Positions 1-64,000 of a stretch of DNA of 64,000 nt are shown here, piece after piece. The stretch spans positions 1,527 to 65,526 of the forward strand of contig JACQGE010000126.1 in the NCBI GenBank assembly GCA_016199675.1. The letters run 5' to 3'. Every line of letters begins with the position of its first letter. Position 1 is the first letter of the stretch. The translations under genes and the position numbers were made by a program. This stretch comes from Acidobacteriota bacterium (GTDB lineage: Bacteria; Acidobacteriota; Terriglobia; 2-12-FULL-54-10). The notes under the pieces are model-generated. The model ran no database searches and was not told the DNA's origin. It was given only the letters and a program-made list of their open reading frames with translations.

Positions 1-798
1 CGGCTGATAAATCGTTACCCCAGCCAACATCAGTTCCCGCGCCTTACGCGCCCGCAGTAGCGCATCGGCCTGCGCCAATTCTGCGCGGGTGTTTACGCCC
101 ATTGCCTCCGCGGGGTCGGGGATTGGATAGGCTGCTACTCTCTTGCCCCGCTGGTTCAGAAGGTGAATGACGTCGGTCAGATAGTACTCACCCGTGATCT
201 TATCCGGAACCAGCCGCTCCAATTCGACAAACAGTAGGCGCGTTTCAAAACAATAGATTCCTGTGTTGATTTCACGAATGGCTTGTTGCTCTGGAGAAGC
301 GGACTTCTGTTCCACAATCTGTTTCACGCTCTCGTCGGGCGCGCGCACGATGCGTCCATAGCCGGTGGGATCTTCCATCACTGCTGTCATTACACTGGCG
401 GCGGCGGTTGATTGACTGTGAAACTCCAGAAACTGGCGCAAAGTCTCGGCTCGTAAAAGCGGAGTGTCTCCATAAAAGACCAATAGCAGCGGAGCCGCCG
501 TCTCCAGTTCTTGTCGCCCGCAACGCAACGCGTGTCCTGTGCCCATAGGTTTTGTCTGTCGAATGAAGAACAATCTCTCTCCCGAGGGAACCGGGGGGGC
601 CGACAGGGTCTCGATTATTTCTTTCGCCTGGTATCCCACAATGACGAAGATTTTTCTAGGAAGCAGTTCTGTTGCAGTGCGGACGGTGTGCTCGATTAGC
701 CGCCGTCCTCCGGCGGAATGTAGCAACTTTGCGCGTTTGGATTTGAACCGAGTTCCCAAACCTGCGCCTAAAATAGCGATCGTAAATGGTTCAATCAT
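1..798 (-). CDS. glmU: Bifunctional UDP-N-acetylglucosamine pyrophosphorylase / glucosamine-1-phosphate N-acetyltransferase GlmU. N-terminal nucleotidyltransferase domain only; the C-terminal LbH domain runs off the window start.
   Basis: Reverse-strand translation starting at the ATG at 798 reads MIEPFTIAILGAGLGTRFKSKRAKLLH...LVFYGDTPLL...INTGIYCF...EYYLTDVI...GVNTRAELA...LAGVTIYQP. This matches the GlmU Gly-rich LGTR(M/F)KS motif and the start of the left-handed beta-helix. The ORF track missed it because it is split across frames. I re-read it by hand. Confidence 0.8.
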   Translation of the reverse strand, partial: MIEPFTIAILGAGLGTRFKSKRAKLLHSAGGRRLIEHTVRTATELLPRKIFVIVGYQAKEIIETLSAPPVPSGERLFFIRQTKPMGTGHALRCGRQELETAAPLLLVFYGDTPLLRAETLRQFLEFHSQSTAAASVMTAVMEDPTGYGRIVRAPDESVKQIVEQKSASPEQQAIREINTGIYCFETRLLFVELERLVPDKITGEYYLTDVIHLLNQRGKRVAAYPIPDPAEAMGVNTRAELAQADALLRARKARELMLAGVTIYQP

Positions 799-901
799 CG
801 CTTTATTCTAGCGGGGTTCCATTAAAGGAGCGAGAAGAAAAGAAGACAGAAACAAACCTGCGATAGCCAGGTTGTTTTTATATTGTAGTCGAATATGCCT
901 T

Positions 902-1966
902 TCAGGTTTTTCTCTTTGAGGCGGGTAAACTCTGGTGTTTTTCCGCGATCTCCAGAACTGCCCGTGCCAACAAATCAGGGTCGTGGCGAACCCATTTGGC
1001 AGCAGAATGATTGGCCCCTTCTTCAGAGACGATTTCCGACAAAACTACTTGAACTCCAAGTTTTTCCAGTTCCTCGATATCATTTTTTACAGGGCAAGAT
1101 CGTTGTGCCCGGTATCGCCTTTGGAGTCTGGGTGCAATGGGTACCGTATCGAGCAGTACGTAGTCAAACAATGCCATCCTACAGTGCTCATAGATGGTCC
1201 GGAGGTGGTCGGAGGCAGAAAATCCAGTCGTCTCGCCCGGCTGCGTCATCAAGTTACAGATGTAGATTTTAGCTGCCCGGGACTGCGCGATCTTTCGAGT
1301 CACGTCTCGCACCAGCAGGTTCGGGAGCAGGCTGGTGAACAGGGAACCTGGGCCCAGGGTAATTACATCTGCCTGCGCGATCGCTTCCAGCGTCTGCGGC
1401 AAAGGTCGGCAGTTGGGGGGTACCAAACGGATGCGGGTGATCGGATGGCGACTGCGGGAGATTTGAGTTTCGCCTTGAACGATCCGACCATTCTCCAATA
1501 CCGCTTCCAATTGGATGTCAGCCATTGTGGAAGGTATGATCCGACCGCGAATGACGAGTACTTCGCTCGAAACTTTTACCGCTTCCTGGAAATCCCCCGT
1601 AACCCCCGTCAAGGCGGTCAGGAACAAGTTTCCAAAGCTATGCCCTTTGAGACCTCGTCCTCCCGAGAAACGAAATTGAAAGAGACGGGAAAGAAGTGCT
1701 TCGTCTTCGGAAAGAGCCACTAGGCAATTGCGAATGTCCCCCGGAGGCAACACTTGAAACTCTCGGCGCAATCGGCCAGAACTGCCTCCATCGTCTGAGA
1801 CGGTAACGATTGCACTTAGTTCGTTGATCCGAGGTTCTTCTGCACCCGAAAACTCTTCAAGCGAGGGAACCAAGCCATCGCTGCTTCTATCGGGCCGTAC
1901 GTACTTTTTCAGCCCTTTCAGCAGAGTGGAGAGGCCAGTACCTCCACCCATTGCGACAAATTTCAT
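902..1966 (-). CDS. Gluconeogenesis factor, YvcK/CofD-like (UPF0052) family protein
   Basis: The N-terminus MKFVAMGGGTGLSTLLKGLK and the motif VTVSDDGGSSGRLR are hallmarks of the YvcK / 2-phospho-L-lactate transferase fold. Confidence 0.8.
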   Translation of the reverse strand: MKFVAMGGGTGLSTLLKGLKKYVRPDRSSDGLVPSLEEFSGAEEPRINELSAIVTVSDDGGSSGRLRREFQVLPPGDIRNCLVALSEDEALLSRLFQFRFSGGRGLKGHSFGNLFLTALTGVTGDFQEAVKVSSEVLVIRGRIIPSTMADIQLEAVLENGRIVQGETQISRSRHPITRIRLVPPNCRPLPQTLEAIAQADVITLGPGSLFTSLLPNLLVRDVTRKIAQSRAAKIYICNLMTQPGETTGFSASDHLRTIYEHCRMALFDYVLLDTVPIAPRLQRRYRAQRSCPVKNDIEELEKLGVQVVLSEIVSEEGANHSAAKWVRHDPDLLARAVLEIAEKHQSLPASKRKT

Positions 1967-1990
1967 TCGATTCCTCGTGGGGCTCCCAGG

Positions 1991-2695
1991 CTAACCCCCC
2001 TTAGGGAGGACCTTTTCAGGGTAGATCATCTCGGTAAAACGTGGGTCCTCCTCCAAATTGGAAAAGTCGGGATCTTTTTGTGCCAGGAATCGGTTCTGAG
2101 GATTGAGTTCAATCGCCTTCCGAAGATATTCCAATGCACCTTCAGCATTTTTCCGCAATGCCTGTGTCGTTGCCAATGCGTAATGTATATAGTCAGATTC
2201 AGGTGCTAATTTTAGTGCTTTTTTCAAAGATTCTTCCGCTTCTTCGAAGTTTCCTTGATTGGCTAATTGAATTCCGTGATTATAGAAATCATCCACGGTT
2301 TTCAAATGCAAAGTGGATTTCGATAGCCTCTGATTACAAATATGTAAATAGATTCGCGCACGTTCTGCCAAATCAGGCGCCGGGGCCGAAGATAGTCGCT
2401 CCAGAATCGCGCGCGCCTTAGCAAACTCATTATTATTGAAGAGCTTTACGGCATTCGCAAACTGTTCTAAAGCATTTTTGAAAGCAATTTCTTCTGAGGT
2501 TAGACGTCGCCGTGGGAGGGGTTTTATAATCTTTTCCTGGTACGAATCTTTGCTTCGAACGACCTTCTTAGCCGGATTCTTCTTAATGTTAATCTTTTTT
2601 TTCAAAGGCTTAGCAGTCTTAAGCGATTTTTTTTTCGAATTAGTTTGCTTACGGATTTCTTTGGAATGATTTTTTGCGGAATTAGTTTTTTTCAT
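1991..2695 (-). CDS. TPR-repeat protein with a lysine-rich basic N-terminal tail
   Basis: The first ~60 aa carry about 25% Lys/Arg (KKTNSAKNHSKEIRKQTNSKKKSLKTAKPLKKKINIKK). The C-terminal half holds several TPR-like helices (AxxxYxxGxxxxA patterns). Confidence 0.6.
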   Translation of the reverse strand: MKKTNSAKNHSKEIRKQTNSKKKSLKTAKPLKKKINIKKNPAKKVVRSKDSYQEKIIKPLPRRRLTSEEIAFKNALEQFANAVKLFNNNEFAKARAILERLSSAPAPDLAERARIYLHICNQRLSKSTLHLKTVDDFYNHGIQLANQGNFEEAEESLKKALKLAPESDYIHYALATTQALRKNAEGALEYLRKAIELNPQNRFLAQKDPDFSNLEEDPRFTEMIYPEKVLPKGG

Positions 2696-2871
2696 GCATC
2701 TAAAGTTTTTTGATTAATTTTTATAACAAAAGACTTAACAAAGTCAAGAAGCTTACAAGATATGAATTTCTAAAAAATCTCCAAAAGTTTCGAAATTGTT
2801 GCATAAATACAACACATCCTTTTTCATTACTATATGTAATATATTCATTATAAATAAATTATCATAAAGGA

Positions 2872-3825
2872 ATGGAAATTGCTTTTGCCTCTCAAGAAAT
2901 GATTTATCAACATACTATAGCTAAATCCGTTGAAATCTCTGGTATTGGGTTACATAGTGCTGTCTCTGTAAGGATTCGATTACTCCCTGGGACTGCCAAT
3001 AAGGGAATTATCTTCCGCAGGACGGACTTGGATAATTTTGAAATTCCCGCTTCCTGGAAGCATATTGCGCGCGTTAGTTATGCGACCAGCTTGATGCGCA
3101 AAGGAGTATTGATTTCTACGACTGAGCATATCCTTTCCGCACTGATGGCAATGGAGATTGACAATGCCGTCATCGAAATCAATTCCTTGGAATTGCCGAT
3201 CCTGGATGGCAGTTGCAAGCCGTATCTCGAGTTGCTCCAAAAAGCAGGGCGGCGGCGACAACGCACTCCGAGGACTTATTTGAAGATTCTGCGGCCGGTA
3301 GAGGTTGTGGAGGGAGCTAAGCGCATCGCCATCTTTTCTGCCGACAGTTTTCGCATCACCAGCAGCATTGATTTTCCGCATCCGCTGGTTGGCCATCAAT
3401 CCTTGGAGATGGAGATCACGCCGGAGGTTTATGCCCGTGAAATCGCGCCGGCGCGGACCTTTGGTTTTCTGGATCAGCTTTCACAAATGAAAGATATGGG
3501 GCTGATCCGGGGCGGCTCGCTGACCAACGCTGTAGTGTTCACACACGACTCGGTGATGAATGACGAAGGGCTGCGTTTTTCCGATGAGTGTTGCCGCCAC
3601 AAAGTTTTGGATTTGATTGGTGATCTGGCTTTGATAGGGTATCCGCTCCGAGCGCACGTGGTGGCCGAGCGGGCCGGACATGCCATGCACACAGCCTTGG
3701 TCTTGAAGCTGGTCAAGGATCGCTCGTTGTGGGAGTTGGTTACTGACGAGATACCTGCCGCTGCGCCATCCCTTTCCGCCCCGGAACTTGCCTTGGAAAC
3801 GGCCTCCCAGGCCGCCAACAGCTAA
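2872..3825 (+). CDS. lpxC: UDP-3-O-acyl-N-acetylglucosamine deacetylase
   Basis: The translation aligns along its length with LpxC: ISGIGLHS, TTEHILSAL, ARTFGF, GGSL, and HKVLDLIGDL, the zinc-site HKxLDxxGD motif. An AT-rich divergent promoter region lies upstream (2700-2870). Confidence 0.9.
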   Translation: MEIAFASQEMIYQHTIAKSVEISGIGLHSAVSVRIRLLPGTANKGIIFRRTDLDNFEIPASWKHIARVSYATSLMRKGVLISTTEHILSALMAMEIDNAVIEINSLELPILDGSCKPYLELLQKAGRRRQRTPRTYLKILRPVEVVEGAKRIAIFSADSFRITSSIDFPHPLVGHQSLEMEITPEVYAREIAPARTFGFLDQLSQMKDMGLIRGGSLTNAVVFTHDSVMNDEGLRFSDECCRHKVLDLIGDLALIGYPLRAHVVAERAGHAMHTALVLKLVKDRSLWELVTDEIPAAAPSLSAPELALETASQAANS

Positions 3826-4010
3826 AAAGTTAGTCACTTCTTTGATACCTGTGGCAAAAATGCCACACCACCAAAACGGCTTGCTCCCCCGGTTTCGTCA
3901 TGTGGTAGATGATAAACTTCCGCACTGCCGTAGGCCGGAGTGCAGCCGGAGGCGCAGCGACTCGCAACCCTCAAACGGTGCTAAGATTCTCGCTGGAGTG
4001 TTCCTGGTAA

Positions 4011-4511
4011 ATGCTAGAAAAAGCCTTACGCCGAAAACTTCCCAGCGGCTGTTTTCAGAATGTGTCAAGACAGCGTTCCGAAAACATGCGGGCCATAAAA
4101 GGAAGTTTGAACACTACTACTGAGCAGTGTTTGCGGCTTGCTCTTGTGAGGGCAGGATTGCACGGCTGGAAAGTGCGGCCGCGCGGTTTGCCTGGAAACC
4201 CGGATTTTGTTTTTCCCGAACGAAGAGTTGCCATCTTTGCAGACGGCTGCTTTTGGCATGGCTGTCCCCATTGCTGCCACGCTCCGGTTAGGAACAACTC
4301 CGCTTACTGGCGAGAAAAGATTAAGCGCAATCGGGCAAGAGATCAAAGCAATCGTCGGCGGTTGCAGACACAGGGGTGGCGAGTCCTTCGAATTTGGGAA
4401 CATGAGTTGAATAGATCACCTGATAAAGCAATCGGCCGCCTCCAATTCTTCCTGACGGCCAAAGGACGCAGGAATCTAGGAATGCGTATTAGATCAGTTC
4501 AATCGAAATAG
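4011..4511 (+). CDS. vsr: Very-short-patch repair endonuclease (T:G mismatch endonuclease)
   Basis: SENMRAIKGSLNTTTEQ...LPGNPDFVF...AIFADGCFWHGCPHC...YWREKIKRNRARD...GWRVLRIWEHEL matches the Vsr signature (NMxxIxxxNT, PGxPDxVF, F(V/A)DGCFWH). It is convergent with the methyltransferase operon. Confidence 0.8.
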   Translation: MLEKALRRKLPSGCFQNVSRQRSENMRAIKGSLNTTTEQCLRLALVRAGLHGWKVRPRGLPGNPDFVFPERRVAIFADGCFWHGCPHCCHAPVRNNSAYWREKIKRNRARDQSNRRRLQTQGWRVLRIWEHELNRSPDKAIGRLQFFLTAKGRRNLGMRIRSVQSK

Positions 4512-4535
4512 AGTTAGTCATTAGTGAGAGGTCAG

Positions 4536-5285
4536 TCAGGCCGAGGGGTACGAATCCATTTGCTTTTGAGTAAGGCTTTCCGGGAGGTTTTCGGGGCAAA
4601 TGTAGTCGTTAAAGAGAACACAAGGGACATGGACCTGGGGCTGCAAGCCCCCGTGTTTTGAGAAAGACCTCCTGCCGGCAGCAACGGATTTGTCGGCATC
4701 GCCCACGTTAAACTCGCTGTTCTTGCATTGGACTGAGACTATAGGCCGATGGGGTATCGTCCCAACTGGCAAAAGCCAGAGAATGTCAAAGCCGCCATCT
4801 CCTCTTCCCCTGCGCAACACGGGGCCATCGAAACCCAGGGTTTGCAGGTAATCGTTGAAATCCACTCTTGTTCTCCTAACATCCCTCGGGTCTCCAACTC
4901 GATGGATTGATCCCGTTGCGCGCCGGGCAAGACGCTCAGCCACACCGCACTCAAAGTCCCTCGATTTATCTCGCAAGGTTCGGATTTCTTTCATCGCTTT
5001 CACAAAGTTCAGAAAATCCGTGTCCACGGCGGTAAATCTGCCATCCTGGGGATTGTAATCAAATGGCAAGGGCGATCCTTTTCCCTTGAAATGGTTCTTC
5101 AATTCTTGCGTAGCAAGCCGCATAGCCTTTTCTGTGCTTGATGCACTCAGTTCCCTTCTGAGGTCATCCAGAAGAGGTGCTTGCTCCTCGTTCACTTGGA
5201 GATTGGAACGGGTCAACACGCGGGATTCCTGGGAACACAACTCCTCGGCAACAACCTCGAAGAACTTAAAGAGCGGGCTAGGCAT
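4536..5285 (-). CDS. Hypothetical protein with a PD-(D/E)xK-like core. Candidate restriction endonuclease of the adjacent methyltransferase operon.
   Basis: The C-terminal region contains GDGGFDILW followed about 15 aa later by VSVQCKNSE, a D...(E/Q)xK pattern. The start codon overlaps the stop of the ParB-like gene (ATGxxTAG), so it is the last gene of the M-ParB-X operon. It has no other recognisable family. Confidence 0.45.
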   Translation of the reverse strand: MPSPLFKFFEVVAEELCSQESRVLTRSNLQVNEEQAPLLDDLRRELSASSTEKAMRLATQELKNHFKGKGSPLPFDYNPQDGRFTAVDTDFLNFVKAMKEIRTLRDKSRDFECGVAERLARRATGSIHRVGDPRDVRRTRVDFNDYLQTLGFDGPVLRRGRGDGGFDILWLLPVGTIPHRPIVSVQCKNSEFNVGDADKSVAAGRRSFSKHGGLQPQVHVPCVLFNDYICPENLPESLTQKQMDSYPSA

Positions 5286-6321
5286 TCTTCGCCTTGAGAA
5301 AAGCTTTCACACTTGATTCAAAGTTCTGGAATGTTTTCAGAAGCTTTTCGGCATCGCTGTCTTTTTTCGACCGGAGGATTTTCTTTAAGAGGCGGTCTAA
5401 ATCCTTCGTGAGTTTGTGCAGCCGCTTTAGGCTCTCTTCCAGAGTGTCCACATAAAGTTCGGCTTCTTCTAAACTCTTCCGCTTGTGCAATACGTAACTG
5501 GCTTTTTCTGACCCTAACACCCTGGCTAGCTTGGCCAATTCACGTGTATCGCGGATCACTTTTCCCTGGGGATCGCGTTCGTTGCTGCCCGGTCTCTTCG
5601 GCCCGTACAAGTCATCCAGGAGACCCTTGAAATTCTGTTTGTTGAACCCTCGAATCTCCAGCGTCGTGGAATCAACGTCAAGTTGAAGGAAATTCTGTAC
5701 TCCGGTGCGCCCTAGCGCTTCACCCAGTACCCAGAAGTCCTCGTCGGGTGGCAAAGCCGCCCCCGCCAACTTAAGCAGCCGATAAGGAACCAAGAAACGT
5801 CGCGCCTGTTGCTTGGTGAGACGGACCTCCTTGATTACTCGATCGAGATTGCCGACCGATTTGATTTCTCGCTCTAAGAATTGTGCTTTACTCTTTGGCG
5901 GCCACTCTCGGAATCCAAACAGATGCCGCACCCCAAGGTAAACGCGCATCTCGTTTCGGAGCTGAGGATCAGGCTTTTTGGGAAAGACAATGACAGGGAT
6001 TTGGTCCAAGTCTGAGGTGCGTCCCTGATACTTGTCGAGATTAGCCCGGATTTCCCTTATGGCTGCTAAGCGGCGGTTGCCCTCGACGACAGCGAACCTG
6101 CCGTTTTTCTGCTTGACAACGAGAGGTTCATAATCAATGAAACCGTTTTCTAGGAGGGAGTCTACTAGTTCGGAAGCGTAGTGTGGCTTTCCATAGACGT
6201 ACCGCTGAATCTCATCTTGGCTCTTGCCAGACACATCACCGGCAAACCGGGGGTTTTCGGGATCAAAATCGAGAAGGTCAGGTGACAAATACTTCAATCT
6301 CGGCTGTTCTGACTTTGCCAT
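5278..6321 (-). CDS. ParB/Sulfiredoxin (ParB N-terminal nuclease/NTPase-like) domain protein with a C-terminal coiled-coil region
   Basis: FAVVEGNRRLAAIREI is the ParB/Srx GxRRxxA arginine-patch motif, followed by IPVIVFP. The C-terminal 120 aa are Lys/Glu/Leu-rich helix. The start was chosen at MAKSEQPRLKYL (ATG at 6321), 5 nt after the methyltransferase stop. The longer ORF-track start at 6465 would overlap the methyltransferase. Confidence 0.7.
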   Translation of the reverse strand: MAKSEQPRLKYLSPDLLDFDPENPRFAGDVSGKSQDEIQRYVYGKPHYASELVDSLLENGFIDYEPLVVKQKNGRFAVVEGNRRLAAIREIRANLDKYQGRTSDLDQIPVIVFPKKPDPQLRNEMRVYLGVRHLFGFREWPPKSKAQFLEREIKSVGNLDRVIKEVRLTKQQARRFLVPYRLLKLAGAALPPDEDFWVLGEALGRTGVQNFLQLDVDSTTLEIRGFNKQNFKGLLDDLYGPKRPGSNERDPQGKVIRDTRELAKLARVLGSEKASYVLHKRKSLEEAELYVDTLEESLKRLHKLTKDLDRLLKKILRSKKDSDAEKLLKTFQNFESSVKAFLKAKNA

Positions 6322-6326
6322 CGGAT

Positions 6327-7271
6327 TTACCAGAGGTCTCCCAAGTTTGAAACAACGGCTTTGAATAACGGTGGCGGAACAGCGTTGCCGATCAACTGGA
6401 ACCGTTCGCGCACCGTTCCTCTCTCCCATCTGAAATTTTTCGGGAATCCTTGGAGTGCTGCACATTCACGGTAGGACAATCTGCGCGCAGGTCCCTTTCG
6501 TGCGAACACCCACTTGTCCGTGTGGATTCGTTTCAGGGGAGGGCTCATTGGATGAAGCGGAACGTGCCGCCAGTGTCCCACAATGCAGGGACATGGTTCG
6601 TCCCAGTCGTGCCGCCGCCTCCTGGACAGGTAATACCAATGGAAGGGTTCGTCATTGAAATCCCCTTCCGGCCACTGCGGCATGCCGGCTAAAACTTCCT
6701 TCTGCGAAAGCGGACGGCGACCGGTTTCACTACCGTAGAGAGGCTTCGGAAATGTGTACTGGAAACTGATGTCTGACCGGATGCCAACAATGAAGATGCG
6801 TCGGCGCTGTTGTGCAACCCCATAATCTTGAGCGTCAAGCACCTGCCACTTGACACGGTAACCGGCCATTCGGTAGCGGTATAGCTGATTGTGCAGTAGC
6901 TTGCGATTCTCTCCGTAAAGCATCCCATTAACGTTTTCTACCGCGAACGCCCGTGGCAATACCGCACGCAGCACTCGGTCAAACTGCTGATACAGGAAGT
7001 TGATCGAATCACCCGTTTTGCGCCTTCCCCCTTGTGTAAAGCCTTGGCATGGATAGCAGCCCACGAGAAAATCCGCATCTGGGAAGTCAGCGAAGTCGAA
7101 GTCCTGGATGTCACCCTGTTCGATTACCGGTCCTATATTATCTTTGTAAGTCTGGCACGCCACCTCGTCAATATCATTGGCCCAAACGATGTGATGTCCA
7201 AGTTGCTTTATGGCAAAATCGGAACCGCCGCAACCACTGAACAGAGAAATCGTCTGGATTCGTTTCATCAT
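6327..7271 (-). CDS. DNA (cytosine-5)-methyltransferase
   Basis: The C5-MTase motifs are present in the canonical order: I LFSGCGG, IV GCYPCQGFT (PCQ), VI AVENV, VIII QQRRRIFIVG, and X GNAVPPPL at the C-terminus. The start was placed at MMKRIQTISLFSGCGG. The 58-aa upstream extension in the ORF track is unlikely to be real. Confidence 0.85.
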   Translation of the reverse strand: MMKRIQTISLFSGCGGSDFAIKQLGHHIVWANDIDEVACQTYKDNIGPVIEQGDIQDFDFADFPDADFLVGCYPCQGFTQGGRRKTGDSINFLYQQFDRVLRAVLPRAFAVENVNGMLYGENRKLLHNQLYRYRMAGYRVKWQVLDAQDYGVAQQRRRIFIVGIRSDISFQYTFPKPLYGSETGRRPLSQKEVLAGMPQWPEGDFNDEPFHWYYLSRRRRHDWDEPCPCIVGHWRHVPLHPMSPPLKRIHTDKWVFARKGPARRLSYRECAALQGFPKNFRWERGTVRERFQLIGNAVPPPLFKAVVSNLGDLW

Positions 7272-7589
7272 CAATCGAGCTTCTGCACGGTTCGACTTTC
7301 GAGGATCATACCAAATTCCTGTCTCTAAGCATAAACCAAAAGGCTTTCGTTGCGTTCGAGCGTCAACATTGCAAGAAATAGGCCGGTCAGACTCTCCGGC
7401 TTTGTAAGGCCTGGCTGTTGGAGTAAAAGTCGCTGCGCGGAGCACTGCGCTCCGGGCTTCGTCAGAGTCTGGATTAAGCCTCCGAACCGTTTTTCGGCAC
7501 GGTTAAAACCGTGCTTGACGGAGTTTCAAATTTCTTCTTTGAGAATTTCTCCTTATCAAACTGCGGAGTTGCGTTACACTTCCCCTTTT

Positions 7590-8804
7590 ATGAGCCAGAG
7601 GAAGAATCCCAACGAGTGTATTCCCCAAGGCTTTCTTTTTGCCGCTGAAGAAGGGGGCTTGCGGACCCACGGCAGCGGGCCGGACGTGGCCTTGATTTAT
7701 ACCGTCGCGCCCGCAAGGGTAGCCGCACTGTTCACCGCTAATCGAGTGAAAGCCGCTCCGATCCTGGTCTCTCAGGACCACCTGCGAGGCAGTCTCCGGA
7801 CGGCGCGAGCCATTGTGGTCAACGCTGGCAATGCGAATTGCGCTACGGGCGAATCGGGGATTCGCGCTGCCCGGCAATGCGCAACAGAAACGGCCCGACT
7901 GCTGAAGATACGCCCGAATCAGGTCTTGCTGGCCTCTACGGGCGTCATCGGCGTGCCCCTGAATGCGAGTGTCATCACCCGCATTCTGCCGTCGCTCGCC
8001 CGTCAACTGCATCCGGAGGGATACGTAGCCGCATCGCGGGCGATTTTAACGACCGATACCCGGCCCAAAGTTGCCGCCCGCAGCCTGCTGATTTCCGGCC
8101 GACGCATCACCATTCTGGGCATGGCCAAAGGCGCCGGAATGATCTATCCGCGAATGGCGACCATGCTGGGTTTTATTTTTACAGATGCCGCTGTCGAGCC
8201 GCCGTTTCTGCGGGCCGCCACGCGCCGCATGGGTGAGTTGAGCTTCAACCGCATCTCGGTGGATGGCGACACCTCGACGAACGACACCGTCTTTGTACTG
8301 GCCAACGGCATGGCTGGCAACAAACCCATCCAAGAAAAAAGTCCTGCCGGGAAGAAATTCTTAGAGGTTCTGACGGCAGTGGCGCAAGAGTTGGCCATTG
8401 AGATGGTCCGGGACGGGGAAGGTGCACGAAAACTAGCCGAAATCCGCGTGGAAGGAACCGTCACCGAAAAGCAGGCCGATGCCATCGCCCGCTCCATTGC
8501 CCTCTCTTCTTTGGTCAAGACCGCTCTGGCTGGCGCCGATCCGAACTGGGGCCGGATCCTGGCGGCGGCGGGCAATGCCGGAGTGGCGTTCGACCCACAT
8601 CACGTTGACATTTATCTGAATCGCACCCTGGTTTGCAAGAACGGCGTGGCGACCCATTTCAGCGAACCGACTCTCCAGCGTCAATTGCGCGCTAAAGAAG
8701 TCCTCATACGGGTCATCTTTAAACAAGGCCGTGCCCAGACCCGCTTTTGGACTTGCGATTTCACGGAAGAATACATCCGCATCAACGCCAGCTACCGCAC
8801 TTAG
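7590..8804 (+). CDS. argJ: Bifunctional glutamate N-acetyltransferase / amino-acid acetyltransferase
   Basis: The autoproteolytic site ATMLGFIFTDA, with its Thr nucleophile, and the C-terminus ...YIRINASYRT match ArgJ end to end. The start was set at MSQRKN (7590). The upstream 80 codons of the track ORF lie in the divergent intergenic region. Confidence 0.9.
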   Translation: MSQRKNPNECIPQGFLFAAEEGGLRTHGSGPDVALIYTVAPARVAALFTANRVKAAPILVSQDHLRGSLRTARAIVVNAGNANCATGESGIRAARQCATETARLLKIRPNQVLLASTGVIGVPLNASVITRILPSLARQLHPEGYVAASRAILTTDTRPKVAARSLLISGRRITILGMAKGAGMIYPRMATMLGFIFTDAAVEPPFLRAATRRMGELSFNRISVDGDTSTNDTVFVLANGMAGNKPIQEKSPAGKKFLEVLTAVAQELAIEMVRDGEGARKLAEIRVEGTVTEKQADAIARSIALSSLVKTALAGADPNWGRILAAAGNAGVAFDPHHVDIYLNRTLVCKNGVATHFSEPTLQRQLRAKEVLIRVIFKQGRAQTRFWTCDFTEEYIRINASYRT

Positions 8805-8952
8805 CGGACTGGTAAGCGAACCCATAAGCCCACAACACAAAGATAATGCCTGCCTTATGACCGCAGGGCCGAACACATCGCGGCTGCGAACAGCTCTTTT
8901 TCATTCGATTTTTCCTGCCCACTCCCATTGAAGCCGACTAAGATAAGCTCTC

Positions 8953-10080
8953 ATGTTCCTCTGCCCGAATTGTAATGAGCGGCTGGTGCGCACTGAAAAG
9001 GGCGATGAGGGTTTCTGGGTCTGCCCATCCTGCGGGGGACGGGCGGCCAATATTGTCGTGCTCCGCCGCACGGTCGCCCGGCAGGAAATTAATCGTTTGT
9101 GGGCATGCGTTCGGGAAGGCAAAACTGAACCTGGACGGCCCTGCCCCGCTTGTGAGCGGCCGATGGTGGTCATTCATACCGACGAATCGGTCGTCCAATC
9201 GCTGTCACTCGATGTCTGTACACGCTGTCAGTTCATCTGGTTTGACCCGAAAGAGTTCGAAGTATTGCCCCCTGCATCCCCGCCCCATAGGGTTGACGAA
9301 AAACAACTGCCCATGGAGGCGCGCCTCTTGCTGGCGAAATACGAAATCGAGCAAATTGACGATCAACTGCCTCTCGAACTCGACGAAGTTCCCCCGACTC
9401 CAGATTGGAAAACATTGCCAGCTTTCTTGGGTATGCCTGTCGAATATGAAAACCATGTACTGCAGAATCGGCCTTGGGCGACTTGGGTGCTGGCTACGGT
9501 GGTCAGCCTTTTCAGCTTTTTGGCGTTTCTAGACTTCGAAAACGCAGTCCGAGAATTTGCTTTGATCCCAGCCGAAGTGGGACGGTATTGGGGACTAACC
9601 CTGCTCACCGCGTTTTTCTTGCATGCCAACTGGCTTCATCTACTCGGTAATATCTATTTTTTGCTGGTCTTCGGCGATGATGTCGAAGAATATCTTGGCA
9701 AAAGCCGATATCTGTTGGTTCTGCTGCTAGCGATCGTGACAGGTGGCGTGCTGCACTCCCTTGCGCATCCAGATTCCACAACCCCTGTCGTCGGAGCCCG
9801 CGCCGGGATTTCAGGCATTCTGGTTTTTTATTGTTTACAGTATCCACGAGCGCGATTGGGGTTCCTGGTCCGCTATCTTTTCATTTTTCGATGGATTCGT
9901 CTGCGCGCCTGGATGTATATGCTTCTGTGGATTGTTCTCCAATCCCTGGGGGCTTTGCAACAATTGAGCGGGGTTACGCAGATTTCGTTCTTGGGCCACC
10001 TGGGAGGTGCAACAATCGGACTTTTATTTTGGCTATTGTGGAAGTGGGGCCTTCCTTCCCGACAAGAACATTATCATTAG
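8953..10080 (+). CDS. Rhomboid-family intramembrane serine protease with two N-terminal zinc-ribbon modules
   Basis: The N-terminus has CPNC...CPSC and CPAC...CTRC Cys pairs. The C-terminal half has 6 TM helices with GARAGISG (GxSG) and HLGGA (catalytic His), as in rhomboids. Confidence 0.75.
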   Translation: MFLCPNCNERLVRTEKGDEGFWVCPSCGGRAANIVVLRRTVARQEINRLWACVREGKTEPGRPCPACERPMVVIHTDESVVQSLSLDVCTRCQFIWFDPKEFEVLPPASPPHRVDEKQLPMEARLLLAKYEIEQIDDQLPLELDEVPPTPDWKTLPAFLGMPVEYENHVLQNRPWATWVLATVVSLFSFLAFLDFENAVREFALIPAEVGRYWGLTLLTAFFLHANWLHLLGNIYFLLVFGDDVEEYLGKSRYLLVLLLAIVTGGVLHSLAHPDSTTPVVGARAGISGILVFYCLQYPRARLGFLVRYLFIFRWIRLRAWMYMLLWIVLQSLGALQQLSGVTQISFLGHLGGATIGLLFWLLWKWGLPSRQEHYH

Positions 10081-10250
10081 CAAAAATTCGCACATTTGGT
10101 TGGGTCAAACTTCCCAAATCTTTTATGACATAAGAGTTTTATCTGTAATACATTCAAAAAATAAGAGTTAATTGTAATTTTTCATTTGAGTATTTGGAAC
10201 ATTAATTGCTCTTAAAAAAATGGAGGACTACACGAAAGGAGGATAATTAT

Positions 10251-11177
10251 ATGCTCCTGAAAAGTAGTCATTTACCGCATTCTGTCTATCTCCATTGGAA
10301 GCGATGGTTTTTTATTCTGGCAATGGTTCTGTTGTATTTATTCCTCTTGGTCAGTGGTGTAAAAGGCCAGCAGGGAATGCCGTGGCATTGGATGCATATG
10401 CCCAGGGCTCTTCAATCCTGGACTTCGGTAAAAATGAGTAGTCCTCCAGCGGCAGATTCCGAACTATTGATTACAGGAAAGAAGGTTTATCTCAACAATT
10501 GCGCGGCTTGCCATGGCGATATGGGTAAGGGAGACGGGAGATGGGCCAATTATCTGGTACCCCGGCCACGCAATTTCAGCCGCGGGATCTTCCGTTTTAA
10601 AAGCACTCCCAGCGGCACATTGCCCACCGATAATGATCTCTTCCGCACGATCTCCGCAGGTATTAACGCCACAGCAATGCCATCGTGGCAGTTTGTTCTT
10701 CCGGAAAAAGAACGGTGGGCGGTAGTCTCCTACTTGAAAACGCTTTGCAAGGATTTTGCAGAGGAAGCAGCGGGCAAGCCGATCATCCTAACTCCCAGTT
10801 CTGACATCACTCCAGGGCGAATGGTTCAGGAGGGAAAGGAAATTTTCCGTAAAAATTGCGTGGAGTGCCATGGGCCGGAAGGATACGGAGACGGGCCCTC
10901 CGCCCTGAATATGGAAGATTCTTTTGGCGATCCAATTGAGCCGCGCAACTTCCATCGAGCAGCAGAATTCAAAAGGGGCCATACGTTAGCCGATATCGCT
11001 TTGGTAGTAGCCACCGGCAATGATGGCACTCCCATGCCTTCATTTGATTTGGGGAAAGAGAACATCTGGAATGTGGCCAGCTTTGTCATGAGCCTGGCGA
11101 AAGAAAAGGAAGAAGGATCAGAGCCAAATGGTTACTGCCCGATGGGAATGGGGATGCGGATGGGAATGAAAAGATAG
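10251..11177 (+). CDS. Dihaem c-type cytochrome (class I), secreted or membrane-anchored
   Basis: Two CxxCH motifs are present (CAACHGDMGKGDG and CVECHGPEGYGDG), with an N-terminal hydrophobic segment. The ATG at 10251 is preceded by AAAGGAGGA, and an AT-rich promoter region lies at 10085-10240. Confidence 0.75.
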   Translation: MLLKSSHLPHSVYLHWKRWFFILAMVLLYLFLLVSGVKGQQGMPWHWMHMPRALQSWTSVKMSSPPAADSELLITGKKVYLNNCAACHGDMGKGDGRWANYLVPRPRNFSRGIFRFKSTPSGTLPTDNDLFRTISAGINATAMPSWQFVLPEKERWAVVSYLKTLCKDFAEEAAGKPIILTPSSDITPGRMVQEGKEIFRKNCVECHGPEGYGDGPSALNMEDSFGDPIEPRNFHRAAEFKRGHTLADIALVVATGNDGTPMPSFDLGKENIWNVASFVMSLAKEKEEGSEPNGYCPMGMGMRMGMKR

Positions 11178-11179
11178 CA

Positions 11180-11213
11180 CGGTTATGGCATGGCTGAACC
11201 CATGCCATAACGG
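11180..11213. terminator. Stem-loop between the convergent cytochrome c and BON genes. Possible bidirectional terminator.
   Basis: GTTATGGCATGG (11182-11193), loop CTGAAC, then CCATGCCATAAC (11200-11211) form a perfect 12-bp stem. There is no clear U-tract on either side. Confidence 0.35.
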
Positions 11214-11236
11214 TCTACACCAAAAGTGAAATTGTT

Positions 11237-11782
11237 CTAACTTCCTACTCTCAAATTGTTCGTTACCGAAAACACGCCGGAAATTCCTTGAACGCGTAAG
11301 TTGGCAATGTTCTTATCCGCCTCGCTATTAACGACACCCTCCAGAGTAACCGTGCCGTTTTTTACAATGATATGGATCGGCGGTACTGCGCCCATTCCGT
11401 AGCGAAATAACGGGCTGTCTTGGGAGAAAAGCGTCCAATAAGCAATTCGGCGTATCTGATCGTCCATGGGGGACAGCGGCAAGACTTCGATTTTATTGAC
11501 GACCTTGCTGACGCCTTCAATCCGTCCTACAACCTGCTCGGCGCTGGACTTCAGCGTCGGCTGCCTCACTTGGCCCGTGAGTATTACGACGTCACCGTCC
11601 AAACGATATTCCAGGTTGTCGAATACACTGTAAAAGGGTAGCGTCACAAGTTCATGACGCACTTCCCTCATCAAACGCGCCTGACCGCGGGGAGTAATCG
11701 GATGCTGAGCCGCCAATGGTTTTCCCAAAAACAATACAATCCCCATTACGACAATTTGTATGATTACCAATTTTCTTTTCAT
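11237..11782 (-). CDS. BON-domain (OsmY-like) periplasmic protein
   Basis: A signal peptide is followed by two BON-like repeats (V...V..G.VTL.G.V). The protein size is typical of OsmY-type proteins. Confidence 0.7.
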   Translation of the reverse strand: MKRKLVIIQIVVMGIVLFLGKPLAAQHPITPRGQARLMREVRHELVTLPFYSVFDNLEYRLDGDVVILTGQVRQPTLKSSAEQVVGRIEGVSKVVNKIEVLPLSPMDDQIRRIAYWTLFSQDSPLFRYGMGAVPPIHIIVKNGTVTLEGVVNSEADKNIANLRVQGISGVFSVTNNLRVGS

Positions 11783-11998
11783 GAGAGATTCCTCCTCTAA
11801 TGTGAGAAATGTCTATTAAATTTGATCGTTTTATGAACGATTAGGTTGTCTTTCAGCAAGATGATGAAAATGGAGGGTTTTTTGATGAGTTCTTGGAAGA
11901 TGGACCTCAGTGGATGAAGCCTCTATCGATTTTGAGGCAGTTACGGCACGCCTGAAGGCTTGCCCTACACAGTTATCCCACAGACTCTAAAGTCGTGC

Positions 11999-13384
11999 TC
12001 AGACCGTAGGCTTTGGCTTGATGTTCTGGTTCACTCGGAAAAAATTGTTCGGATCATATTTGGCTTTGATGACCGCCAGAGAGTCATAGCTGTCGCGGTA
12101 GGTCGCTTTTACGCGGTCCTCGCCTTCTTCCATCATGAAATTGACATACGCGCCGCCCGCAGAGTAGGGGTGCAGAGCTTCCCAATATTTCCTGGCCCAA
12201 TCTATTAAGCGTTCGTTGTTGGCAGGGTCAGGATCAACTCCAACGATGACCTCGGCCCAGGTTGTATCCCGGTAGTTCCAAGCAGTGTCCTTTTTGCTGA
12301 CACGGTGTACCGCGCCATTGACTGGATAGAGGTGCATGGTCGAATGCATGGAGGGAAGTTGGGAGCCATGTTCCACATGGAGCCGAATAGCCTCATCGTT
12401 TAACTCATTCACAAAATCAGCTTTCCAATACCACTGGAGACCCGGCGGGTAAAGCGGGTCGAACATGCTTTGCAGCGCCGGATAAGGCATGGGGCCTACG
12501 AAATCCAAGACGGGGGTCAAGAGTTTGCGAGCCGGCTTAAATACTTTCGCCGCCTTTTTCTCCGGGCCGCAGTAACACCAAACCACCCCACACACTTTCT
12601 TGTTGTGAAGATGTTCCGGAAAGGGAGGGGCGGGGGGCACGGTGAGAAAAGCGAAAAAGCCATTCAACTCCTCGGGCGCCTGCGTGATGAATTCGCGATA
12701 CCATCGCATCACTTCGGGAGCCTGGTCCAGGGTCCAAAACATGGGTCCGCCATGGACGGTGTGGATGGGATGGGCTTTGAAAACAAGAGAAGTGACCACG
12801 CCAAAATTCCCTCCGCCCCCCCGAATCGCCCAAAACAGGTCTTCATTTTGCTTGTTGCTGGCGGTGAGGAAACGGCCATCGGCGAGAACGAGGTCGGCGG
12901 AGATCAGATTGTCAATGGTCAGGCCACATTTGCGGGTGAGGTGGCCGAGGCCGCCGCCGAGTGTCAGGCCGCCAACACCGGTTGTCGAAATGATCCCGGC
13001 AGGCACAGCCAAGCCGAAGGCGTGGGTAGCGTGGTCTACATCGCCCCAAGTGCATCCGCCTCCGACCCGGACGGTTTTGGCTTTGGGGTCAACAAGGGTG
13101 TATCGAATCCGCGAGAGATCAATTACCAAACCATCATCGCAGATGCCCAGCCCTCCTGCGTTATGCCCGCCTCCTCGAATCGAAACCAGCAAGTTATTTT
13201 CTCGGCCAAAATTCACGGCGGCAATGACATCGGCAACGTCGGTACAGCGTGCGATCAGCAAGGGGCGCTTGTGAATCATCCCATTGTAGACTTTGCACGC
13301 TTCCTCATAATTCGGGGCATCGCGATCGATCAATTCTCCGCGCAGCTTTGCTTTTAATTGTCCCATTTCTGCTTTGCCGACCAT
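11999..13384 (-). CDS. FAD-linked oxidase, PCMH-type FAD-binding domain plus berberine-bridge-enzyme-like C-terminus
   Basis: The FAD-binding motif is RGGGHNAGGLGICDDGLVIDLSRI. The C-terminal YVNFMMEEGED...NNFFRVNQNIKP is the BBE-domain signature. The start was set at MVGKAEM, which has a GGGGGA RBS. Confidence 0.8.
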   Translation of the reverse strand: MVGKAEMGQLKAKLRGELIDRDAPNYEEACKVYNGMIHKRPLLIARCTDVADVIAAVNFGRENNLLVSIRGGGHNAGGLGICDDGLVIDLSRIRYTLVDPKAKTVRVGGGCTWGDVDHATHAFGLAVPAGIISTTGVGGLTLGGGLGHLTRKCGLTIDNLISADLVLADGRFLTASNKQNEDLFWAIRGGGGNFGVVTSLVFKAHPIHTVHGGPMFWTLDQAPEVMRWYREFITQAPEELNGFFAFLTVPPAPPFPEHLHNKKVCGVVWCYCGPEKKAAKVFKPARKLLTPVLDFVGPMPYPALQSMFDPLYPPGLQWYWKADFVNELNDEAIRLHVEHGSQLPSMHSTMHLYPVNGAVHRVSKKDTAWNYRDTTWAEVIVGVDPDPANNERLIDWARKYWEALHPYSAGGAYVNFMMEEGEDRVKATYRDSYDSLAVIKAKYDPNNFFRVNQNIKPKPTV

Positions 13385-13592
13385 TGTTTCCCCCTTTGCG
13401 AACAAATAAATTCCGCACACCGCCAAGTGAGGCTAGACAAAAATAGCCTGAGTTAACGCTAAAAACAAGCGGCCAGAAATGACACATCCGCCCTTGGGCG
13501 ACATTGCCCGAATTGCGCAAAAAAGCATTTCCTGTTGCCCTTCTTGCAGGCATAATACAAAGCAGGCAATTCAAAATCAATAGAGCAAAAGG

Positions 13593-14765
13593 ATGGGTCT
13601 AAGTTTCCGGTCGACGACTATCAAGACTTTTATGATTGCTTCAAAAAATTGGATTTCGTCGAGTGTGTTTTTCTACGCCGTAGGGGCCTTTCTGCCAGTA
13701 TGGTTGTTCTCTCAGGCACAACAGGGCCGTTCTCCCAGCGACGCCTGGATGACCGCACCGCCAACTTCCACCGGGATTGCAGTCGGGAAAAGGATCCCCG
13801 ACTTCAACGCCGTTGACCAGTTCGGCAAAATGCGGAACTTTAGCTCCATCCGCGGGCCCAAGGGCGCCGCCATCTTCTTCAACCGCTCTGCGGATTGGTG
13901 ACCCTACTGCAAAACGCAACTCGTCGAGTTGCAACAGAACGCAAATAGATTTCGCCAACAGGGCCTCGGGGTAGTTGTGATTACCTACGATTCAGTCGAA
14001 ATCCTGCGCGATTTTTCGACGCGCCGGAACATCACTATCCCGTTACTCTCGGACCCGAAATCGGAAATGATCCGGGCATTCGGAATCCTGAACACGTCCG
14101 TCCCCCCGACCCATCTGTGGTACGGCGTTCCTTATCCAGGGACTTTCATCGTGGATCAAAATGGAGTCGTGAAGTCTAAATATTTTGAAGACCTGTACTC
14201 GGAACGATATTCCGCTCCAACCATTTTGCTGCGCGAATTTGGCTCCGTTTCCGGCACGCGACAAACAACGGTGGAAACCAAGCATCTCCGATTCAATTAC
14301 CACTCCACGCACGACGTCGTACATCCGGGCTTACGCCTAACCCTAGGTGCAGACTTCCAATTGCCGCCGAAAATGCACGTTTATGCACCGGGGAATCAAA
14401 ACTACATTTCCATCCGTCTGGAGCTCGATGCTTCACCGAACTACAAAGCTCTGCCGGTTCAGTATCCCAAAGCGGAAATCTTGTATCTGTCTGCTATAAA
14501 GGAAAGAGTTCCCGTTTATCAAGGAAGGTTTCGAGTCACTCAGGATATTACCATAGCAACTGGAAGCGTCCTCCAGCCCATCATCGCCAGCAACGGCGAG
14601 CTGAAGATCAGCGGGAAGCTCCGCTATCAGGCTTGCGATGACCAAATCTGCTATTTGCCGGAAACCCTTCCCCTGGAGTGGACTCTAAAAGTGGAATCAC
14701 TGGACCGCGAGCGGGTTCCGGAACCGATCCAGCACAAGCCTGTCCCTGCTACAGAGGGAAGATAA
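13593..14765 (+). CDS. Predicted selenoprotein: a thioredoxin-fold redoxin (AhpC/TSA-like or Redoxin-like) with a U-x-x-C active site. Sec is encoded by the in-frame TGA at 13899-13901. A roughly 170-aa C-terminal extension follows.
   Basis: Two same-frame ORFs (13593..13901 and 13929..14765) are separated only by a TGA. Read through, the sequence is ...AAIFFNRSADW-U-PYCKTQLVELQQ...GVVVITYD...GTFIVDQNGVV. This is a canonical W-C-x-x-C redoxin motif with the first Cys replaced by TGA. The fold continues uninterrupted across the stop. A hairpin lies 15-31 nt downstream. Confidence 0.7.
13911..13937 (+). promoter_or_regulatory. Putative bacterial SECIS element, a stem-loop following the in-frame UGA
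   Basis: GCAACU (13916-13921), loop CGUCG, then AGUUGC (13927-13932) form a 6-bp stem. The apical loop contains GU and lies 21-25 nt 3' of the UGA. This sits within the 16-37 nt window of the bacterial SECIS consensus. Confidence 0.5.
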
Positions 14766-14794
14766 TGGTTTATCCGGAAGTGAGCGGCGGGCGA

Positions 14795-15172
14795 TCAAGG
14801 CGACAGGAAGTCCGCTATCAATCCTGCTTCTAGCCACGCCATCAGCGCCTGAAGGCCTTCGGGCTCTTCCAGAAATGAAATGCCTGCGAGTCCAATCTCC
14901 GTGCGGATGATGCGTCCCCTGGCGTGAATCTCCGTGTTATAACCTTGAATCGCAAAACGGGTTTCGACATCCGTTCCCACCCTCGGCGGAATCTTGCTCA
15001 GAACCAGGAGACCGCCAGCGCTCACATTTATCACTTCGTCAACTTCATCAACCTTATCTCCGGAGACTCCCGCAGGCGTGCGTAGAACTGCCTGACCTTT
15101 TACCAAGAATCGCTTGTGTCGGCGTCTATCGTCGCTGACGGAATGGAACATGTTGAAGCTCCGAACTCCCAA
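14795..15172 (-). CDS. PilZ-domain (c-di-GMP-binding) protein
   Basis: RRRHKRF (the RxxxR motif) and NVSAGGL (the DxSxGG motif) have PilZ spacing. The true start may be the internal MFHSV. Confidence 0.65.
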   Translation of the reverse strand: MGVRSFNMFHSVSDDRRRHKRFLVKGQAVLRTPAGVSGDKVDEVDEVINVSAGGLLVLSKIPPRVGTDVETRFAIQGYNTEIHARGRIIRTEIGLAGISFLEEPEGLQALMAWLEAGLIADFLSP

Positions 15173-15327
15173 GAATACGATACATAATCTACAGGAAGTT
15201 TGACACCTATTGTTCCATCAAGATTACGATTGCCGTATACGATTCGATACGATGGAGGCCCGCCCAACGCTGCATCGGTTTGTTTGGTTCAAAGAAACAG
15301 CAGCCATGAAACAGAGAAAGGGGACTC

Positions 15328-16425
15328 TTAAGAGGGGCGCGCTTTAACCCGCTGCTTCCTGCGTTTCATAGGCTGTTCCAAAAGATCCTGCAAACTTTGG
15401 AGGGGTGAAGATTCCCCGCGCTGCAAATAACCGATTTTTCGCTTCGCGGCATCAATTTGTCGTTCCTGATCGACGACCGTGACGTTCTTTTTAGCAGCCA
15501 GAGTTCCCGGAGGATAAAACATCTGACGGTACATGGGGTAACATTCTGCGCGGAGATGGGCCAACATTTGGTGGGCGCTCCGGGCTTTACGTTCGTAACG
15601 CAGCGTCTGCACATCGAGGGGCGCCACCACAATCCGCTCTCCCGGACCTGGTGAAGCTTGTGCCAGGATGCGGCCGTCATAGTCAACCACCATGCTGCCA
15701 CCCGGCCAGGAGAAGGGGGGATAATGCCTGAGGCTGGCGCCTTGATTGGCGGCTACGACATAGGCGGTGTTCTCCAAAGCCCGGCAGCGATTGACCACCG
15801 TCCACCAGTCCATCGGCTCCGCTGTCCCGAACGGGTCCATATAGGCTGAAACGCGGACCAGAATCTCCGCTCCATTAGCCGTCAGTTGCCGCAGGACTTC
15901 CGGAAACACCCAGTCGTAGCAGATCGCCACGCCAATGTTTCCGATGGGCGTTCGGGCAACGGGAAAGAGCTCTTCCTGGTAGCCCTCCAGATCATGCGGG
16001 CTGGCGTGCACCTCCCACGGTATCCAGGGGTTTACCTTGCGGTATTTGTAGAGAATGCCCTCGGGTCCGATGAGACAGGTGGTGTTAAAGACGGCGTGAG
16101 GCCATTGGGGATCGGCTTCCAGCATGCTCCCGGACTGTACATAGAGATTATATTCCATGGCCTTCTCGCGTATTTTTTCAGTGTGTTCGTTCGGAATGGG
16201 AATGGCGAGCTTTTGCCGCAATTCCTTCGATGTCAGATAGACCGGAGCTGAGTGAGCAAATTCAGGAAAGACGACCAGTTTCACGGGCAGAAGCGGGGCG
16301 TAACCCACGACCGCATAATCAATCATCTGGAGTAACCGGGCGGTGTTCCGCTTCATCTCGGAGCGCCGAACGGGATTGGGAAAATCCGTCTGGCACGCAG
16401 CAGCGTAGTATCTCAGAGTGTCCAT
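15328..16425 (-). CDS. Carbon-nitrogen hydrolase (nitrilase/amidase superfamily) protein
   Basis: The Glu-Lys-Cys triad context is present: VVFPEF, YRKVN and VAICYDWVFPE. The start was chosen at MDTLRYY (ATG 16425), which has a GGGAGG RBS, rather than the TTG at 16491. Confidence 0.8.
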   Translation of the reverse strand: MDTLRYYAAACQTDFPNPVRRSEMKRNTARLLQMIDYAVVGYAPLLPVKLVVFPEFAHSAPVYLTSKELRQKLAIPIPNEHTEKIREKAMEYNLYVQSGSMLEADPQWPHAVFNTTCLIGPEGILYKYRKVNPWIPWEVHASPHDLEGYQEELFPVARTPIGNIGVAICYDWVFPEVLRQLTANGAEILVRVSAYMDPFGTAEPMDWWTVVNRCRALENTAYVVAANQGASLRHYPPFSWPGGSMVVDYDGRILAQASPGPGERIVVAPLDVQTLRYERKARSAHQMLAHLRAECYPMYRQMFYPPGTLAAKKNVTVVDQERQIDAAKRKIGYLQRGESSPLQSLQDLLEQPMKRRKQRVKARPS

Positions 16426-16544
16426 TGCTTCTACCTCCCCGCCGAGAAATAGTTCATCCACCAGTATGGGGATGTGATCTGATCTGTTCAATGGAGAAAG
16501 GAGCGGGCGCGGTCCCCCTGCTGGCCCGGAAATATTAGCGTATC

Positions 16545-16605
16545 AGTCTTGTCAAGAACGCCGATATTGGGTATTATCCCCCATTCGGAAATTCATGTGG
16601 TAGAA
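16545..16605 (+). promoter_or_regulatory. Sigma-70-like promoter upstream of the IS1595-like ORF
   Basis: TTGTCA (16549-16554), a 17-nt spacer, then TATTAT (16572-16577). There is also a TGGTAGAAT extended -10-like element at 16596-16604. The AAGGAG RBS sits at 16612-16617. Confidence 0.3.
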
Positions 16606-16622
16606 TGGCAAAAGGAGTTGCG

Positions 16623-17225
16623 ATGGCGCTGATAGACGCTATCATCAAGAATAAGCGCACTTTTGACACGGAAGAGAAGTGCATTGCTTATTTAGAGAAG
16701 CTGCGATGGCCGGGGGGTGTTTCCTGCCCCTCCTGCGGGTGCGAGAAAATTTCCCGCATCTTGGCGAAAGGAAAATCCGGCAAAAATCGGCGGCTCTACC
16801 AGTGCCTGGAAAAGTCCTGCCGGTACCAATTTTCTCCCACTACGGGAACCATTTTCCACGATAGCCATCTCCCATTGAAGACTTGGTTCGATGCTATTGC
16901 CCTCATTGCTGGTTCCAAAACGGACATATCCGTAAATCAATTGAGGTTGCACCTGGGCATTCAGTACAAGACCGCCCAGCGCATGGTGCAATGCATCCGT
17001 GAAGCTGTACAGGAACGGAGAGTCGCTGAAGAACGGCGGAAACGCAGTGGAAAATTTACGGCCCTAGACCGCTCCCTTGAGCTCCCCGTCAACCTCTTCT
17101 GGAATGGAGGAACGATCATCGGCAACAGCATGAACATTGCCACATCGATGGCAAGAGTAGCTATTCGTTCCCCTTTCTATTTTGCCAAATACATAGTCTC
17201 AAAAGGTTCTCCAGTAAATACATAG
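16623..17225 (+). mobile_element. IS1595/ISXO2-family transposase N-terminal (zinc-ribbon plus HTH) domain ORF lacking the DDE catalytic domain. This is an IS remnant or a domesticated fragment.
   Basis: EEKCIAYLEKLRWPGGVSCPSCGCEK...YQCLEKSCRYQFSPTTGTIFHDSHLPLKTWFDAIALIAGSK...YKTAQRMVQCIREA matches the conserved N-terminus of IS1595 transposases. The ORF ends after 200 aa with no DDE region. I did not identify inverted repeats. Confidence 0.55.
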
Positions 17226-17410
17226 TCATTTTCAGGTTCGGTGCATGGCGCCTGATCTGGGATGACCAAGCGAACGTTTTATTTCGCCGTTGGTAGCGAC
17301 GAGGAAAAAACTCGTTGTGGCTACCCGCACTGCCCCAGATACACGAAATCGAAAATGCTTTGGCCAGATTCCGTGCTGAACGGGATGCTATTTGGTAAGT
17401 TGGTGCGGAC

Positions 17411-17971
17411 TTAACGGGGCTTGGGAAGTTTGCTCAGCAGGGCTTGTGGTTCCTTCCCCTTGTGATCCCCTAGTAACCACTCCACGCGCTGAAAGACATC
17501 TTTCTTCTTTGCTTCGCCCAAAATGCGGTAAATAATTCGTCCTTCCGGGTCTAAGAACACCGTTGATGGAAGCGCGTCTCCGAGTCCGAATAACTCTAAA
17601 TTGTCAACGGTGGCATCCACGAGCACCGGGAATGCGATCTTGCGCTTCTGGATGAATTGCGGGATCGCCCCTTTGGTCTCTGCCGCGTCCAGAGAGACGG
17701 CCAGGATGGCTACACCCCGCGCTCCATAGCGGCGGTTCGCCTCGACGAAAATCGGCATTTCGGCAGCGCATGGTGCGCACCAGGTCGCCCAGAAATTGAG
17801 GACCACGACCTTGCCACGAAACTCTTCCAGGCGGTGTAACTGTCCCTGCTGGTCCGGGAGTTCGAAAGTGGGCGCGGGGTCTTGCGCCCAACTGGACCGC
17901 AGGAAAGCGGTTTCAAGCAGGATCGCCAGAAGCCCAACCGCCACAGCCGATTTGAGGGGGAGCTTTCGCAT
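17411..17971 (-). CDS. TlpA/ResA-like periplasmic thiol:disulfide oxidoreductase (thioredoxin fold)
   Basis: A signal peptide (MRKLPLKSAVAVGLLAILL) is followed by VVLNFWATWCAPCAAEMP, a WCxxC active site. The start was chosen at MRKLP. The longer upstream extension overlaps the pseudogene. Confidence 0.8.
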   Translation of the reverse strand: MRKLPLKSAVAVGLLAILLETAFLRSSWAQDPAPTFELPDQQGQLHRLEEFRGKVVVLNFWATWCAPCAAEMPIFVEANRRYGARGVAILAVSLDAAETKGAIPQFIQKRKIAFPVLVDATVDNLELFGLGDALPSTVFLDPEGRIIYRILGEAKKKDVFQRVEWLLGDHKGKEPQALLSKLPKPR

Positions 17972-17990
17972 AGCCTGCCACACCGCCAAT

Positions 17991-18683
17991 TTAGAACGCC
18001 CTCGAAAAACCGAACATGAGGAGCCAGTCAGCAAACGCCGCATCGCCATGTCCTCCGGAGCGGACGTCCGGGACACTCCGGGTGCGGTTCCGATAGACCG
18101 CAATGGGGGCGCTGACCGACCATGTGCTTTGGCCACGTGAATACATCACGCCCGGCCCGAGGGTGAAAGCATAGCCGGGACGCCGGAACCCATCCTCTCG
18201 GCCGATGATGTCGCGCGCCGGAACACCCTCCATCCGCGCCGTTCCCGTGAACGCAAGCCCGTATGGGTCACCGTTTCAGCGCGATGATTGACTCGATCCA
18301 CGACAATGAACGGAGCACCGACATTCAAACTCCAACGCGGCGAAACGCGGTAACTCAGCGCAACATCGAACAGGTGCAGCTTATTTTCCATCTGCGTGTC
18401 TAGTTCCACGCGCTGTTTCTGCTCCACGTCGCCCCGAAAGTGGGTGTTGGAGTCCTGCCAGCGGTAGCCCATCGAGAATTGCCAGCGAGATGCAGTGGAA
18501 AGCGTGGTCGTTACGCTGGGTCCACCTACTGCCTGTTCCCCATCATGTCCAGCTTGGCATATGGCGCCAATCACGGGCGCCCCTGTGCGTGCAGCCACTC
18601 AACCCTGCGCGTTCAGGCGAGGGACTTGCAGAAAAACAGCCAATACGAAGACAGATATTGCCCATTGTCTCATGCGCCTCATG
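17991..18683 (-). pseudogene. Disrupted outer-membrane beta-barrel protein gene, with frameshifts and a premature stop
   Basis: The minus-strand ATG at 18683 gives the signal peptide MRRMRQWAISVFVLAVFLQVPRLNAQG followed immediately by a stop. Downstream, beta-strand-like segments continue in two other frames (…SYRVSPRWSLNVGAPFIVVD… and …GYAFTLGPGVMYSRGQSTWSVSAPIAVYRNRTRSV…). They end in a C-terminal Phe (…LLMFGFSRAF), which is typical of OMPs. Confidence 0.45.
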
Positions 18684-19230
18684 ATCTTGACCTCCTCAGA
18701 ACCACCCGTCCGATATCCCGCCAGGATTTCGAAGTAGGATACTCGGTTAAGGAGCATATTGTTTGATTGTTTTCTTTGTCAAGTAAAAAAATAAGACGCT
18801 CTTTTATTTGACAAAGATATATCCGGGAGTCTGGCAGGACAACGTGCTTTAGCAGCGATCCCTTTGCTTGACATGTCGTTGTCAGCGAGATTCAATGAGT
18901 CTTGATCTAAAGTGATACGACCATTTCAGTAGCGGCGGCAGGTGTAATCTTGCGCACAACGAGCAAAACCGAGAAGAATTGGGCTGCGGTGCGTTATGTG
19001 GCGAGTTGGAACGTGCTAAAGCGAAGCTTGCTCATTGCAGCGGTGGTGGGCTGCCTGCTTACGGTAGCCAATCAATACGATGTGATCCTGCACGAGCCAT
19101 TCAATGCCCGGCTGGGGGCGCAAAAATCTTCCTGAATTTTGTTATTCCCTTCCTGGTCTCCTCGGTCAGCGCCGTGGTCAACCGGACCGGCTCGTGATGG
19201 CGGCAGACCGCGATTGAGAGGCGATCAAAC

Positions 19231-21030
19231 CTACGGCTGGGATCGCTCGGAAGACGAGCGCGTTTTCAAGCGGTCGTAACTGGCCAGAATCGCAGGCAAG
19301 TGCTCCTCAGCCGCTCTGCGGCCGCAGTCGATAATCTCCTGGCTGCGGGAGAACTGAAGCATCGTGATATCACCGAGGGCCGGTGTAAAGACCACGTCAG
19401 CGCTTTGCTCGGCTCGAGCCTGGCCGATTTCATGTCCCATGACAAACATGCAGCGGGTCATGATATCGAAGGCGTTAAACGGATAGCGAGCGTTGATCTC
19501 TTGGGATTCGAGGGCGGCCATCGCATTGATCCCGATGGCGAAGTGACAGCCCATGCGGCGAACCAAGCGAACAGGGACGGGATCCATGATACCAGCGTCC
19601 ACCAAAAGATGGGAGTTGCTGGTGAAAGGGGAGATGAGACCGGGCAAAGCGATGGAGGCCCGCACACAGTCCACCAGAGAGCCTGATTGAATCGTGAATT
19701 CCTTGCCGGTCTTGATATCTACGGCATTGGCCCAATAAGGGATCTCGGTCTGGTTGACGGAGCGATCACCAAAATACTGCCGAAAGGTCGCGCGAACTCT
19801 CCTTTCATTAAGCAGAGACATGCGCCAAAGCCGCCATTCGATAAAGCGCCGGGTGCGCGTCTTCCAGTAGTTGGCAATCTCCTCTAATTGTGTCCCGGTG
19901 ACCCCCGCGCAGCGCAGCGCGCCAATGACGCTCCCCATCGAACAGCCGGAGACCATGTCAATCGGCAACCCCGCCCCTTCCAGAACCGAAAGCACGCCAA
20001 TGTGGGCCCAACCCCAGGCCGCACCTCCCCCCAAGGCCAGACCCACTTGCAGTCCGGCGATGCAACGAGCCATGGAATCCACGGTGCGGCGGAAGCGGGG
20101 GGAAACCGGACGGCCCGCGCGATAGGCAGACTCCGATTCCGAAACCTCAGAAACCAACTGCTGGCATCCGCTGAGCGTGGGCAGTGTGGGGCTTACCGCG
20201 TTTTGTAGCACAAAGCGGAAAGGGCCCGTCTCCGAGGGAATGGGGTCGCCGGGACCCAACAAGTCGCCCTGCCAGTTGACCAACGGTTCGGCAATTTCCG
20301 CCAGGGCCATTCCATCCGGGCCTACGGGGTTCAGAATCACGTTTTCAAATTTGCTCTTCCAGACGGACAACCGCTGCGCAATTTGAGATCGGCAATTGGA
20401 ATCGCGAACCTGCGCGGGGACATCGCAGGAGCTGGTTCGGTCATCGAACGACCTTATTCCCCCTTCTTCGTCCGCGCCCAGGTTTGCCAAGAGCGTTTCC
20501 CGCCCAGTCTGGCGGGCGAGAGAGCTAGCCAATTCGGCGGCGAAACTGTGGGGCGCTTCCCAGTGCGGATGATTCCGCAACAGCACGACCGGCAACTCCG
20601 CGGTCTTGGCGCCCTGCGTGACCGTCTGTTGCAATCTTCCGGCAATCACAGCCATCAGGGAACGCAGGATGCCTTCCCTCTGCTTCGGCAGCTTTGCCAT
20701 GGCTTCCTTGGGGAGCAGCAGGACTTCGGCGTCCACATCCACCTCGACATCACAGACGCAAGCGCGGCCCGTGATGAAGGACAGTTCTCCGAAAATATCG
20801 GGAGGTTGCAGATACGCCACGGTTTCGCGGGAGTCTCCTCTGCGGATCCGGGCCGCAAGCCTCCCAGAACGGATGAAATAAACGGCCTGGCTATGTCCCC
20901 CCTGGTGGAGGATGATCGTGCCGGCTGGATGCGATTCGCAGCGGAACAGCGGCGCAATTTCTTCGATCTGCTCCGGAGGCAGGCTCTGAAAAATGGGAGA
21001 TGATGCCAGGAAGGTTACAGTGTCATCCAT
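19231..21030 (-). CDS. Cyclic-nucleotide-binding domain / patatin-like phospholipase fusion protein (NTE/RssA-like)
   Basis: The N-terminal cNMP-binding fold contains FGELSF. The central region has GLALGGGAAWGWAHIGVL (oxyanion GGG) and GCSMGS (the GxSxG nucleophile elbow). A later D in DAGIMD completes the patatin Ser-Asp dyad. Confidence 0.8.
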   Translation of the reverse strand: MDDTVTFLASSPIFQSLPPEQIEEIAPLFRCESHPAGTIILHQGGHSQAVYFIRSGRLAARIRRGDSRETVAYLQPPDIFGELSFITGRACVCDVEVDVDAEVLLLPKEAMAKLPKQREGILRSLMAVIAGRLQQTVTQGAKTAELPVVLLRNHPHWEAPHSFAAELASSLARQTGRETLLANLGADEEGGIRSFDDRTSSCDVPAQVRDSNCRSQIAQRLSVWKSKFENVILNPVGPDGMALAEIAEPLVNWQGDLLGPGDPIPSETGPFRFVLQNAVSPTLPTLSGCQQLVSEVSESESAYRAGRPVSPRFRRTVDSMARCIAGLQVGLALGGGAAWGWAHIGVLSVLEGAGLPIDMVSGCSMGSVIGALRCAGVTGTQLEEIANYWKTRTRRFIEWRLWRMSLLNERRVRATFRQYFGDRSVNQTEIPYWANAVDIKTGKEFTIQSGSLVDCVRASIALPGLISPFTSNSHLLVDAGIMDPVPVRLVRRMGCHFAIGINAMAALESQEINARYPFNAFDIMTRCMFVMGHEIGQARAEQSADVVFTPALGDITMLQFSRSQEIIDCGRRAAEEHLPAILASYDRLKTRSSSERSQP

Positions 21031-21104
21031 GAAACGCCAGGGGAAACGATATGCCCCTTCTCCATATGATAAAGAATCTCGGAACGCAACTTGTGACCCA
21101 AGTT

Positions 21105-22229
21105 CTAGCGAGTGGCACGCGATTCAGATTCAGCTTTTTTCAAACGCTCTATCAGGGCGGACAGGTCCTGGTAGTGAAAGACCTCTCCGATACGCCTATG
21201 GTCCTTAATTACAGGGCCGAGATGTTGTAACGCCTGTTTGCACGGCATCTGCACCAAGCGCTCCCAGAGCGCAGCTATTTTTTGATCCACGGCAGCGGGC
21301 TTGTATTGATAAAACCTCACAATGTGTGGATCGTCGGGCGTCGTGTCGTACCGCATGATGACGGATGACATCACGCCATTGGAAAAAGCGTCGTCTTCGG
21401 AAAACTCTTGACCGTGGTATTGCAGCAATGTCTCCATAATCACCGGGAAGCGCATATTCACGAGGGTGACAGCCCAGGCAAAACCGGCTACCATGTTGCG
21501 GCGTCCAAGATCGTGGGGCGCTTCCAACCGACACATTTGTACGGCCCTCCACGGGGAGCGGTATCCGGGAATAAAGTTGGGCGGCGAAAAATAGACGGCG
21601 CGCCCTGCCCCATGCCATAGATAACCGACCAAGGTCTGATCCAAAGCCGCCAACTGCTCGTCAATCACGCGGACCATCGAAAGGCCATGAAGAAATCGCG
21701 CCGTTAGCCCGAGCGACTCAATCGCTGCGCCGAAGTAACCTTCCTGAGAGGAATCCTTGCAAAGAGCCACGATGTTTTCAACAGCTTTTCGAACAGCCGA
21801 AGCCGGGCTTTGCGGGTTCAGCCCCTGCAAGTTCCGTTTGGCGAAAGACATGCCAATCCCCGCGTGCAGCATTAGCAGGCTGCTCGAGGGAAGGGCGAAG
21901 AGTTTTGGGTCGGTCAACACATTCTTGGGAATTTCGCCACGTTCGTAGAAGGAGTCCGCATAGTAATGTCCGAGGCCCTCAATAGCCCAAAGGGCAGGAA
22001 AACTGCCCAGGGCGTAGCACTTTGGGACCAGTTCCGTCAAGGAGACGCCGCTCCCGGGCGGAGGGAGAATCGAGCTGACATGGGCGACGAGCTGGATAAT
22101 CTCCGCATTATTCTTGGCATTCCGCCAAGCGATGCGGCTGTCTCTACCAGGGATGAAGAGCGAAATGACCCTGGTAACAGGAGGCAATAGACGACTCGCA
22201 AAAGCCATGAGATTGGGATTGGGTTCCAT
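21105..22229 (-). CDS. Conserved hypothetical protein
   Basis: This is a long ORF with strong codon usage and no signal peptide. It lies 74 nt upstream of the patatin gene on the same strand. I could assign no family with confidence. Confidence 0.5.
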   Translation of the reverse strand: MEPNPNLMAFASRLLPPVTRVISLFIPGRDSRIAWRNAKNNAEIIQLVAHVSSILPPPGSGVSLTELVPKCYALGSFPALWAIEGLGHYYADSFYERGEIPKNVLTDPKLFALPSSSLLMLHAGIGMSFAKRNLQGLNPQSPASAVRKAVENIVALCKDSSQEGYFGAAIESLGLTARFLHGLSMVRVIDEQLAALDQTLVGYLWHGAGRAVYFSPPNFIPGYRSPWRAVQMCRLEAPHDLGRRNMVAGFAWAVTLVNMRFPVIMETLLQYHGQEFSEDDAFSNGVMSSVIMRYDTTPDDPHIVRFYQYKPAAVDQKIAALWERLVQMPCKQALQHLGPVIKDHRRIGEVFHYQDLSALIERLKKAESESRATR

Positions 22230-22473
22230 AACGCCCCCTATTTCAATGGAGCACTTTCGAGATTCGCAGAGTGCTTTCAGGCATCGTAATTATGATCCGC
22301 TATGCATTTGCAGGGGATCAGAGGGAGTTTGGAATCAACGCGGAAACGAAGTCTTCTCCTCAGACGCCCCCCGCCTCGTTCAACAGGAAGAATCTTAACA
22401 GGAAACCAGGACATTGACGAGTGATCAGAATGGGTGACATCGAAATTGGGATATCGAGGAGCCCGATTCGGCC

Positions 22474-23115
22474 TCAGGAAGCCGGAAACTCTGAGTTTTT
22501 TTTAATTCGCTCGATTTGTATGCCATGCCGAAAGTCATGATTGGCCAGGAATTCCAGGGTTCCGTAAATGTCGTAGGTTCCTATCAGGGGATGCGTCCAA
22601 CGAAAACAAGACAGATCCCAACCGCGAACTGGTTCCAATAGCTGAAGGGTTGCATCCCGAACCTGATGCAGATTATCGAGCAGTTCGGCCCGGAGAATTC
22701 CCGCCCGAGGCTCGACTGCCGGGGCTGTCCGGACTTTGACGACAGGATTTGCCAGGAAAAACGAACGCAGCGCCGAAGGCATGAAGCTAGTCATGATCGA
22801 GAAGGGGACCTGGAAGGGCGCCAACCGCAATAGAAAGCCGGGAAACATCCGTGGTGCCACAGGAAGTTCTCGATACGAAATTCGCCGAGTAGCGCCTTGC
22901 TCCTCCCGACCGGCCAGCAGCAGTGCCTGCAGATTCTCTTGGACTACCTTTTCGGTAAGACTCACGTGATGAGCTGTCTCGCCGACAGACCAGGAGTCTT
23001 GAGAAGGCTTAAAGTCCAGTTGGTCTTGCGAGAGGCTGTCAAACCGGGACAAAAAGGCAGCGCGTTCCTGCTGGATTCGGTTCAGAGCCCGGTCAAATTT
23101 TTCTTCATTCGTCAT
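22474..23115 (-). CDS. DinB/YfiT-like (DinB_2) metal-dependent hydrolase-fold protein
   Basis: WSVGETAHHV...HDFRHGIQIERIKK carries the His-containing motifs of the DinB superfamily. The start was set at MTNEEKF. Confidence 0.65.
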   Translation of the reverse strand: MTNEEKFDRALNRIQQERAAFLSRFDSLSQDQLDFKPSQDSWSVGETAHHVSLTEKVVQENLQALLLAGREEQGATRRISYRELPVAPRMFPGFLLRLAPFQVPFSIMTSFMPSALRSFFLANPVVKVRTAPAVEPRAGILRAELLDNLHQVRDATLQLLEPVRGWDLSCFRWTHPLIGTYDIYGTLEFLANHDFRHGIQIERIKKNSEFPAS

Positions 23116-23234
23116 GAAACGATGTCTATGTTCTGTGAGGACCCCTCTATTCACGGACTTCCATTCTGTATTGGAATGCCGATGTCCATGCGTTATGATA
23201 TTAACCTTAATAACGGAAGTAACCGTCAGGAGAT

Positions 23235-24299
23235 TTGAACGTGCGCGACACAGAGCTGATTCGTAAACTCGATTTTTTTCAACCCCTCGAAGACAAAATT
23301 ATCAAGAAGATCGCCAAGATGTGCATCGTGCGCGAATTCGCGGCGGGTGATTACATCATCAAGCGGGGGGAGTCAGGCCTGGGGCTCTATTTCATCATGC
23401 AGGGCCGCGCTAAAGTGGAGATTGACCGCGACGGCATCAAGGCCGCCGTCGCCGAATTAAGGGACGGGGATTTCCTGGGCGAGATTTCCATGATTGATGA
23501 CAAGGAGCGTTCCGCTGACGTCATCTGTTTGGAAGACACGAATTGCATGTTGCTCACCCGCGACAGTTTTACCAAACTTCTGAATAAATACCCTCAAATT
23601 GCATTACAGATTGCCAAATCTCTCGTCTCCCGGATTCGCGCGACAAACGAAAGAGTCGTTCCTGTTGCTGCGCCGCCTTTGACGGAAGTTGCGCCCGGTC
23701 CCGCTTCGGTACAGACAACCGGACCAGTTGCCGCTGGCAATGGGTCGTCCGGTTCTGGTTTCCAGCTCATCCACACCTACACTTCGACCAAGAATAAGGC
23801 TAGGGATATGCTGGTGGATCTATTCGGTTCCTTTTACCTCATGAAAATGATGACTCGTTTTTCTATGGCCATTATGGGTTGTCCCATCGAGGTCCAGCCA
23901 GAGAGGCAGCACTCGGAATCGCTGCACACTACCATCGAGGGGGTAAAGCTGGCGTTGTTCCCTGCTTCCCAGAGCCAGACTTTACGCATGGAAGCATTCG
24001 ACGACGGGGAATTTTCCGCAACTGTATTCCAACCGGCCCGCCGGGACCATCCCTCAGAAGCTTTGATAGCCGCTTTTAAGGGGCGTGTCTCTAAGAACGA
24101 AGTCCTACGGCTACATGTACGGGAAAACGGAGAGATATTTTTTGAGACTGCTGCGGCACAGAAAGTTCCGCTTTATTCGATACGGCCTCAAAGACTGAAG
24201 CAGTCCCAGGATAGCGCCTCCGTCTTTTTCTCAGAATGCGAATCCGATTCCCACGGGGCCAGTCCCGACGAAAAGTCACAAGAATTGGATCCGCAATGA
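23235..24299 (+). CDS. Cyclic-nucleotide-binding domain protein with no HTH and a long C-terminal extension. First gene of the ABC1K operon.
   Basis: FGEISMIDDKERSADVI is a cNMP-binding phosphate-binding-cassette-like segment. The stop overlaps the ABC1 kinase start (ATGA). Confidence 0.7.
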   Translation: MNVRDTELIRKLDFFQPLEDKIIKKIAKMCIVREFAAGDYIIKRGESGLGLYFIMQGRAKVEIDRDGIKAAVAELRDGDFLGEISMIDDKERSADVICLEDTNCMLLTRDSFTKLLNKYPQIALQIAKSLVSRIRATNERVVPVAAPPLTEVAPGPASVQTTGPVAAGNGSSGSGFQLIHTYTSTKNKARDMLVDLFGSFYLMKMMTRFSMAIMGCPIEVQPERQHSESLHTTIEGVKLALFPASQSQTLRMEAFDDGEFSATVFQPARRDHPSEALIAAFKGRVSKNEVLRLHVRENGEIFFETAAAQKVPLYSIRPQRLKQSQDSASVFFSECESDSHGASPDEKSQELDPQ

Positions 24300-25951
24300 T
24301 GGCCCAACTTCAGTATGTTCAGAGAGCCCTCTATCTTGTGGGGGTCTGCTTCCGTCACCTGCTAGAAATCCTGTGGGAGCGTGCGCGGAGAAGCCCCGGC
24401 GTCCCCGGTCCCCAACGTTTGCGCTCCCTGCTGGAAGAACTGGGCGGCAGCTTCCTCAAGTTTGGTCAAATCCTCTCCTTACAAGTTGATACCCTGCCGC
24501 GAGAATACTGCGATGCACTCTTGAATCTCCTGGATCGAGTTCCCCCTTTCGGCCGGGACGCGGTCAGGAAAGTATTTGTGGAAGAGTTTGGAAAGCCTCC
24601 GGAGGAGTTGTACCGAGAGTTCAATTATCAGACCCTAGCGTCGGCGTCGATCGGTCAGGTGCACCGTGCTGTCCTGAAAGACTCGACCGTGGTCGCCGTC
24701 AAGGTGCAGCGGCCCGAAGTTCAAGAAATCTTCCGGCGGGATGCGGCGCTGTTGCGGCTTTTTGTCCGGGTGGTTTTTGCTCTCAAAATCCGCACTCTCT
24801 ATTTCATGCGCGATCCCGTTCACGAGTTCAATGATTGGCTGGTAGATGAACTGGATTATCGCCGTGAGGCAGCCTATGGGGAAGCGCTGGGCAGGAATGC
24901 CCGGGAAACTCCCACCGAAATCGTACCGCGAATCCACTGGGCCCTGACCACCTCCCGCGTCCTTACCATGGACTTTCTGGAAGGGTACAGCGTGATGGAG
25001 TATCTGCGTCTCGCAGAGAAAGGCAGCGGCGAAGCGCAGAGAAAATTGCAAGGGATTGGATTTGATCCGCCCCTCTTTATCGCCAACGTGGTTAACAATT
25101 TTCTGAGCGACGCTTTTCGATACGGCATCTTCCATGCGGACCTTCATCCAGCCAATTTATTAATTCTGAAGAATAACGTTGTCGGTTATGTCGATTTCGG
25201 CATCGTGGGCCACTTGACACCGGAAGCCCGCCGGAAGCAGATTCAACTGAGCATGGCCTATGCTCGGGGCAAGACGGAGGAAATTTTCTCGGCCTTTCTC
25301 AATGTCTCCACGTTGACCCCGGGAGTCGATCTCGCCGGCTTCCGGCGCGAACTAGAACGGCGAGTCCAACAATGGTATCAGGAACCCGCGGTTGGAGGAG
25401 TGCCGCATTTGCAGCGAAGCTTGACCGTCGCGATGTTCGATCTGCTGGCCCTGTGCCGCAGCTACGGACTGCTAGTGGACCGCGAGATGATCAAGTACAT
25501 CCGTTCTCTGATGCTGGTGGATGGTTTAGTATCGCGTCTCTCGCCAGGGCTGGACCTGACACCCCAAATCCGGAAGGTCTGTGAGGACTTCCTCGCACGA
25601 GAAGCGCAAAATAAGTTATTGTCGCCGGGTGCGGCGCTGAGTTTTCTGGCGGACCTCTGCGGCTGGTTATCCGCCGATCCAGCGCAGATGCTCCGTGCCA
25701 TGGAACGGATCGAGCGGCGGCAGGCCCGTTCGCAGCCCAGGGAGTACCCAGGTTCGGACCTGGGAGAGGAAATACGGACTCGCACCCTGGCTGCGGGCGC
25801 GGTCTGGGTTACTCTGGCGATTGCAGCGCTCTGGAACCGCCAGATGATTTCTTTAGGAGCCCTTCCCTTTTCAGGGTATATTTTTATCGGAACTTGGGGA
25901 GCTTGGACGATATGGCTAGTAAGCCTCTTGCGGCGCTTGGCGAGAACCTAG
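24296..25951 (+). CDS. ABC1/UbiB-family atypical protein kinase (ADCK-like), C-terminal TM helices
   Basis: FLKFGQILSLQVDTLPREY, ASASIGQVHRA, VAVKVQRP and HADLHPANL are ABC1 motifs. There is a C-terminal hydrophobic pair. Confidence 0.85.
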   Translation: MMAQLQYVQRALYLVGVCFRHLLEILWERARRSPGVPGPQRLRSLLEELGGSFLKFGQILSLQVDTLPREYCDALLNLLDRVPPFGRDAVRKVFVEEFGKPPEELYREFNYQTLASASIGQVHRAVLKDSTVVAVKVQRPEVQEIFRRDAALLRLFVRVVFALKIRTLYFMRDPVHEFNDWLVDELDYRREAAYGEALGRNARETPTEIVPRIHWALTTSRVLTMDFLEGYSVMEYLRLAEKGSGEAQRKLQGIGFDPPLFIANVVNNFLSDAFRYGIFHADLHPANLLILKNNVVGYVDFGIVGHLTPEARRKQIQLSMAYARGKTEEIFSAFLNVSTLTPGVDLAGFRRELERRVQQWYQEPAVGGVPHLQRSLTVAMFDLLALCRSYGLLVDREMIKYIRSLMLVDGLVSRLSPGLDLTPQIRKVCEDFLAREAQNKLLSPGAALSFLADLCGWLSADPAQMLRAMERIERRQARSQPREYPGSDLGEEIRTRTLAAGAVWVTLAIAALWNRQMISLGALPFSGYIFIGTWGAWTIWLVSLLRRLART

Positions 25952-26370
25952 GAAACAGTTTGCAGAAGGCGGTCGTTTCCATGGTGCGCTTTTCGAGCGC
26001 ACTCGCTTTATACGGGATGGAAAATATGCAAACGGCTATTTCCTTCCAGAAAGGCGGGGGCTTGCCGAAGGCCGCGGAAAATTTGGAGGCCGTGTTGGAT
26101 TCAATGGCTCAATGTCTCGCAGATCAAATGGAGCAAAACAACCAAGAGGCACTAAAGTCAGCGACGAAGATTGCGGAACAAGTGGTCCAGCAATCGGTCG
26201 AGACCATGACTCTGTTGGATCCGCGACGCATGGTCAAGGTCGCCAATAATCTAGTCCAAAAATCCACCGAGGCAATCTCCCCAAGGCCCGGCAAGCAGGA
26301 AGCGGTCGAGGATCACGACAACGACAAACCCAGGTTGGCCGTGGAGATATTAACCACTTCGAATCCATGA
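25912..26370 (+). CDS. Small all-helical protein (phasin-like or lipid-droplet-coat-like). Paralog A.
   Basis: Ala-, Gln- and Glu-rich, with no Cys and no TM segment. It aligns with the next ORF (…SLQKAVVSMVRFSSALALYGMENMQTAISF… against …NLIASITRFSTAMTLFGVEQMEKTMNAF…). The start overlaps the ABC1K stop by about 40 nt. Confidence 0.5.
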   Translation: MASKPLAALGENLGNSLQKAVVSMVRFSSALALYGMENMQTAISFQKGGGLPKAAENLEAVLDSMAQCLADQMEQNNQEALKSATKIAEQVVQQSVETMTLLDPRRMVKVANNLVQKSTEAISPRPGKQEAVEDHDNDKPRLAVEILTTSNP

Positions 26371-26411
26371 CCATCCTTGTTCAGCACTTCATAGCAGATA
26401 AGGAGAACCCA

Positions 26412-26825
26412 ATGAGTAATTTGATTGCTTCCATCACCCGATTTTCGACGGCGATGACGCTGTTCGGCGTGGAGCAGATGGAAAAGACAATGAACGCGTT
26501 CGGAGGCGGAGCAGAATTCTCCAAGACTGTGGAGGATTTTGAAAAGACTTTGAACTCGCTCACCGATGTCCTGACCGGCAAGATGGACAAGAAAATGAGG
26601 GAAACTCTGCAATCGGTGACGAAGATGACGGAGGATACCGTCAATCGGACGCTGGATGTGATGGAAGTCGCCGACCCGCGCGAGGTGTTGAAAGCTTCCA
26701 CGGACTTGTTGCAGAAAACCTCCGAAACAACATCGGAGTGGGTTTCTAGAACAGCTTCGGCCGTCGAGAAGGCTACGACGGGCGCCGCCAAGTCCAAGGA
26801 TGCGGAACACGCCAAAACCCATTAA
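26412..26825 (+). CDS. Small all-helical protein, paralog B of 25912..26370
   Basis: See the preceding feature. The ATG at 26412 has a perfect AAGGAG RBS. Confidence 0.55.
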   Translation: MSNLIASITRFSTAMTLFGVEQMEKTMNAFGGGAEFSKTVEDFEKTLNSLTDVLTGKMDKKMRETLQSVTKMTEDTVNRTLDVMEVADPREVLKASTDLLQKTSETTSEWVSRTASAVEKATTGAAKSKDAEHAKTH

Positions 26826-26918
26826 ATCCAGCACGCAAAAGGGCCCCAAATCGGTGGCCTTGGCCCCTAGACAAGTTCGGAGATTTAGGGGAGCGGAGTT
26901 GCAGGAGGAACTATTCCG

Positions 26919-28442
26919 ATGGCAACGTGGGAGAAGTATGGTCTCACCGCGCCGGCTTGGTACCGGCCTCGAGCGAGAGAGCCACGTTTTGCACAACTTT
27001 CGCGCGAAGGTCGTTTCCGCTTAGCGTTGGAGCAGGAGGGGGGACTTTTTCCCACCTTCGGCCAATTTCTAGCCGGGCGAGTGGATCTCTTGCCCAATTC
27101 GTATCTGGATGAACTCCAAAAGTTGCAACCCTTGCAACGGGTATCTACTCCCCCCTTGTTGGAACGGGAACTGGCAAGCCAGATCTCTGGTTTGCAGGGG
27201 ATTCGCAATGCTCCCGGGCGCGATGTTTTCAGCGCCGTCTATCAAGGCCAATCCATCGTCCTGGAAGTCTACCAAGAGAATTTAGCCCTTGACCGGAAGT
27301 CTTGGGATGATTTCTGCGTCACGATCCGTCGGTTGGGAAACGGGCCGGAAGCGGCCATCGCCCGGAAGCCGGTGCTGGAACAATTTTGGAACTGGCTCCA
27401 GGTACAATCGGACATCGAACGCAAGCGGACCATCCTCGGCAACCTGCAAAAGATTCCTAAAGGTTCCGTGTCCAGGTTTCCGAGTCTCATATCCGAACTC
27501 CAATCCCCGCGCTGTCTTGTGTACCAAAAAATGGAAGGCTCTCTCCTAGGGACGGAGACCCTCCTCGAAGCAACCGCCGGCGGCACAAGGCTGCGAATCC
27601 TGGTGGAGGCAATTCTGGAGCAATCCCTATTGTTCTGCTTAATTGATACAGACGCTATGCCGGAAAATTACGTATTGCTGCCGGACGGAGGAATCGGATT
27701 CCGTTCGCTGCCCGCTTGGGTTTCCGTCCCGTCCGAATGGCATTATGAATTGCTGCAGTATCTTGCCTCAAGCGTGGCCGACCATACACCCCGCGCCTTG
27801 CAAATGCTTTGCCGGATGTGCTCCAATGGCGATCCCCATTGGGGAGAGCTGCACCTGCTGAACCGGCTCTCCTCCTTACAACCGGAGTTGAAGATCAACG
27901 TGATGACTCCAGAATCGGTGACCGCCCTGGAAAACTATTGGCGCGCTCTGGCCCGGACTGCTTTGCGTCCACCGCCTTTCCTGCAACTGTTTCACCGCAA
28001 TCTTGTACTCCTGGGACACTATAACGGGTTGGCGGCCCCTTCGACGGACTTGGTTGCCGAGGGCCTCTGGCCCGTGTTAGGCCGCGTGATTCGTTTTCAT
28101 TTGGGGGAGATCCTTTCCACCGAAAAAAGCAAGGAGTGGATTGTCAGTTCGGCGTTGCTCCTGATGACGGCCACCCGGCAATTATCTCTGGCGCTGGAGC
28201 AAGTCCGCGAGACACGCAGCGAATTATCCGCGGCACCGGATTCCAGGGAATCCGATTCGCAGAATGTCAAACTGAACCGGCGGACGGCGTCTTTGATTCG
28301 TTCGGCGGTTGCACTGGTCGCGTTCCTGTTCTCGGTTCAACTCGCTTACAGCGCCGGGGGAGCCGTCATCGCATTTTTGACAAAATCCGCCGCTGTCATT
28401 GCTGGCGTGGTTCTGTTTATTCTAGTCGCACGGATCAAATAG
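26919..28442 (+). CDS. ABC1/UbiB-family atypical protein kinase, second paralog, C-terminal TM helix
   Basis: FPTFGQFLAGRVDLLPNSYLDEL is the ABC1 N-terminal KxGQ-type motif. An AGGAGG RBS is present. The C-terminal membrane anchor is AVALVAFLFSV...VIAGVVLFILVA. Confidence 0.8.
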   Translation: MATWEKYGLTAPAWYRPRAREPRFAQLSREGRFRLALEQEGGLFPTFGQFLAGRVDLLPNSYLDELQKLQPLQRVSTPPLLERELASQISGLQGIRNAPGRDVFSAVYQGQSIVLEVYQENLALDRKSWDDFCVTIRRLGNGPEAAIARKPVLEQFWNWLQVQSDIERKRTILGNLQKIPKGSVSRFPSLISELQSPRCLVYQKMEGSLLGTETLLEATAGGTRLRILVEAILEQSLLFCLIDTDAMPENYVLLPDGGIGFRSLPAWVSVPSEWHYELLQYLASSVADHTPRALQMLCRMCSNGDPHWGELHLLNRLSSLQPELKINVMTPESVTALENYWRALARTALRPPPFLQLFHRNLVLLGHYNGLAAPSTDLVAEGLWPVLGRVIRFHLGEILSTEKSKEWIVSSALLLMTATRQLSLALEQVRETRSELSAAPDSRESDSQNVKLNRRTASLIRSAVALVAFLFSVQLAYSAGGAVIAFLTKSAAVIAGVVLFILVARIK

Positions 28443-28445
28443 ACC

Positions 28446-28979
28446 ATGGGATTCTTGACCAAACAATCCGCTGTGTTGTTGCCTTGTGATCCCGGGCTGC
28501 TATACGAGGTCCTGACGGACTATGACTCGTATGCTGAGTGGATGCCTTTCGTAGCCCGTTCCAAGTTGCTGGCCAGGGAGCGAGATCTGGCTCTCGCCGA
28601 GTTTGAACTGCTGCACCCGGCCAAAGACGTTTTTGTCGTTGAATGCATCCATACCAAAAATAAAATGGTTCTATGGAGGGCGATCCGGGGAAGAATACCG
28701 CTTTCCGAAGCTCAATGGGATATCGAACCGGCGGAGGGAGGACAGGTCCGGGTCAGACTCACGTTCCAAACGAATCTGAACTGGGGCCTTCTCCGTCCTG
28801 CGTACTCGCGATTTCTGAAGACAGCCCCCTGCTTGAATGCCCTGCGAATGCAGATCTCGGCGTTCCTCCCGGAACTGGCCCCAGAAGAGGGTGAAAAGAT
28901 CCTAGAGATCGCGGAAACTAGCGAAGGAACGATCTGCTGGATGCTGGGAAAGAAGTACATCCTGACACCAGCGCCCTAA
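28446..28979 (+). CDS. SRPBCC-superfamily (Polyketide_cyc2/COQ10/START-like) lipid-binding protein
   Basis: The size (about 175 aa) and pattern ...VLTDYDSYAEWMPFVARSKLL... are typical of Bet v1-fold ligand-binding proteins. Confidence 0.65.
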   Translation: MGFLTKQSAVLLPCDPGLLYEVLTDYDSYAEWMPFVARSKLLARERDLALAEFELLHPAKDVFVVECIHTKNKMVLWRAIRGRIPLSEAQWDIEPAEGGQVRVRLTFQTNLNWGLLRPAYSRFLKTAPCLNALRMQISAFLPELAPEEGEKILEIAETSEGTICWMLGKKYILTPAP

Positions 28980-28988
28980 AGAAGAGAT

Positions 28989-29564
28989 ATGATCAAAGCC
29001 GTCATTAACGTGGACTCGCCTCCGCCGCATGTATTCAATGTGCTGACGGATTTCTCGCGCTACAAGGAATGGATCCCCGGATGCCAACAGTGCACCGTGA
29101 CTTCCCGCAGCGGCAACGTTACGGACGCCGATATCATCATCAGCAGCATGAAGAGGATCGAACTGGCGCTGCGCTTCGAAGCCATTCCTCCCAATGTTCT
29201 GAATTTCAGGATGACGCGGGGCAAAGATATCAAAGCCTATTCCGGCACCTACCGTCTGATGAACGCGGCGGACGGGAACGGGACCGTGGTGATTGCTGAA
29301 CTGGAAATTGATGCCGGTTTCATGGTCCCGAAGTTCATGGTGGACAAGATCAGCAGAAAGATGATGGACGATACCGGAAGCGCCCTGCGGAAGCACATTG
29401 CCACCCTAACCATTCCCACGGCGATCGCTCGCGCGTCGGCTCAGAAAGCGCCCGAAGCGAAGCCACGTCGCGCCCGGCGGATTCTGCGGATCGTCAAGAT
29501 GCCTGCCGGATACAACGTTTGGCTTCTTGGCCAAACCTTTACAATAAAGAGCCAGGGAAGCTGA
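28989..29564 (+). CDS. SRPBCC-superfamily lipid-binding protein, tandem paralog
   Basis: ...VFNVLTDFSRYKEWIPGCQQCTV... follows the same fold signature as the preceding gene. Confidence 0.65.
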   Translation: MIKAVINVDSPPPHVFNVLTDFSRYKEWIPGCQQCTVTSRSGNVTDADIIISSMKRIELALRFEAIPPNVLNFRMTRGKDIKAYSGTYRLMNAADGNGTVVIAELEIDAGFMVPKFMVDKISRKMMDDTGSALRKHIATLTIPTAIARASAQKAPEAKPRRARRILRIVKMPAGYNVWLLGQTFTIKSQGS

Positions 29565-29634
29565 GACCGGAAAAGCGGCTTGCCTTGAATCCACGAAATC
29601 CCACAAACGGTCAGCATCCCCGAAATGAAATTTT

Positions 29635-30582
29635 TTGCCCGATGGGGATCGTAGTATGAATGCCCTACCTTCCAAGGCATTTCCGCTCACAATTTTTTGC
29701 GGTAAAGGCGGCGTGGGGAAAACTTCCATGGCGCTCGCCTTCGCCTTGTGGCATGCGGACCAGGGACGGGCCGTTTTGGTTGTCACTTCACATCCGTTGC
29801 GGGAACTCGCAGTCTCTGTGTCGCTGGCCGGCCTCCAAGAAGCTCATCCCCAGGCCGCAGCCAATCTGTTTATTAGCCATCTGGACCCGTTCGAAATCCT
29901 GGCTAACAAGGTGAAGCAAGTCATTCCCTCGGAACGGATCGTGAAAAAGGTGCTGGATAGCCCGATCTACAAGAGCCTCATCGAAGTGGCGCCCGGCCTG
30001 AAAGAAATCGCGTTTCTGGGACGTTTGCACCAGTTGTCGGAAGAGCGCTCCGTCGGAGAGACGACCGGGAATTTTGATTTACTGGTCTGGGACGCTCCAG
30101 CTACCGGCCATTTTCTTCAGACCATGAAAGTTTCACAAAGCTTCGAAATGTATTTATCCGGCCCTTTCGCTCTTCTGGGAAAAGAAGTCGCGGAGTTCTT
30201 TGCGGATTTTTCCAATTTCGCCGTCATTCCGGTAACGACGCTGGAGGAGATGGCTGTGGACGAGACGCTCGAACTCTGCGGGAAGCTGGCGGCGGAATTG
30301 ACGATGCGGCCTTCGGGTTTAGTGAGCAATATGGTCTCCCCGTTGCTCGTGGCGTCGGATTTCGATTTCGACGATCTTCGCCGCCAGGCAGCCGAGGGAG
30401 AAGCATCGAAAGATTTACAATTCATCCTCGATCGCCATGCAATTGAGCGCTCCCTGTTCCAAAGATTACGCTCTTCGCTGGACACGGAATTCTACGCCAT
30501 CCAACGGAAACCCTCTTGGAGCTCGGACCTAGGACTTCTTTGGGATTTGTCACGCCAGCTTGGTGGGATGATCCGAAATTGA
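29635..30582 (+). CDS. ArsA/Get3-family P-loop ATPase
   Basis: FCGKGGVGKTSMALAFA is the deviant Walker A of the ArsA/Get3/MinD clade. The A-loop and switch-like segment is LVWDAPATGHFLQ. Confidence 0.8.
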   Translation: MPDGDRSMNALPSKAFPLTIFCGKGGVGKTSMALAFALWHADQGRAVLVVTSHPLRELAVSVSLAGLQEAHPQAAANLFISHLDPFEILANKVKQVIPSERIVKKVLDSPIYKSLIEVAPGLKEIAFLGRLHQLSEERSVGETTGNFDLLVWDAPATGHFLQTMKVSQSFEMYLSGPFALLGKEVAEFFADFSNFAVIPVTTLEEMAVDETLELCGKLAAELTMRPSGLVSNMVSPLLVASDFDFDDLRRQAAEGEASKDLQFILDRHAIERSLFQRLRSSLDTEFYAIQRKPSWSSDLGLLWDLSRQLGGMIRN

Positions 30583-30586
30583 TTCC

Positions 30587-31618
30587 ATGCCCATAGAAAT
30601 CTTTTTGGGAACCGGAGGGGTGGGAAAAACCTCGGTAGCAGCCGCCACCGCCCTGAAAGCCGCGCTGGCCGGCAGCAAATGCCTGGTGCTCACGATTGAT
30701 CCAGCGAGGCGGCTTCAAACGGCTTTAGGGATTGATTCCAACGGATTAGAGCAAAGGGTCCCGCTCGATCTTCTAGAGGGAAAAGGGGAACTCTGGGCTG
30801 CTCTGCTGGATGTACGCGCCAGCCTGGACCGGGCCGTGCTACGCTACGCCAAACCGCAAGAAGCAAAGACCATTCTCGAACATCCGGTCTACCAGATCCT
30901 GATCACTTCCCTCGCCGGAATGCAGGAACTGTTAGCGATTGAGCGCATTCATCAGGCATTAGAAGACGGTTTCACCTCTATCGTCATAGATACAGCTCCC
31001 TCCCGCCACGCGTTAGAGTTCCTGGACAAGCCGGAATTTTTCACTCACCTGGTCTCAACTCCTCTTGTGAAACTGGTCGGACGGACCTACAAATTATGGA
31101 TGGCTTCTCCGCTCACATTGATTAGCAAGATGTCGTTCGAGTTGTATTCCCGAGTGGAAGAAATTTTGGGGACCGCATTAGTCCATCAGATATTGGAGTT
31201 CTTCTCCATCTTTCGCAAAATAGCCGAGGGTTATTCGGACCGCGCCCAGCAAACTTTAGCGTTGCTCCGGGACCCCCACACGACTTCGTTTACTATCGTT
31301 ACCACGCCGTTCAAGGCCAAACGTGATGGCGAGTATTTCTTGCACGAGCTGAAACGCAGAAAGTTTTACGTGAACAGCCTGGTGGTCAATCGCCTTTGGC
31401 CGGCCTATCCGGGAACACTGCCGCCGGGTTTCCCCTCGCCGCTTCAGGAACTGGTCGGCTGGTATCAGAATGTCTGCGACGCCCATCAAAGGGCCTGGCA
31501 GGAGGTTTCCCGACAGTTCTCCGGCGACATTCCGAAGCTGATCCCTTTGCCGGAGCTTTCTAGGGACGTGGACGGCCTGCCGGCGCTGTATAACATCGTT
31601 GAAGAGATGGAGAGATAG
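30587..31618 (+). CDS. ArsA/Get3-family P-loop ATPase, tandem paralog
   Basis: FLGTGGVGKTSVAAATA and IVIDTAPSRHALEFL. It lies 4 nt after the previous gene. Confidence 0.8.
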   Translation: MPIEIFLGTGGVGKTSVAAATALKAALAGSKCLVLTIDPARRLQTALGIDSNGLEQRVPLDLLEGKGELWAALLDVRASLDRAVLRYAKPQEAKTILEHPVYQILITSLAGMQELLAIERIHQALEDGFTSIVIDTAPSRHALEFLDKPEFFTHLVSTPLVKLVGRTYKLWMASPLTLISKMSFELYSRVEEILGTALVHQILEFFSIFRKIAEGYSDRAQQTLALLRDPHTTSFTIVTTPFKAKRDGEYFLHELKRRKFYVNSLVVNRLWPAYPGTLPPGFPSPLQELVGWYQNVCDAHQRAWQEVSRQFSGDIPKLIPLPELSRDVDGLPALYNIVEEMER

Positions 31619-31777
31619 CCGGTAGCCGAAAATCCTTTGCCGTTAGTTTCCGCAGTTTGTGATTTCCCTCATCCAGAAATGATGGGAGCGGGTCGATTTT
31701 TAGCCGTCGCTATTGACACTTAATAATGCGGATGCTATCTTGTGTCCCTTGCGCGGAACCCAGAAAGCATCGACTTT

Positions 31778-33214
31778 ATGCATTTGAAAAAATTTGTATG
31801 GTGGTTCGCCATCTGGTTCTTGAGTAGTCAGCAATCATACGCCTCTGGTTTTAGCATACTGGAATTGGGAGGACGAGCCGCCGGGATGGGAGGGGCTTTC
31901 GCGGCAGTGGCCGACGATGGTTCTGCCCTTTTCTATAACCCTGCCGGCATTTCCTTCCAGCGGGGAACGCGCTTCGAAATGGATGGCTTTGTCGTAAAAG
32001 GCATCTCTCATTTTTTTCCGACGGCTACGCCGCGCGGCACCATTGTGCCAGAAGAGGGATACAACGGGATTGTGTCACCCAAGGTGCAGTTCCTCGGAAA
32101 TATGTACATGACGAAGGAGCTCAGCTCAAGATGGACAGCCGGATTCGGGATGTATTCTCCGAACGGCTTGGGCGATAACTGGACGAATTTCAATGATTCC
32201 GATCCTCCGGGCGAAAAATTCGTGGGACGCTATGCTGGGAACCGCGGCCGCATGGAAAACATCTGGCTCCAACCGACCCTATCCTACAAATTGACGGACA
32301 ACAGCAGTTTCGCCATAGGTCCTGCCCTGGTTTATCTGCACATCATGCTGGAGCAGAGCATTTTGAATCCGCTGGACGATGCGAAAGTCTTTGGGGAAGC
32401 ACTAGCACCATTAATCCTTCCCGACCAGGACCCCGTGTTGGCTGGTCGTTCCATTGCCCGCCTGCTGCCGGAAGGGCGCGCCCGTTTCGCCGCCAAGGAT
32501 TTTGCACCAGGAATCAGTTTTGGCTACCTCTACAAACACACCGCCTCGAAAACGAACTTGGGAGCAATGTGGCGCAGTCCGGTTACGTTTCACCTCAAGG
32601 GCGACGCCTCGTTTGCTTTTACCGACGATTATCCCCTGAGAGCGTTTGTGGGCGCCGATACGATTCCCAACTTATTTCCGAAACAGGCCATCAAGGGGGC
32701 GTTTACCACTCCCTATACCTGGGCGGTCGGCGTAGCTAATTCCGCATACTGGGGCAGCACTTTTGCCGTTGACTTGCTGTTCCAAAACTATGCCCGGTTC
32801 AAGGACATCCCCATCAACTTTACCCAGACAGAGGGCACGGCGACACCGCCGGAAGTTCGGTTTCAGTTCGATTTTCAGAACGCCTTCTTCCTGCGAACCG
32901 GTTGGGAGAAGCGCCTGACCGAAAAGACGATTGTGCGGGCGGGCTACTACTACGACAAGTCTGCGGTTCCGGAAAAAAGCGTTGGGCCGTTCTTCCCGGA
33001 CAGCTCCAAACATGTAGGCACGGTGGGTGCTTCGTGGCAGATAGGCAACAAGGAGATTTCGTTTTTCTACCAGGGCGCGAAGTTGCTGGCCCGCGACGTG
33101 CAAGTCCCGGAAAATGCAAACCTGTGGACCAACGGCACGTACAAAACGTTTTTCCACTTGTTCGGCTTTGGATTTCGCATGCGCATGGGTGGGGAAACAA
33201 TTCGAACGGATTAG
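31778..33214 (+). CDS. FadL/TodX-family outer-membrane hydrophobic-compound transporter
   Basis: A signal peptide is followed by AAGMGGAFAAVADDGSALFYNPAGISF (the FadL N-terminal hatch motif) and a beta-strand-rich body. Confidence 0.75.
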   Translation: MHLKKFVWWFAIWFLSSQQSYASGFSILELGGRAAGMGGAFAAVADDGSALFYNPAGISFQRGTRFEMDGFVVKGISHFFPTATPRGTIVPEEGYNGIVSPKVQFLGNMYMTKELSSRWTAGFGMYSPNGLGDNWTNFNDSDPPGEKFVGRYAGNRGRMENIWLQPTLSYKLTDNSSFAIGPALVYLHIMLEQSILNPLDDAKVFGEALAPLILPDQDPVLAGRSIARLLPEGRARFAAKDFAPGISFGYLYKHTASKTNLGAMWRSPVTFHLKGDASFAFTDDYPLRAFVGADTIPNLFPKQAIKGAFTTPYTWAVGVANSAYWGSTFAVDLLFQNYARFKDIPINFTQTEGTATPPEVRFQFDFQNAFFLRTGWEKRLTEKTIVRAGYYYDKSAVPEKSVGPFFPDSSKHVGTVGASWQIGNKEISFFYQGAKLLARDVQVPENANLWTNGTYKTFFHLFGFGFRMRMGGETIRTD

Positions 33215-33248
33215 TGAGCAGTGAAGAGCGAAAGCGGCGGAAGGTCTC

Positions 33249-34826
33249 ATGGCTGATACTTACGACGTAATCATCTGCGGAGCGGGCTCGGGCGGCGGTT
33301 TTTTAGCCGGAGAGATTGCCTCCGATGCTTCGGTGCTCCTCTTGGACGCGGGGCCTCATATTGGTGGTGCTCCTCGGCCTGGCTTTGGTTCGGCGGAACG
33401 CAGACGATTCTCCACTCAAATCAATCTCGGCCTTTACATTCCCGATGGCGTCAACTCGAAAAACCAAGGGCTGTGCACTTTCCAATATCCGCTGTACGCG
33501 GACGAGTCGAACCCGGCTTTTGCGGGCGTGACGCGCGAAGCACGCGTGGTCGGCGGCGGCTCATTCATTAATGTGGGCGCGTGGGTGCGGCCACGGGCCG
33601 TGGATTGGGCTGGTTTTGAGGAGGCCACCGGCGTGGTCGGGTGGACCAAAGAAGCCTTCGAACCGCACTTCCAGAAAGCCGAGCGGATCCTGACCGTTCA
33701 TCGAGACAAACGGGAGAACTGGAACCCCGCGAGCGTTCTCTACGAGACAACGGCTGTCTCGATGGGCATCCCGGTATTTGAAAACGCCTCGAACCGGTCA
33801 AACTGCATCTTCTGCGGGCAGAGAGTCAACGCGGGGGTGCCTTGCAAGTACGACGCGCTGATGAGCACAGCGATCACCCAGATTCCAAAAGCTATCGAAA
33901 ACGGAACCCAGTTGGTGGACAACGCCACCGTCACTGGCATTCAAATCACCAACGGCAAAGCCACTGGGATCACCTACATCAAAGACGGCCAGACGATCAC
34001 GGCCAACGCACGCAAACTGGTGGTACTAGCGGCGGGAGCCATCGGCACCCCGTTAATTCTTTTTAATTCCGATATCCACCTCATCAATCCGAATGTCGGA
34101 AAATATCTGAAGGCTCACCCGGGCACTTCGGTAGAAGCGTTCATGCCCGGTGGCGAATGGAACAGCGACCGAGGGTATCAGTGGAATTGCTTCCATTACG
34201 GAATGCACGAAGACCAGCCGGTGGACACGATCGTTTTTCTCAGCACCTCCTTTCCAACCACGCCGTGGCTGGCCGCCCAAGTGGATGGTTTCGGCAAACC
34301 GTATAAAGACCTGATGCGGCGGTTTCGCTACCGCATCGGCGCCTGGATTTTCGCGCTCAAGCCAAATATTTCAGGGCGCGTGCTGGGCCGCGTGCATGCC
34401 CCCGTGGTGAGATATTCGATCATCACCACGGACGGATTGCCCGAGCCTAAGCTTTTGAATGACGTGAGCATCACAGTGCGGCAAGTGGCAGAAGTGTTCC
34501 AGCGGATGGGCGCGACCTTTACGGAGCCAAACCCCAACCAGCCAGAAGCGATCTTTCGCCAGGGACTGGCGCTCCGCCTGCCGGCGGCCGGAATCTTTCA
34601 TTCGCAGGGAAGCTGCCGCGCTGGGAGCGATCCGGGAACTTCGGTTGTGAATTCCAATTGCATGTCTCATGATATTGAAAATCTGATGATATGCGACGCC
34701 AGTGTGATTCCGAATCACATTGGCGCCAACAGCAATGCGATGGTTATGGCGGTCGCGAGCCGCGCTGCTGACTTCGTCAAGAGTCAAGTTTTGGATCGCG
34801 CTTCGGCGGATCACGAAGGGCAGTGA
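33249..34826 (+). CDS. GMC-family FAD-dependent oxidoreductase (dehydrogenase large subunit)
   Basis: The N-terminus is YDVIICGAGSGGG (the GxGxxG motif). The C-terminus is GSCRAGSDPGTSVVNSNCMSHDIENLMICDASVIP, containing the GMC active-site His/Asn region. Confidence 0.85.
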   Translation: MADTYDVIICGAGSGGGFLAGEIASDASVLLLDAGPHIGGAPRPGFGSAERRRFSTQINLGLYIPDGVNSKNQGLCTFQYPLYADESNPAFAGVTREARVVGGGSFINVGAWVRPRAVDWAGFEEATGVVGWTKEAFEPHFQKAERILTVHRDKRENWNPASVLYETTAVSMGIPVFENASNRSNCIFCGQRVNAGVPCKYDALMSTAITQIPKAIENGTQLVDNATVTGIQITNGKATGITYIKDGQTITANARKLVVLAAGAIGTPLILFNSDIHLINPNVGKYLKAHPGTSVEAFMPGGEWNSDRGYQWNCFHYGMHEDQPVDTIVFLSTSFPTTPWLAAQVDGFGKPYKDLMRRFRYRIGAWIFALKPNISGRVLGRVHAPVVRYSIITTDGLPEPKLLNDVSITVRQVAEVFQRMGATFTEPNPNQPEAIFRQGLALRLPAAGIFHSQGSCRAGSDPGTSVVNSNCMSHDIENLMICDASVIPNHIGANSNAMVMAVASRAADFVKSQVLDRASADHEGQ

Positions 34827-34865
34827 GTAGAGCAACGCAAGGATTCGTACGAAGCGGGTGGGACC

Positions 34866-35555
34866 ATGATGAGAGAAGCGATTGAACACCTGGAACGCGA
34901 ACTGTCGCGACGCGCCTTCCTGAAAAAAGCCGCCACCGGCGCGGGGATTGCTTTTTTCTGGGAGCGCTTCGGGATGAAATTCGCAAGCGCCCAAAGCAGT
35001 ACGACCGATCCGAAGGCTGTTTTTAGCGCGATCGGCAACATCGTCATTCCTGTTGACGAGGACCCCGGCTGGGCCACCTTTGAGCCGGAAATCTCCCAGT
35101 ACGCTCTCGATGTCATGGTCAAACAGGTTTTCTTGCGTGGCAATGAACTGGCATTCCAGGGGGTTCTTGACACGTTTCGAGTGATGAATGAGATTCCGCC
35201 CATGATCAACTACGCCACAATACAGTTTTTGCAGATGTCCCAGACGCTTCAGGCCAAGTACCTGGGCGACATCTTCACGGGCCAGTTCGAAAACGACGGC
35301 GTTCAGGACATCCTGTTCCTGGCGGCTTTCGTCGGGATCTTCTCGACCAAAGCGGTCTTCTTTTCGAATTTCCCGAATCACCTGGCGATCCCTGGCGCAG
35401 AATTTCAGGTGCGACCCTCCGGCCCGCAAAAGACGGGCTGGGAGATCATGAATTTCAAGGGGCCGATCGGGCCGGAAGAAGAAAACGCGTTGCGCGCAAA
35501 GTACATGGACGCCGAAATCTTGCCGGGCGTGGATCCGAAGAACCCCTATCTATGA
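34866..35555 (+). CDS. Tat-signal small subunit of the GMC dehydrogenase (gluconate 2-dehydrogenase subunit 3-like)
   Basis: The twin-arginine signal LSRRAFLKKAATGAGIAF and its position immediately downstream of the GMC gene support this call. Confidence 0.6.
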   Translation: MMREAIEHLERELSRRAFLKKAATGAGIAFFWERFGMKFASAQSSTTDPKAVFSAIGNIVIPVDEDPGWATFEPEISQYALDVMVKQVFLRGNELAFQGVLDTFRVMNEIPPMINYATIQFLQMSQTLQAKYLGDIFTGQFENDGVQDILFLAAFVGIFSTKAVFFSNFPNHLAIPGAEFQVRPSGPQKTGWEIMNFKGPIGPEEENALRAKYMDAEILPGVDPKNPYL

Positions 35556-36442
35556 GACACCTCACCCTTTTTGCGATTCTGATCTTCTGCTCCACCTCCG
35601 CCGATGCGCAGTTCGGGGGACGCCCAGGTGATGCGGTCCTGTATCTGGTAACTGCGAAAGGAAGCGCCGATTTCCAGACCGTCCTACCCGGCACAGCAAA
35701 CGACAGTAGCACCGTCGCGGCCTTTCGGGTAACTAGCCTGGACTCCGTGCCGGTACTGACCAGCGAACCCTTCCATTTTCTTCGTCAGATGCTCCACGAA
35801 GCCTCCGACGAAGTTTTCATTAAATTCTCCGAACCGGAGGGAGCGGTCGGCCCTCACCGGATTTTTGTAACCCCGGCAAAATTTTTGATCCTCCATGGGA
35901 TGAGCCTCCTGGTGAAAGATGCGATCGGACCCCCCACTTCCTTTCTGACGATCCCGAAGGATTTGGACCTGGAAGGGGAAATTTCGCTGGAACGATTTGG
36001 GTTTCTGTTTTGGGCTCCGAAAAACTGGCCACCCATCGTGCCCACCGACCGTAGGGGACCGATTGGTCCGCCGGAGATGAACGGATTCGAGTATGCCGCC
36101 TCGAGCGGTCTGGCGAAATTGGCCAATTTTATTCGGTGGGTAAGCATGAGAAAAATTTACCCCGGCAGCGGCTGGCCCAACGGCGTCGATCTGAAATTGC
36201 TGGAAGCCGACGCCGCCGCAGGCAGCACGATTCGTCTGCTGCGTCTGCGTCCGGGAACCAAAACGCCGTTGTTCCGAGTGCCTGGACACACACACTTGTA
36301 CGTATTGCAGGGCCAGACGGAGCTTGCTCCAGCGAATTCCAGCCCGGTGACGCTAAAGGCAAATGATTATGCATTCCTTCCAGGAAATTTCGTGGTCAAA
36401 CTCTCAAATCCCAAACCGTATGATGGTCCAGACGCACAGTAA
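35552..36442 (+). CDS. Secreted hypothetical protein with a C-terminal cupin-like (ChrR/cupin_7-like) domain, paralog 1
   Basis: There is a signal peptide. The C-terminus is RLLRLRPGTKTPLFRVPGHTHLYVLQGQTEL...NDYAFLPGNFVVKLSNPKPYDGPD. Confidence 0.5.
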   Translation: MRHLTLFAILIFCSTSADAQFGGRPGDAVLYLVTAKGSADFQTVLPGTANDSSTVAAFRVTSLDSVPVLTSEPFHFLRQMLHEASDEVFIKFSEPEGAVGPHRIFVTPAKFLILHGMSLLVKDAIGPPTSFLTIPKDLDLEGEISLERFGFLFWAPKNWPPIVPTDRRGPIGPPEMNGFEYAASSGLAKLANFIRWVSMRKIYPGSGWPNGVDLKLLEADAAAGSTIRLLRLRPGTKTPLFRVPGHTHLYVLQGQTELAPANSSPVTLKANDYAFLPGNFVVKLSNPKPYDGPDAQ

Positions 36443-36494
36443 GATGAAAATGCATCGGCAAAGAATCGGATTAAGAAGGGTCGGTAGAGTCGAT

Positions 36495-37382
36495 ATGCGC
36501 GTAGCAAAGCTAGCGTTCATTGGTGCGCTGCTATTTTGCTCTACGGCACTGGCGCAGTTTGGAGGACGCCAGGGCGATGTCGTGCTGTATTTACTGACGG
36601 CCAAAGGCAGCGGCGAATTCCAAGTCCTGCCCGCAGGCACGACAAACAGCGCAGCAGCGTCGGCTGCTTTCCGCATCATTCCCCTGGACTCGGTTTCGGC
36701 CGTCGCCTCCCCTCCGTTCCCGATTTTTCGTCAGGTTTTTTACGAAGTGGATGATGAGATCTTCCAGTTCGTCACGGACCCGGAGGCCGCTATCGGCCTG
36801 CACCGGGTCTTTCTGAAAACGACCAAGGTATTCGTCGTACATGGCTCCGACAATACTTTCGGAAGCTTCGTTACGTCGTTTCCTACCTACGCGTCGTTCC
36901 CCGGTGACCTGGACGTTGAAGGCGAAATCGTGCTGGAGGACCTCCAGTTTCTGGCGTGGACTCCCATGAAGTGGCCCATTCTTGCAGTGGTTGACAAGCG
37001 AGGTCCGATTGGCGATCCAAATGTCTCAGGCTTGGAATGGTTCTTCGGAAATGCGGTGGGGATTAAGGTTCCGTTCCTGGTTCCGTGGACGCCCCTGCGG
37101 CGGAGCAGCGGTGCAGGCTGGCAGCAGGGTATTGATCTGAAGATGCTGGATACGGACCCCAGCGTCGGAATCACCGCAAGGCTGTTGCGTTTGCGCCCTG
37201 GCAGACGCACGCCTATTTTGCGGATGGGGGGACACACGCACTTGTTCGTCTTGCAGGGGCAGATGGAACTTTTGCCAGCCGGTTCCGGAGCCGTTCCTCT
37301 GGTCCGAAACGATTACGCCTTTCTTCCCCCAGGCTATGCATTCAGGCTCTCGAATCCCAAGCCGTACGACGGACCCGATTAG
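36495..37382 (+). CDS. Secreted hypothetical protein with a C-terminal cupin-like domain, paralog 2
   Basis: It is collinear with paralog 1 (FGGRQGDVVLYLLTAKGSGEFQVLPAGTTNS... ...RLLRLRPGRRTPILRMGGHTHLFVLQGQMEL...SNPKPYDGPD). Confidence 0.5.
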   Translation: MRVAKLAFIGALLFCSTALAQFGGRQGDVVLYLLTAKGSGEFQVLPAGTTNSAAASAAFRIIPLDSVSAVASPPFPIFRQVFYEVDDEIFQFVTDPEAAIGLHRVFLKTTKVFVVHGSDNTFGSFVTSFPTYASFPGDLDVEGEIVLEDLQFLAWTPMKWPILAVVDKRGPIGDPNVSGLEWFFGNAVGIKVPFLVPWTPLRRSSGAGWQQGIDLKMLDTDPSVGITARLLRLRPGRRTPILRMGGHTHLFVLQGQMELLPAGSGAVPLVRNDYAFLPPGYAFRLSNPKPYDGPD

Positions 37383-38671
37383 TGGCAGATATGAGAAGAA
37401 AACGAACGATCCTCTTGTTACTCATCCTGATGCCCTGTCTCGAAGCGGCAGCGCAGACGGGTCGGCTTGACGTCACCACATTCGTTGTCCTCGGGGAGGG
37501 GCTCGCGGCAGGAATGGCGGACTTCACGCTGAAGGAGACATACCAGACGAGGAGTTTTCCGGCTCTTCTGGCACAGCAGATGAAAACCGCGTTCCCGCAG
37601 CCTCTGATCCAGCCGCCAGGAATCGGCAATGCCGTTGGCTTCTCGGAATTACCGGCAGCGATTCCGGGCAAACAACAAACGACCGTTCGGAAAGGATTCC
37701 CCCCAGGCCTGTTCATCTTTAATCTTTCGGTCCCTGGCTTTCGCGTCTCGGATGCTATTCGAGCCCGCCCGGCTCGGCCCCTGGTGCAGAGCGACAATCC
37801 CCGGCAGACGATGATTAACATGACGCTGGGCTACCCCGCGCTCTTGTTGGATAAGACGGTCCCGTTGTGGACGCAATTGGAATACGCCCAGCAAATGCGC
37901 CCGACGATGGTCCTGATCGAGCTTGGTTATTATGATGTACTCGATGCCGCCGTCAGAGGGAACGCTAGTTTGCTGCCAGATGTGGCAGCGTTCCGATCGG
38001 ATTACGCCCAGATTCTGAACGAACTGAAAGGAACCTTCGCCGATATCATCGTAACGACAATTCCCGATCCGTTCGACACGGCCTATTTCACCTCTCCCGC
38101 GGCGGCCACCAGGCTGCTGGGAGCTCCGGAATCGGTGTTGGTTCGCCTCTACAATTTGAGGTCCGGCGATTTATTCACCGTCCCTGGGATTATGGCGGTC
38201 GGAAGCCAGATTCAGAAGAGGTCTATCCTCCCACTGGCTGCCGGGGAGGTGCTGGACCAGCAGACGGCTGATCAAATCCGCGCTCGAGTGCGCGCCTTGA
38301 ATAGCGAGATCAATACCTTGGCGCAACAGAACGGCGCCGTTGTATTCGACTTGAATGCGCTCTTTGCTCGCTTTAAGTCTCAAGGGATAACCATCGGAAA
38401 CCGCCCGTTAAGCGCAGATTATCAGGGTGGAATCTATTCTCTAAATGGCTATTACCCCGGCATGACGGGCCATGCCGTCATTGCTAATGAACTGATCGGT
38501 TTTCTCAACAGAACTTTTGGCTCGTCATTCCCGCTGGTGGATCCGGCAGCAGCTCTTGCTGAAGATCCCGCCGTCCGGGCCGCACCGCAGCGCGGGAAAA
38601 AATACGAACTTGAGGAATGGCAGCAGATCTTTCCGCAACTCCTGAATCCAACCGAAGGAGAGGCACAATGA
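37382..38671 (+). CDS. Secreted hypothetical protein, possibly SGNH/GDSL-like fold with substituted catalytic residues
   Basis: There is a signal peptide. VVLGEGLAAGMAD occupies the position where a GDSL block I would be. GHAVIAN lies near the C-terminus. The assignment is tentative. Confidence 0.35.
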   Translation: MADMRRKRTILLLLILMPCLEAAAQTGRLDVTTFVVLGEGLAAGMADFTLKETYQTRSFPALLAQQMKTAFPQPLIQPPGIGNAVGFSELPAAIPGKQQTTVRKGFPPGLFIFNLSVPGFRVSDAIRARPARPLVQSDNPRQTMINMTLGYPALLLDKTVPLWTQLEYAQQMRPTMVLIELGYYDVLDAAVRGNASLLPDVAAFRSDYAQILNELKGTFADIIVTTIPDPFDTAYFTSPAAATRLLGAPESVLVRLYNLRSGDLFTVPGIMAVGSQIQKRSILPLAAGEVLDQQTADQIRARVRALNSEINTLAQQNGAVVFDLNALFARFKSQGITIGNRPLSADYQGGIYSLNGYYPGMTGHAVIANELIGFLNRTFGSSFPLVDPAAALAEDPAVRAAPQRGKKYELEEWQQIFPQLLNPTEGEAQ

Positions 38672-40494
38672 ATCGCTGCGGCTGGTTTGTCTCCTTGGCT
38701 CTTGTGCTTCTGCCGTCTTATCTGCAAGCTCAGACACCGCTGAAGCTGCCGCCCGGCCTGACGCAAATCCTTCCTATCAACAAGGATGCCAGCTATGTGG
38801 GCGATGCAATCCGCGTGGCCGATTGTCCCAGGGATGAAGACAATCCTTTCGGGGCTTGCGGCAATTTTCTGTTCGGCGGTCTGGCGTTGATGGACAGCCA
38901 TCTGGAAGGAATGATCCAGATTCGATTTTTTCCGCCGGTCAACAACATTGCTCACTTCGAACTGACCCATCCGGCCAATCTGCGAGGTGAGGATGCCGTA
39001 TTGAAAGCCCCGGTCTTTTATGAACTCCCGGTGCAGGAAAACTTCATTATTGATCCCATTGCAGACGTCTCCAGCGGCGATTTAAATTTGCTCACCGGCG
39101 AAGTGACCAATTTGCGCTACACGGTACTGGTTTTTAATAGCTTCTATACGGCATTCCAGAACGTGAACCCCAACCTTAAAGCATCAGCCTTCGTTTTCCC
39201 CGGGCTTTACGGATCGGCCAAAGCGGAATTCCAGCAGCGTCCCGACGGACTGCTGGACTTTACGTTGACCGCGACTACTTTTCTTCCGCTCGGCAACAAA
39301 ATTCTTGAAGACCCGGTTCGCATGCCTCTGCCATTTTGCGGGCCGTTGTTGCAATGTGGCAGTATCGAGGCTCCGGGCACCAGTTTTCATCCCCATGTGC
39401 GCATCAGCACGGGCCCGCTGTCTGATCCCGAATGCGGAGACAACTGCCCGGCGATTTCGCCCAATTCCGTGCAGCTTTATACCGCGTATTCCTACAACAC
39501 GACCCTTGGCGATAATTTCCAACTGAACGCTCCGGAGTTGGGCGGCCCCGCCGAGGCGCGTTCGCATATTTCCGGCCGCATTCAGATTCAGTTTGGCGAA
39601 CGAACGGGGGACTTCGTTCCCTTCTCCGTTTCGATGCTGCCGCCGGAGGCGTTGCTGGCCGAGCCTCCTGGAGAGGCGCCGTTCCCCGGTTTTTCGTTGG
39701 GCCTGTTGGGGCAATCCGAGTTCTTGCGGTTTCCGAAATCGACGTACTTTTTCCGGGATGTCATCACAGCGGATGATCCCTTCGAGGTTGCCGTGGGCCA
39801 ATTGAATCTGAAGACTGGACATTCCGTCGGCGATTTCAACTATCGGTTTATTTTCAGCCAGAACATGTTTCAAGCCATTCTCGAGATTAATCCCGGTCTC
39901 GCGCCAGCAGCACAGGTCGTTCGGGGACCGCTGAGCTTCGAACAGGGCGCCAACGGCCAGACTGTCTTTCGCTATAACGGCGAGATCCTGGTTTCTTTGC
40001 CGGGGATCATATTCCCACGACCGGATTTGAATTCGGGATTTGCAACGGGTCCGGATTCTAAATTCGATGTGTTTCTCCGCTTGCAAGCCATGCATCCTGT
40101 TGATCCGCCCCGGACAACCAAAAGTGGCTCAGCCAGCAATGTTCTGTCGTCAGCCGGAGACCTTTTTTCCTACAACTACTTCATTCGCTGCAATGCGCCT
40201 TCGGAGGACGCGTCCTTTGAATACACTAACAATAATCCCTCCAATGGGGGAACCTTCCGAATGCAAAGCATCGCTGCCGTAAGCTGTACCAATTCGCGAA
40301 ACTCTCGCGCAGCGCCTGGCGACTATGACACGGTGACCTTCACGGGCTTTGGCACGTGGAGCAAGGACTCGCAGCCACACGCTGCGTCGGTGCAGTTTTC
40401 TGTTGCGCCGGATTCTCCCTATGTCTACATCATGATTGACGCTGGGTTCACTTCGCAGGCGAATACAAAGCCGGACGCAACAACTTTCCCGTGA
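38668..40494 (+). CDS. Large secreted hypothetical protein
   Basis: The signal peptide is MNRCGWFVSLALVLLPSYLQAQ. There is an ATGA overlap with the previous gene. The sequence is Gly/Pro/Asn-rich and probably beta-rich. Confidence 0.5.
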   Translation: MNRCGWFVSLALVLLPSYLQAQTPLKLPPGLTQILPINKDASYVGDAIRVADCPRDEDNPFGACGNFLFGGLALMDSHLEGMIQIRFFPPVNNIAHFELTHPANLRGEDAVLKAPVFYELPVQENFIIDPIADVSSGDLNLLTGEVTNLRYTVLVFNSFYTAFQNVNPNLKASAFVFPGLYGSAKAEFQQRPDGLLDFTLTATTFLPLGNKILEDPVRMPLPFCGPLLQCGSIEAPGTSFHPHVRISTGPLSDPECGDNCPAISPNSVQLYTAYSYNTTLGDNFQLNAPELGGPAEARSHISGRIQIQFGERTGDFVPFSVSMLPPEALLAEPPGEAPFPGFSLGLLGQSEFLRFPKSTYFFRDVITADDPFEVAVGQLNLKTGHSVGDFNYRFIFSQNMFQAILEINPGLAPAAQVVRGPLSFEQGANGQTVFRYNGEILVSLPGIIFPRPDLNSGFATGPDSKFDVFLRLQAMHPVDPPRTTKSGSASNVLSSAGDLFSYNYFIRCNAPSEDASFEYTNNNPSNGGTFRMQSIAAVSCTNSRNSRAAPGDYDTVTFTGFGTWSKDSQPHAASVQFSVAPDSPYVYIMIDAGFTSQANTKPDATTFP

Positions 40495-40527
40495 TCGGTT
40501 GGAAATCTCTGGACACGGGACGCCAGA

Positions 40528-41013
40528 GTGTACCAGAATGAGACTTACCAAATACCGGTAAGGAGGTGCGGGGTTATGACAGGAATGCGGGTTTGCATGC
40601 TTTCCGGCTTTGTGGCTACATTGTGCGGCATATCCCAGTCCATGTACGCTGCGGAAATCACAGTTCAAGTGAGCGGTTTCCGCAATGACAAGGGCAGCGC
40701 GATTATCTACCTTTGGAATGGCAAATCGGGTTTCCCGCGGGATACGACCAAATCCTTTCAGCAGAAGCCCGTTCCGATCGAGGGGACATCTGCGAAGGTC
40801 ACCTTCACCGATATTGCTCCGGGCGACTATGCGGTTAGCGTGACCCACGACGAAAATAGCAGCGGCAAGATGGACACGGGCTTTATGGGCAGGCCAAAAG
40901 AAGGATACGGCGTTTCGAACAACATTAAGAAATTTCTTCCGCCCTCGTTTGATGAGTGCAAGATCACCCTGGATGACAATGGCAAAACCATTGATATCCA
41001 AGTTAGATACTAG
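40528..41013 (+). CDS. DUF2141-like secreted protein
   Basis: THDENSSGKMDTGFMGRPKEGYGVSNN resembles the conserved DEN-x-NGK-D...G-P-EGYGFSNN core of DUF2141. Confidence 0.55.
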   Translation: MYQNETYQIPVRRCGVMTGMRVCMLSGFVATLCGISQSMYAAEITVQVSGFRNDKGSAIIYLWNGKSGFPRDTTKSFQQKPVPIEGTSAKVTFTDIAPGDYAVSVTHDENSSGKMDTGFMGRPKEGYGVSNNIKKFLPPSFDECKITLDDNGKTIDIQVRY

Positions 41014-41107
41014 CAATTCGCTACCAAGGATCGCCGCAAAAACGCCGAGGGATTTCCGGCATGTCGCTTTTTTGGTCCTGAAGACGTTTTCCCCCCGAAA
41101 ATAATCT

Positions 41108-42163
41108 ATGAGCGTTCCAAACCACCTTACGGACAAATCCTCCTTTCTGGCCAGCAACGCGGAAATTGCCTACCGTGATGCTTCCTTATTACTTTCGTGG
41201 TGGAAGGAGAAACAGGCCAACGGAACTCTAAAGACCTTTCTCGCTGGCGTCCCTGACTCACCTTCCCTTCAAGTGGAGTGTTTTTACGATACGTTTGTTC
41301 TCCATGGGAAACAGACCGCTTTAATGGGTTGTGTGTGGAAATCGCAGTATCCGCGAAACCGAAGCGCGGAAATAAGCCTCCCATTGACTCTGGAATCCTT
41401 TATCCAGACTCAATTTCTGGATTGTTGTCGGTGGGCTCACCCCGATACACTTCCTGGAGGTTTTGGGTTCATCCCCCTTCAGTACAAGATGCGGGCAACC
41501 GGGGAATATGGCGTCTTCACAAAAAAAGAGCCGTCCCTCGACCTGAGCCAGATTGGTAAAGACTATGAATGGGTAATTCTAGAGGCTGTCGTTCACGATT
41601 TTTTCCGGAATATGCCGCGATTCAATTTTGGTCCCAAAATCCTTTCCCGGTTGCCCAAAATGGCTTCTTACGTTTTAGTGCATAGGGATTACTTCTCTCC
41701 CCTCAATCCTTCCCTGGAAGGAGCGAAAGACGAATGCTGTTTTGGTTATTCATTCCTGCCGTGCCCCGTCGTTCAGTCGGTTTTCGGATATGGGCCGGGG
41801 CAGTTTACTGCTGCAGTAAAGCAATTTCAGTTCGCCCTTTTGGAGAATGGCAACATCGGAATCAAAATGTTTTTCCTGGTTTGCCCCCGGAGCGAGAAGA
41901 TACTTTCTTTGCGGGGATTTGATCCCATTTATTCCTCGATTCATCTGCTGAATGCATTAACGTTTGGGGTTTTTAATCTCAAGCGGCGAGTTCACGACCG
42001 AGTAGATTCTTTCTCGCTGGCGATGCATGCGAAAATATATCAGAACTTATTGGACGGAATGAAAGAAGTCTGGGAAAACCAAAATTGGATCGAAAGAAAC
42101 CTTCAGAGCAGTCCCCTGAACGTTGTGACCTCTCTCTCCGGTAATTCTCCGGAATCGCAATAA
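41108..42163 (+). CDS. Hypothetical protein
   Basis: This is a long ORF with consistent codon usage. I could recognise no domain. Confidence 0.4.
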   Translation: MSVPNHLTDKSSFLASNAEIAYRDASLLLSWWKEKQANGTLKTFLAGVPDSPSLQVECFYDTFVLHGKQTALMGCVWKSQYPRNRSAEISLPLTLESFIQTQFLDCCRWAHPDTLPGGFGFIPLQYKMRATGEYGVFTKKEPSLDLSQIGKDYEWVILEAVVHDFFRNMPRFNFGPKILSRLPKMASYVLVHRDYFSPLNPSLEGAKDECCFGYSFLPCPVVQSVFGYGPGQFTAAVKQFQFALLENGNIGIKMFFLVCPRSEKILSLRGFDPIYSSIHLLNALTFGVFNLKRRVHDRVDSFSLAMHAKIYQNLLDGMKEVWENQNWIERNLQSSPLNVVTSLSGNSPESQ

Positions 42164-42197
42164 ACTCCAGGCGGTTAGTTCGTTCCAAAATTTTAGT

Positions 42198-43778
42198 TTA
42201 AGCTCTTACCGGAGAGACCGCCCGCTGGAAGGGTGGAATGACGGGCGCCGTGCCGTCCAGCACTCGTCCCCAGTAGATGCTTTTCCTCCGCGCCAGCATG
42301 TGGTTGATGTTTTGCTGCACGATATCTTGCACGTAACGGCTCAAATCCCTGACCAGTTTGTCGTTCTCAGCATCCTCCGGCTTCAATCCCGCCAGCGATA
42401 TTGGCTTCAGAATCCGCACATGCCACTTCGACGGATTTGGGACGACCGGAAGGAACGGGAAGGGAGGAGCAATGGGGAAATAGGGCCAGTCAAATTCTTT
42501 CGTTACATAACCCCAATGAATCCGGCCAATAATCGGAAATATCTCTGCGTGTCCAATCACAGCCGCAGGCACGATGGGCGACTGGTTCTCGATCGCCATC
42601 CGAGCAAACGCACTTTTAGAAAAATTGCGGAGCCGGTACGCAGATTTGTATGGCGTGAAGGTCCCTCGGATTCCTTCCGGGAAAGTGCCTACCAGATTTC
42701 CTCGGCGGAATAATAATTCCACGTTTCGCTGGGTAGCCACTACTCCACCCAATTTGGTCAAAAAGTTGCACAGAAACGGCATTTTCAGCAAGCCGGGGAT
42801 AATGATAAACCGGATGATTCGTCCTGTGTGCGTCAGGACCAGTGACAGGTGCATCACAGCGTCTAGTGGCATGAAACCGCGATGATTGCTGATGAACATG
42901 GCCGGGCCGGTGCGGGGAATATTTTCCATTCCCTCGAATTCGATTCGCCAATAGACTTTCCGGAGAAATGCAAACCACCAACCCCAGGCGCGAATGTAGT
43001 CCACGTCAAGACCCCATTCATCGTATGGCTTCCCGAGCAATTCCAGCCGAGCGCCGGGTTTGCTTCTCACAAATTCCGCAAGCGCCCCTATCGTCGTGAG
43101 CTCCGGCTTGAATCCCAACTCCCGCATCGCCCGGTCGCCAGAAACTGTCCAGTTATACTCCAGTTCCTCAATCGTCTCATTGCCGAAAGGAAAATGAAAC
43201 GCCTTCAACAGAGGTATGCGCATCGTTCCCGAAGCGCGAAGTGCCTTTTTAAGCGGAATCGTGCCTTCTCCGGCGGCATTGAAAACACCCGTTGCGTCCG
43301 ATTCCGCCGCTGCCACCAGGGCGCGCGCCGCATCCTTCAGGCTGATGAATTGGATACTGGGATCGCGACCGGCGAGCGATACCGCAGCTTTCCCGGCCAA
43401 TTGTCGTACGAGTAGGTCGCCTTCTTCAGTTGACAATACATTGGTTAGCCGCACCGCAGCCCAGTTTGAAAATCGGCAAGCAATTTGTTCGGCTCGTAGC
43501 CAGCGTTGCTCGGGCGCATTTTCAGGCAGCAGGGAGACCCGTTCCTCGGTCATCAAGCCGGGATTCTTTGCGTTAGAGCCATACGCGCAGGAATGACTTC
43601 GCAACACCAATCGTCGAAAGCCACCTCGCTCCACTAAAGCTTTGAGATTCTCCAATGATCCCGGTAGATAAATAATTCGGTCGGCGCCATCTTCTGATGC
43701 TAGATGCCCTCGGCGGGCAAGTTCCGCCCGCGTTGCCTGCGCCAGCGGACCCTCAAAACCCAGGACGGCGATCTTCAT
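42198..43778 (-). CDS. Fusion protein: an N-terminal NAD(P)-binding Rossmann-like (epimerase/reductase-like) domain and a C-terminal lysophospholipid (PlsC-type) acyltransferase
   Basis: The N-terminus MKIAVLGFEGPLA resembles a Rossmann start. The C-terminal half carries NHRGFMPLD (the HxxxxD acyltransferase motif) and FPEGIRG (the FPEG-TR motif). Confidence 0.75.
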   Translation of the reverse strand: MKIAVLGFEGPLAQATRAELARRGHLASEDGADRIIYLPGSLENLKALVERGGFRRLVLRSHSCAYGSNAKNPGLMTEERVSLLPENAPEQRWLRAEQIACRFSNWAAVRLTNVLSTEEGDLLVRQLAGKAAVSLAGRDPSIQFISLKDAARALVAAAESDATGVFNAAGEGTIPLKKALRASGTMRIPLLKAFHFPFGNETIEELEYNWTVSGDRAMRELGFKPELTTIGALAEFVRSKPGARLELLGKPYDEWGLDVDYIRAWGWWFAFLRKVYWRIEFEGMENIPRTGPAMFISNHRGFMPLDAVMHLSLVLTHTGRIIRFIIIPGLLKMPFLCNFLTKLGGVVATQRNVELLFRRGNLVGTFPEGIRGTFTPYKSAYRLRNFSKSAFARMAIENQSPIVPAAVIGHAEIFPIIGRIHWGYVTKEFDWPYFPIAPPFPFLPVVPNPSKWHVRILKPISLAGLKPEDAENDKLVRDLSRYVQDIVQQNINHMLARRKSIYWGRVLDGTAPVIPPFQRAVSPVRA

Positions 43779-44401
43779 GAATTCACGATTCCCCGCAAGA
43801 GAATGTCGGACATCTCGCGCACGACACGCTCTTCATCGAGGGGTTCTACCTGCTTGCCACCAAACAACTCCACGATGAGGAGAATGCCGGTCAACGCTGC
43901 CAGAAACAGAGCGGCGGCCGCCTCCACATCCACATCATCGCGCAATTCTCCTCGCCGTTTTCGGACATTCAGGAACTCGGTAAACAGTAACCGCCCCTGC
44001 AAAATGAACTTTCTGTAGAACAGGGCCCCGATCTCCGGATTCCGCATCGCCTCGCCCAGCAGATTGCCCAAAAAAGGAACCCGGTTCCGGTACTCCTGGA
44101 GCATGATCTTGGCAAGCACTTGGAGTTCATCTTGAAGCGTCTCGCTCGGAAAACGCAGTTCTGGAGAAGCCACCGCCCCGGCGATCAATTCCAATTCGCG
44201 TTCCAGCAGAGCCGCCAGGATGTTTTCTTTGGAGTGATAGTGTCGCACGATATCGAATGCGGTCACCCCGCAGGCATGCGTCAACTGCTCCAGAGTAATT
44301 TCGGAGGGACTGTGGCTGGACATCAACTGCATCGCTGTTTCCAACACAAGTCGCTGCTGTTCGGGAGTCAGTACGCCGGAACCCATGAACTCTACCTTCA
44401 C
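43775..44401 (-). CDS. TetR/AcrR-family transcriptional regulator
   Basis: The N-terminal HTH region is ...SEITLEQLTHACGVTAFDIVRHYHSKENIL... Its size is typical, and its stop overlaps the next gene. Confidence 0.7.
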   Translation of the reverse strand: MKVEFMGSGVLTPEQQRLVLETAMQLMSSHSPSEITLEQLTHACGVTAFDIVRHYHSKENILAALLERELELIAGAVASPELRFPSETLQDELQVLAKIMLQEYRNRVPFLGNLLGEAMRNPEIGALFYRKFILQGRLLFTEFLNVRKRRGELRDDVDVEAAAALFLAALTGILLIVELFGGKQVEPLDEERVVREMSDILLRGIVNS

Positions 44402-45948
44402 TGCCGCACTTCGGTTGGGGTTAGATGGGCCGCCGACCGAAAAGCGAAGTATTCGGACGCCAGGCGAGCCCCGTCTTCCTTCCCCGTCAAGATCATCTGT
44501 GCGACCCGCTGCGCCGAGATAATAACCGGTGTGATGCCGCCTCCCGGTTGCGTCCAGTGTCCCACCAAGTACAGGTTCTCAATAGGAGTCGCGTTCGGCA
44601 GCCGTGCCGAACCCAGTTGCCCCGGCGACATTTCCCAACCCAGCATTGCCCCCTGCCAGTTGTTGGTGAACTGGTACGATGTCATTGCCGAAGCGCTCAA
44701 TTTGACCACAATATGATCCTCAATTCCTGGCAGGATTTCGCGCAGGCGCTCCAGAATCCGGTTTTCTACTGCCTCCTTATGCGCCGCCCAGTCGGTGATT
44801 TCTTCCAAGCGCACCGGCGATAGTTTTTGGACAATCAAAATTTGGCAGCCGGATGGGGCCACGTCCGGATCGAAACGAGTTGGAATGAAGATTTTGAATA
44901 CATTGCGGATAGCATCTTCCGCCTCATAGGAACTCCAATAATACCCTTCCGCCTCCGCAAGTTTTTCTGGATCCATGCCCCGTAAGCCAATGTGTATCAG
45001 AAAACAAGGGTAACTGGGCCGTAGCGATTCCATGTAATCAATCAACCACCGTCCACAAGATTTCTCACCGATCAAGTCACGGTACGTGTGAATCGCATCA
45101 GCGTTGGAGACTACCACCGGGGCACGAAACACATATTCTTGCGACGGCCGCTTGGAGATTGTGCGGATTCGCACTCCTTGAACTTTTCCGCTTTCGATGA
45201 GAATATGCTCGGCTGATGCACATTTCAGAATCTTACCTCCGCGCAGTTCCAGTGCCTGGCCCAGATCGTTGGCGAATTTCTGGGAACTGCCGCGAGGATA
45301 GTAGTTTCCCAGGAAATAGGAGAGGCGGAGCATGGCGTCGAATAAATACGAAGTTTGGTTCGGCAAAGAACCCCAATGCGGCGTGTCCGCCATGAGGAGT
45401 GCCTTCAATCGCGGGTCGTGAAAGTGTTCATCTAGCTTATCCATCACTGTGTATTTCTCAAAGCGACGAGCGGGTTCGTTATCCACGCCCTTGAAATAAA
45501 ACAGCAAGCCATACAAATAGGCTTGCCGTAGTTCCGAAAAATATCGGTCAATCGCCGTTGCCTCCTCTGGAAACCATGCTTTCAGCTTCTCAAGATATTT
45601 TCCGAAATCGGCTGGAACCGAAAAAGGTGGCAAAGAAGGAAAATGGAACTGGTCAACAGGTTCCATCTTTATCCATTGCGTTTGAATCTTCAGTTGTTTC
45701 AATAACTTGCCTGTAAGTGTGGTTTCGTTTCCGAGCAAAGGATAGAAATGGGTTGCTGCGTCAAATATAAAACCTTTTCTGCGAAATGTAGAACAAAATC
45801 CGCCCAGCATATAATGCCGCTCGAGCAGCAAAACCTTCACTCCGTTCTGAGCCAGCAGATTAGCGCAAAAAAGTCCCCCGATGCCGCTGCCAATTATAAT
45901 AGCGTCAAATTGTTCCGGGTATTCCCGGCCAAAAATAGCATAGGCCAT
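44398..45948 (-). CDS. Phytoene-desaturase-family (CrtI/CrtD-like) FAD-dependent oxidoreductase
   Basis: FDAIIIGSGIGGLFCANLLAQNGVKVLLLER is a dinucleotide-binding motif in CrtI-like context. The protein is about 516 aa long. Confidence 0.75.
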   Translation of the reverse strand: MAYAIFGREYPEQFDAIIIGSGIGGLFCANLLAQNGVKVLLLERHYMLGGFCSTFRRKGFIFDAATHFYPLLGNETTLTGKLLKQLKIQTQWIKMEPVDQFHFPSLPPFSVPADFGKYLEKLKAWFPEEATAIDRYFSELRQAYLYGLLFYFKGVDNEPARRFEKYTVMDKLDEHFHDPRLKALLMADTPHWGSLPNQTSYLFDAMLRLSYFLGNYYPRGSSQKFANDLGQALELRGGKILKCASAEHILIESGKVQGVRIRTISKRPSQEYVFRAPVVVSNADAIHTYRDLIGEKSCGRWLIDYMESLRPSYPCFLIHIGLRGMDPEKLAEAEGYYWSSYEAEDAIRNVFKIFIPTRFDPDVAPSGCQILIVQKLSPVRLEEITDWAAHKEAVENRILERLREILPGIEDHIVVKLSASAMTSYQFTNNWQGAMLGWEMSPGQLGSARLPNATPIENLYLVGHWTQPGGGITPVIISAQRVAQMILTGKEDGARLASEYFAFRSAAHLTPTEVRQ

Positions 45949-45981
45949 TTCTACCGCCTTTTAGCGATCCCTTTAAATCCT

Positions 45982-46707
45982 TTAAGTTAATCCTCCATCA
46001 ATAACAAAGACTTGGCCTGTGATGTAGGTCGCATCCTGACTCGCCAAATATAACGCCAGTCGCGCTACCTGCTGGGCACAACCGGGGCGTCCAGAAGGTA
46101 TCTGCGCATATAACTTCCTGCGGGCCGATTCTTCCATTGAGATAGTCATATCTGTCTCGATAGCGCCAGGAACAATGGCATTCACCCGGACGCCCAGCCG
46201 CGCCACTTCTCTCGAGAGCGCTTTAGTAAACCCAATAATACCGGCTTTAGATGCGCTATAGTTGGTCTGTCCGGCGATGCCCATCATGCCGCTGACACTG
46301 GCTATGTTAAGAATCACTCCGCCCCGCCGAATCAAATCCGGGATTATAGATCGTGAATAATTAAAAGTGCCGGTGAGATTGGTTTCGATCACCTCCTGCC
46401 AGACAGCAGGATCCATATTGAGCAAAGCCCGGTCCCGCCGGATTCCAGCATTATTCACCAGTACCTCCACGGGGCCTAGCAATTCTTGTACTTGTTTCAC
46501 GACCTCTTGGGCCCGCTGGAAATCCCTCACATCCGCCTGATAGGCTACCGCCCGCGTTCCGTTTTCCATCAGGCTGGCGACCTGCGCTTCTGCCGACTCC
46601 CGGTTCTGCACATAAGTGAATGCGACTGCATGCCCGACGCGGCCAAATTCTTCCACGATTGCCCGGCCAATTCCTCGACTGCCGCCGGTAACCAGAACCG
46701 TACTCAT
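45982..46707 (-). CDS. fabG: 3-oxoacyl-ACP reductase (SDR family)
   Basis: TGGSRGIGRAI, NNAG, and S...YSASKAG (the YxxxK motif) are all present. Confidence 0.85.
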   Translation of the reverse strand: MSTVLVTGGSRGIGRAIVEEFGRVGHAVAFTYVQNRESAEAQVASLMENGTRAVAYQADVRDFQRAQEVVKQVQELLGPVEVLVNNAGIRRDRALLNMDPAVWQEVIETNLTGTFNYSRSIIPDLIRRGGVILNIASVSGMMGIAGQTNYSASKAGIIGFTKALSREVARLGVRVNAIVPGAIETDMTISMEESARRKLYAQIPSGRPGCAQQVARLALYLASQDATYITGQVFVIDGGLT

Positions 46708-47957
46708 TTCGGCCGGTTCCTTCCGTAATGCTCATGGGCTGCCACGAACTCTCTCGTAGCAATGGCGGCGGCCATGGAAACTTCGCCTCCTAAGACCGCC
46801 GCCGCTATGATTTCCGCAAGCTTCTTCACCTTTCCCGACCCGTAACATCCCATCATGCTAATGGCCTCTCGTTGGGTGGGCAGACCCGTGCCCCCGCCCA
46901 CAGTGGCCACGGAAAGGGCTGGTAGAGTAGCGCTGACAAACAGCCCTTCAGGGAGCAGTTCGAATGAGGTTACTCCACAAGCGGCGTTAACCACATTGGC
47001 CACGTCCTGTCCCGTCGCGATGAAGATGGCCGTAAGTCCATTGGCATAATGCCCGTTATAACCAATCGTACCCGCCTGCAGGTGACCAATCACGGTCGAT
47101 TGCCATACCCGGAACATCTGTTCCGCGGTTGCGTGCAGATACATCTTCAGCACGTCGTGCGGCAAGAGAGCGCCCGCCGTCACCCTCTTGCCTTTGCCGC
47201 GACTCATTAGGAATCCACTCGCTCTCTTTTCCGAACACATCCCGCTAAAAATCAGATAGCTGGAAATCCGATAGTTTGCCTGAACCCATCGGCAAACCGC
47301 GTCCGCTGCTTTCACGATCATGTTCATTCCTTGCGCGTCGCCGGTAGAAAAACCAAAATTCACCAGTACCTGCCGTCCCACTTGGTAGCATTTGAGACTC
47401 GTTAGCTTCCCGTGTTGGGTTGACCGCGCGGCCTCCGCCTGCATCTGCATAAGATGCTGCGGCGCCCATTCACTGAATTCCAAGGCGGAGGACACATCAT
47501 CAAAAAAGAAGGTCGGAGTAATCTGATTCTCGTCCTCCAGCAAAGCGGTCTGTACCCCGCCCCCCCTGGTCAGCGCTACCATCCCGCGCTCGTAACTGCG
47601 AATTAAAGCACCTTCAGTAGTAGCCATAGGGACATAAAAAAGACCGTTGGCATGCCGTCCGTGCACCAGAACAGGGCCGGCCACTCCCATCGGGACTTGG
47701 GCTACGCCGATCGGGTTCTCGATGTTGCCTCGCAACTCTTCCGTGTCGAAGGAACAATCACCGATATGGCGAAGAGAAACTTTCGTCTTTTCTTCCAACC
47801 AGCGGCGTCGTCGAGCCACTCGCTCGGCAGAGTATCCCTGGTTTTGAAGGCGTGGAAGAAGATCGGAAAGACCGAATTCTTTCAAGGCGGATTCCTCTTC
47901 CAGGACCCTTCCCATGGAGCTTTGTTCCTGACCCGTGAATTCTTCAGCCTTCTTCAT
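46704..47957 (-). CDS. HMG-CoA-reductase-family protein (four-electron thioester reductase fold) in a fatty-acid or polyketide context
   Basis: The HMGR signatures are present: ENPIGVAQVPMGVAGP (the ENxIG motif), TGDAQGMNM (DAMGMN) and ATVGGGTG (GTVGG). There are no mevalonate kinase or decarboxylase genes nearby. Confidence 0.8.
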   Translation of the reverse strand: MKKAEEFTGQEQSSMGRVLEEESALKEFGLSDLLPRLQNQGYSAERVARRRRWLEEKTKVSLRHIGDCSFDTEELRGNIENPIGVAQVPMGVAGPVLVHGRHANGLFYVPMATTEGALIRSYERGMVALTRGGGVQTALLEDENQITPTFFFDDVSSALEFSEWAPQHLMQMQAEAARSTQHGKLTSLKCYQVGRQVLVNFGFSTGDAQGMNMIVKAADAVCRWVQANYRISSYLIFSGMCSEKRASGFLMSRGKGKRVTAGALLPHDVLKMYLHATAEQMFRVWQSTVIGHLQAGTIGYNGHYANGLTAIFIATGQDVANVVNAACGVTSFELLPEGLFVSATLPALSVATVGGGTGLPTQREAISMMGCYGSGKVKKLAEIIAAAVLGGEVSMAAAIATREFVAAHEHYGRNRPK

Positions 47958-48005
47958 AATGGCTTTCCTTGAAAGCGACTCCGACCGGATTTCTTGTTCT
48001 CTTCC

Positions 48006-49259
48006 TTACTGCATCCAACGTCGCAACACCATAGACGTATTATTTCCATCACACCCGAAAGCCGTTACAAGAGCATATTCGCCGTCGAAGGGTTGTGGGT
48101 CTTTAGAAAGCAGAAGGCTCGTATCTCCGTCCATTAAACCAGCGGTCGGCGGTGTGGCTTGTCTTCGAAGCGCAATCCCCGCTACCAGGGCGCAGATTGC
48201 GCCGGAGGCCCCCATGGTTTCTCCCACAGCGGCCTTCGGGGCGCAAATGACAATCTTTCCAAGGCGATCCTGAAAAACATTCTGAAGCGCCCGAACTTCC
48301 ATTTCATCCCCGGTCCGGCTTCCGCTTGCTCCAGAAACAATACAGCCAATCTGCTCGGGGCCGATTCCGGCCGACGCCAGCGCCTCCTGGATGGATGCCG
48401 TTGCCCCTTCCGCGCGGACTCGGAAAGCGCTGACGCTCTGAGCATCATGAGCGCACCCAAAACCGCTAATTTCCATCCAAGGTTTTGCATGGCGCGCCGC
48501 AGCCGACTCTTCTCCTTCAAGCACTAACAAGGCAGAACCCTCTCCCAATATTGTTCCATCCCGATTCTTGCCGAAAGGGCGTAGAGAGCCGGAGGGCGAA
48601 ATGAGTCCCGATTTTCCGAACCCAAGGACAGACTCTTCGCAAAGCTCCTCCATGCCGCCAGCAAGCAAGATGCGCGCCCTCCCGAACCGCAAGAACTCTG
48701 CCCCGCAATGCAGCGCGTACAGGCCGGACGCCAGACCGGCGCAAACGGTCGAGTTGATGCCGCGCAGCTTGTACTTGATCGCTGCCTGCCCGGCTGGAGA
48801 ATTGATGACCGTATTGGGAAACTCCATGGGGTTCACATAGTTTGGCCCCTCCACTAATCCGCTCCAGTCAAACGAAGTGATGCTGTGGAGGCTGCCAAAC
48901 ATCGTACCGCAGATCATCCCTAAACCTGGATCGCCCTGGCCGGAATCATCCAGCCGCAGGTCGGATCCACAAAGAGCCTGATGTACGGCAACACAAAGCA
49001 GGCGGGCGCTGCGGTCGAGAACTCGGATCCCTTTATTGCCCAGCCATTGCTGGGGCGTAAAGTTCCGAATTTCGGCTGTAATTTCGTGCTCTCCGAATAA
49101 TTCACTGGGCTTCACACCCGAGGCACCGCTATAAAGTGACCCCTCAAATTCCTCTACCCCTACTCCCAGGCAAGAAATGACTCCCGCGCCGGTTATCACA
49201 ATCCGCTCATGCATGGATCTTGCCGCTCCGTCCTCTAGACCGCGTACCGCGCCAAGCAC
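48006..49259 (-). CDS. Ketosynthase-like protein (KS partner or CLF-like). It retains the active-site Cys position but lacks both catalytic His residues.
   Basis: STVCAGLASG aligns with PTACAAG of the neighbouring KS. The positions equivalent to HGTGT and GHTMGAAS read SGASGS and GETMGASG. Confidence 0.75.
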   Translation of the reverse strand: MLGAVRGLEDGAARSMHERIVITGAGVISCLGVGVEEFEGSLYSGASGVKPSELFGEHEITAEIRNFTPQQWLGNKGIRVLDRSARLLCVAVHQALCGSDLRLDDSGQGDPGLGMICGTMFGSLHSITSFDWSGLVEGPNYVNPMEFPNTVINSPAGQAAIKYKLRGINSTVCAGLASGLYALHCGAEFLRFGRARILLAGGMEELCEESVLGFGKSGLISPSGSLRPFGKNRDGTILGEGSALLVLEGEESAAARHAKPWMEISGFGCAHDAQSVSAFRVRAEGATASIQEALASAGIGPEQIGCIVSGASGSRTGDEMEVRALQNVFQDRLGKIVICAPKAAVGETMGASGAICALVAGIALRRQATPPTAGLMDGDTSLLLSKDPQPFDGEYALVTAFGCDGNNTSMVLRRWMQ

Positions 49260-50479
49260 AAAGAGGCGTTATTGCCTCCAAAAGCGTAAGCATTGTTGAG
49301 CACGACCCGCGGATGGGTTTCCCGTGCCTGATTGGGGACGTAATCCAGATCGCATTCCGGGTCCGGTTCTTCGTAGTTAATCGTCGGGGGAATCATTCCG
49401 GTGCGAAGCGCCAAGGCGCAGGCCACAGCTTCGATAGCGCTGGCTGCGCCCATAGTGTGGCCCAGCATGGATTTGATGGAACTCATGGGCACTTTCCCCG
49501 CACGGTTCCCGAACAGAGCCCGCACCGCAATGGATTCTGCCCGGTCATTGGTGGGTGTTCCCGTGCCGTGCGCGCTGATGTAATCAATGTCCTCGATGCC
49601 AACCTTGCTTTCGTCTATCGCCATGGCCATTGCCCGGACCGCGCCGTCACCTTGCGGATGCGCCGCCGTCATGTGATGGGAATCGCAACTCAGACCGTAG
49701 CCAAGCACTTCAGCGTACACCTGAGCCTCGCGTCGGACAGCCGCCTCCAGCGATTCCAGCACCAGGACGGCGGCTCCTTCTCCCGGAACCATGCCCTGCC
49801 GATTCTTATCAAACGGCTGGCAGCGCTCGCGGGCGATCGCCCCCAACCTGGCAAATCCCATGTACGGGATCCGTGAAAAAGCGTCCGCACCCCCCGCCAG
49901 CATCAAATCCGCACGTCCGGCGCGGATGAGATCGAATCCGTACCCAATGGCATAATTCCCGGCCGCACAGGCCGTCGGTATCATTAGGTTGGGCCCGCGG
50001 AGTTCAAACTCAATGGCAATGTTGCTAGGAATCACGTTGCAGGGATATTTGGGCAGCATTTCACCCGGAATGGCTTTCAAGCCGTCCGCTTTCCGAATGT
50101 TGTTATAGCGTTCCACGAAAAGCGGCTCCCCCGATGTCGTTCCCATGGAAACACCCACGCGGTGACGATCGTAGCGGGCCAGATTCGCTTCCGAGTCCTG
50201 GAGCGCCAGTAGCGCTGCGGCCACGGCAAGTTGTGATGCTCTTCCTAAATTTTCCGGGGTCTGGCGGTGGATATACTGTTCCGGCACAAAATCTCTAACT
50301 TCCGCGCCGATATGCACTGGAAAGGAGGAGGTGTCAAAGGAAGTAACAGGTCCGATGCCGGATTTTCCTGCCAGCAGTGCTTCCCAGAAATTTCTCCATC
50401 CCGAGCCAATGGGCGTGACCACTCCAAGACCTGTGATGACAACGCGTCTCATAAGGATCAATCGGAAAGACCTGCGCAA
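49235..50479 (-). CDS. Beta-ketoacyl-ACP synthase II-like ketosynthase
   Basis: PTACAAG (Cys), ISAHGTGTPTND (His) and SMLGHTMGAASA (His) are all present. It overlaps the downstream KS-like gene by 25 nt. Confidence 0.85.
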   Translation of the reverse strand: MRRSFRLILMRRVVITGLGVVTPIGSGWRNFWEALLAGKSGIGPVTSFDTSSFPVHIGAEVRDFVPEQYIHRQTPENLGRASQLAVAAALLALQDSEANLARYDRHRVGVSMGTTSGEPLFVERYNNIRKADGLKAIPGEMLPKYPCNVIPSNIAIEFELRGPNLMIPTACAAGNYAIGYGFDLIRAGRADLMLAGGADAFSRIPYMGFARLGAIARERCQPFDKNRQGMVPGEGAAVLVLESLEAAVRREAQVYAEVLGYGLSCDSHHMTAAHPQGDGAVRAMAMAIDESKVGIEDIDYISAHGTGTPTNDRAESIAVRALFGNRAGKVPMSSIKSMLGHTMGAASAIEAVACALALRTGMIPPTINYEEPDPECDLDYVPNQARETHPRVVLNNAYAFGGNNASLCLARYAV

Positions 50480-50490
50480 TGCTCTGGCAC

Positions 50491-50766
50491 TTACTGTGCT
50501 TTGGCCGCGCCGCCTAAATGCCGCTGCACAACCTCCACAGCGTCATACACGTTCCGGATCTTTCCGAACTCCTCTTCCGGAATTTCGATCTTGTATTTTT
50601 TGTCCACAGCGACCAGTATCTCGATCGCCATTAGAGAGTCAATGCCCAGCTCTTCGATGAAATCCGCCTTTTCAGAAACTTCCTGCGGTTCACGTTCCGT
50701 AATTTCGGCAACTAATTGTCTGACTGCATTGCGTATCTCTTCTGCTGTTACTTGTTGATTTGTCAT
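50491..50766 (-). CDS. Acyl carrier protein
   Basis: The protein is 91 aa with LGIDSLMAIE, the DSL phosphopantetheine attachment Ser. Confidence 0.85.
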   Translation of the reverse strand: MTNQQVTAEEIRNAVRQLVAEITEREPQEVSEKADFIEELGIDSLMAIEILVAVDKKYKIEIPEEEFGKIRNVYDAVEVVQRHLGGAAKAQ

Positions 50767-50842
50767 ACTCTCCTGAATCCTATTGGTGTGTGCTCTTGGG
50801 GGAATTCATTTACTTACAAAATGTCGAACTCGTTGTCTACCG

Positions 50843-52549
50843 TTATTTGCGGGACGCCGTTGCCGCCGGTGCCTTTGTTTTCTCCGGTTCCCATCGGGAA
50901 ATGATTCCTTTGCCCTCTTCCACCGTAATGGACTGGCCGGCCGGAATGTTGGCGAGCTTGTGTTTGGCGCCGCTGGGCCATTCGATTTCCAAGGACCGGA
51001 CCGTTGAATCCGCTCCCAGGCCGAACGTAAGGGCCAAATCGCTCTGGGAAAGGTAACTCGACCCGCTGCGCAGCATCTGCCATTGTTTTCCCGAAGCGGA
51101 TTCCACGCGTACCACCGTACCGATTCCATTGCGATTGGACTTCGTGCCCACGGTCTTCACGGTGATCCAGTGGTTGCGATTGCCGCCATCATTGCGAAAC
51201 AAATAAGCCTGGCCGTTATTGGTGGTTGTCAGGATATCCAGGTCGCCATCCCGGTCGAAATCCCCATAGGCTGCGCCCCGCGCGACCTTCGGACGGCTGA
51301 ACGCCGCTCCCATGGCAGCCGTAACTTCTTCGAACCTGCCACGGCCGAGATTGCGGAATAGATGGGGTGGCTGTGCATACTTCACTTTCGGCTGCACTCG
51401 CTCAATCTCGTCTTCGATATGTCCGTTCGCGACAAAGATATCGAGAAAACCATCCAGATCGTAATCGAAGAAAAACACCGCAAAGGCGAGCGTCAAAAGA
51501 CTGGCGCGACCAACGGTGGAAGTCGGAGCTTCGTCCACGAACAGCCCCGTGCCTTCGTTGTGATACAGGCCGAGCATCTGATTCGAAAAGTTGCCGACGA
51601 CCAGAGAAGCTTTTCCGAAGCGGTCGTAATCAGCCGCATCCACTCCCATAGCGCCCCTCGCCACTCCATCCTCGCCGAAAGCCACGCCCGCTTCGATGCC
51701 GACTTCGGTGAAAGTCCCTTTTTGGTTGTTGCGATACAGTTTGTTGGGCTGCGTGTCATTCGCAACAAACAGGTCGGGCCATCCATCTCCGTCATAGTCA
51801 AATACGGCGACCCCCAGCGATTTACTGGTCGGGTCCCCCACTCCCGCCTTCTGGCTGGCATCCTCAAACTTGCCGCCACTCAGATTATGGTAGAGCTTCG
51901 AAGAGGTGCCTTTGTAAGACTCCGGAGTGCAATACGACTTGGTCGTCCCATCCAACGAGCACCACAAATCTCCCGGGAGGGTCCATTGCACGTAATTCGC
52001 CACGAATAGATCGAGGTTCCCATCACGATCATAGTCCAGCCAGGCGGCGCTGGTTCCGAAGGAAGCGTTCTGGATTCCGGATGTCTTCGTCACGTCCCGG
52101 AATTTGTAGCTTCCTTCGTTGTGGAAGAGATGATCGCCGTCGAGGGCTGTAATATAAACATCGTCCTTGCCGTCATTGTCGTAATCGCCGATGGCAACGC
52201 CCATGCCGTACATTTCAATATCCAGGCCGCTGCCGGCGGTTACGTCCGTGAACGTCCCATCGCGGTTGTTGCGGTACAAAGCCAGCAGCGACTTTCGGCC
52301 ACGGGGTTGCCAATCTTTGCCATTGATCAGGATGATGTCGAGCCAGCCGTTTCCGTCCGCGTCGAAAAATGCGGCGCCCGATCCCAGCGTCTCCGGTAAA
52401 TACTTTTTCCCCGAACGACCATTATTGTGAATAAACTTGATGCCAGCCGCAGTCGTGACATCCGAAAAAGTTACGCCCTGGGAATGGCCCGGAACGCTCA
52501 ACCATATCATGTAACTTGCCAGGGTTAATAGCAGCAGTCTTCTCCTCAT
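50843..52549 (-). CDS. CRTAC1-family protein (FG-GAP/VCBS repeats plus ASPIC/UnbV C-terminal domain), secreted
   Basis: A signal peptide is followed by repeated xDxDxDGxxD motifs (FDADGNGWLDI, GDYDNDGKDDV, FDYDGDGWPDL...). The C-terminal region SGSSYLSQSDLALTFGLG is the ASPIC/UnbV signature. Confidence 0.85.
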   Translation of the reverse strand: MRRRLLLLTLASYMIWLSVPGHSQGVTFSDVTTAAGIKFIHNNGRSGKKYLPETLGSGAAFFDADGNGWLDIILINGKDWQPRGRKSLLALYRNNRDGTFTDVTAGSGLDIEMYGMGVAIGDYDNDGKDDVYITALDGDHLFHNEGSYKFRDVTKTSGIQNASFGTSAAWLDYDRDGNLDLFVANYVQWTLPGDLWCSLDGTTKSYCTPESYKGTSSKLYHNLSGGKFEDASQKAGVGDPTSKSLGVAVFDYDGDGWPDLFVANDTQPNKLYRNNQKGTFTEVGIEAGVAFGEDGVARGAMGVDAADYDRFGKASLVVGNFSNQMLGLYHNEGTGLFVDEAPTSTVGRASLLTLAFAVFFFDYDLDGFLDIFVANGHIEDEIERVQPKVKYAQPPHLFRNLGRGRFEEVTAAMGAAFSRPKVARGAAYGDFDRDGDLDILTTTNNGQAYLFRNDGGNRNHWITVKTVGTKSNRNGIGTVVRVESASGKQWQMLRSGSSYLSQSDLALTFGLGADSTVRSLEIEWPSGAKHKLANIPAGQSITVEEGKGIISRWEPEKTKAPAATASRK

Positions 52550-55437
52550 GGTTCCCTCAAAGCAACAATGGCGCGGCCATTATCCTCGGTGCGATTCCTG
52601 GGTGTGGGATCGGTTCCGGCTTTCCTGGATCCTTCGGAAGCTCCCAATGGAACGCTCTCATGCTCGTGAATCTGCTGGCGCTCATTGTTGTCCTCCGGAC
52701 TCAACATGCGAGGCTTGGCGGTGATAGCCTGCGATGACTCTTCAGCCTTGAAGCGCAAAAAGAGTTGCTGCTCCCGAGCGGCATTTTCTTTGTCTTGTAG
52801 CCCCCGGTAGCACAACATCCTTGTGTAGTGCATCTGGAGGTCTTCCGGGTCGATCAGGCAGACGCGATCGAGGACCAGGAGCGCCTCGGCGTACTGGCGC
52901 TTGAGAAAGAGGATGCGGGCGATTTGATTGAGGACTACCCGGTCGCGCGGATAGCTTCGCTCCACCGTGCGAAGCGAAGCCAGAGCGCCATCGTAGTCGC
53001 CGTCAGCCTTTTGGATCAATGCCTTGAAATAGTGAATTCGTCCGAGGCTGGAATTAATCGCCAAAGCTTTCTCGATATGGGGCTTGGCCGCCTCCGTCTC
53101 GCCTTCCTGAATCAGCGCCCGCGCCGCATTCAGCCAGCCGTCGGCATAGTCTGGTTGCGCTTCAGTAACCCGTTTGAACGCATACTCCGCGCCTTTCAAA
53201 TCGCCTTGCAGGAGTAAACCGATCCCCCAATCATTCCATCGCTCTCGGTCCGTCTCCTGAACGACCGGGTTCCAAACGGGCTCGGTTTTTTTATCGCCCA
53301 GGGGGAGCGTGACCTCATCCTCTGCGAGAGTTATGATCGGTAAATTCGGAATCTCGCCTTTGATCTGCCCCGAAACATTCTGGGGAATATTCGATGGATC
53401 AAAGGAATATTCCAGGCTGTTGTGACTGGCGCTTAGCAGCGATGGGTCCTGATTGGACTTCGGCTGGCCAGCGTAAGCCCAGTGCGTGTAGTAATGGGAA
53501 AACTTGCGGTAATTAAGTTTGGCGGTCAAGGTAATCGGCCCCTTCGCATCGTCGGGGATATGGACGCGATAATGAGCCAGATCCGCCGCACCCGGAGGAA
53601 TCAGCCGTACATAAAGGAGACTGCGGGCTTGCCAGGCATTGCGCTTATTGACCATGTTTCCTTCGCCGTCGAGCAGGTAAGAACGATAAAAATGGGCTCC
53701 CCGCTCTACGGGCCCTTGACCATCGCCTTCCACCATACCGCTCCAGAATATGATCCTGCCGGTCGAATCTTTTCCTTGTAATTCTAGCCACACATCAAAA
53801 GCATCTACGGTCCCTCCCGGGAAAAAATGCCCGATCTTACGGGTTCGCACGACCACGTCTACACGGGTGGTCGAACCGGGTTTCAATTGCAAGCCTGCTT
53901 TGTCAAGCGGCGCTGACAGCTTCCCCACCTCCCGAATAATGCCGGTCACAGGCTGCTCGGCTTCCTCCCCGACCGCAAAACTGGACATCGCTTGCAGATT
54001 ATCTCCTGTCCGCCGCACCATCGGAGTGCCCTCTGACGGAACTTCTGCCGGACTGGCGGCAAAAATGTCAACCGTGATAAATCCAGACTTCAGGAAGTCT
54101 TCCTGAACCTTCAGTTGCTCTTTATCCTGATTAACAAACGCCACGGCCGTATTAGCCCCCGGGAAGCGATGCGAATGCACCATGCCGTTCTGATTGCCGG
54201 GATCCTTCGAAGGCACCAACGGCATGTGACAGTCCGCGCAGTGGCTGCTCTTCTCTGGATAATAGAATGACCTCGCCCCTTCCCAGGACACCCCGCTGGC
54301 CTGCCAGGCATCGTATTCGTTGAAACCACGGAACCAGCGATACTGGTTTACCGGAACATCCAGGTGGACTTTGTGGCACGAGGAACAGAATTCAGCAGTG
54401 TCCTCACGCATGAAGGGCTTCATGAAGGACTTCCGGTGGGGAGCGGGATTGAGATAGGTCAAAAAGTGGTCGAGCGATTTCATGAACTTATTTTTGCTGG
54501 TGGCCAATTCATGGAGCGGCGGATACTGGATGAGGAAACCACCGTTTCCCATCGAGCTGTCGACGTGAATGATTGCATGGCACGAGGTGCAGGCCAGGCC
54601 GGCGTGCGCTTCCGGCGTATCAATCTGCTCCTGGATCGGCCGGTCGAATCGGCCATTGAAGAATACGGCATGGTCGTGGCACCCCGCGCACCATTTGCTC
54701 GGCTGTGTTCCGACCACGTCCTGCATATACTCCACCGACTTCCGATAAAACTGGTTATTAAAAGAAGCGAAGTGGTGAGCCGAACTGTTCCATTGCTGAT
54801 AGATGTCTTTATGGCATTCCCCGCACGTCGCGGAATCCATGAAGAAATTGGAAGGGATGATCCCGTTCCGGTCGGTGTTCGCCGAGGATGGGAAAAAAGG
54901 AGAATTCGGCCCGGCTCCTTCGCCATCCATCGAAGTCGGCACGACCAGCGGATTTCGTATGGAATCCATCGGATTCGGAAAGAGCTTGCGGTACACCGCC
55001 GTGGAGGAAGGCAACAAAACGAGCAGCGCCACGGCAGCCATAAGAGTTTGCCGGAACCGCAGCCATTCCCCGCTGTGGCGGGCCGCCTGCTTCCAAACAT
55101 AAGGAACCAGCGCAGCAATTCCAAGTGCTGCGGCCACAATGTGCGCACGGAGCGCCCAGCGGTGGTCCATTGTATTCCCCCACCCAGCCAGAAAGATTCC
55201 GCAACCCAAAGCGACTATGAACAAGATTGTGGCGGCGGGAATTCCCCGGCGTAATTGCAGGTCGCGTTTCAGCAAAAACGCCAGCGCGACCGCAAGGGCC
55301 AAGCCCAATCCCAGGTGGAACAAGACATTGACCATGTAGAAGATAGTCGCTGAGGAAAATGCCGACACATAGGCGGTGTTGATCAACAGTATTATGAAAA
55401 AGATTCCCGTCCATTTTGCAAGGTTCTTCATAGTCAC
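52546..55437 (-). CDS. Membrane-anchored pentahaem c-type cytochrome with a C-terminal TPR region
   Basis: There are about 4 N-terminal TM helices. Five CxxCH motifs are present: CGECH, CAGCH, CTSCH, CSSCH and CADCH. The C-terminal 230 aa are TPR-like (…AEYAFKRVTEAQPDYADGWLNAARALI…). Confidence 0.8.
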   Translation of the reverse strand: MTMKNLAKWTGIFFIILLINTAYVSAFSSATIFYMVNVLFHLGLGLALAVALAFLLKRDLQLRRGIPAATILFIVALGCGIFLAGWGNTMDHRWALRAHIVAAALGIAALVPYVWKQAARHSGEWLRFRQTLMAAVALLVLLPSSTAVYRKLFPNPMDSIRNPLVVPTSMDGEGAGPNSPFFPSSANTDRNGIIPSNFFMDSATCGECHKDIYQQWNSSAHHFASFNNQFYRKSVEYMQDVVGTQPSKWCAGCHDHAVFFNGRFDRPIQEQIDTPEAHAGLACTSCHAIIHVDSSMGNGGFLIQYPPLHELATSKNKFMKSLDHFLTYLNPAPHRKSFMKPFMREDTAEFCSSCHKVHLDVPVNQYRWFRGFNEYDAWQASGVSWEGARSFYYPEKSSHCADCHMPLVPSKDPGNQNGMVHSHRFPGANTAVAFVNQDKEQLKVQEDFLKSGFITVDIFAASPAEVPSEGTPMVRRTGDNLQAMSSFAVGEEAEQPVTGIIREVGKLSAPLDKAGLQLKPGSTTRVDVVVRTRKIGHFFPGGTVDAFDVWLELQGKDSTGRIIFWSGMVEGDGQGPVERGAHFYRSYLLDGEGNMVNKRNAWQARSLLYVRLIPPGAADLAHYRVHIPDDAKGPITLTAKLNYRKFSHYYTHWAYAGQPKSNQDPSLLSASHNSLEYSFDPSNIPQNVSGQIKGEIPNLPIITLAEDEVTLPLGDKKTEPVWNPVVQETDRERWNDWGIGLLLQGDLKGAEYAFKRVTEAQPDYADGWLNAARALIQEGETEAAKPHIEKALAINSSLGRIHYFKALIQKADGDYDGALASLRTVERSYPRDRVVLNQIARILFLKRQYAEALLVLDRVCLIDPEDLQMHYTRMLCYRGLQDKENAAREQQLFLRFKAEESSQAITAKPRMLSPEDNNERQQIHEHESVPLGASEGSRKAGTDPTPRNRTEDNGRAIVALREP

Positions 55438-58400
55438 CTGACTTTCGACAATAACTCCGGCAACGGGTGCAGCAGGCGCAACGCTGGCCGAGTGTTGTAT
55501 TGCTCTCGATATAGCTGGTGTGCGTCATCGTCCGGGAAATGTTCTGTTGCGGGATAGGGATAGGCGCTCATGCCATGAAAGGGTAAAGGTTCCACTGACT
55601 GCGCAAAGGCCGTGTTGGCGTCTTGGTCCTTGGCCCAGCCATCCACAAGCAGCAGGAAATCCCGCTGCCAACCTCGCGGAAGTGGGGGAAGACTCATAGC
55701 AGAGAATCGCAACTGCATCTCGTCGCCGGAACCCATGATGACCAAATGATCGTCTACGGAAGCTAGCAAAGGGTTGACCCCCCCGTACCGCGTGTAATTG
55801 CCGGGAGTGGGGTTCCACATGCTGAAGGGCATCCAATCCGCATAAAGAAAAGATTCCGGCTGTTTGCGCTGGGGATGAATAATGGGCTTGGAAAATCCTC
55901 GGAAACGCAAGTCCGCGACTGCAAGTTCCAGGTCGGTCAAAACCACGGGAGGGGGCGCGGTCTCTTCGCCCAGAAAGATTTCATCCCAATAGAGACAGAG
56001 GTCGGTGACAATACGAATTTCGCGCGAAGCAGAAAGAAACTTGTCCGTTAGGTCCACCACGATTGTCTTCGGCTTTCCGGCGGGGATGCCCATATCCTCG
56101 ATGACCGTTTGCCAGCGACCCTGCGCGTCCTTGACTTGCAAGTACGGCATAACAAGCCCTTCCTTGCGCTCCTGGGACACAGCCCGGTAGGTGCTACCGT
56201 CCGCCCAATCGAGCCATCCACTCAGAACGAGTACGGCCCGGTTCTGCGGCGCGGCGCTTCCAAAATCCAGGTCCAAGTGATGTAATTCTGCGACACCGGC
56301 GTAATCACGCTGGAACCCGTCCGGGTACCGGTGGTCGCGCTGCAAGAGTTGTGGCAAAACATTGCTTCCTCGATCATCGTTTGCAGCTATGGGGTAGATT
56401 CGGCGCCGAACCCCAAACAAGCGAAACTCAGGGAACGGGGGAGCTTTGAACTTTTCATTTGTAAATATCGCCACATCTGCTGGATGATCCACCGCGATCA
56501 AGCGAATGGCGTCAATGTAAGATACTTCACGAAGTTCTTCGGTAATCCGAATTTCATAGTGTCCATTTTCCAGAGCCAACACGCTGCCCGGAATCTGGAT
56601 GTATTCGTCATGGTCCACCGGGAAATATTGTCCATCACCTGAACTGGCTCCCAAGGGAGCCACTCCCAGAACATCGGTAATGAAATCGAATTTTTTGCCG
56701 TCCCAAGTGAAGATCATCGGGCAGGAGCCGGAAAGCCGCTGGGCTTCCTTATAGGTCAGAGATTTGCCGACGGTCTGTTTCATTTCATTTTGCACTAGAC
56801 CATTCGGCCAAGTAATTCGTACCGTATCGACTTCTACGTGAGCTTGCAATCCGAATGTAAGGGGTGTCCCATTATAGGTCTGCTTTTGATACAACGATCC
56901 GGCTTTGACTTCTACTCTGGCCCCCGGCGCCAATTTCAGGTTTTTGATCCCCTCCAGTCCTATCTCCACCCAGGAGTTTCGCGTGTTGGTTTGATTCTTT
57001 AACCGACGCACGGTTCCATCTGAATTGATTGCCATTAGGTCGGTCTGGCCGTCGCCATCAAAGTCCGATGCTACCATCGCGACTGCGGGCACACCGGAAG
57101 TAACAGCCTTGCCTTCCTGGAATCGGCCGAGTCCCTGATTGCGGAAGACTAACTCTCCGGCCATTACCTCTATTAATCCACGGTTTTCAAAATCCGCCAA
57201 TGCAGGAGGACCTTTGGCGGATGCAGGAAACGCAGCCCCTTCCAATTTACCCTTCCCATTATTGATCAGGAGCGATATGCCGGAAGATTTGCTGGCGACA
57301 AGATCTGTCCATCCATCATTGTTAAGGTCGCGAGCCAGCAGAGATTGTGTGGCCGGCGGGAGAGCTTCCAATGGTTCCGCCTCGTATTTTCCCAACAAAT
57401 GATCTCGATAAACCACACCACTGCCATCCTGGTATGCGACTACAAGATCCATGCCGTTTCCCAAAGCATCCAAATCGGTTACAACACCGCCCGAAGCACG
57501 CCTCTTCACAAAGGGAAACGTCGCAGTCTCATCGCTGAATCCACCATTACCGTTATTGCGCATCAGGATGGAGTTTTGGCCGAGCAGAAACAGATCCAGG
57601 TCGTAGTCGTGATCGAAATCAAGCCAGATAGGCTGGGCAAACGTTCCGCCCGGCAAGGAAACTGAGGACTTCTGGAAAACCCCATTCTGATTTGCGTAAA
57701 GCGAGGCTCCGGATTCCGTAAGCACTGCAAGGTCCGGCCAACCGTCGTTGTTGAAGTCACCAGGCGCAACCGACAGAACCTCCTTCAAATCGTTGAGCCC
57801 GGCATCCTGTACCAGGACCGAGCCGTTTTTGAAAATCCGGACTCCCGTAGCAGACCAGACAATCACATCTGGACGCCTGTCGCCATCGTAATCAAGCAGC
57901 GCCAGGCCGGCGTTCTTCACATCGAAGTTCGCCGCGATTTGTTGTTCGTCGAATTTGAGCTCGTTCACAGTTATCTCTCGGTCTGGAACAGGCGAAGGCT
58001 CGATAGGATCGTATATTTCAGCGTAGGCGCTCCAATCGAGGTCTTCCGGGATGACGGCTCCCGCTTGCAGTTTCTTAATCTCCTGGAAAATCTGTAACTC
58101 CCGATCCGCGTCGGCCGCACGGCCAGCCGCGCGATAGGCGTTATAAAGTTGGAAGTGTGGGCCAGCAAGATTCGGGTCCAACTTAGCAGCTGTCTCGAAA
58201 GCCTGGAGCGACTGGTCAACGTTCCCTTCCAGTTTGTACAGATAACCCAGGTTGTAATACGAAACCGCATCGTTGGTCACAAGCTTCACCATTTGCTCGA
58301 ACTGTTGGAGGGCGCGACCGTATTCCGATTCCTTCTTGAAGGCAATCCCCAAGTTGAACCACGTATGAGGAATGCTGGGGTCCTGTTGCTGCACCTTCAC

Positions 58401-58676
58401 TAACTCCGCAATCCCTTCCGCGGTTTTCCCATTGCGCAATAGAGCCAAACCGTAATTGAGCCGTTCGCGCGCCGAATTCGGCGCCAAGGCCAGCGCTTTC
58501 TGGAACTCATCCACAGCTTGGGCGTGGGTGGTCGGATTTTCGTAGAACGCTTTTCCCAGGTTGCGATGGATCCAGAGCTGCTCTTCGACTGGAATTTCCT
58601 GGGCTTTCGGGGCCGGGAATCGCACCAGGAAAATCGCTAGTCCCACCAGGATCAACAACAGGGCGGCGTGCCTCAC
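55434..58676 (-). CDS. Large secreted TPR / FG-GAP repeat / ASPIC(UnbV)-domain protein (CRTAC1-family with fused N-terminal TPR and an extra C-terminal domain)
   Basis: A signal peptide is followed by TPR repeats (aa 40-200), FG-GAP-like D-x-D-x-DG repeats, SGSCPMIFTWDGKKFDFITD, and a long additional C-terminal region. Confidence 0.75.
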   Translation of the reverse strand: MRHAALLLILVGLAIFLVRFPAPKAQEIPVEEQLWIHRNLGKAFYENPTTHAQAVDEFQKALALAPNSARERLNYGLALLRNGKTAEGIAELVKVQQQDPSIPHTWFNLGIAFKKESEYGRALQQFEQMVKLVTNDAVSYYNLGYLYKLEGNVDQSLQAFETAAKLDPNLAGPHFQLYNAYRAAGRAADADRELQIFQEIKKLQAGAVIPEDLDWSAYAEIYDPIEPSPVPDREITVNELKFDEQQIAANFDVKNAGLALLDYDGDRRPDVIVWSATGVRIFKNGSVLVQDAGLNDLKEVLSVAPGDFNNDGWPDLAVLTESGASLYANQNGVFQKSSVSLPGGTFAQPIWLDFDHDYDLDLFLLGQNSILMRNNGNGGFSDETATFPFVKRRASGGVVTDLDALGNGMDLVVAYQDGSGVVYRDHLLGKYEAEPLEALPPATQSLLARDLNNDGWTDLVASKSSGISLLINNGKGKLEGAAFPASAKGPPALADFENRGLIEVMAGELVFRNQGLGRFQEGKAVTSGVPAVAMVASDFDGDGQTDLMAINSDGTVRRLKNQTNTRNSWVEIGLEGIKNLKLAPGARVEVKAGSLYQKQTYNGTPLTFGLQAHVEVDTVRITWPNGLVQNEMKQTVGKSLTYKEAQRLSGSCPMIFTWDGKKFDFITDVLGVAPLGASSGDGQYFPVDHDEYIQIPGSVLALENGHYEIRITEELREVSYIDAIRLIAVDHPADVAIFTNEKFKAPPFPEFRLFGVRRRIYPIAANDDRGSNVLPQLLQRDHRYPDGFQRDYAGVAELHHLDLDFGSAAPQNRAVLVLSGWLDWADGSTYRAVSQERKEGLVMPYLQVKDAQGRWQTVIEDMGIPAGKPKTIVVDLTDKFLSASREIRIVTDLCLYWDEIFLGEETAPPPVVLTDLELAVADLRFRGFSKPIIHPQRKQPESFLYADWMPFSMWNPTPGNYTRYGGVNPLLASVDDHLVIMGSGDEMQLRFSAMSLPPLPRGWQRDFLLLVDGWAKDQDANTAFAQSVEPLPFHGMSAYPYPATEHFPDDDAHQLYREQYNTRPALRLLHPLPELLSKVR

Positions 58677-60466
58677 TTCCTGATGGTCCCTCCTTCACGG
58701 ATGTAGCTGATCTTGTTGATGGGAATCGCTAACTTATCCACGTGCCCGCTTGGCCAGCGGATTTCCACTGAATTGACTTTTGTTGCACGCCCCAACCCGA
58801 AATGAACTCGGGTCGAACCTTGGCCGGCATAGCCATTGCCACCGTCCACCATGCGCAACAGGGTCAACTCATCGGTCTGGAGGGCAATCCGGGCTCCGAT
58901 TGCATCGCGATTTGATTTCGTGCCCTCCAATTTCAACTCCACCCAGTTTCCGGCTCCGGCACTCCGATTCCAGTAAAGTTGGGACGGCTGATCCGCATTC
59001 GTCTGATAAAAATCGAGTCGGCCATCATTGTCAAAATCAGTAATGCCAATTCCCCGCCCGTCCGAATCATTATCCACGCCCGCCTCAGCGGATATTTCTT
59101 TGAAAACCTGGCCTCTCAGGTTGTGAAACAACTTCTTTTTTTGATAGCCGCTCCAGGACATGTTGCCGATGTTGGGCCAGTTGTTGACGTCGGAAAAATC
59201 AATGCCTGGAGTCACCATCATCTGGAACAGTACCGGAATGTAATTTTCTTTCCCCGCCGAGCGCAGGCCGTTGACTGCAATCAGGTCCACCCAGCCGTCA
59301 TTATCGAAATCCCCGAATTTGGCCGCCCATCCCCAGAGGGTATCGCAGGTGCCGGTTTCTTTAGAGAGGTCCGTAAATGTTCCACCGTCGTTGTGCCAGA
59401 GCATATTGCACTCTTTCATGTACTCATCAGTGATATTGGTAACGTAGATATCAAGGAGGCCGTCATTGTCGTAGTCTCCAAATTCGGCGTTCATCCCTTT
59501 TTTAGTGTCAAAGCCTCCCAGAGCCTTTTCGGTAACGTCGGTGAAGGTGCCGTCGCCATTATTGAGGTACATGCGGTCAGTGCCGTAGTCCCCGGCCAGG
59601 TAGATATCCTGAAAACCATTATTGTTGAGGTCGCCATGGCCGACGTCCAGAATCCAGCCCTTCTGGTTGTCCAAGCCCGCTTTGGCCGTCACATTGGCGA
59701 AAGTGCCGTTGCCGTTGTTGCGCCACAAGCCCACGCCGCCGCCGTTCACGGCGTTGTCGAGATCATTCGGCAGCACTTTTGGGTTTTTGAGGCTGATCAG
59801 ATTCTCGGGTTGGAAATAATTCCCGAATAGGAGATCGAGATATCCGTCATTATCGTAATCAAAAGCGATGACAGCGATCGTGTTGGCGAACTCGTTGAGC
59901 CCGGATCGAATCGTTACATCGCGGAATTTGTGGTTGCCCTCGTTATGGTACAGAATGGGCGTGCCGAAGCGCGCCACCAGCAGGTCGCGCCATCCGTCGT
60001 TGTCATAATCGAACCATAATGCATCGGAGACGATGGAGCGGGAATCGTTACCGCTTCCAACTTCTGCCGACACAGTGAGGTCCGTGAAAGTCCCGTCGCC
60101 GTTGCTGCGAAAGAGACGATTCGGCCTGTTGGTATCGGAATCTGTCACGAACAGATCGTCCCAGCCATCGTTATCAAAGTCGCCGACGGCAACCGAAGAA
60201 CCGCCGGAAGTGAACATGCCCAGCACGTCGGCGCTTTTTCCTTGAAATTTTCGTGTATGGTGAAGATGCTGCACCCCTGCTTTTTGGCTGACTTCCTCAA
60301 AACGGATCGCGGACTCTGACTCGTTCACAGCCGACAGCGCCATCGAAAAGGCAAGTAGTCCCACTGCCAGGATGCTGAGGCTGCTCGCGATGCGGAATCC
60401 CGTTTTCCGTCGCTTGGAAATCGCCGTTTCTTTACGGCTTCGATTGGATTGGCTGCTGGTTTTCAT
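58673..60466 (-). CDS. CRTAC1-family protein (FG-GAP plus ASPIC/UnbV)
   Basis: It contains FDNDGWDDLFV, FDYDNDGYLDL and the C-terminal GGNGYAGQGSTRVHFGLG. Confidence 0.85.
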   Translation of the reverse strand: MKTSSQSNRSRKETAISKRRKTGFRIASSLSILAVGLLAFSMALSAVNESESAIRFEEVSQKAGVQHLHHTRKFQGKSADVLGMFTSGGSSVAVGDFDNDGWDDLFVTDSDTNRPNRLFRSNGDGTFTDLTVSAEVGSGNDSRSIVSDALWFDYDNDGWRDLLVARFGTPILYHNEGNHKFRDVTIRSGLNEFANTIAVIAFDYDNDGYLDLLFGNYFQPENLISLKNPKVLPNDLDNAVNGGGVGLWRNNGNGTFANVTAKAGLDNQKGWILDVGHGDLNNNGFQDIYLAGDYGTDRMYLNNGDGTFTDVTEKALGGFDTKKGMNAEFGDYDNDGLLDIYVTNITDEYMKECNMLWHNDGGTFTDLSKETGTCDTLWGWAAKFGDFDNDGWVDLIAVNGLRSAGKENYIPVLFQMMVTPGIDFSDVNNWPNIGNMSWSGYQKKKLFHNLRGQVFKEISAEAGVDNDSDGRGIGITDFDNDGRLDFYQTNADQPSQLYWNRSAGAGNWVELKLEGTKSNRDAIGARIALQTDELTLLRMVDGGNGYAGQGSTRVHFGLGRATKVNSVEIRWPSGHVDKLAIPINKISYIREGGTIRK

Positions 60467-61209
60467 CTTCCTTGTGTTCCTTGATCAGCCCACAATTCCT
60501 GCAAGGAGGTATCAATGCGTTTCGTGATGTCATAGGCATCGTCCATCACGGCTTTCAGTTCATCCCCTTGCGTGGAGAGACGTGCTTTCAAGGCGGGATT
60601 ACCGGGAAACAACGACAGGCCTTCGTTCCAGATCGCCTTCGCTTTGTTCAATTCATCCATTTTCCAATAACCATCTCCCAGAGCAATATAGGTGCGCACG
60701 TAATACGCCTTTTTAGATTCTCCCCTTTGAAGTCTCATCGCTTCTTTCAGGTCGTCTATCCCTAGCGGTGTACGGCCAAAAATCTTCGGCCAATACAGAT
60801 AGCTGTTTCCCCGGCTGTAGTAGCCGATCCAACTTGGCCCCAATTCCAGGGACCGGCTGAACTGGGCAAGGGCGCTATTAGCCAAGAGCACCTGGGTGAT
60901 CGAGCCAGCTATAGGGATCTTGTCCACATAAGCGAAAGCGTAGTTCAAGTGAGCGCTGGCCGCATTGTCGTGCTCCTGGACGAGTTTTTCGAAGAATTTG
61001 AGCGCGCGATCATATTGGGATGTTCGGATAATAAGTTGCCGATACTCGCTGCCAAGGCGCAGATTATCTGGATCTTTTTCTAATGCAGCCTCAAGCGCAG
61101 TGGCGGCCGAGACATCTTCGGCGATTGCCCGTGGATGAAGCGCCATGGCGAAGACAATGGCGAACAGGAATGAGATCATCTTGGCAAGGATCGAATTTCG
61201 CCTTTTCAT
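60463..61209 (-). CDS. Secreted TPR-repeat protein
   Basis: The signal peptide is MKRRNSILAKMISFLFAIVFAMALHP, followed by TPR-like helices. The start was set at 61209 so that ATGA overlaps the upstream CRTAC1 stop. The longer track ORF would overlap that gene by 115 nt. Confidence 0.6.
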   Translation of the reverse strand: MKRRNSILAKMISFLFAIVFAMALHPRAIAEDVSAATALEAALEKDPDNLRLGSEYRQLIIRTSQYDRALKFFEKLVQEHDNAASAHLNYAFAYVDKIPIAGSITQVLLANSALAQFSRSLELGPSWIGYYSRGNSYLYWPKIFGRTPLGIDDLKEAMRLQRGESKKAYYVRTYIALGDGYWKMDELNKAKAIWNEGLSLFPGNPALKARLSTQGDELKAVMDDAYDITKRIDTSLQELWADQGTQGR

Positions 61210-62948
61210 GGTTTCCTCAACTTTACGGCGAGGATGCTGGTTGTTTGATCCCCCTCGCGCAGTTTGTAGATTTTGTCCGCTGCAAGATTCTCGAAAATCT
61301 GCCGCCCCCCGGATGGCCACCGCACTTCCACTCGATCCACGGTAGTGATCTTCCCCAGGCCAAAGTGGATTCGCGGCGTGCTTTGCGCGGCAAACCCGTT
61401 ACCACCATTGACAAAGCTCAAACGTGTCTCTCCATTGGCGATGATCCGGACCTGGGCCCCCACGGCCATACGATTAGACACCGTCCCTTCCAGCAGAAAC
61501 TCCGCCCAGTGCGCACCGGTCGGCAGGCTGTTGTGATAGAGGAATGGAGCAGCGTTGGCATTGGTCACAAACAAGTCCAGCCTGCCGTCATTGTCAAAAT
61601 CGGCAACGGCAATTCCACGACCGTCCCGCTGTGAATCCAACGCATGGCGGCCCGCCTCTTCCTTGAAGGAATGCCTGCCTTCGTTGTGAAACAGTTTCTT
61701 TTTCTGATACCCGCTGAGACTCTTGTCCTCCATCGGCGGCCAATTCCGCAGATCCGCCAAGTCCACGTTGGGTCGCATAATCATCTCGAAAATATCGGGA
61801 ACGTAGTTCTCTTTCCCCGCAGAGACCCATCCGTTGACCACGTATAGGTCCAGCCAGCCATCATTGTCATAGTCAAAAAACTTCCCGCCCCATCCCCAGC
61901 CCGTATCGTAGGTGCCTGTTTCCCGCGCGACATCAGTAAAAGTGAGATTGCCGTTGTTATGCCAGAGAAAATTGCCCTCCCTCATGTAGTCGTCGGTAAT
62001 GTTGGTGACAAAAACATCGAAGAAGCCATCATTGTCATAGTCGCCCCACTCGGCATTCATCCCTTTCTTGGTGTCGAAGCCTCCCAAGGCCTTCTCAGTG
62101 ATGTCGCTGAAGGTACCGTCGCCGTTATTGACAAAGAAACGATCTGTTCCGAAATCGCAGGCCACATAGAGATCATCCCAGCCGTCGTTGTTGGCGTCAG
62201 TATGGCCCAGGTCGAGTACCCAGCCGCTTTGCTCCAGGCCGATTTCTTTTGTAACGTTGGTGAAAGTTCCGTCCCCATTGTTACGGAAGGCCATCACTCC
62301 TCCACCGTTGTTTGCTGTCTCAAAACTCTCCGGAAAAAAGCGGGGGGTTTCCGGATGGAAGATATTGACGGGCTGAAAGTAAGCGCCCAAAAACAGATCC
62401 AGATCCTTATCGCGGTCATAATCAAAAGCGATGGCGGAAATGGCATTCATATAATGAAGAAGTCCGGCTTTCTCGGCAACCTCTTGGAACTTCCCATTGC
62501 CCAGATTCTCAAACAATTGGCTGTAACCGAACCGGATGATCAGAAGATCAGGCCGCCCATTGTTGTTGAAATCAAACCATAAACAATCGGCTGAGGCGTT
62601 TTCAGCGTCATTTCCATCCGCCACGCCCGCCGATTGCGCCACATCCGTAAAGGTCAAGTCGCCGTTATTGCGATACAAACGATTTTTGCCGTCTTCTTTC
62701 GAATCCGTGACGAAAATGTCCTCGAAGCCGTCGCCATCGAAGTCCGCCACGCAGGCAGCTGCTCCCAAAGCCGTGTAGCCGGACATGATGTGCGAGTAAG
62801 GATTTTTGAAAGTGCGGTTGGTGTGCTTGTGTGCAACACCAGCTGATTGGGTAATGTCCTCGAACCAGCGGCCGGCGGCGGGGTCATTCGGGGCCCAGGC
62901 CAAACCTAAGCCAGCCGCCAGCAACACCGCGATGAAATGCAGCCTCAT
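61206..62948 (-). CDS. CRTAC1-family protein, close paralog of 58673..60466
   Basis: It shares long near-identical blocks with 58673..60466 (KKGMNAEWGDYDNDGFFDVFVTNITDDYM against KKGMNAEFGDYDNDGLLDIYVTNITDEYM). The ASPIC C-terminal region is GGNGFAAQSTPRIHFGLG. Confidence 0.85.
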   Translation of the reverse strand: MRLHFIAVLLAAGLGLAWAPNDPAAGRWFEDITQSAGVAHKHTNRTFKNPYSHIMSGYTALGAAACVADFDGDGFEDIFVTDSKEDGKNRLYRNNGDLTFTDVAQSAGVADGNDAENASADCLWFDFNNNGRPDLLIIRFGYSQLFENLGNGKFQEVAEKAGLLHYMNAISAIAFDYDRDKDLDLFLGAYFQPVNIFHPETPRFFPESFETANNGGGVMAFRNNGDGTFTNVTKEIGLEQSGWVLDLGHTDANNDGWDDLYVACDFGTDRFFVNNGDGTFSDITEKALGGFDTKKGMNAEWGDYDNDGFFDVFVTNITDDYMREGNFLWHNNGNLTFTDVARETGTYDTGWGWGGKFFDYDNDGWLDLYVVNGWVSAGKENYVPDIFEMIMRPNVDLADLRNWPPMEDKSLSGYQKKKLFHNEGRHSFKEEAGRHALDSQRDGRGIAVADFDNDGRLDLFVTNANAAPFLYHNSLPTGAHWAEFLLEGTVSNRMAVGAQVRIIANGETRLSFVNGGNGFAAQSTPRIHFGLGKITTVDRVEVRWPSGGRQIFENLAADKIYKLREGDQTTSILAVKLRKP

Positions 62949-64000
62949 TGCGCACTCCGCGAGTAAACCTTCGAGTAAACTTTTTCCGCCAATGTGTCAC
63001 TGCCCTCGGTGATCTCAACGATACGGTTTGCCGCAATATTCTGGAATCGCTGTGTAATGCCGGAGCGCGGCCATTTCACTATGATCTCGTCTACCATGCC
63101 TTCCTCATTGAGGCCAAAATGTTGACGCAACGTGTTCTGGGAACCGTAGCCATCGCCGAGCACGACTTCTCGCATCTGTAACTGACCCTTGACGTGAATC
63201 GTTATACGTGCTCCCACTGCATCGCGGTTGGATTTTGTTCCGATCAACTCAACAGCCAGCCAGTTCCGCTTCTGGCCAATCTCGTTTTTCAACAACGCAT
63301 GGCGGTCTCCGGAGGCGGAAATGGCGATGTCCAAAACGCCACGATTCCAAAAATCGGCGACGGCTACGCCACGGCTATTGAGCAATAGATCGGTGCCAGT
63401 GGCGCGGCCAATTTCGACAAATGTTCCATCTCCGTTGTTCCGTAGATAGCGGTTTCTCTCGTGGCCATGCCAGGAATTCCTTCCGAAATGCTTGGGGTCA
63501 AAAAAGATCCCGGTCTTGTACTCATTCTGGCGGCTGACCACGTTGTTGAGAAATTCCATCTCGATTTCCGTGCCTGGATCGTTGTAAACCCACCCATCCG
63601 CCATGTAGATGTCCTGCCAGCCATCATTGTCGAAGTCGGCAAAGGAGGCCCCCCAAAACCAGCCAACCGGGTTGGCGCCTGCCGCCCACGTGACGTCTTC
63701 AAACGTTCCATCCCCTTTGTTCCGGAGCAGAGTGTTCCCGGAGGCCATCTGCTGAAATATCCCCACAAACCCGAACCCTGACTGCCGGAACATTTCAAAA
63801 TACAGTGGCATGTCCGTCTTCCAAACACCCTGCCGGAAAGAGTTCAGGATGTAACGACGGACCGTGGGCGCCTCAGCAAACCAAGCTTCTTCTGAGCGGA
63901 TGTTGGTCACATAGATATCCAACTTGCCGTCGTTATTGTAGTCGGCTATCGACGCGTTCATCCCCGCACCATAGGCCAGCGTGTTGGTGCGTATAGTGAC
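62945..64000 (-). CDS. FG-GAP/ASPIC(UnbV)-domain protein, 5' end beyond the window. N-terminal part missing.
   Basis: The reading frame remains open to the window edge (…VTIRTNTLAYGAGMNASIADYNNDG…). The C-terminus GDGYGSQNTLRQHFGLN is ASPIC-like. There is an ATGA overlap with the next gene. Confidence 0.7.
   Translation of the reverse strand, partial: VTIRTNTLAYGAGMNASIADYNNDGKLDIYVTNIRSEEAWFAEAPTVRRYILNSFRQGVWKTDMPLYFEMFRQSGFGFVGIFQQMASGNTLLRNKGDGTFEDVTWAAGANPVGWFWGASFADFDNDGWQDIYMADGWVYNDPGTEIEMEFLNNVVSRQNEYKTGIFFDPKHFGRNSWHGHERNRYLRNNGDGTFVEIGRATGTDLLLNSRGVAVADFWNRGVLDIAISASGDRHALLKNEIGQKRNWLAVELIGTKSNRDAVGARITIHVKGQLQMREVVLGDGYGSQNTLRQHFGLNEEGMVDEIIVKWPRSGITQRFQNIAANRIVEITEGSDTLAEKVYSKVYSRSAQ

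Follow-up and report, generated by a model that had tools for sequence, protein, structure and literature searches.

What kind of system is encoded by the compact gene block lying between lpxC and argJ in this acidobacterial genome? The original prediction, made on the window (the whole analysed stretch of 64,000 nucleotides), described a DNA-modification or defence island inserted between these two genes, comprising a C5-cytosine methyltransferase (M), a ParB-like protein (B) and a PD-(D/E)xK-like protein (C), with a convergent vsr gene (V). The gene map bore out the flanks, the M-B-C gene set and the orientation of vsr (Table 1). The junctions were also exactly as described, with 5 nt between the stop of M and the start of B (6322-6326) and an 8-nt overlap between B and C (5278-5285, ATGCCTAG). 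The start of B was placed at the ATG at 6321, in agreement with its homologues, the open reading frame itself reaching 6465; M starts at MMKRIQ (7271), in a frame reaching 7445. On balance, we lean towards the view that the four genes form a mobile, NTP-gated, restriction-modification-like defence cassette.

Table 1. Features of the lpxC-argJ region (positions in the window).
Feature	Position	Strand	Description
lpxC	2872-3825	+	flank of block
lpxC-vsr intergenic region	3826-4010		holds left inverted-repeat arm and L038-shared blocks
vsr (V)	4011-4511	+	166 aa; Vsr very-short-patch mismatch endonuclease; convergent to M-B-C
gene C, open frame	4536-5285	-	249 codons, 249 aa
gene C, restored extent	4489-5285	-	winged-helix and Mrr-like domain, putative nuclease; frameshifted
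gene B	5278-6321	-	ParB-type protein, 347 aa
M	6327-7271	-	C5-cytosine DNA methyltransferase, 314 aa
M-argJ intergenic region	7272-7589		between divergent M and argJ starts
argJ	7590-8804	+	flank of block

All catalytic motifs of M could be read in its translation (FSGCGG, PCQ, ENV, QRRR and GNAVPP). Judged by its matches to PF00145 (2e-61, 208.8 bits, cutoff 22) and TIGR00675 (1.5e-57, 195.7 bits, cutoff 100.65), M belongs to the C5-cytosine DNA methyltransferases (PF00145/Dcm superfamily). Among solved structures, M.HaeIII (1dct, 3e-48) was the best relative along the whole protein, target-recognition region included, and the best PADLOC profile was DruM2 (5e-100). Druantia type II was nevertheless rejected, as the island contains no large helicase and no DruF/G, and B and C were unmatched. 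By the same kind of profile evidence (TIGR00632, 1e-33, 115.8 bits, cutoff 97.85; PF03852, 9e-18, 64.3 bits, cutoff 27; PADLOC Vsr, 4e-23), the product of V is a Vsr very-short-patch repair endonuclease. At most loci a vsr gene lies next to M-B-C, in one of three orientations, and locus L011 shows the same convergent arrangement as the window; Vsr is thus a member of the cassette and not a separate neighbour. Identity of M across most cassette loci was 63-78%, against 34-65% for B and C, and these values indicate a stronger constraint on M. In two loci (L028 and L034), B-C is partnered by a second C5-methylase only 31% identical to M, and this exchange was accompanied by no extra divergence in B or C. 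No avoidance of GGCC was detected in the window.

Protein B begins with a ParB/Srx NTP-binding fold, continues with a helix-turn-helix (HTH)-like middle domain and ends in a helical hairpin. The boxes NPR and EGNRRLAA are invariant in the family. With both the Srx-like N-terminal fold and the Box II arginine motif GxxRxxA, B is of the canonical ParB type and not of the DUF262 type. Indeed, it gave no DUF262 match, its motif being GNRR, and no stretch passed for DGQHR (TIGR03187, E 0.023, C-terminal part). It is predicted to bind an NTP, probably CTP, the ligand of the ParB-CTPase fold not being predictable from sequence (PMC12704722). Along most of its length B matched phrog_3694 (5e-39, positions 4-364 of 376). 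Its best PADLOC match was PDC-M38A (1e-17, positions 60-351 of 715), which extends past the ParB domain. The N-terminal domain itself matched the PD-Lambda-5_A ParB domain (6e-10) better than Pfam ParB_N (0.007). Neither in the window nor at the inspected loci does a ParA-type gene flank B, and a ParABS partition system, with an adjacent ParA ATPase and a parS site, was rejected on the ParA count.

Protein C displays an N-terminal winged helix followed by an Mrr-like E...DGGFD...QCK domain. Across its family the pattern E...DGGxD...QCK...ND is invariant, including E112, D167, Q186 and K188. In the structure model, the winged helix is followed by an alpha-beta-beta-beta-alpha-beta order, the C-terminal half being unreliable (pLDDT <50). 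Taken together, the winged helix, the motif pattern and the modelled secondary-structure order correspond to the Mrr architecture. The statistics are less favourable: E values against Pfam Mrr_cat (PF04471) were 0.056 for the best of 37 C members and 0.13 for the family consensus, neither reaching the gathering score, and hhalign against an Mrr alignment aligned the FE, GDGGxD and VQxK motifs at a non-significant E of 0.1. No non-nuclease family assignment was found for C either. Thus, of the initial description as PD-(D/E)xK-like, the motifs and topology stood and statistical support for the nuclease fold did not; on motifs and topology, C is a putative nuclease.

The open frame at 4536-5285 does not represent an intact gene C. 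The C terminus of the C family is nearly invariant (FVPLGLTDL...ELI, then the stop), and in the window the letters for this tail (FVPLGLTDLSLMTNSISIELI, then the stop) occupy 4489-4554, out of frame with the rest of the gene. This implies, from the reading frames, a 1-nt deletion in gene C near 4555-4556. Once restored, the gene would run into the 3' end of vsr; the same overlap is present in L011, the closest relative. Since the conserved tail is lost through the frameshift, the restriction half is probably disabled in this genome, leaving M and Vsr.

The neighbourhoods of homologues were surveyed, and co-conservation of the ParB-like protein with methylase and C was observed. M-B-C was present in 24 of the 25 genome loci found via gene C (the lone exception holding only a fragment of C), in all four distinct metagenomic contexts examined and, in remote form, in 46 of 69 phage loci. 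The genome loci span at least six phyla, most with Vsr, and in unrelated genomic contexts their genes are spaced by 4-7 nt gaps or overlap by 8-20 nt. The triad is thus no chance neighbourhood. Neighbours at other loci include toxin-antitoxin genes, integrases and other defence genes, and cassettes were found on prophages, plasmids and islands. The cassette is mobile and has spread horizontally across phyla.

The window copy is a single chromosomal copy beside housekeeping genes. An imperfect inverted repeat has its left arm at 3925-3962, in the lpxC-vsr gap, and its right arm at 7428-7465, in the M-argJ gap. Two short blocks (3844-3868 and 3920-3934) are shared with the region downstream of lpxC in relative L038 and mark the left junction of the variable segment. 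The cassette promoter is presumably located in 7272-7589, where no consensus sigma-70 site was found on the minus strand, an absence that is uninformative for Acidobacteria. The closest copy of the cassette (73% DNA identity) lies in an unrelated context, and in the closest lpxC relative this position is taken by a different cassette; therefore the cassette is not a core block of this locus. Of the proposed insertion, the flanks were confirmed and the event itself we infer, lpxC-argJ adjacency having been seen in none of 15 relatives.

Remote relatives of B were also detected in 69 viral contigs, with a C homologue (family D, hhalign 92.6-94.8%) downstream of them. A C5-methylase directly follows B-D in the 46 contigs mentioned above, 41 of them with the window's own M family: 34 in convergent order and 7 on the same strand (6 with Vsr). 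The other 5 carry another C5-methylase. In nine phage B-D loci no methylase was detected. Members of family D measure about 310-370 aa and usually lack the QxK lysine, giving AQCGCS. The PHROGs families phrog_3694 (B-type) and phrog_3984 (D-type), both annotated as of unknown function, form such a B-type then D-type module, with adjacency kept in about 50 loci. C gave no direct match to phrog_3984, the link running via hhalign to family D, and with that link the B-C pair was assigned to this module.

Coliphage Wphi carries one of these loci. Its orf98-orf96-mth block consists of B-D with a convergent M and no Vsr. Full-length identity between Mth and M is 49%, gp98 aligns with B across 359 aa at 27% identity (E 2e-25), and gp96 is a member of family D. 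The three homologous families and the compact three-gene block are shared with the cassette, whereas the order differs (B-D with convergent M, not M-B-C) and Vsr is absent. In the phage genome the three genes sit between gpA and the cos/portal end, a region known as a P2 hotspot holding old, tin and other defence systems (PMC9519451). Of the complete E. coli genomes, about 2% contain the block, the laboratory strain E. coli W among them. No paper on orf98-orf96-mth was found in the literature.

The original prediction had recognised no named system with an M-ParB-nuclease makeup, and none was found here. Judged by profile comparison, the nearest systems are PD-lambda-5 and PDC-M38. PD-lambda-5 (Vassallo et al. 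2022) is a validated prophage-borne anti-phage system that includes a predicted methylase; its authors call it "compacted RM+Abi" (PMC9519451). PD-Lambda-5_A profiles match the N-terminal ParB domain of B and of Wphi gp98 (3e-24), but only over their first ~80-160 positions; PD-lambda-5 has two genes, whereas the methylase of the cassette is a separate C5 enzyme. Membership was rejected, with A partly matched and no match to the B-component profile for C, D or neighbours; none of the PADLOC profiles, this one included, matched C or D. PDC-M38A was the best PADLOC match not only of B but also of Wphi gp98 (9e-25) and of plasmid relatives; only about positions 60-351 of its 715 match, the other PDC-M38 components gave no match, and no description of PDC-M38 was found in the literature. 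A 2013 survey (Anantharaman et al.) had already described operons in which a ParB protein and a DNA methylase are joined by an effector, HEPN MAE_28990 (PMC3710099). There the effector is a HEPN RNase and not of the C/D family.

Compared with type II C5 restriction-modification systems with Vsr (M.HaeIII/BspRI-type; Dcm-Vsr), the cassette has an M.HaeIII-like methylase with an adjacent Vsr and is likewise compact, mobile and horizontally spread, but two extra proteins, one of them a predicted NTP-binding ParB-type protein, take the place of one R subunit. A classical type II system was rejected: the methylase is present, but no restriction endonuclease family in Pfam, NCBIfam or PADLOC matched B or C. 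ParB/KorB/Noc clamps share with B the fold, the Box I/II motifs, a co-linear HTH region and the order N-terminal domain, HTH, C-terminal dimerisation-like helices, whereas B has no ParA and its constant partners are the methylase and the C/D family. The comparison with GmrSD and SspE held as an analogy only; kinship to DUF262 did not. GmrSD, BrxU and SspE pair a ParB-superfamily NTPase with a nuclease in modification-aware defence, and in SspE sensing of the host's own mark is coupled to nuclease action (PMC13251355, PMC12065111). B differs by its GNRR box, HTH and helical tail and by lacking the DGQQR motif, C is not HNH/DUF1524, and B and C are separate polypeptides. Membership of GmrSD/SspE/BrxU was rejected for want of DUF262 or DUF1524 matches.

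Under the favoured reading, the M.HaeIII-like M would mark host DNA at a short site (GGCC-like being a guess), and Vsr would repair the T:G mismatches arising by deamination of M-made 5-methylcytosine, lowering the mutational cost of M. The translationally coupled B and C would form the restriction half. B may act as an NTP (probably CTP) switch that uses its HTH to bind DNA and its helical tail to dimerise, and that closes or slides on DNA; C would be a nuclease recruited or licensed by B on DNA without M's mark. A methylation-reading subunit and a defence phenotype are likewise expected of such a cassette. We counted in favour of this reading the co-conservation in unrelated genomes and phage contigs, the defence-hotspot context of Wphi, the constraint and catalytic motifs of M, the fold and invariant arginine box of B and the Mrr architecture of C. 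Precedents for a ParB fold with methylase and effector are PD-lambda-5 (PMC9519451) and the HEPN MAE_28990 operons (PMC3710099), and for a ParB protein activating a DNA-modifying enzyme, the ParB-dependent 5mYOX (PMC13229309). We counted against it the lack of a significant nuclease family and the unreliable C-terminal model for C, and the mostly missing QxK lysine in family D, unusual for an active PD-(D/E)xK site. The methylase swap fits poorly with B-C and M recognising one and the same sequence, and the nine phage loci without methylase, the absent GGCC avoidance and the frameshifted window copy were also counted against it.

It is unlikely, in our estimate, that B-C is instead a modification-dependent (type IV-like) module of the Mrr/MspJI kind directed against foreign modified DNA, M's mark being uncut and M no protective partner. 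C does align motif for motif with E. coli Mrr (winged helix, then E...DGG(I/F)D...Q-x-K), although not significantly, and C always occurs with B. The Mrr-like, modification-dependent MspJI is also flanked by C5-methylase and vsr genes, and about half of its family lies beside 5mC methylases (PMC2938202). In the type IV systems GmrSD and BrxU, a ParB-fold NTPase works with a nuclease (PMC4619093, PMC12065111), and B-C tolerates the methylase exchange in L028 and L034. But the M gene is intact, shows the highest conservation in the cassette and is coupled in translation to B, and the same methylase family accompanies even 25%-identical phage versions, an association far tighter than the dispensable one of MspJI.

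We regard as quite unlikely a module for epigenetic regulation, self-protection or anti-restriction carried by mobile elements, in which B would be a methylase accessory (a clamp loading or activating M) and C a DNA-binding regulator or adaptor, on the model of ParB-methylase fusions and ParB-dependent dioxygenases. The resemblance of the B and gp98 N-termini to PD-Lambda-5_A rather than ParB_N fits this, as do the predicted methylase of that system (PMC9519451), the frequent fusion of phage ParB-CTPase folds to DNA methylases (PMC12704722), a phage thymidine dioxygenase whose activity requires a ParB-like protein (PMC13229309), the putative status of C as a nuclease and the missing lysine in most of family D. 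But B overlaps C, not M, and phage M is usually on the strand opposite to B-D; therefore the tight stoichiometric pair is B-C/D. Moreover, the invariant acidic and Q residues of C/D point to an enzyme and not an adaptor, and the P2 hotspot location fits immunity (PMC9519451). Finally, a maintenance or addiction element, in which a ParB-like protein for centromere binding or silencing would, with its partner, stabilise or regulate a mobile element and M/Vsr would be an independent passenger, is very improbable: B resembles full-length segregation and regulatory ParB/KorB/Noc proteins and cassettes ride on prophages, plasmids and islands, but no ParA accompanies B in inspected loci, the window copy is single and chromosomal beside housekeeping genes, and what constantly accompanies B is a methylase and the C/D family.

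A more far-reaching version of the restriction-modification-like reading is possible but doubtful: a new NTP-dependent restriction-modification class, extending from P2-like coliphages such as Wphi to soil Acidobacteria, in which a canonical CTP-gated ParB clamp would replace the helicase or translocase for an Mrr-like nuclease, and self DNA would be marked by a dedicated methylase of the M.HaeIII-like kind. The clamp would then supply long-range communication or a licensing step.

CTP-switch ParB clamps act in chromosome segregation, nucleoid occlusion and transcription control. If the proposed mechanism is true, the ParB fold would gain a new use, regulating a restriction system as one of its subunits, and restriction-modification-like systems a new way of coupling DNA scanning to cleavage. 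The cassette is neither rare nor exotic, occupying the P2 hotspot in Wphi and occurring in E. coli at the frequency given above; the hypothesis is therefore directly testable by standard phage and plasmid assays. It would also provide a function for phrog_3694 and phrog_3984 and explain many C5-methylases now annotated as orphans.

In this window, which derives from an Acidobacteria metagenome-assembled genome (MAG), the interval between lpxC and argJ encodes a C5-cytosine methylase (M), a ParB-like protein (B) and a nuclease-like candidate (C), which form a triad, and a Vsr protein (V), which completes the cassette. The ORF list and the sequence show that M and B are separated by 5 nt and that B and C overlap by 8 nt, both exactly as stated in the original prediction. 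Among the identities proposed there for the island proteins, those of M and Vsr were clear in profile searches, whereas B was matched weakly in Pfam and better in PADLOC, and C found no match. The island is not distinct from its surroundings in base composition (GC 0.48-0.55). Elsewhere in the window, GC dips to 0.32-0.39 at 2251-3000, against the usual 0.5-0.6; this zone is the divergent start region between a lysine-rich TPR gene (1991-2695, - strand) and lpxC.

Genes of the island and its flanks, with window coordinates and the basis of each assignment.
Feature	Position	Strand	Basis
lpxC	2872-3825	+	ORF list and sequence; LpxC profile 4e-100
vsr	4011-4511	+	TIGR00632 1e-33, above its cutoff
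gene C (open frame)	4536-5285	-	ORF list and sequence; no profile match
gene B	5278-6321	-	Pfam ParB_N 0.007; PADLOC PDC-M38A 1e-17; PD-Lambda-5_A 6e-10
methylase M	6327-7271	-	PF00145 2e-61, C5-methylase
argJ	from 7590	+	ArgJ profile 5e-140

There are 192 homologues of C (about 261 aa), all without annotation, and 631 of B. In contigs encoding C homologues, the gene order is M (311 aa), B (about 350 aa) and C (about 261 aa), with gaps of 4-7 nt or overlaps of 8-20 nt at the junctions. The contexts of these triads are mutually unrelated, and toxin-antitoxin genes or integrases often adjoin them. A genome scan with one genome per species yielded 25 cassette loci, distributed over Acidobacteriota, Verrucomicrobiota, Bacteroidota, Planctomycetota and Betaproteobacteria, with further copies in a deltaproteobacterium, a myxobacterium (Kofleriaceae) and one bin labelled Bifidobacteriaceae. 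The expected co-conservation of M, B and C was confirmed by an ORF and phmmer survey in 24 of these loci, the remaining one holding a C fragment only. Vsr adjoins the triad in most of the 25, either on the same strand after C, convergent, or divergent upstream. Identity across loci is 63-78% for M and 34-65% for B and C. Gene content and conservation of the cassette, and the folds of M, V and B, are matters of observation.

The closest copy of the cassette (L011), found in another Acidobacteria MAG, is 73% identical to the window at the DNA level. Homology spans 7253 to 4015, its ends coinciding exactly with the starts of M and vsr, and vsr is convergent as in the window, with unrelated flanking genes. 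The unit of transfer is therefore the four-gene cassette M-B-C-V. At two loci (L028 5533-8771, from a Planctomycetaceae MAG, and L034 5584-8585, from a Kofleriaceae MAG), B and C are joined to another, larger C5-methylase of 451-468 aa that is 31-32% identical to M; B and C show no extra divergence there, and Vsr was not detected at either locus.

Alignment with 36 homologues showed that the C protein of the window, identical to NCBI protein HY313_07850, ends early, without the nearly invariant tail FVPLGL(T/S)DL...I. Three-frame translation downstream revealed the missing tail, FVPLGLTDLSLMTNSISIELI*, in a different frame at 4489-4554. The reading frame is broken by one missing base near 4555-4556, right after ...LTQKQM, and a 12-nt in-frame insertion lies just upstream. 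The restored gene would have about 265 codons and reach 23 nt into the 3' end of vsr; intact C in L011 overlaps vsr likewise. The open frame first taken as gene C does overlap B as described, but it is a frameshifted gene and not an intact one. Since there is no long homopolymer in the sequence at the site, the 1-nt deletion may be genuine rather than an assembly error, in which case the nuclease-like C is probably disabled in this organism. Split or shortened B or C frames beside a full-length M were also seen in other MAG copies (L024, L025, L027, L035), which suggests either that the non-methylase genes decay repeatedly or that the assemblies contain errors.

The insertion had been expected to show as lpxC-argJ adjacency in relatives. 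This was not the case: argJ lay within 7 kb downstream of lpxC in 0 of 15 metagenomic LpxC relatives, and no empty lpxC-argJ site was found among them. The closest lpxC relative (L038), with an LpxC 90% identical and the same upstream synteny CofD-TPR-lpxC, carries at the same spot (8272-12119, contig Ga0156222_1059) a different triad, composed of an N6/N4 methylase, a ParB_N protein significant in Pfam (1e-14) and a protein of 540 aa that belongs to no known family. This block is a second, unrelated methylase-ParB-X architecture. Two possible HD-like motifs, LFHDRGY and MFHDQHC, were read by eye in the 540-aa protein. A 20-nt inverted repeat, 95% complementary, brackets the L038 cassette (8035-8054 and 12241-12260), with extra partial copies at 12195-12225. 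In the next lpxC relative (L039), this place is occupied by a GGDEF gene and an IstB-like gene. Homology between the window and L038 stops at the lpxC stop, except for short blocks at 3844-3868 and 3920-3934. Therefore, what lies downstream of lpxC varies within this lineage, and a methylase-ParB-X cassette has arrived there twice.

The intergenic regions flanking the window island contain a 38-nt inverted repeat, 74% complementary (3925-3962 and 7428-7465). It was rejected as a dispersed REP-like element, with no further copy in the window and none in L011, and could be an older intergenic palindrome whose arms were split, or a chance occurrence. No tRNA gene was found in the window and no Rfam family in its first 20 kb; a tRNA-linked integration signal is absent.

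A profile of B, built from the window family and distant phage and plasmid members, matched solved chromosomal ParB, Spo0J and Noc proteins (4umk, 5e-5). The segment EPL-V...EGNRRLAA of B aligned with QPVLV...AGERRLRA of solved ParB-type proteins, and a second segment, below threshold, was co-linear with the ParB HTH. The motifs NPR, EGNRRLAA and G..H are invariant in 38 members whose identity is only about 25%. The structural model (pLDDT 86) predicts two long helices at the C-terminal end. Judged by these profile matches and motifs, B is a canonical ParB-type protein and not one of the DUF262/GmrS type.

PDB searches with the single sequence and with the profile of C gave no match, and the AF2 model is poor, with a pLDDT of 59 overall and under 50 at residues 172-249, its usable part being the winged-helix half; in the low-confidence half the predicted order is alpha-beta-beta-beta-alpha (pLDDT below 50). 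The invariant residues are E112 (in DFEC), D163-G-G-x-D167, Q186-C-K188 and N226-D227. In hhalign these motifs align one by one with those of E. coli Mrr (FE..., GDGGIDG, VQAK) at a non-significant E of 0.1; neither Mrr alone nor a shallow Mrr-domain alignment (Neff about 2-3) gave a significant match. Pfam Mrr_cat against the C family was likewise non-significant (E 0.056-0.13), and an exhaustive C-profile HMM search of 1.84 billion representatives recovered the family itself only and nothing that connects it to a known nuclease family. The proposed PD-(D/E)xK-like nuclease character of C is therefore inferred from its Mrr-like motifs and architecture.

C itself does not occur in IMG/VR. Relatives of B that are distant but full-length (25-32% identity) were found in 72 viral contigs and also in plasmids, and in about 50 loci the next gene, adjacent or overlapping, encodes a protein of 305-365 aa (D) homologous to C (hhalign 94.8%, E 5e-8; second run 92.6%, E 5e-7). 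The alignment covers residues ~48-195 of C, including the FE, GDGG(L/F)D and QC motifs; most D proteins have AQCGCS in place of the QxK lysine. In PHROGs, B corresponds to phrog_3694 (5e-39, full length) and D to phrog_3984, both of unknown function there. We searched all ORFs of 69 viral loci with a B-like gene. B-D is followed by a convergent methylase of the window M family in 34 loci, and B-D-M lies on one strand in 7, with Vsr in 6 of them. Another C5-methylase accompanies B-D in 5 loci; B-D stands alone in 9 and B alone in 9; in the other 5 the methylase is elsewhere or the locus ends. The methylase sits downstream of D, mostly on the opposite strand, and an apparent scarcity of methylases near phage B-D was a misleading effect of viewing the region upstream of B.

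The P2-like coliphage Wphi has a B-like orf98 (27% identity, 2e-25), an orf96 of family D and mth, whose product is 49% identical to M, between replication gene A and the cos/portal end (L125 96-3266; NC_005056.1 29419-32589). In P2 this position is a hotspot, occupied by old, tin and a number of recently discovered defence systems (PMC9519451). Of 5,426 complete E. coli genomes, 104-140 carry the same 3.2-kb block (104 at 99% identity or more, 36 further ones at 90-95%), including E. coli W (NC_017635.1 4338703-4341873), under the generic annotation 'ParB N-terminal domain-containing protein | hypothetical protein | DNA cytosine methyltransferase'.

All C5-methylase motifs are present in M. 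Among solved structures, M.HaeIII is the best full-length relative (3e-48), while M.HhaI aligns with the N-terminal 178 residues only. Because the M.HaeIII match includes the variable target-recognition region, a GGCC-like site is a reasonable guess for M. GGCC avoidance is unremarkable in the 64-kb window (obs/exp 0.87), and palindrome statistics give this site no support.

The cassette is most likely an R-M-like immunity and addiction module, to judge from its genes and their distribution: the methylase is co-inherited with two genes across changes of gene order, strand and phylum, Vsr was recruited repeatedly, the cassette lies in a defence hotspot and beside toxin-antitoxin genes, and M is more strongly conserved than B and C. 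In such a module M would be the self-marking enzyme, Vsr would provide the repair offsetting 5mC deamination, and restriction would fall to the tightly coupled B-C pair. B would act as a ParB-type NTP switch that binds DNA via its HTH and possibly clamps or slides; C would be a winged-helix and Mrr-like effector, recruited or licensed by B on DNA without the mark. The parts we infer are nuclease activity, NTP gating and the reading of methylation. Published precedents make this scheme plausible: PD-lambda-5 is a validated prophage system with a methylase (PMC9519451), operons combining a ParB protein with a DNA methylase and a HEPN effector are on record (PMC3710099), a phage dioxygenase requires a ParB-like activator (PMC13229309), and SspE senses PT (PMC13251355).

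Four points argue against the R-M-like reading and keep three alternatives alive. The nuclease fold of C is predicted and unproven; most D proteins lack the QxK lysine; the 31%-identical C5-methylase paired with B-C at two loci is odd if B-C reads the sequence of M; and nine phage loci have B-D without a methylase. B-C/D may be a modification-dependent module of the MspJI kind; MspJI, too, has a C5-methylase and a vsr gene as neighbours (PMC2938202). Alternatively, B may serve the methylase and not the nuclease, as ParB-methylase fusions would parallel (PMC12704722). A maintenance role of the B-C pair for a mobile element is less likely.

Compared with known systems, the cassette differs from classical type II R-M in having three components and no REase family, and from GmrSD/SspE in lacking DUF262 and DUF1524. 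It falls outside PD-lambda-5, with which B shares the ParB N-terminus of the A profile only, and outside Druantia II, matched through the methylase only. It resembles the PADLOC candidate PDC-M38 in one protein and belongs with the unnamed two-gene phage family phrog_3694 + phrog_3984. Literature searches (PDC-M38; ParB with Vsr, Dcm or Mrr; Wphi methyltransferase) returned no description of the triad. We regard the cassette as a probable defence module linked to a methylase and organised around a ParB-fold NTPase, and there is a real chance that a ParB clamp regulating restriction would be a new mechanism. The homologous copies in E. coli W and phage Wphi make the cassette unusually testable.

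What the first reader, a model, noticed from the sequence alone, without database searches (positions are those of the whole stretch)
5278..6321. ParB/Srx-fold protein with a long coiled-coil tail embedded in an R-M-like operon
The GNRRLAAI arginine patch is the NTP-binding signature of ParB/Srx proteins. ParB itself is a CTP-dependent clamp, and DUF262 is a related domain. A standalone ParB-fold protein with a 120-aa K/E-rich helical tail, coupled at both ends to an MTase and a nuclease-like gene, suggests an NTP-gated DNA sensor or clamp that licenses the nuclease. It is not a chromosome-partition protein, because there is no parA partner and no parS-like repeats nearby.
Basis: inference. 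Interest (0 to 1): 0.6.

Follow-up and report, generated by a model that had tools for sequence, protein, structure and literature searches.

The report
ParB-like subunit of a restriction-modification system
A protein built like the chromosome-partition clamp ParB sits next to an uncharacterised nuclease-like protein and a DNA cytosine methyltransferase, and this module recurs in many bacterial phyla and in E. coli prophage Wphi, so it is probably half of a previously undescribed two-subunit restriction enzyme.

Summary
Window 5278-6321 (-) encodes a 347-aa protein. It is translationally coupled to a HaeIII-like C5 methyltransferase upstream and to a nuclease-like gene downstream. A convergent vsr follows. 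The 3.4-kb island lies between lpxC and argJ, and no parA is nearby.

The trio is mobile and conserved. All 17 close loci carry methyltransferase, ParB-like gene and partner. In a distant branch, 66 of 69 loci keep the pair and 55 have a DNA methyltransferase nearby. The same three genes are orf98, orf96 and mth of coliphage Wphi and occur in 140 of 5,426 complete E. coli genomes.

The partner matches no Pfam, NCBIfam, PADLOC or PDB entry. It keeps an E...D...QxK motif on a nuclease-like secondary structure.

My best reading is a two-subunit restriction module of an m5C restriction-modification system. NTP gating and clamp behaviour are plausible but untested. In this window the partner gene carries a C-terminal frameshift, so restriction may be inactive here. 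I found no published description.

The parts
6327..7268 (-). C5 DNA cytosine methyltransferase, 313 aa from the ATG at 7268. The mechanical ORF extends to 7445.
   Evidence: Pfam PF00145 matches at E 9e-62 over profile positions 2-322 of 324, and TIGR00675 also matches. The nearest solved relative is M.HaeIII, aligned over its full length including the target-recognition region (E 3e-48); M.HhaI aligns only over the catalytic half. It is 49% identical to Wphi Mth.
5278..6321 (-). ParB/KorB-like protein, 347 aa: the finding itself.
   Evidence: There are 631 relatives at E<=1e-3 in the 90%-identity database. In the 50%-identity library, 1,281 clusters score E<=1e-10, most of them about 360 aa and matched over the full length.
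5977..6300 (-). ParB/Srx-type N-terminal nucleotide-binding domain (residues about 8-115). It holds the NPR motif (residues 23-25, nt 6247-6255) and the EGNRR motif (residues 80-84, nt 6070-6084).
   Evidence: Foldseek matches ParB, KorB, Noc and sulfiredoxin. In the profile-against-PDB search, EGNRR aligns with GERR of Spo0J and Noc. N23, R25 and E80-R84 are invariant.
5686..5967 (-). Central helical domain with a ParB-type helix-turn-helix (residues about 119-212). It includes the conserved YLGxRHxxGxxxWxPxxKA motif and 'VRLTKQQARRFLVPYRLLK'.
   Evidence: Foldseek alignments to ParB, KorB and Noc chains that contain both the N-domain and the HTH span 210-315 columns. A weak profile alignment places the Spo0J and Noc HTH on profile positions 157-195. 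One of 55 relatives matches Pfam HTH_ParB weakly.
5293..5640 (-). K/E-rich helical C-terminal region (residues 228-343). It ends in an amphipathic helical hairpin (294-316 and 322-343), a probable dimerisation element.
   Evidence: Secondary structure from the AlphaFold2 model, with pLDDT about 90 over most of the region. Composition and heptad check. R260, A274 and A287 are nearly invariant across the superfamily. The dimerisation role is inference.
4489..5285 (-). Partner gene, a putative PD-(D/E)xK-like nuclease subunit. As it reads, it gives 249 aa (4536-5285). A -1 frameshift at about 4557-4562 replaces the conserved C-terminus. The conserved ending 'GFVPLGLTDL...SIELI*' is readable in another frame down to the stop at 4489-4491.
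   Evidence: Family members are 261 aa. Frame analysis. E112, D163-G-G-x-D167 and Q186-C-K188-N189 are invariant. The predicted secondary structure is helix (E112), strand, helix, strand (starting just after D167), strand (followed by QxK), helix, strand. Foldseek matches are weak but are PD-(D/E)xK proteins: VC1899 (E 0.03), Can2, EcoO109I, MspJI and HamA. Nothing matches in Pfam, NCBIfam, PADLOC or PDB sequences.
4011..4511 (+). Vsr very-short-patch repair endonuclease, convergent with the operon.
   Evidence: TIGR00632 matches at E 1e-33 and Pfam Vsr at E 9e-18. A vsr gene accompanies the module in 12 of 17 close loci.

Best explanation
The gene encodes one of two subunits of the restriction half of a mobile 5-methylcytosine restriction-modification island. 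The island's gene order on the minus strand is C5 methyltransferase, ParB-like protein, nuclease-like partner. A convergent vsr repairs T:G mismatches that arise when 5mC is deaminated.

The ParB-like subunit has the full layout of a ParB/KorB-type DNA clamp:
- an N-terminal nucleotide-binding gate with intact phosphate-binding NPR and GxRR motifs;
- a ParB-type HTH DNA-binding domain;
- a C-terminal helical hairpin that could dimerise.

Proposed mechanism (inferred, not shown): a dimer binds DNA through the HTH. NTP binding closes the N-terminal gate, which switches or clamps the protein on DNA. In that state it recruits or activates the partner, whose E...D...QxK core cuts DNA that lacks the methyl mark laid down by the adjacent methyltransferase.

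The Glu of GERR is catalytic in M. xanthus ParB and is an invariant Asn here. By my own motif comparison, the Gln of QPR is also Asn. I therefore expect nucleotide binding with slow or altered hydrolysis, that is, a long-lived switched state.

Shown here: gene content, folds, motif conservation, co-occurrence with methyltransferases, mobility, and decay of the two genes with the methyltransferase left intact. Inferred: complex formation, NTP dependence, sensitivity to methylation, and which subunit reads the target site.

In this window the partner gene is frameshifted at its 3' end, so restriction may be inactive in this organism.
For: 1. **Fold and motifs.** The model has pLDDT 85.9. Its best PDB matches are the CTP-dependent clamps KorB, ParB and Noc, aligned over both N-domain and HTH. 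N23, R25, E80, G81, N82, R83, R84, G130, H133 and W140 are invariant down to 22-30% identity. EGNRR aligns with GERR of Spo0J and Noc.
2. **Operon structure.** The methyltransferase stop lies 5 nt before the ParB-like ATG, and the ParB-like stop overlaps the partner ATG by 8 nt.
3. **Co-occurrence.** All 17 close loci, from at least six phyla or classes and in unrelated neighbourhoods, have C5 methyltransferase, ParB-like gene and partner; 12 also have vsr. In the distant branch, 66 of 69 loci have a homologous partner immediately downstream and 47 have a C5 methyltransferase, usually adjacent. In a Pfam scan of neighbouring ORFs from 17 of the 22 loci without one, 4 ORFs matched D12 N6-adenine and 4 matched N6_N4 methyltransferases. 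Exchange of methyltransferase class around a constant pair is what a restriction module would show.
4. **Homology of the partner families.** The close and distant partner families align by hhalign at probability 96.9 and E 2e-10, with the E, D and Q residues in register.
5. **Decay pattern typical of restriction genes.** The window has a partner frameshift. L008 has a split partner gene. L017 has both the ParB-like and the partner gene split. In all three the methyltransferase is full length.
6. **Phage and defence context.** The same trio lies at the variable right end of P2-like coliphage Wphi (orf98, orf96, mth), in a Pseudomonas P2-like phage and in 140 of 5,426 complete E. coli genomes. 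The best PADLOC match is the defence candidate PDC-M38A (E 8.5e-18).
7. **Partner fold.** The motif sits on a PD-(D/E)xK-like secondary structure, and the weak Foldseek matches are all nucleases of that fold.
Against: - There is no biochemical or genetic evidence for any member. NTP binding, clamp formation, subunit interaction, cleavage and methylation sensitivity are all inferred.
- The partner's nuclease assignment is weak. The model has pLDDT 67.7, below 60 for most of residues 160-240. The best Foldseek match has E 0.03. No profile library matches.
- K188 of QxK is not conserved in the distant branch, which has QC followed by a Lys about 11 residues later.
- The Glu of GERR, catalytic in M. 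xanthus ParB, is Asn here, so a ParB-like hydrolysis cycle may not operate.
- 14 of the 69 distant loci show no methyltransferase within about 6 kb. Five of these were not scanned for other classes, and some contigs end early.
- The best structural match, KorB, is a transcriptional repressor, and DndB is a ParB-like regulator. A regulatory role is therefore not excluded.
- GGCC is not depleted in the window (ratio 0.87), so there is no footprint of restriction pressure at the site guessed from the HaeIII similarity.
Confidence: 0.55

Rival explanations
1. The ParB-like protein is a regulator of the restriction-modification operon. It would be a large controller protein in the manner of KorB or DndB that binds operators through its HTH and times nuclease expression after the island enters a new host. 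The partner alone would be the restriction enzyme.
For: The best structural match is the repressor KorB. The protein has an HTH domain. From established knowledge, DndB is a ParB-like regulator of the dnd operon, and many type II systems carry controller proteins.
Against: - The protein is about 350 aa with a conserved nucleotide pocket. Its stop codon overlaps the partner's start in the window, and in 66 of 69 distant loci a homologous partner lies immediately downstream, while the methyltransferase varies in position, strand and class.
- In L017 the ParB-like and partner genes decayed together. Losing a repressor while the nuclease was still active should have been harmful.
- No operator-like palindrome or repeat stands out upstream of the operon.
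Confidence: 0.15
2. The roles are reversed. The ParB/Srx-fold protein is itself the nuclease, as has been reported for some ParB-like proteins such as Osa. The partner would be the target-recognition or methylation-reading subunit.
For: From established knowledge, ParB/Srx-fold proteins with DNase activity have been described. The partner's nuclease fold is only weakly supported, and its Lys is not fixed across the superfamily.
Against: The partner keeps an invariant acidic and polar constellation (E112, D167, Q186) on the expected secondary-structure elements (helix, strand, strand) across both branches. Its only fold matches are PD-(D/E)xK nucleases. The residues conserved in the ParB-like protein are the nucleotide-phosphate-binding ones.
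Confidence: 0.1
3. The pair is a modification-dependent (type IV) system like a split GmrS/GmrD, in which a ParB-fold NTPase senses foreign modified DNA. The neighbouring methyltransferase would be an unrelated or only loosely linked gene.
For: Known ParB-fold defence sensors (GmrSD, BrxU, SspE, Menshen NsnA) work this way (PMC12065111). Four of 55 relatives match Pfam GmrSD_N weakly.
Against: A methyltransferase accompanies the pair in all 17 close loci and in 55 of 69 distant loci, and in the window its stop lies 5 nt before the ParB-like start codon. The window protein has no DUF262 or DUF1524/HNH match. A modification-dependent nuclease co-transcribed with a methyltransferase would risk attacking its own genome.
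Confidence: 0.08
4. It is an ordinary ParB used for DNA partition or nucleoid organisation, and it lies next to a restriction-modification system by chance.
For: The overall ParB architecture (N-domain, HTH, C-terminal helices) fits. NCBI names some members 'ParB/RepB/Spo0J family partition protein'.
Against: There is no ParA nearby. Pfam ParB_N and TIGR00180 are far below their thresholds. The gene travels with the methyltransferase and the partner through unrelated chromosomal sites and through phages. No parS-like repeats were found.
Confidence: 0.02

Closest known systems
ParB / KorB / Noc CTP-dependent DNA clamps
   Same: The domain order is the same: a ParB/Srx nucleotide-binding N-domain, then an HTH DNA-binding domain, then a C-terminal helical region. 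These are the best structural matches. The arginine pair of GxRR and an NPR motif like Box I are conserved.
   Different: - Pfam ParB_N is below threshold.
- The Glu of GERR, catalytic in M. xanthus ParB, is Asn here; by my own motif comparison the Gln of QPR is also Asn.
- There is no ParA and no parS.
- The gene is always paired with a nuclease-like protein and a DNA methyltransferase.
- The C-terminal domain is unrelated in sequence.
GmrSD / BrxU / SspE / Menshen NsnA (DUF262-type ParB-fold sensors coupled to nucleases)
   Same: A ParB/Srx-fold NTP-binding module works together with a DNA-binding domain and a nuclease in defence against foreign DNA (PMC12065111).
   Different: - Those systems are modification-dependent or sense phosphorothioate, and carry no protective methyltransferase for their own nuclease.
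- They use DUF262 (DGxQR motif) with HNH/DUF1524 or other effectors, mostly fused in one chain.
- Here the N-domain is closer to ParB_N (15 of 55 relatives against 4 of 55 for GmrSD_N), the nuclease-like part is a separate PD-(D/E)xK-like protein, and a methyltransferase accompanies the pair.
Coliphage Wphi orf98-orf96-mth (also in E. coli W and 140 complete E. coli genomes)
   Same: All three genes are homologous to those in the window. The ParB-like proteins are 27% identical (E 9e-25) and the methyltransferases 49% (E 5e-104). gp96 belongs to the partner superfamily (E 1e-78 to the distant-branch profile, which aligns with the window's family at E 2e-10).
   Different: - The proteins are larger (401 and 369 aa).
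- The methyltransferase is convergent rather than upstream in the same operon, and there is no vsr.
- The cluster is uncharacterised: GenBank and PGAP call the proteins gp98, gp96, 'ParB N-terminal domain-containing protein' and 'hypothetical protein'.
- A 1967 paper on restriction of lambda in E. coli strain W is cited as the source of the Wphi lysogen (PMC1904263). I could not read it. My recollection that the prophage confers the restriction is unverified.
PD-lambda-5 (Vassallo et al. 2022) and PADLOC candidate PDC-M38
   Same: PADLOC profiles of PD-Lambda-5_A match the N-domain (E 5e-10). PDC-M38A matches residues 48-330 (E 8.5e-18).
   Different: - PD-Lambda-5_A profiles are about 430-590 long and match only the first 90 or so residues. 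The paper labels that system with a methyltransferase domain and calls it a compacted RM+Abi system (PMC9519451).
- PDC-M38A is a 715-position profile, of which only positions 60-351 match.
- None of the partner proteins tested (the window's, 55 distant ones and three from phages and a plasmid) matches a PD-Lambda-5 or PDC-M38 model; the only hits are two isolated weak ones to other models.
- No paper mentions PDC-M38.
NgoAVII / CglI-type NTP-dependent restriction enzymes with two proteins and a C5 methyltransferase (from my own knowledge, not tested here)
   Same: A C5 methyltransferase is accompanied by two separate restriction proteins, one of which consumes nucleotide to license cleavage by the other.
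   Different: In those systems the nucleotide-using protein is an SF2 helicase-like ATPase and the nuclease has a phospholipase-D fold. Here they would be a ParB-fold protein and a PD-(D/E)xK-like protein.

Membership tests
ParB/Srx fold superfamily | Three-dimensional fold of the N-terminal domain | tested here: met
   The AlphaFold2 model has pLDDT 85.9. Foldseek probability is 0.94-1.00 to KorB, ParB, Noc, pNOB8 ParB-N and sulfiredoxin.
ParB/Srx fold superfamily | Phosphate-binding GxxR(R) motif (Box II) | tested here: met
   EGNRR is invariant in 55 sequences. It aligns with GERR of Spo0J and Noc.
Canonical partition ParB (ParB/Spo0J/RepB) | Pfam ParB_N (PF02195) or TIGR00180 at the curated threshold | tested here: not met
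   PF02195 scores 17.1 bits against a threshold of 26.3. TIGR00180 scores 20.7 against 58.45. Only 15 of 55 relatives match at E<=0.01.
Canonical partition ParB (ParB/Spo0J/RepB) | Adjacent ParA ATPase and parS sites | tested here: not met
   The flanking genes are CofD, a TPR protein, LpxC, ArgJ, a rhomboid and a cytochrome c. No repeat family was found. The called genes listed for four related loci include no ParA-family ATPase.
Canonical partition ParB (ParB/Spo0J/RepB) | Catalytic Gln (QPR) and Glu (GERR) for CTP hydrolysis | tested here: not met
   The Glu position is an invariant Asn (N82), shown by the profile alignment. Its role in M. xanthus ParB comes from bioRxiv 10.1101/2021.05.05.442810. 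The Gln-to-Asn equivalence (N23) rests on my motif comparison only.
Canonical partition ParB (ParB/Spo0J/RepB) | CTP binding and parS-stimulated clamp closure | not testable with these tools
   This needs biochemistry. The 2025 survey of the fold reports that neither sequence nor AlphaFold3 predicts NTP specificity (PMC12704722).
GmrSD-type type IV restriction (DUF262 + DUF1524/HNH) | DUF262/GmrSD_N domain and an HNH-type nuclease domain | tested here: not met
   The window protein has no PF03235 or HNH match. Four of 55 relatives match GmrSD_N weakly. The partner has no HNH match.
Restriction-modification system (methyltransferase plus a cognate nuclease that spares methylated DNA) | A DNA methyltransferase encoded with the candidate restriction genes | tested here: met
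   PF00145 matches at E 9e-62. A methyltransferase is present in all 17 close loci. In the distant branch, 47 of 69 loci have a C5 enzyme, and 8 neighbouring ORFs in loci without one are D12 or N6_N4 enzymes.
Restriction-modification system (methyltransferase plus a cognate nuclease that spares methylated DNA) | A nuclease whose cleavage is blocked by the cognate methylation | not testable with these tools
   There is only indirect support. In the window, L008 and L017 the ParB-like or partner genes have decayed while the methyltransferase is intact.
PD-(D/E)xK nuclease superfamily (partner protein) | Conserved acidic residues and Lys on an alpha-beta-beta-beta-alpha-beta core | tested here: inconclusive
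   E112, D167, Q186 and K188 are invariant in the close family. E, D and Q stay aligned in the distant family. The predicted secondary structure fits. However, the model has pLDDT 67.7, the best Foldseek match has E 0.03 (VC1899, Can2, EcoO109I, MspJI), and there are no Pfam, NCBIfam or PDB sequence matches.
PD-lambda-5 defence system | A protein matching the full PD-Lambda-5_A profile, plus PD-Lambda-5_B | tested here: not met
   Only residues 16-89 match profile positions 11-85 of about 466. No partner protein tested matches a PD-Lambda-5 or PDC-M38 model.
PADLOC candidate PDC-M38 | A full-length match to PDC-M38A, plus the other PDC-M38 components | tested here: inconclusive
   The match has E 8.5e-18 but covers only profile positions 60-351 of 715. 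The other components are unknown to me, and no paper mentions the system.

The most novel reading that the evidence does not exclude
This would be a new mechanistic class of restriction enzyme. A ParB-type nucleotide-switched DNA clamp would take the place of the ATP-driven motors or switches of type I, III and ISP enzymes, McrBC and NgoAVII-type enzymes. The clamp would load at, or be excluded from, target sites according to their methylation. It would close on NTP binding and slide along the DNA. Both catalytic residues defined in M. xanthus ParB appear to be Asn here (one by profile alignment, the other by my motif comparison), so the clamp would be long-lived. It would then deliver or activate a separate PD-(D/E)xK nuclease. 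The family is widespread: 1,281 clusters at 50% identity, many phyla, and P2-like phages of E. coli and Pseudomonas. It may also be the basis of the restriction of lambda in E. coli strain W reported in 1967.
Probability: 0.25. Interest if true: 0.85.

Novelty: new variant of a known kind. Interest (0 to 1): 0.66.

Why it matters
ParB-type CTP switches are currently known from chromosome and plasmid segregation (ParB), nucleoid occlusion (Noc) and long-range gene repression (KorB). ParB-fold defence sensors are known only as DUF262 domains of modification-dependent nucleases.

A methyltransferase-protected restriction enzyme whose second subunit has the full ParB/KorB layout would link these two fields. 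It would add a new subunit type to restriction-modification systems. It would also give a function to a large family now annotated as 'ParB N-terminal domain-containing protein' plus 'hypothetical protein'.

The same module sits in prophage Wphi of the laboratory strain E. coli W, so the idea can be tested directly by genetics and biochemistry. In practical terms, defence-system and restriction-modification annotation pipelines probably miss this module, because the partner family matches no Pfam or NCBIfam model and none of PADLOC's models for the related ParB-type systems.

Tried and rejected
- **Sequence searches against the PDB.** The window protein, the close-family profile and both partner profiles gave nothing meaningful. 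Only the broad superfamily profile reached Spo0J and Noc.
- **Profile libraries for the partner.** Pfam, NCBIfam and PADLOC scans of the window partner and of 55 distant partners gave no meaningful family.
- **Search for fusions.** I looked for fusions of ParB-like protein and partner as evidence of interaction. The top 120 hits of the partner-profile search are all about 305 aa, unfused and unnamed. The top 150 ParB-like representatives are at most 471 aa.
- **Target-site guess.** The HaeIII similarity suggested GGCC, but GGCC is not depleted (ratio 0.87). Many unrelated 6-mer palindromes are depleted, so nothing can be inferred about this system.
- **Mobile-element ends.** A 38-nt imperfect inverted repeat brackets the island (3925-3962 and 7428-7465). 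It scores 28 of 38, against 24-27 in shuffled sequence, and is absent from related loci, so I treat it as chance.
- **Promoters and terminators.** The scan was uninformative.
- **Literature.** Searches on PD-lambda-5, PDC-M38, ParB with restriction or CTPase, and Wphi found no description of this trio. The 1967 paper on E. coli W restriction is not held in the library.
- **Partition ParB.** Considered and rejected; see the rival explanations.


Full report
**1. What is in the window**

The minus strand between lpxC (2872-3825, Pfam LpxC E 4e-100) and argJ (Pfam ArgJ E 5e-140) carries three tightly packed genes.

- **C5 cytosine methyltransferase**, 6327-7268. PF00145 matches at E 9e-62 over almost the whole profile.
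- **The finding**, 5278-6321, 347 aa.
- **A 249-aa ORF**, 4536-5285.

A vsr gene (4011-4511, + strand; TIGR00632 E 1e-33) converges on them. The methyltransferase stop is 5 nt from the ATG of the finding. The finding's stop overlaps the next ATG in ATGCCTAG. No ParA is among the flanking genes, and no repeat family resembling parS is present.

**2. The protein**

Pfam ParB_N matches only weakly: E 0.006, 17.1 bits against a threshold of 26.3. The AlphaFold2 model built on 40 relatives is confident, with pLDDT 85.9. Its best matches among solved structures are KorB, ParB from Caulobacter, Myxococcus and Bacillus, Noc and sulfiredoxin. The alignments to ParB, KorB and Noc extend over chains that contain both the nucleotide-binding N-domain and the HTH domain. 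The protein therefore resembles a whole ParB/KorB core, not just the Srx-like module.

A superfamily alignment reaching 22-30% identity keeps N23, R25, E80, G81, N82, R83, R84, G130, H133 and W140 invariant. A profile of that alignment aligns EGNRR with GERR of Spo0J and Noc. It also places their HTH, weakly, on residues about 157-195.

In M. xanthus ParB, Q52 and E93 are the catalytic residues for CTP hydrolysis and R95 is needed for binding (bioRxiv 10.1101/2021.05.05.442810). Here the arginines are kept, but the Glu position is an invariant Asn. By my own motif comparison, the Gln of QPR is also Asn (NPR). This predicts nucleotide binding with slow or altered hydrolysis.

The C-terminal 120 residues are 25% K+E. 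They form five helices, the last two being a heptad-like hairpin. This is a plausible dimerisation element rather than one long coiled coil.

**3. The partner**

Relatives are 261 aa. The window copy diverges after 'LTQKQ'. The conserved ending 'GFVPLGLTDL...IELI*' is readable in another frame down to 4489-4491, which indicates a -1 frameshift at about 4557-4562. It could be a real mutation or an assembly error.

The family has no Pfam, NCBIfam, PADLOC or PDB sequence match. E112, D163-G-G-x-D167 and Q186-C-K188-N189 are invariant. In the model (pLDDT 67.7) they fall on a helix, strand, helix, strand, strand, helix, strand series like a PD-(D/E)xK core. Foldseek matches are not significant, with a best E of 0.03. 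Most of the top matches, though, are proteins with that nuclease fold: VC1899, Can2, EcoO109I and MspJI, with HamA further down. I call it a probable nuclease, not a proven one.

**4. Relatives and context**

The ParB-like protein has 631 relatives at E<=1e-3 in the 90%-identity database. In the 50%-identity library, 1,281 clusters score E<=1e-10, most of them about 360 aa and matched over the full length.

Contexts retrieved for three relatives show the module in quite different neighbourhoods. The gene catalogue listed no methyltransferase in two of those loci, but my ORF and phmmer analysis found it.

A scan of one genome per species returned 80 loci. Together with the 6 retrieved earlier, this gives 86 loci:

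| Feature | Close branch, 39-100% identity, 17 loci | Distant branch, 24-39% identity, 69 loci |
|---|---|---|
| Partner gene | 17 | 66, immediately downstream |
| C5 methyltransferase | 17 | 47, mostly adjacent, either strand |
| Other methyltransferase class | none needed | 8 neighbouring ORFs: 4 D12 N6-adenine, 4 N6_N4 |
| vsr | 12 | 12 |

The close branch includes Acidobacteria, a deltaproteobacterium, Planctomycetota, Bacteroidota and Myxococcota. The distant-branch partners are about 300 aa. The Pfam scan for other methyltransferase classes covered neighbouring ORFs from 17 of the 22 distant loci that lack a C5 enzyme. The two partner branches are homologous by hhalign at probability 96.9 and E 2e-10, with the E, D and Q residues in register.

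Three close loci show decay of the candidate restriction genes with a full-length methyltransferase: the window, L008 (partner split) and L017 (both genes split). This is the pattern expected when restriction is lost and methylation is retained.

**5. A model-organism counterpart**

A tblastn search against phages found the same trio in several places.

- P2-like coliphage Wphi: gp98 (401 aa), gp96 (369 aa) and a convergent Mth cytosine methylase, at the right end of the genome.
- A P2-like Pseudomonas phage.
- A Persicobacter plasmid, which has the pair only; no methyltransferase is annotated within the 4-kb flanks shown.

The Wphi module is present in 140 of 5,426 complete E. coli genomes, including strain W. 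PGAP annotates it as 'ParB N-terminal domain-containing protein | hypothetical protein | DNA cytosine methyltransferase'.

Compared with the window, the ParB-like proteins are 27% identical (E 9e-25) and the methyltransferases 49% (E 5e-104). gp96 fits the distant-partner profile at E 1e-78.

[quoted passage not shown] I could not read it. The possible link to this gene cluster is only a lead.

**6. Relation to known systems**

PADLOC matches PDC-M38A, an unpublished candidate (E 8.5e-18 over residues 48-330, but only 40% of that profile). It also matches PD-Lambda-5_A over the N-domain only. The paper labels PD-lambda-5 with a methyltransferase domain and describes it as a compacted RM+Abi system (PMC9519451).

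In the passages I searched, the 2025 survey of the ParB-CTPase fold lists fusions to HNH and methyltransferase domains but not this operon. It also states that NTP specificity cannot be predicted from sequence or AlphaFold3 (PMC12704722).

ParB-fold defence sensors described so far are DUF262 domains of modification-dependent systems (PMC12065111). The present family matches ParB_N more often than GmrSD_N, in 15 against 4 of 55 relatives.

I found no paper that describes the trio.

**7. Interpretation**

The most economical reading is that the ParB-like protein and its partner form the restriction half of a mobile restriction-modification system. The protective methyltransferase is usually a C5 enzyme, which explains the vsr.

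The ParB-like subunit probably supplies DNA binding and a nucleotide-controlled switch or clamp. The partner probably supplies cleavage. Which subunit reads the target sequence is unknown. The methyltransferase is nearest to M.HaeIII over its full length, but GGCC is not depleted in the window.

The main rival is a KorB- or DndB-like regulatory role. Against it are the strict adjacency with the partner, the invariance of the nucleotide pocket, and the joint decay of both genes in L017.

Reversed roles, a type IV system and a true partition ParB are less likely, for the reasons given under each rival.

**8. Verdict**

This is a new variant of a known kind. It is a restriction-modification system with a previously undescribed ParB/KorB-like subunit and an unannotated nuclease-like family. 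It is widespread and can be tested in E. coli W. In this particular window the nuclease-like gene appears frameshifted.

Noticed in passing
window 4489-4562 (- strand): The gene downstream of the ParB-like gene has a -1 frameshift at about 4557-4562. The last 27 or so conserved residues of the family (GFVPLGLTDL...IELI) can be read only in another frame, which ends at 4489-4491 and overlaps the 3' end of vsr, as in relative L006. This is either a real inactivating mutation or an assembly error.
   Followed up: yes
L008 7143-7794; L017 5989-7829: In two related loci the candidate restriction genes are broken while the methyltransferase is full length. In L008 the partner is split. In L017 both the ParB-like gene and the partner are split into two ORFs. 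L008 may come from a long-read assembly (my guess from the contig name), so sequencing errors are possible.
   Followed up: partly
window 3925-3962 and 7428-7465: A 38-nt imperfect inverted repeat (74% complementary) brackets the vsr-to-methyltransferase island almost exactly. It scores 28 of 38, against 24-27 in 20 shuffles, and is not found in related loci, so it is probably chance.
   Followed up: partly
L058 3586-5082, L062 1039-2583, L065 3586-5082 (Actinobacteria); L072 8143-9483; L080 9998-11365: Several distant loci without a C5 methyltransferase carry a second, longer ORF (about 450-510 aa) with weak similarity to the ParB-like protein (phmmer E 1e-14 to 2e-5). The L058 ORF has no Pfam match at 1e-5. 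Among neighbouring ORFs scanned from 17 such loci, four match D12 N6-adenine and four match N6_N4 methyltransferases; the output does not say which loci.
   Followed up: partly
[not shown]
   Followed up: no
window 1991-2695 (- strand): GC content drops to 0.37 over window 2001-3000, against about 0.53-0.55 elsewhere. The segment holds a TPR-repeat protein gene whose N-terminal third is very lysine-rich and of low complexity.
   Followed up: no
whole window: Several 6-mer palindromes are strongly depleted relative to a second-order Markov expectation: CAGCTG (3 against 21), ATCGAT (3 against 20), GTCGAC (2 against 11) and CTGCAG (5 against 20). This may reflect other restriction-modification pressures in this organism. 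GGCC itself is not depleted (0.87).
   Followed up: no
window 6327-7445 (- strand): The mechanical methyltransferase ORF extends 59 codons upstream of the likely start (ATG at 7268; the Pfam alignment begins at residue 5 from that ATG). The extension overlaps the mechanical argJ ORF on the opposite strand (7350-8804), whose Pfam match begins only at its residue 102. The true intergenic region is therefore probably about 7269-7600.
   Followed up: partly

What the first reader, a model, noticed from the sequence alone, without database searches (positions are those of the whole stretch)
13593..14765. In-frame UGA replaces the first Cys of a W-C-x-x-C redoxin motif: predicted selenocysteine (U-x-x-C) thiol oxidoreductase
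Two same-frame ORFs are separated by a single TGA at 13899-13901. Reading through gives ...FNRSADW-U-PYC-KTQL... embedded in an intact thioredoxin/AhpC-TSA-like fold. The TGA falls exactly where the nucleophilic Cys belongs, which is the classic signature of bacterial Sec-containing redoxins. Automated callers would annotate this as two fragments or a pseudogene. The protein also has a signal/anchor segment and an uncharacterised C-terminal domain of about 170 aa containing CDDQIC.
Basis: partly seen in the sequence, partly recalled or inferred. Interest (0 to 1): 0.7.

Follow-up and report, generated by a model that had tools for sequence, protein, structure and literature searches.

The report
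Selenocysteine redoxin fused to DsbD-like domain
This is a real but mis-annotated gene for an exported redox enzyme. Its in-frame TGA "stop" very probably encodes selenocysteine at the active site, and it belongs to a selenoprotein family already catalogued in 2008, so it is a sound finding of an ordinary kind.

Summary
One TGA (13899-13901) interrupts a 390-codon frame (13593-14765) exactly where homologues carry the first Cys of W-C-P-Y-C.

**Evidence that the TGA encodes selenocysteine**
- 13 distinct orthologous loci from Acidobacteriota MAGs have TGA at this codon. 74 have TGC or TGT.
- Both flanks are under purifying selection (dN/dS about 0.1-0.3).
- TGA is otherwise the commonest stop codon in the window (22 of 51 ORFs).
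- A 7-bp hairpin with a G-U-N loop starts 14 nt after the UGA and meets all four published bacterial SECIS criteria.
- That hairpin shows compensatory changes. It reaches dG <= -7.5 kcal/mol in 11/13 Sec forms but only 8/74 Cys forms.

**The protein**
- A signal peptide.
- A ResA/TlpA/Prx-like redoxin domain with U-x-x-C.
It is an nDsbD-like Ig-fold domain with an invariant C-x4-C pair.

The likely function is a periplasmic thiol-disulfide electron relay. That part is inferred.

**Limits and novelty**
- No selA, selB, selD or tRNA-Sec gene lies in the window, so the machinery is untested here.
- The family, including this fusion, is already listed as "Prx-like 1" selenoproteins in the 2008 GOS dataset.
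- NCBI annotates the gene only as a 278-aa fragment.

Verdict: a genuine new member of a known kind, of modest interest.

The parts
13593..14765 (+). Complete coding sequence of the selenoprotein. It has 390 codons including Sec103, with the stop TAA at 14763-14765. The start at ATG 13593 is not certain; ATG 13632 (Met14) is an alternative.
   Evidence: Read-through orthologues have the same architecture in 13 loci. dN/dS is 0.1-0.3 on both sides of the TGA.
13593..13718 (+). Predicted Sec-type signal peptide or N-terminal anchor. It has a basic residue K18, a hydrophobic core at about residues 21-39, and S-Q-A followed by Q43.
   Evidence: Read from the sequence. All orthologues have an equivalent hydrophobic N-terminus ending in AQA, AAQ or VHAQ. 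The AlphaFold model of orthologue P0008 is disordered over residues 1-30. The cleavage site is inferred and was not computed with a dedicated predictor.
13782..14198 (+). Thioredoxin-fold redoxin domain (Pfam AhpC-TSA / Redoxin) carrying the W-U-P-Y-C active site.
   Evidence: Pfam. In a PDB profile search the best hits are ResA, with its WCxxC aligned. Foldseek places the orthologue model nearest to Bcp, Prx and ResA folds.
13899..13901 (+). In-frame UGA, predicted selenocysteine codon (residue 103). The resolving Cys106 codon is TGC at 13908-13910.
   Evidence: Aligned with Cys in 74 orthologous loci and with TGA in 12 others.
13916..13932 (+). Predicted bacterial SECIS core hairpin GCAACUC-GUC-GAGUUGC. 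The stem is 13916-13922 paired with 13926-13932, and the loop is 13923-13925. There are 21 nt between the UGA and the loop.
   Evidence: Fold energy is -9.8 kcal/mol with z = -1.8, and -9.2 for the 23-nt core. It meets all four criteria of the bSECIS model quoted in PMC13188914. 95.6% of cells are paired in 13 Sec forms, with G-C/A-U/G-U and G-C/C-G exchanges. Sec forms differ from Cys forms with p = 1.3e-7.
14334..14666 (+). nDsbD-like immunoglobulin-fold domain with the conserved redox pair Cys348 (14634-14636) and Cys353 (14649-14651) in Y-Q-A-C-D-D-Q-I-C-Y-L-P.
   Evidence: Pfam DsbD_N 1e-9, above the gathering score. The AlphaFold model of the window's own residues 220-390 has pLDDT 90.5. 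Its best PDB matches are E. coli DsbD N-terminal domain entries 1L6P, 3PFU, 1VRS, 1Z5Y and 1JZD, and ScsB entry 6C29. Y, Q, A, C, C and P are invariant in 38 homologues.

Best explanation
Window 13593-14765 is one gene for an exported, roughly 39-kDa selenoprotein. The UGA at 13899 is recoded to selenocysteine by SelB/tRNA-Sec, directed by the hairpin that starts 14 nt downstream.

The mature protein has two redox-active modules:
- A thioredoxin-fold (ResA/TlpA/'Prx-like') domain. Its nucleophile is Sec103 in W-U-P-Y-C and forms a selenenylsulfide with Cys106.
- A C-terminal immunoglobulin-fold domain homologous to the alpha (N-terminal) domain of DsbD, with the Cys348/Cys353 pair.

The most likely mechanism is a thiol/selenol-disulfide electron relay in the cell envelope, arranged like a DsbD gamma-alpha pair without the membrane domain:
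1. A separate CcdA/DsbD-beta-type membrane protein reduces the U-x-x-C redoxin.
2. The redoxin reduces the fused nDsbD-like domain.
3. That domain hands electrons to other periplasmic thioredoxin-fold proteins.

The reverse order, with the nDsbD-like domain as entry point and the Sec redoxin as the terminal reductase, is also possible.

What is shown: the gene structure, the Sec/Cys pairing, the SECIS-like element and the domain identities. What is inferred: selenium insertion itself, export, the redox partners and the direction of electron flow.
For: **Recoding**
- TGA aligns with the first Cys of RSADW-C-PYCK in full-length homologues.
- TGA is present at that codon in 13 distinct loci, against 74 with TGC/TGT.
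- The N-terminal part is conserved in frame in all Sec forms.
- dN/dS against the closest Sec-form loci (L085, L086) is 0.15-0.18 upstream and 0.09-0.14 downstream. Upstream values over all computable comparisons are 0.11-0.52.
- TGA terminates 22 of 51 window ORFs, so the code is standard.
- 84 of the 120 best database clusters are gene-caller fragments that begin 4-40 residues after the codon.
- One JGI call renders the TGA as Trp.

**SECIS**
- The element is a 7-bp stem with loop GUC, 21 nt after the UGA, at -9.2 to -9.8 kcal/mol. The published criteria are a 3-9 nt loop, a 4-16 bp stem, G in the first two loop positions, 16-37 nt spacing and MFE <= -7.5.
- It shows covariation.
- 11/13 Sec forms and 8/74 Cys forms reach -7.5 kcal/mol, Mann-Whitney p = 1.3e-7.
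- Sec and Cys forms interleave on the tree, as expected for Cys/Sec exchanges.

**Sec trait in relatives**
- L086 has a DUF3179 gene with W-U-E-L-C, and L085 has a GrdB/PrdB-like gene with A-U-G-L-C. Both have downstream hairpins, both belong to listed selenoprotein families, and both lie within a few kb of 79-82% identical orthologues.
- Some Acidobacteria are known Sec users (PMC1794560).

**Domains**
-.

**Partner**
- CcdA-like DsbD_TM genes lie next to the orthologue in L085, L086/L087, L036 and L090.

**Family precedent**
- GOS 'Prx-like 1' selenoprotein reads have the same RSADW-U-PYCK motif and the same YQACDDxICYLP tail.
- One of these reads is 38% identical to the window protein over both domains, E 9e-76.
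Against: - No selA, selB, selD or tRNA-Sec gene is in the window or in the fetched flanks. The machinery is therefore unverified for this MAG.
- No Rfam family matches the hairpin.
- The hairpin's z-score against shuffles is modest in isolation: -1.8 for 52 nt and -0.17 for 81 nt.
- Covariation rests on two pairs. Part of the stem is constrained by the conserved peptide Q-L-V-E-L.
- A few Cys forms keep an equally stable hairpin (L054, L072).
- No CcdA-like gene is present in this window. Adjacency was seen in only 4 of about 87 distinct loci, so the proposed electron donor is weakly supported.
Confidence: 0.85

Rival explanations
1. The redoxin domain is the terminal catalytic unit, working as a peroxidase or sulfenic-acid/peroxide reductase. 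Sec103 reacts with the oxidant, and the fused nDsbD-like domain recycles it with electrons taken from a DsbD/ScsB-type system. On this reading it is not an electron-transfer relay that ends at the nDsbD-like domain.
For: - Foldseek's top structural neighbours of the N-terminal domain are Bcp/PrxQ and AhpC peroxiredoxins.
- Pfam assigns AhpC-TSA.
- Sec is typical of peroxide-reducing enzymes (established knowledge).
- Envelope peroxiredoxins fed by DsbD-like systems exist (ScsB-TlpA-PprX; PMC3322552, abstract).
- E. coli nDsbD naturally donates electrons to thioredoxin-fold proteins such as CcmG and DsbC (PDB 1Z5Y and 1JZD among the hits).
Against: - The peroxiredoxin signature P-x3-T/S-x2-C is absent. 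The sequence is F-F-N-R-S-A-D-W-U, with Ala at -3 and no Pro at -7.
- W-C/U-x-x-C is the thioredoxin/ResA/TlpA-type motif, and the best sequence-profile matches in the PDB are ResA.
- All NCBIfam peroxiredoxin equivalogs score far below their cutoffs.
Confidence: 0.25
2. The UGA is decoded, but not as selenocysteine. A suppressor tRNA inserts Cys or another residue. Candidates are a tRNA-Sec-like tRNA-Cys ('selC*') or an acidobacterial allo-tRNA with an opal anticodon.
For: PMC5389517 reports tRNA-Sec-like allo-tRNAs in Acidobacteria that may act as nonsense suppressors, and selC* tRNA-Cys that may read UGA. The Sec machinery was not seen in the window.
Against: - The conserved SECIS-type hairpin is specific to the TGA forms. 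That points to SelB-dependent recoding.
- Selenoprotein genes of other known families sit beside the orthologue in close relatives.
- selC* genes were reported from other phyla, not from Acidobacteria.
- TGA is the main ordinary stop codon in the window, so general suppression would be costly.
Confidence: 0.05
3. The TGA is a true stop. Either the gene is a pseudogene or sequencing error, or it is two separate genes: a 102-aa N-terminal peptide and a 278-aa protein re-initiated at TTG 13929, as NCBI annotates.
For: The public annotation calls only the 278-aa ORF. A TTG lies 27 nt after the TGA.
Against: - The same TGA is present in 13 independent assemblies that are 43-87% identical at the protein level.
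- Both sides are under purifying selection in one frame.
- The split would cut a thioredoxin fold exactly at its active-site helix and discard the nucleophile.
- The fragments' 'start codons' vary in position from locus to locus, which is what gene-caller artefacts look like.
Confidence: 0.03

Closest known systems
'Prx-like thiol:disulfide oxidoreductase' / 'Prx-like 1' selenoprotein family (PF00578, U-x-x-C). Described in Kryukov & Gladyshev 2004 as cited in PMC9312934 and PMC13188914, and in the GOS Dataset S1 of PMC2398784.
   Same: - It has the same Pfam domain and the same U-x-x-C position of Sec.
- GOS reads filed under 'Prx-like 1' carry the identical RSADW-U-PYCK-x-QLVELQ motif and the same C-terminal ...MHVYAPG...YQACDDxICYLP domain.
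- JCVI_READ_1599685 aligns over both domains at 38% identity, E 9e-76, with U in the same column.
   Different: - This copy comes from a soil or sediment Acidobacteriota MAG rather than marine plankton or Deltaproteobacteria.
- The papers read here do not identify the C-terminal domain or mention DsbD (0 occurrences of 'DsbD' in PMC2398784).
- No NCBIfam model covers the family, so it is still annotated as a fragment.
E. coli DsbD (alpha-beta-gamma electron transporter) and ScsB
   Same: - The C-terminal domain has the nDsbD fold (Foldseek E 8.5e-7 to 1L6P; also 1VRS, 1Z5Y, 1JZD and ScsB 6C29).
- It has a conserved Cys pair in a Y-Q-x-C...C-Y-x-P context.
- As in DsbD, an nDsbD-type domain is combined with a thioredoxin-fold C/U-x-x-C domain.
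   Different: - There is no membrane (beta, DsbD_TM) domain in the polypeptide.
- The domain order is thioredoxin-fold first and alpha-like second, the opposite of DsbD.
- The Cys spacing is C-x4-C. From my memory of E. coli DsbD it is C103-x5-C109 there; this was not checked here.
- The thioredoxin-fold partner carries Sec.
ResA / TlpA / CcmG (DsbE) extracytoplasmic thiol-disulfide oxidoreductases
   Same: - They share the thioredoxin fold with the W-C-x-x-C helix.
- They share an exported location and dependence on CcdA/DsbD in characterised systems.
- ResA is the best PDB sequence-profile match (E 9e-13).
   Different: - The score is far below the NCBIfam ResA and DsbE cutoffs: 42.6 against 170 bits, and 26.6 against 123 bits.
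- Sec replaces the nucleophilic Cys.
- There is an extra nDsbD-like domain.
Selenoprotein peroxiredoxin (Prx, PF00578, T-x-x-U) and PrxU
   Same: It has the same Pfam domain and is a selenoenzyme of the thioredoxin-fold superfamily.
   Different: The Sec position and motif differ: U-x-x-C after Trp here, against T-x-x-U in Prx. NCBIfam PrxU scores 21 bits against a cutoff of 270.

Membership tests
Bacterial selenoprotein gene (UGA recoded by SelB/SECIS) | In-frame UGA aligned with a catalytic Cys in homologues (Sec/Cys pair) | tested here: met
   74 orthologous loci have TGC/TGT and 13 have TGA at the same codon.
Bacterial selenoprotein gene (UGA recoded by SelB/SECIS) | The coding frame is conserved and under purifying selection on both sides of the UGA | tested here: met
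   Read-through proteins are colinear in 13 loci. Upstream dN/dS is 0.11-0.52 and is at most 0.29 in eight of nine computable comparisons. Downstream dN/dS is 0.06-0.14.
Bacterial selenoprotein gene (UGA recoded by SelB/SECIS) | bSECIS stem-loop: 3-9 nt apical loop, 4-16 bp stem, G in the first two loop positions, 16-37 nt from UGA to loop, MFE <= -7.5 kcal/mol (PMC13188914, Fig. 2 legend) | tested here: met
   The loop is GUC (3 nt), the stem is 7 bp, the spacing is 21 nt and the energy is -9.2 to -9.8 kcal/mol. It is conserved with compensatory changes and enriched in Sec forms over Cys forms.
Bacterial selenoprotein gene (UGA recoded by SelB/SECIS) | selA, selB, selC (tRNA-Sec) and selD present in the same genome | not testable with these tools
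   None is in the 64-kb window (ARAGORN; Rfam; Pfam on 51 ORFs). Indirect support comes from other known selenoprotein genes beside the orthologue in L085 and L086.
Bacterial selenoprotein gene (UGA recoded by SelB/SECIS) | Selenium actually incorporated at the UGA position | not testable with these tools
   This needs 75Se labelling or mass spectrometry.
Prx-like thiol:disulfide oxidoreductase / Prx-like 1 selenoproteins | PF00578 (AhpC-TSA) domain above Pfam's gathering score | tested here: met
   101 bits against a cutoff of 26.
Prx-like thiol:disulfide oxidoreductase / Prx-like 1 selenoproteins | Sec in a U-x-x-C motif at the thioredoxin-fold active site | tested here: met
   The motif is W-U-P-Y-C. 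The family definition by domain plus motif is quoted.
Prx-like thiol:disulfide oxidoreductase / Prx-like 1 selenoproteins | Sequence homology to catalogued members | tested here: met
   GOS 'Prx-like 1' read JCVI_READ_1599685 gives E 9e-76 and 38% identity, with U aligned. The prototype WP_010940744.1 could not be fetched.
Peroxiredoxin (Prx / BCP / AhpC) | Active-site signature P-x3-T/S-x2-C(U) | tested here: not met
   The sequence before U103 is F-F-N-R-S-A-D-W, with Ala at -3 and Phe at -7. The signature itself is from established knowledge.
Peroxiredoxin (Prx / BCP / AhpC) | Score above the NCBIfam equivalog cutoffs | tested here: not met
   The best is 43.8 bits against a cutoff of 140 (thiol peroxidase). 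PrxU scores 21 against 270.
DsbD alpha (N-terminal) domain, PF11412 | Pfam DsbD_N match above the gathering score | tested here: met
   38.9 bits against a cutoff of 25, over residues 248-358.
DsbD alpha (N-terminal) domain, PF11412 | Immunoglobulin-like fold superposable on nDsbD | tested here: met
   The model has pLDDT 90.5. The top seven PDB hits are all E. coli nDsbD entries, with E from 8.5e-7 to 5.7e-6 and TM-score (target-normalised) 0.60-0.70.
DsbD alpha (N-terminal) domain, PF11412 | Conserved redox-active cysteine pair | tested here: met
   C348 and C353 are invariant in 38 homologues. Redox activity itself is untested.
DsbD / ScsB full-length electron transporter | DsbD_TM (beta) membrane domain in the same polypeptide | tested here: not met
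   There is no PF02683 hit in the protein. Separate DsbD_TM genes are adjacent in only some relatives. It therefore contains a DsbD-like module but is not a DsbD.
ResA / DsbE (CcmG) orthologues | Score above the NCBIfam subfamily cutoffs | tested here: not met
   ResA scores 42.6 against 170 bits. DsbE scores 26.6 against 123 bits.

The most novel reading that the evidence does not exclude
The protein is a selenium-dependent 'gamma-alpha' half of a split DsbD system. A CcdA-type membrane protein would feed a Sec-containing redoxin that is covalently fused to its nDsbD-like acceptor. That would make selenocysteine a component of the envelope reducing pathway in a large share of soil Acidobacteriota. 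Because 84 of the 120 best database clusters are truncated calls, the family would also be a widespread and systematically missed exported selenoprotein in soils.
Probability: 0.35. Interest if true: 0.5.

Novelty: new member of a known kind. Interest (0 to 1): 0.35.

Why it matters
**Practical value**
- The gene is mis-annotated in GenBank as a 278-aa fragment that lacks its signal peptide and active site.
- The same error affects most database entries of this family: 84 of the 120 best clusters.
- One JGI call renders the codon as Trp.
- A family-specific model, such as an NCBIfam selenoprotein rule anchored on RSADW-U-PYCK plus YQACDDxICYLP, would correct hundreds of Acidobacteriota annotations.

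**Biological value**
- The finding marks this MAG lineage as a probable selenium user.
- It points to an envelope thiol-disulfide relay in which a Sec redoxin is fused to an nDsbD-like domain. This is a testable small system for asking why Sec replaces Cys in exported oxidoreductases.

The finding does not open a new category. Sec-containing U-x-x-C 'Prx-like' redoxins have been known since 2004, and this very fusion is in the 2008 GOS selenoprotein list.

Tried and rejected
- **Rfam.** A gathering-score scan of the whole window and a permissive scan of 13850-14000 found no SECIS family. The only hit was an irrelevant weak one on the opposite strand.
- **tRNA search.** ARAGORN found no tRNA in the window. 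In the 12 Sec-form loci it found only tRNA-Thr and tRNA-Leu.
- **Sec machinery and redox partners.** Pfam scans of 51 window ORFs found no SelA, SelB, SelD, YedE/YedF or DsbD_TM.
- **Look-up of the window's own fragment.** An exact-sequence look-up of P0006 in the contig index found nothing, so the rest of the MAG could not be reached.
- **Structure prediction with U replaced by C.** I used the 62%-identical Cys orthologue P0008 for the full length, and the window's own C-terminal 171 residues for the second model.
- **Foldseek on the full-length model.** It returned only N-domain (Prx/ResA) matches.
- **phmmer of the C-terminal domain against the PDB.** It found nothing relevant. Only the fold search did.
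- **Promoter and terminator scan of 13300-15000.** There was nothing on the + strand.
- **A second selenoprotein at 18146-18148 (- strand).** Here a 150-aa ORF and the TlpA-like redoxin at 17411-18136 share a frame across a TGA. I considered and rejected this. The context R-A-U-C-I-H has no redox-motif homology, and the redoxin has its own Met, signal peptide and W-C-A-P-C.
- **Scan for other U/C motifs in the flanks of Sec-form loci.** It was mostly noise, with two credible hits that are listed under things noticed.
- **Literature search for PF11412/nDsbD together with selenoprotein.** It returned nothing.
Full report
**1. The observation**

The + strand reads GAT TGG TGA CCC TAC TGC, with TGA at 13899-13901. 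An ATG-initiated ORF at 13593-13901 and the ORF that ends at TAA 14763-14765 are in the same frame. Reading through gives 390 codons containing FNRSADW-U-PYCKTQL.

With Cys in place of U, Pfam finds:
- AhpC-TSA over residues 64-195 (E 5.7e-29)
- Redoxin (2.1e-15)
- DsbD_N over residues 248-358 (1e-9, above the gathering score)

The C-terminal part it called uncharacterised is in fact recognisable.

**2. Is the TGA a selenocysteine codon?**

A protein search returned 4,626 homologues. Full-length ones, such as P0008 at 62% identity, read RSADW-C-PYCKTQ, so a Cys aligns with the TGA.

Most close hits (60-83% identity) are 240-300-aa fragments. 84 of the best 120 begin 4-40 residues after the codon, at varying pseudo-starts. 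This is what gene callers produce when they stop at an in-frame TGA.

I fetched DNA for orthologues. At exactly this codon, 13 distinct loci have TGA and 74 have TGC or TGT. All come from Acidobacteriota MAGs: Terriglobia, Bryobacterales/Sulfopaludibacter, Solibacteraceae and Vicinamibacterales. In every TGA locus the upstream frame is open and encodes the same signal peptide and beta-strands.

- Nei-Gojobori dN/dS between the window and its closest Sec-form relatives (L085, L086) is 0.15-0.18 for the 34 codons upstream and 0.09-0.14 for the 60 codons downstream. Upstream values over all computable comparisons are 0.11-0.52. Both pieces are therefore translated in this frame.
- TGA terminates 22 of 51 ORFs in the window, so the genetic code is standard.
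- A sequencing error or pseudogene is excluded by the recurrence of the TGA in independent assemblies 43-87% identical at the protein level.
- On a neighbour-joining tree the Sec forms make one main clade with a Cys form nested inside it, plus two further Sec forms among Cys clades. This is the Cys/Sec interchange pattern described for thiol oxidoreductase selenoproteins (PMC1794560).

**3. The SECIS element**

The hairpin GCAACUC-GUC-GAGUUGC lies at 13916-13932, starting 14 nt after the UGA. The bacterial SECIS model quoted in PMC13188914 requires a 3-9-nt apical loop, a 4-16-bp stem, a G in the first two loop positions, 16-37 nt between UGA and loop, and MFE <= -7.5 kcal/mol.

The window element has a 3-nt G-U-C loop, 7 bp, 21 nt spacing and -9.2 to -9.8 kcal/mol. 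All four criteria are met.

- Across the 13 Sec forms, 95.6% of stem cells pair.
- One pair switches among G-C (8), A-U (3) and G-U (2). This is the third base of a Gln codon against the first base of a Leu codon. Another pair switches between G-C and C-G.
- Sliding the partner strand drops pairing to 13-48%.
- The 23-nt core reaches -7.5 kcal/mol in 11/13 Sec forms and 8/74 Cys forms. Means are -9.6 and -3.3 kcal/mol, Mann-Whitney p = 1.3e-7.
- Among Cys forms that keep the same peptide [T/S]QLVEL, four of seven have lost the hairpin.

Caveats: the z-score of the single sequence against shuffles is modest, the stem overlaps a conserved peptide, and Rfam has no matching model.

**4. The Sec machinery**

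Nothing in the window encodes SelA, SelB, SelD or tRNA-Sec. This criterion remains untested.

Indirect support:
- In L086 (79% identical orthologue) a DUF3179 gene 2 kb upstream is split by TGA at ATW-U-ELC.
- In L085 (82% identical) a GrdB/PrdB-like gene is split at TPA-U-GLC.
- Both have stable hairpins downstream. Both families, PF11376 (UxxC/T) and PF07355 (UxxC), are listed selenoprotein families.
- L090 has YedE/YedF-like genes nearby.
- Some Acidobacteria were already scored as Sec users in 2006.

**5. What the protein is**

- *N-terminus.* It has a basic residue, a hydrophobic core and S-Q-A before Q43. Orthologues end similarly. I infer Sec-dependent export.
- *First domain.* It is a thioredoxin fold. 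ResA is the best PDB profile match, with its WCxxC aligned. The AlphaFold model of orthologue P0008 (pLDDT 88.9, pTM 0.83) is structurally closest to Bcp, Prx and ResA. The active site lacks the peroxiredoxin P-x3-T-x2-C signature and has the thioredoxin-type W-U-x-x-C. All NCBIfam peroxiredoxin, ResA and DsbE models score far below their cutoffs.
- *Second domain.* I modelled it from the window's own sequence (pLDDT 90.5). It matches E. coli nDsbD best (1L6P, 3PFU, 1VRS, 1Z5Y, 1JZD; E 8.5e-7 to 5.7e-6) and then ScsB (6C29). Cys348 and Cys353, in YQACDDQICYLP, are invariant in 38 homologues.

**6. How it most likely works**

In DsbD, a thioredoxin-fold gamma domain reduces the alpha (N-terminal) domain, which reduces periplasmic thioredoxin-fold proteins. 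This is established knowledge, and the complexes 1VRS, 1Z5Y and 1JZD are among the hits.

Here a U-x-x-C thioredoxin-fold domain is fused to an alpha-like domain, with no membrane domain. My preferred reading is a soluble or anchored gamma-alpha module reduced by a separate CcdA-type protein, with Sec103 as the attacking nucleophile.

CcdA-like DsbD_TM genes lie next to the orthologue in L085, L086/L087, L036 and L090, but not in this window. This step is inferred and weakly supported. The alternative is that the alpha-like domain is the entry point and the Sec redoxin is the terminal reductase or peroxidase. That reading cannot be excluded, and I give it about 0.25.

The gene appears monocistronic between genes on the opposite strand: an FAD/BBE oxidase at 11999-13426 and a PilZ protein at 14795-15172. 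A conventional Cys TlpA-like exported redoxin lies 2.6 kb downstream (17411-18136, W-C-A-P-C) and could be a partner.

**7. Comparison with what is known**

Reviews list 'Prx-like thiol:disulfide oxidoreductase' (PF00578, UxxC/UxxU) as a high-confidence predicted selenoprotein family dating from 2004.

The decisive result is in Dataset S1 of the GOS selenoproteome paper (PMC2398784). Under '#Prx-like 1' it lists reads such as JCVI_READ_900765 and _1599685, with ...LFHRSADW-U-PYCKAQLVELQ... and a C-terminus ...MHVYAPG...YQACDDAICYLP. JCVI_READ_1599685 aligns with the window protein across both domains (38% identity, E 9e-76) with U in the same column.

So the family, including this fusion, has been catalogued since 2008. 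That paper does not mention DsbD. My literature search linking nDsbD/PF11412 with selenoproteins found nothing.

As far as I could check, the following are new:
- the identification of the second domain
- the abundance of Sec forms in Acidobacteriota
- the extent of mis-annotation (MBI3895841.1 is the 278-aa fragment; a JGI call renders the TGA as Trp)

**8. Verdict**

This is a genuine selenoprotein gene, with about 0.85-0.9 confidence short of direct proof of the machinery and of Se insertion. It is a new member of a known kind. Interest is modest (0.35): it is useful for annotation and as a lead on envelope redox biology in soil Acidobacteriota, but it would not surprise a selenoprotein specialist.

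Noticed in passing
L086:6727-7806 (+), TGA at 7039; same in L087: A DUF3179 (PF11376) gene is split by an in-frame TGA at ...IMATW-U-ELCN..., with a -21.5 kcal/mol structure downstream. It lies between a TonB-type OMP gene and a CcdA-like DsbD_TM gene, about 2 kb upstream of the Sec-redoxin orthologue. DUF3179 (UxxC/T) is a listed selenoprotein family, so this looks like a small selenoprotein/CcdA cluster.
   Followed up: partly
L085:3853-4638 (-), TGA at 4164: A GrdB/PrdB-like (PF07355) ORF continues through a TGA at ...LLTPA-U-GLCNR... with a stable hairpin after it. It sits next to a 519-aa pyridine-nucleotide disulfide oxidoreductase gene and about 1 kb from the Sec-redoxin orthologue. It is probably a second selenoprotein in that organism.
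   Followed up: partly
L090:2065-8109: Downstream of the Sec-redoxin orthologue lies a run of genes: an Aminotran_5 gene called in three pieces (398 + 31 + 92 aa), Se_S_carrier (YedF-like), two Sulf_transp (YedE-like) genes, a cupredoxin protein and a 465-aa DsbD_TM protein. This may be a selenium/sulfur-handling neighbourhood. The split aminotransferase was not examined for a TGA.
   Followed up: no
Proteins P0001-P0005 and P0007 (about 610-617 aa): These are tandem double versions of the family. The first copy starts right after the Sec position (MQLVELQ.../VELQQY...), so it is probably a truncated Sec form. The second copy has a degenerate active site (QSADW-S-PYC or QSADW-D-FYS). The second copy may be a redox-inactive paralogue.
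   Followed up: partly
L092:128-1168 (protein P0080; also P0097, and P0070 with Leu): The JGI-called protein reads RSADW-W-PYCK, but the DNA has TGA at that codon. The caller evidently used a TGA=Trp table, so this is a hidden Sec form. P0097 (WW) is probably the same. P0070 (W-L-PYC) could not be checked because no DNA was available.
   Followed up: partly
L054, L072 (Cys forms): Two Cys-form orthologues keep a hairpin as stable (-11.6 kcal/mol) as the Sec forms at the same position. This could mean a recent Sec-to-Cys conversion, or simply reflect the codon choice for Q-L-[VA]-E-L.
   Followed up: no
window:17411-18136 (-): This is a conventional exported TlpA/ResA-like redoxin (signal peptide, F-W-A-T-W-C-A-P-C), 2.6 kb from the selenoprotein gene. 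The preceding 150-aa ORF (18146-18598) shares its frame across a TGA, but that looks like an ordinary stop.
   Followed up: yes
window:34866-42163 (+): This is a block of seven consecutive same-strand ORFs (229-625 aa). Only one has a Pfam match at E <= 1e-5 (DUF2141 at 40528-41013). It follows a FadL-type outer-membrane transporter gene and a GMC oxidoreductase gene. Function is unknown.
   Followed up: no
window:42198-50479 (-): This is a lipid or polyketide-like gene cluster: an acyltransferase, a TetR regulator, a flavin amine oxidase/desaturase-like protein, an SDR, HMG-CoA reductase and two beta-ketoacyl synthases.
   Followed up: no
window:50843-63961 (-): Five FG-GAP/ASPIC-UnbV repeat proteins are interleaved with two very large TPR proteins (963 and 1080 aa). 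The 963-aa protein has a weak cytochrome c554-like hit.
   Followed up: no
window:26367-31618 (+): A phasin-like gene, two SRPBCC/polyketide-cyclase-like genes and two tandem ArsA-type ATPase genes lie in one direction. There is also an IS1595-type zinc-ribbon transposase remnant at 16605-17225.
   Followed up: no
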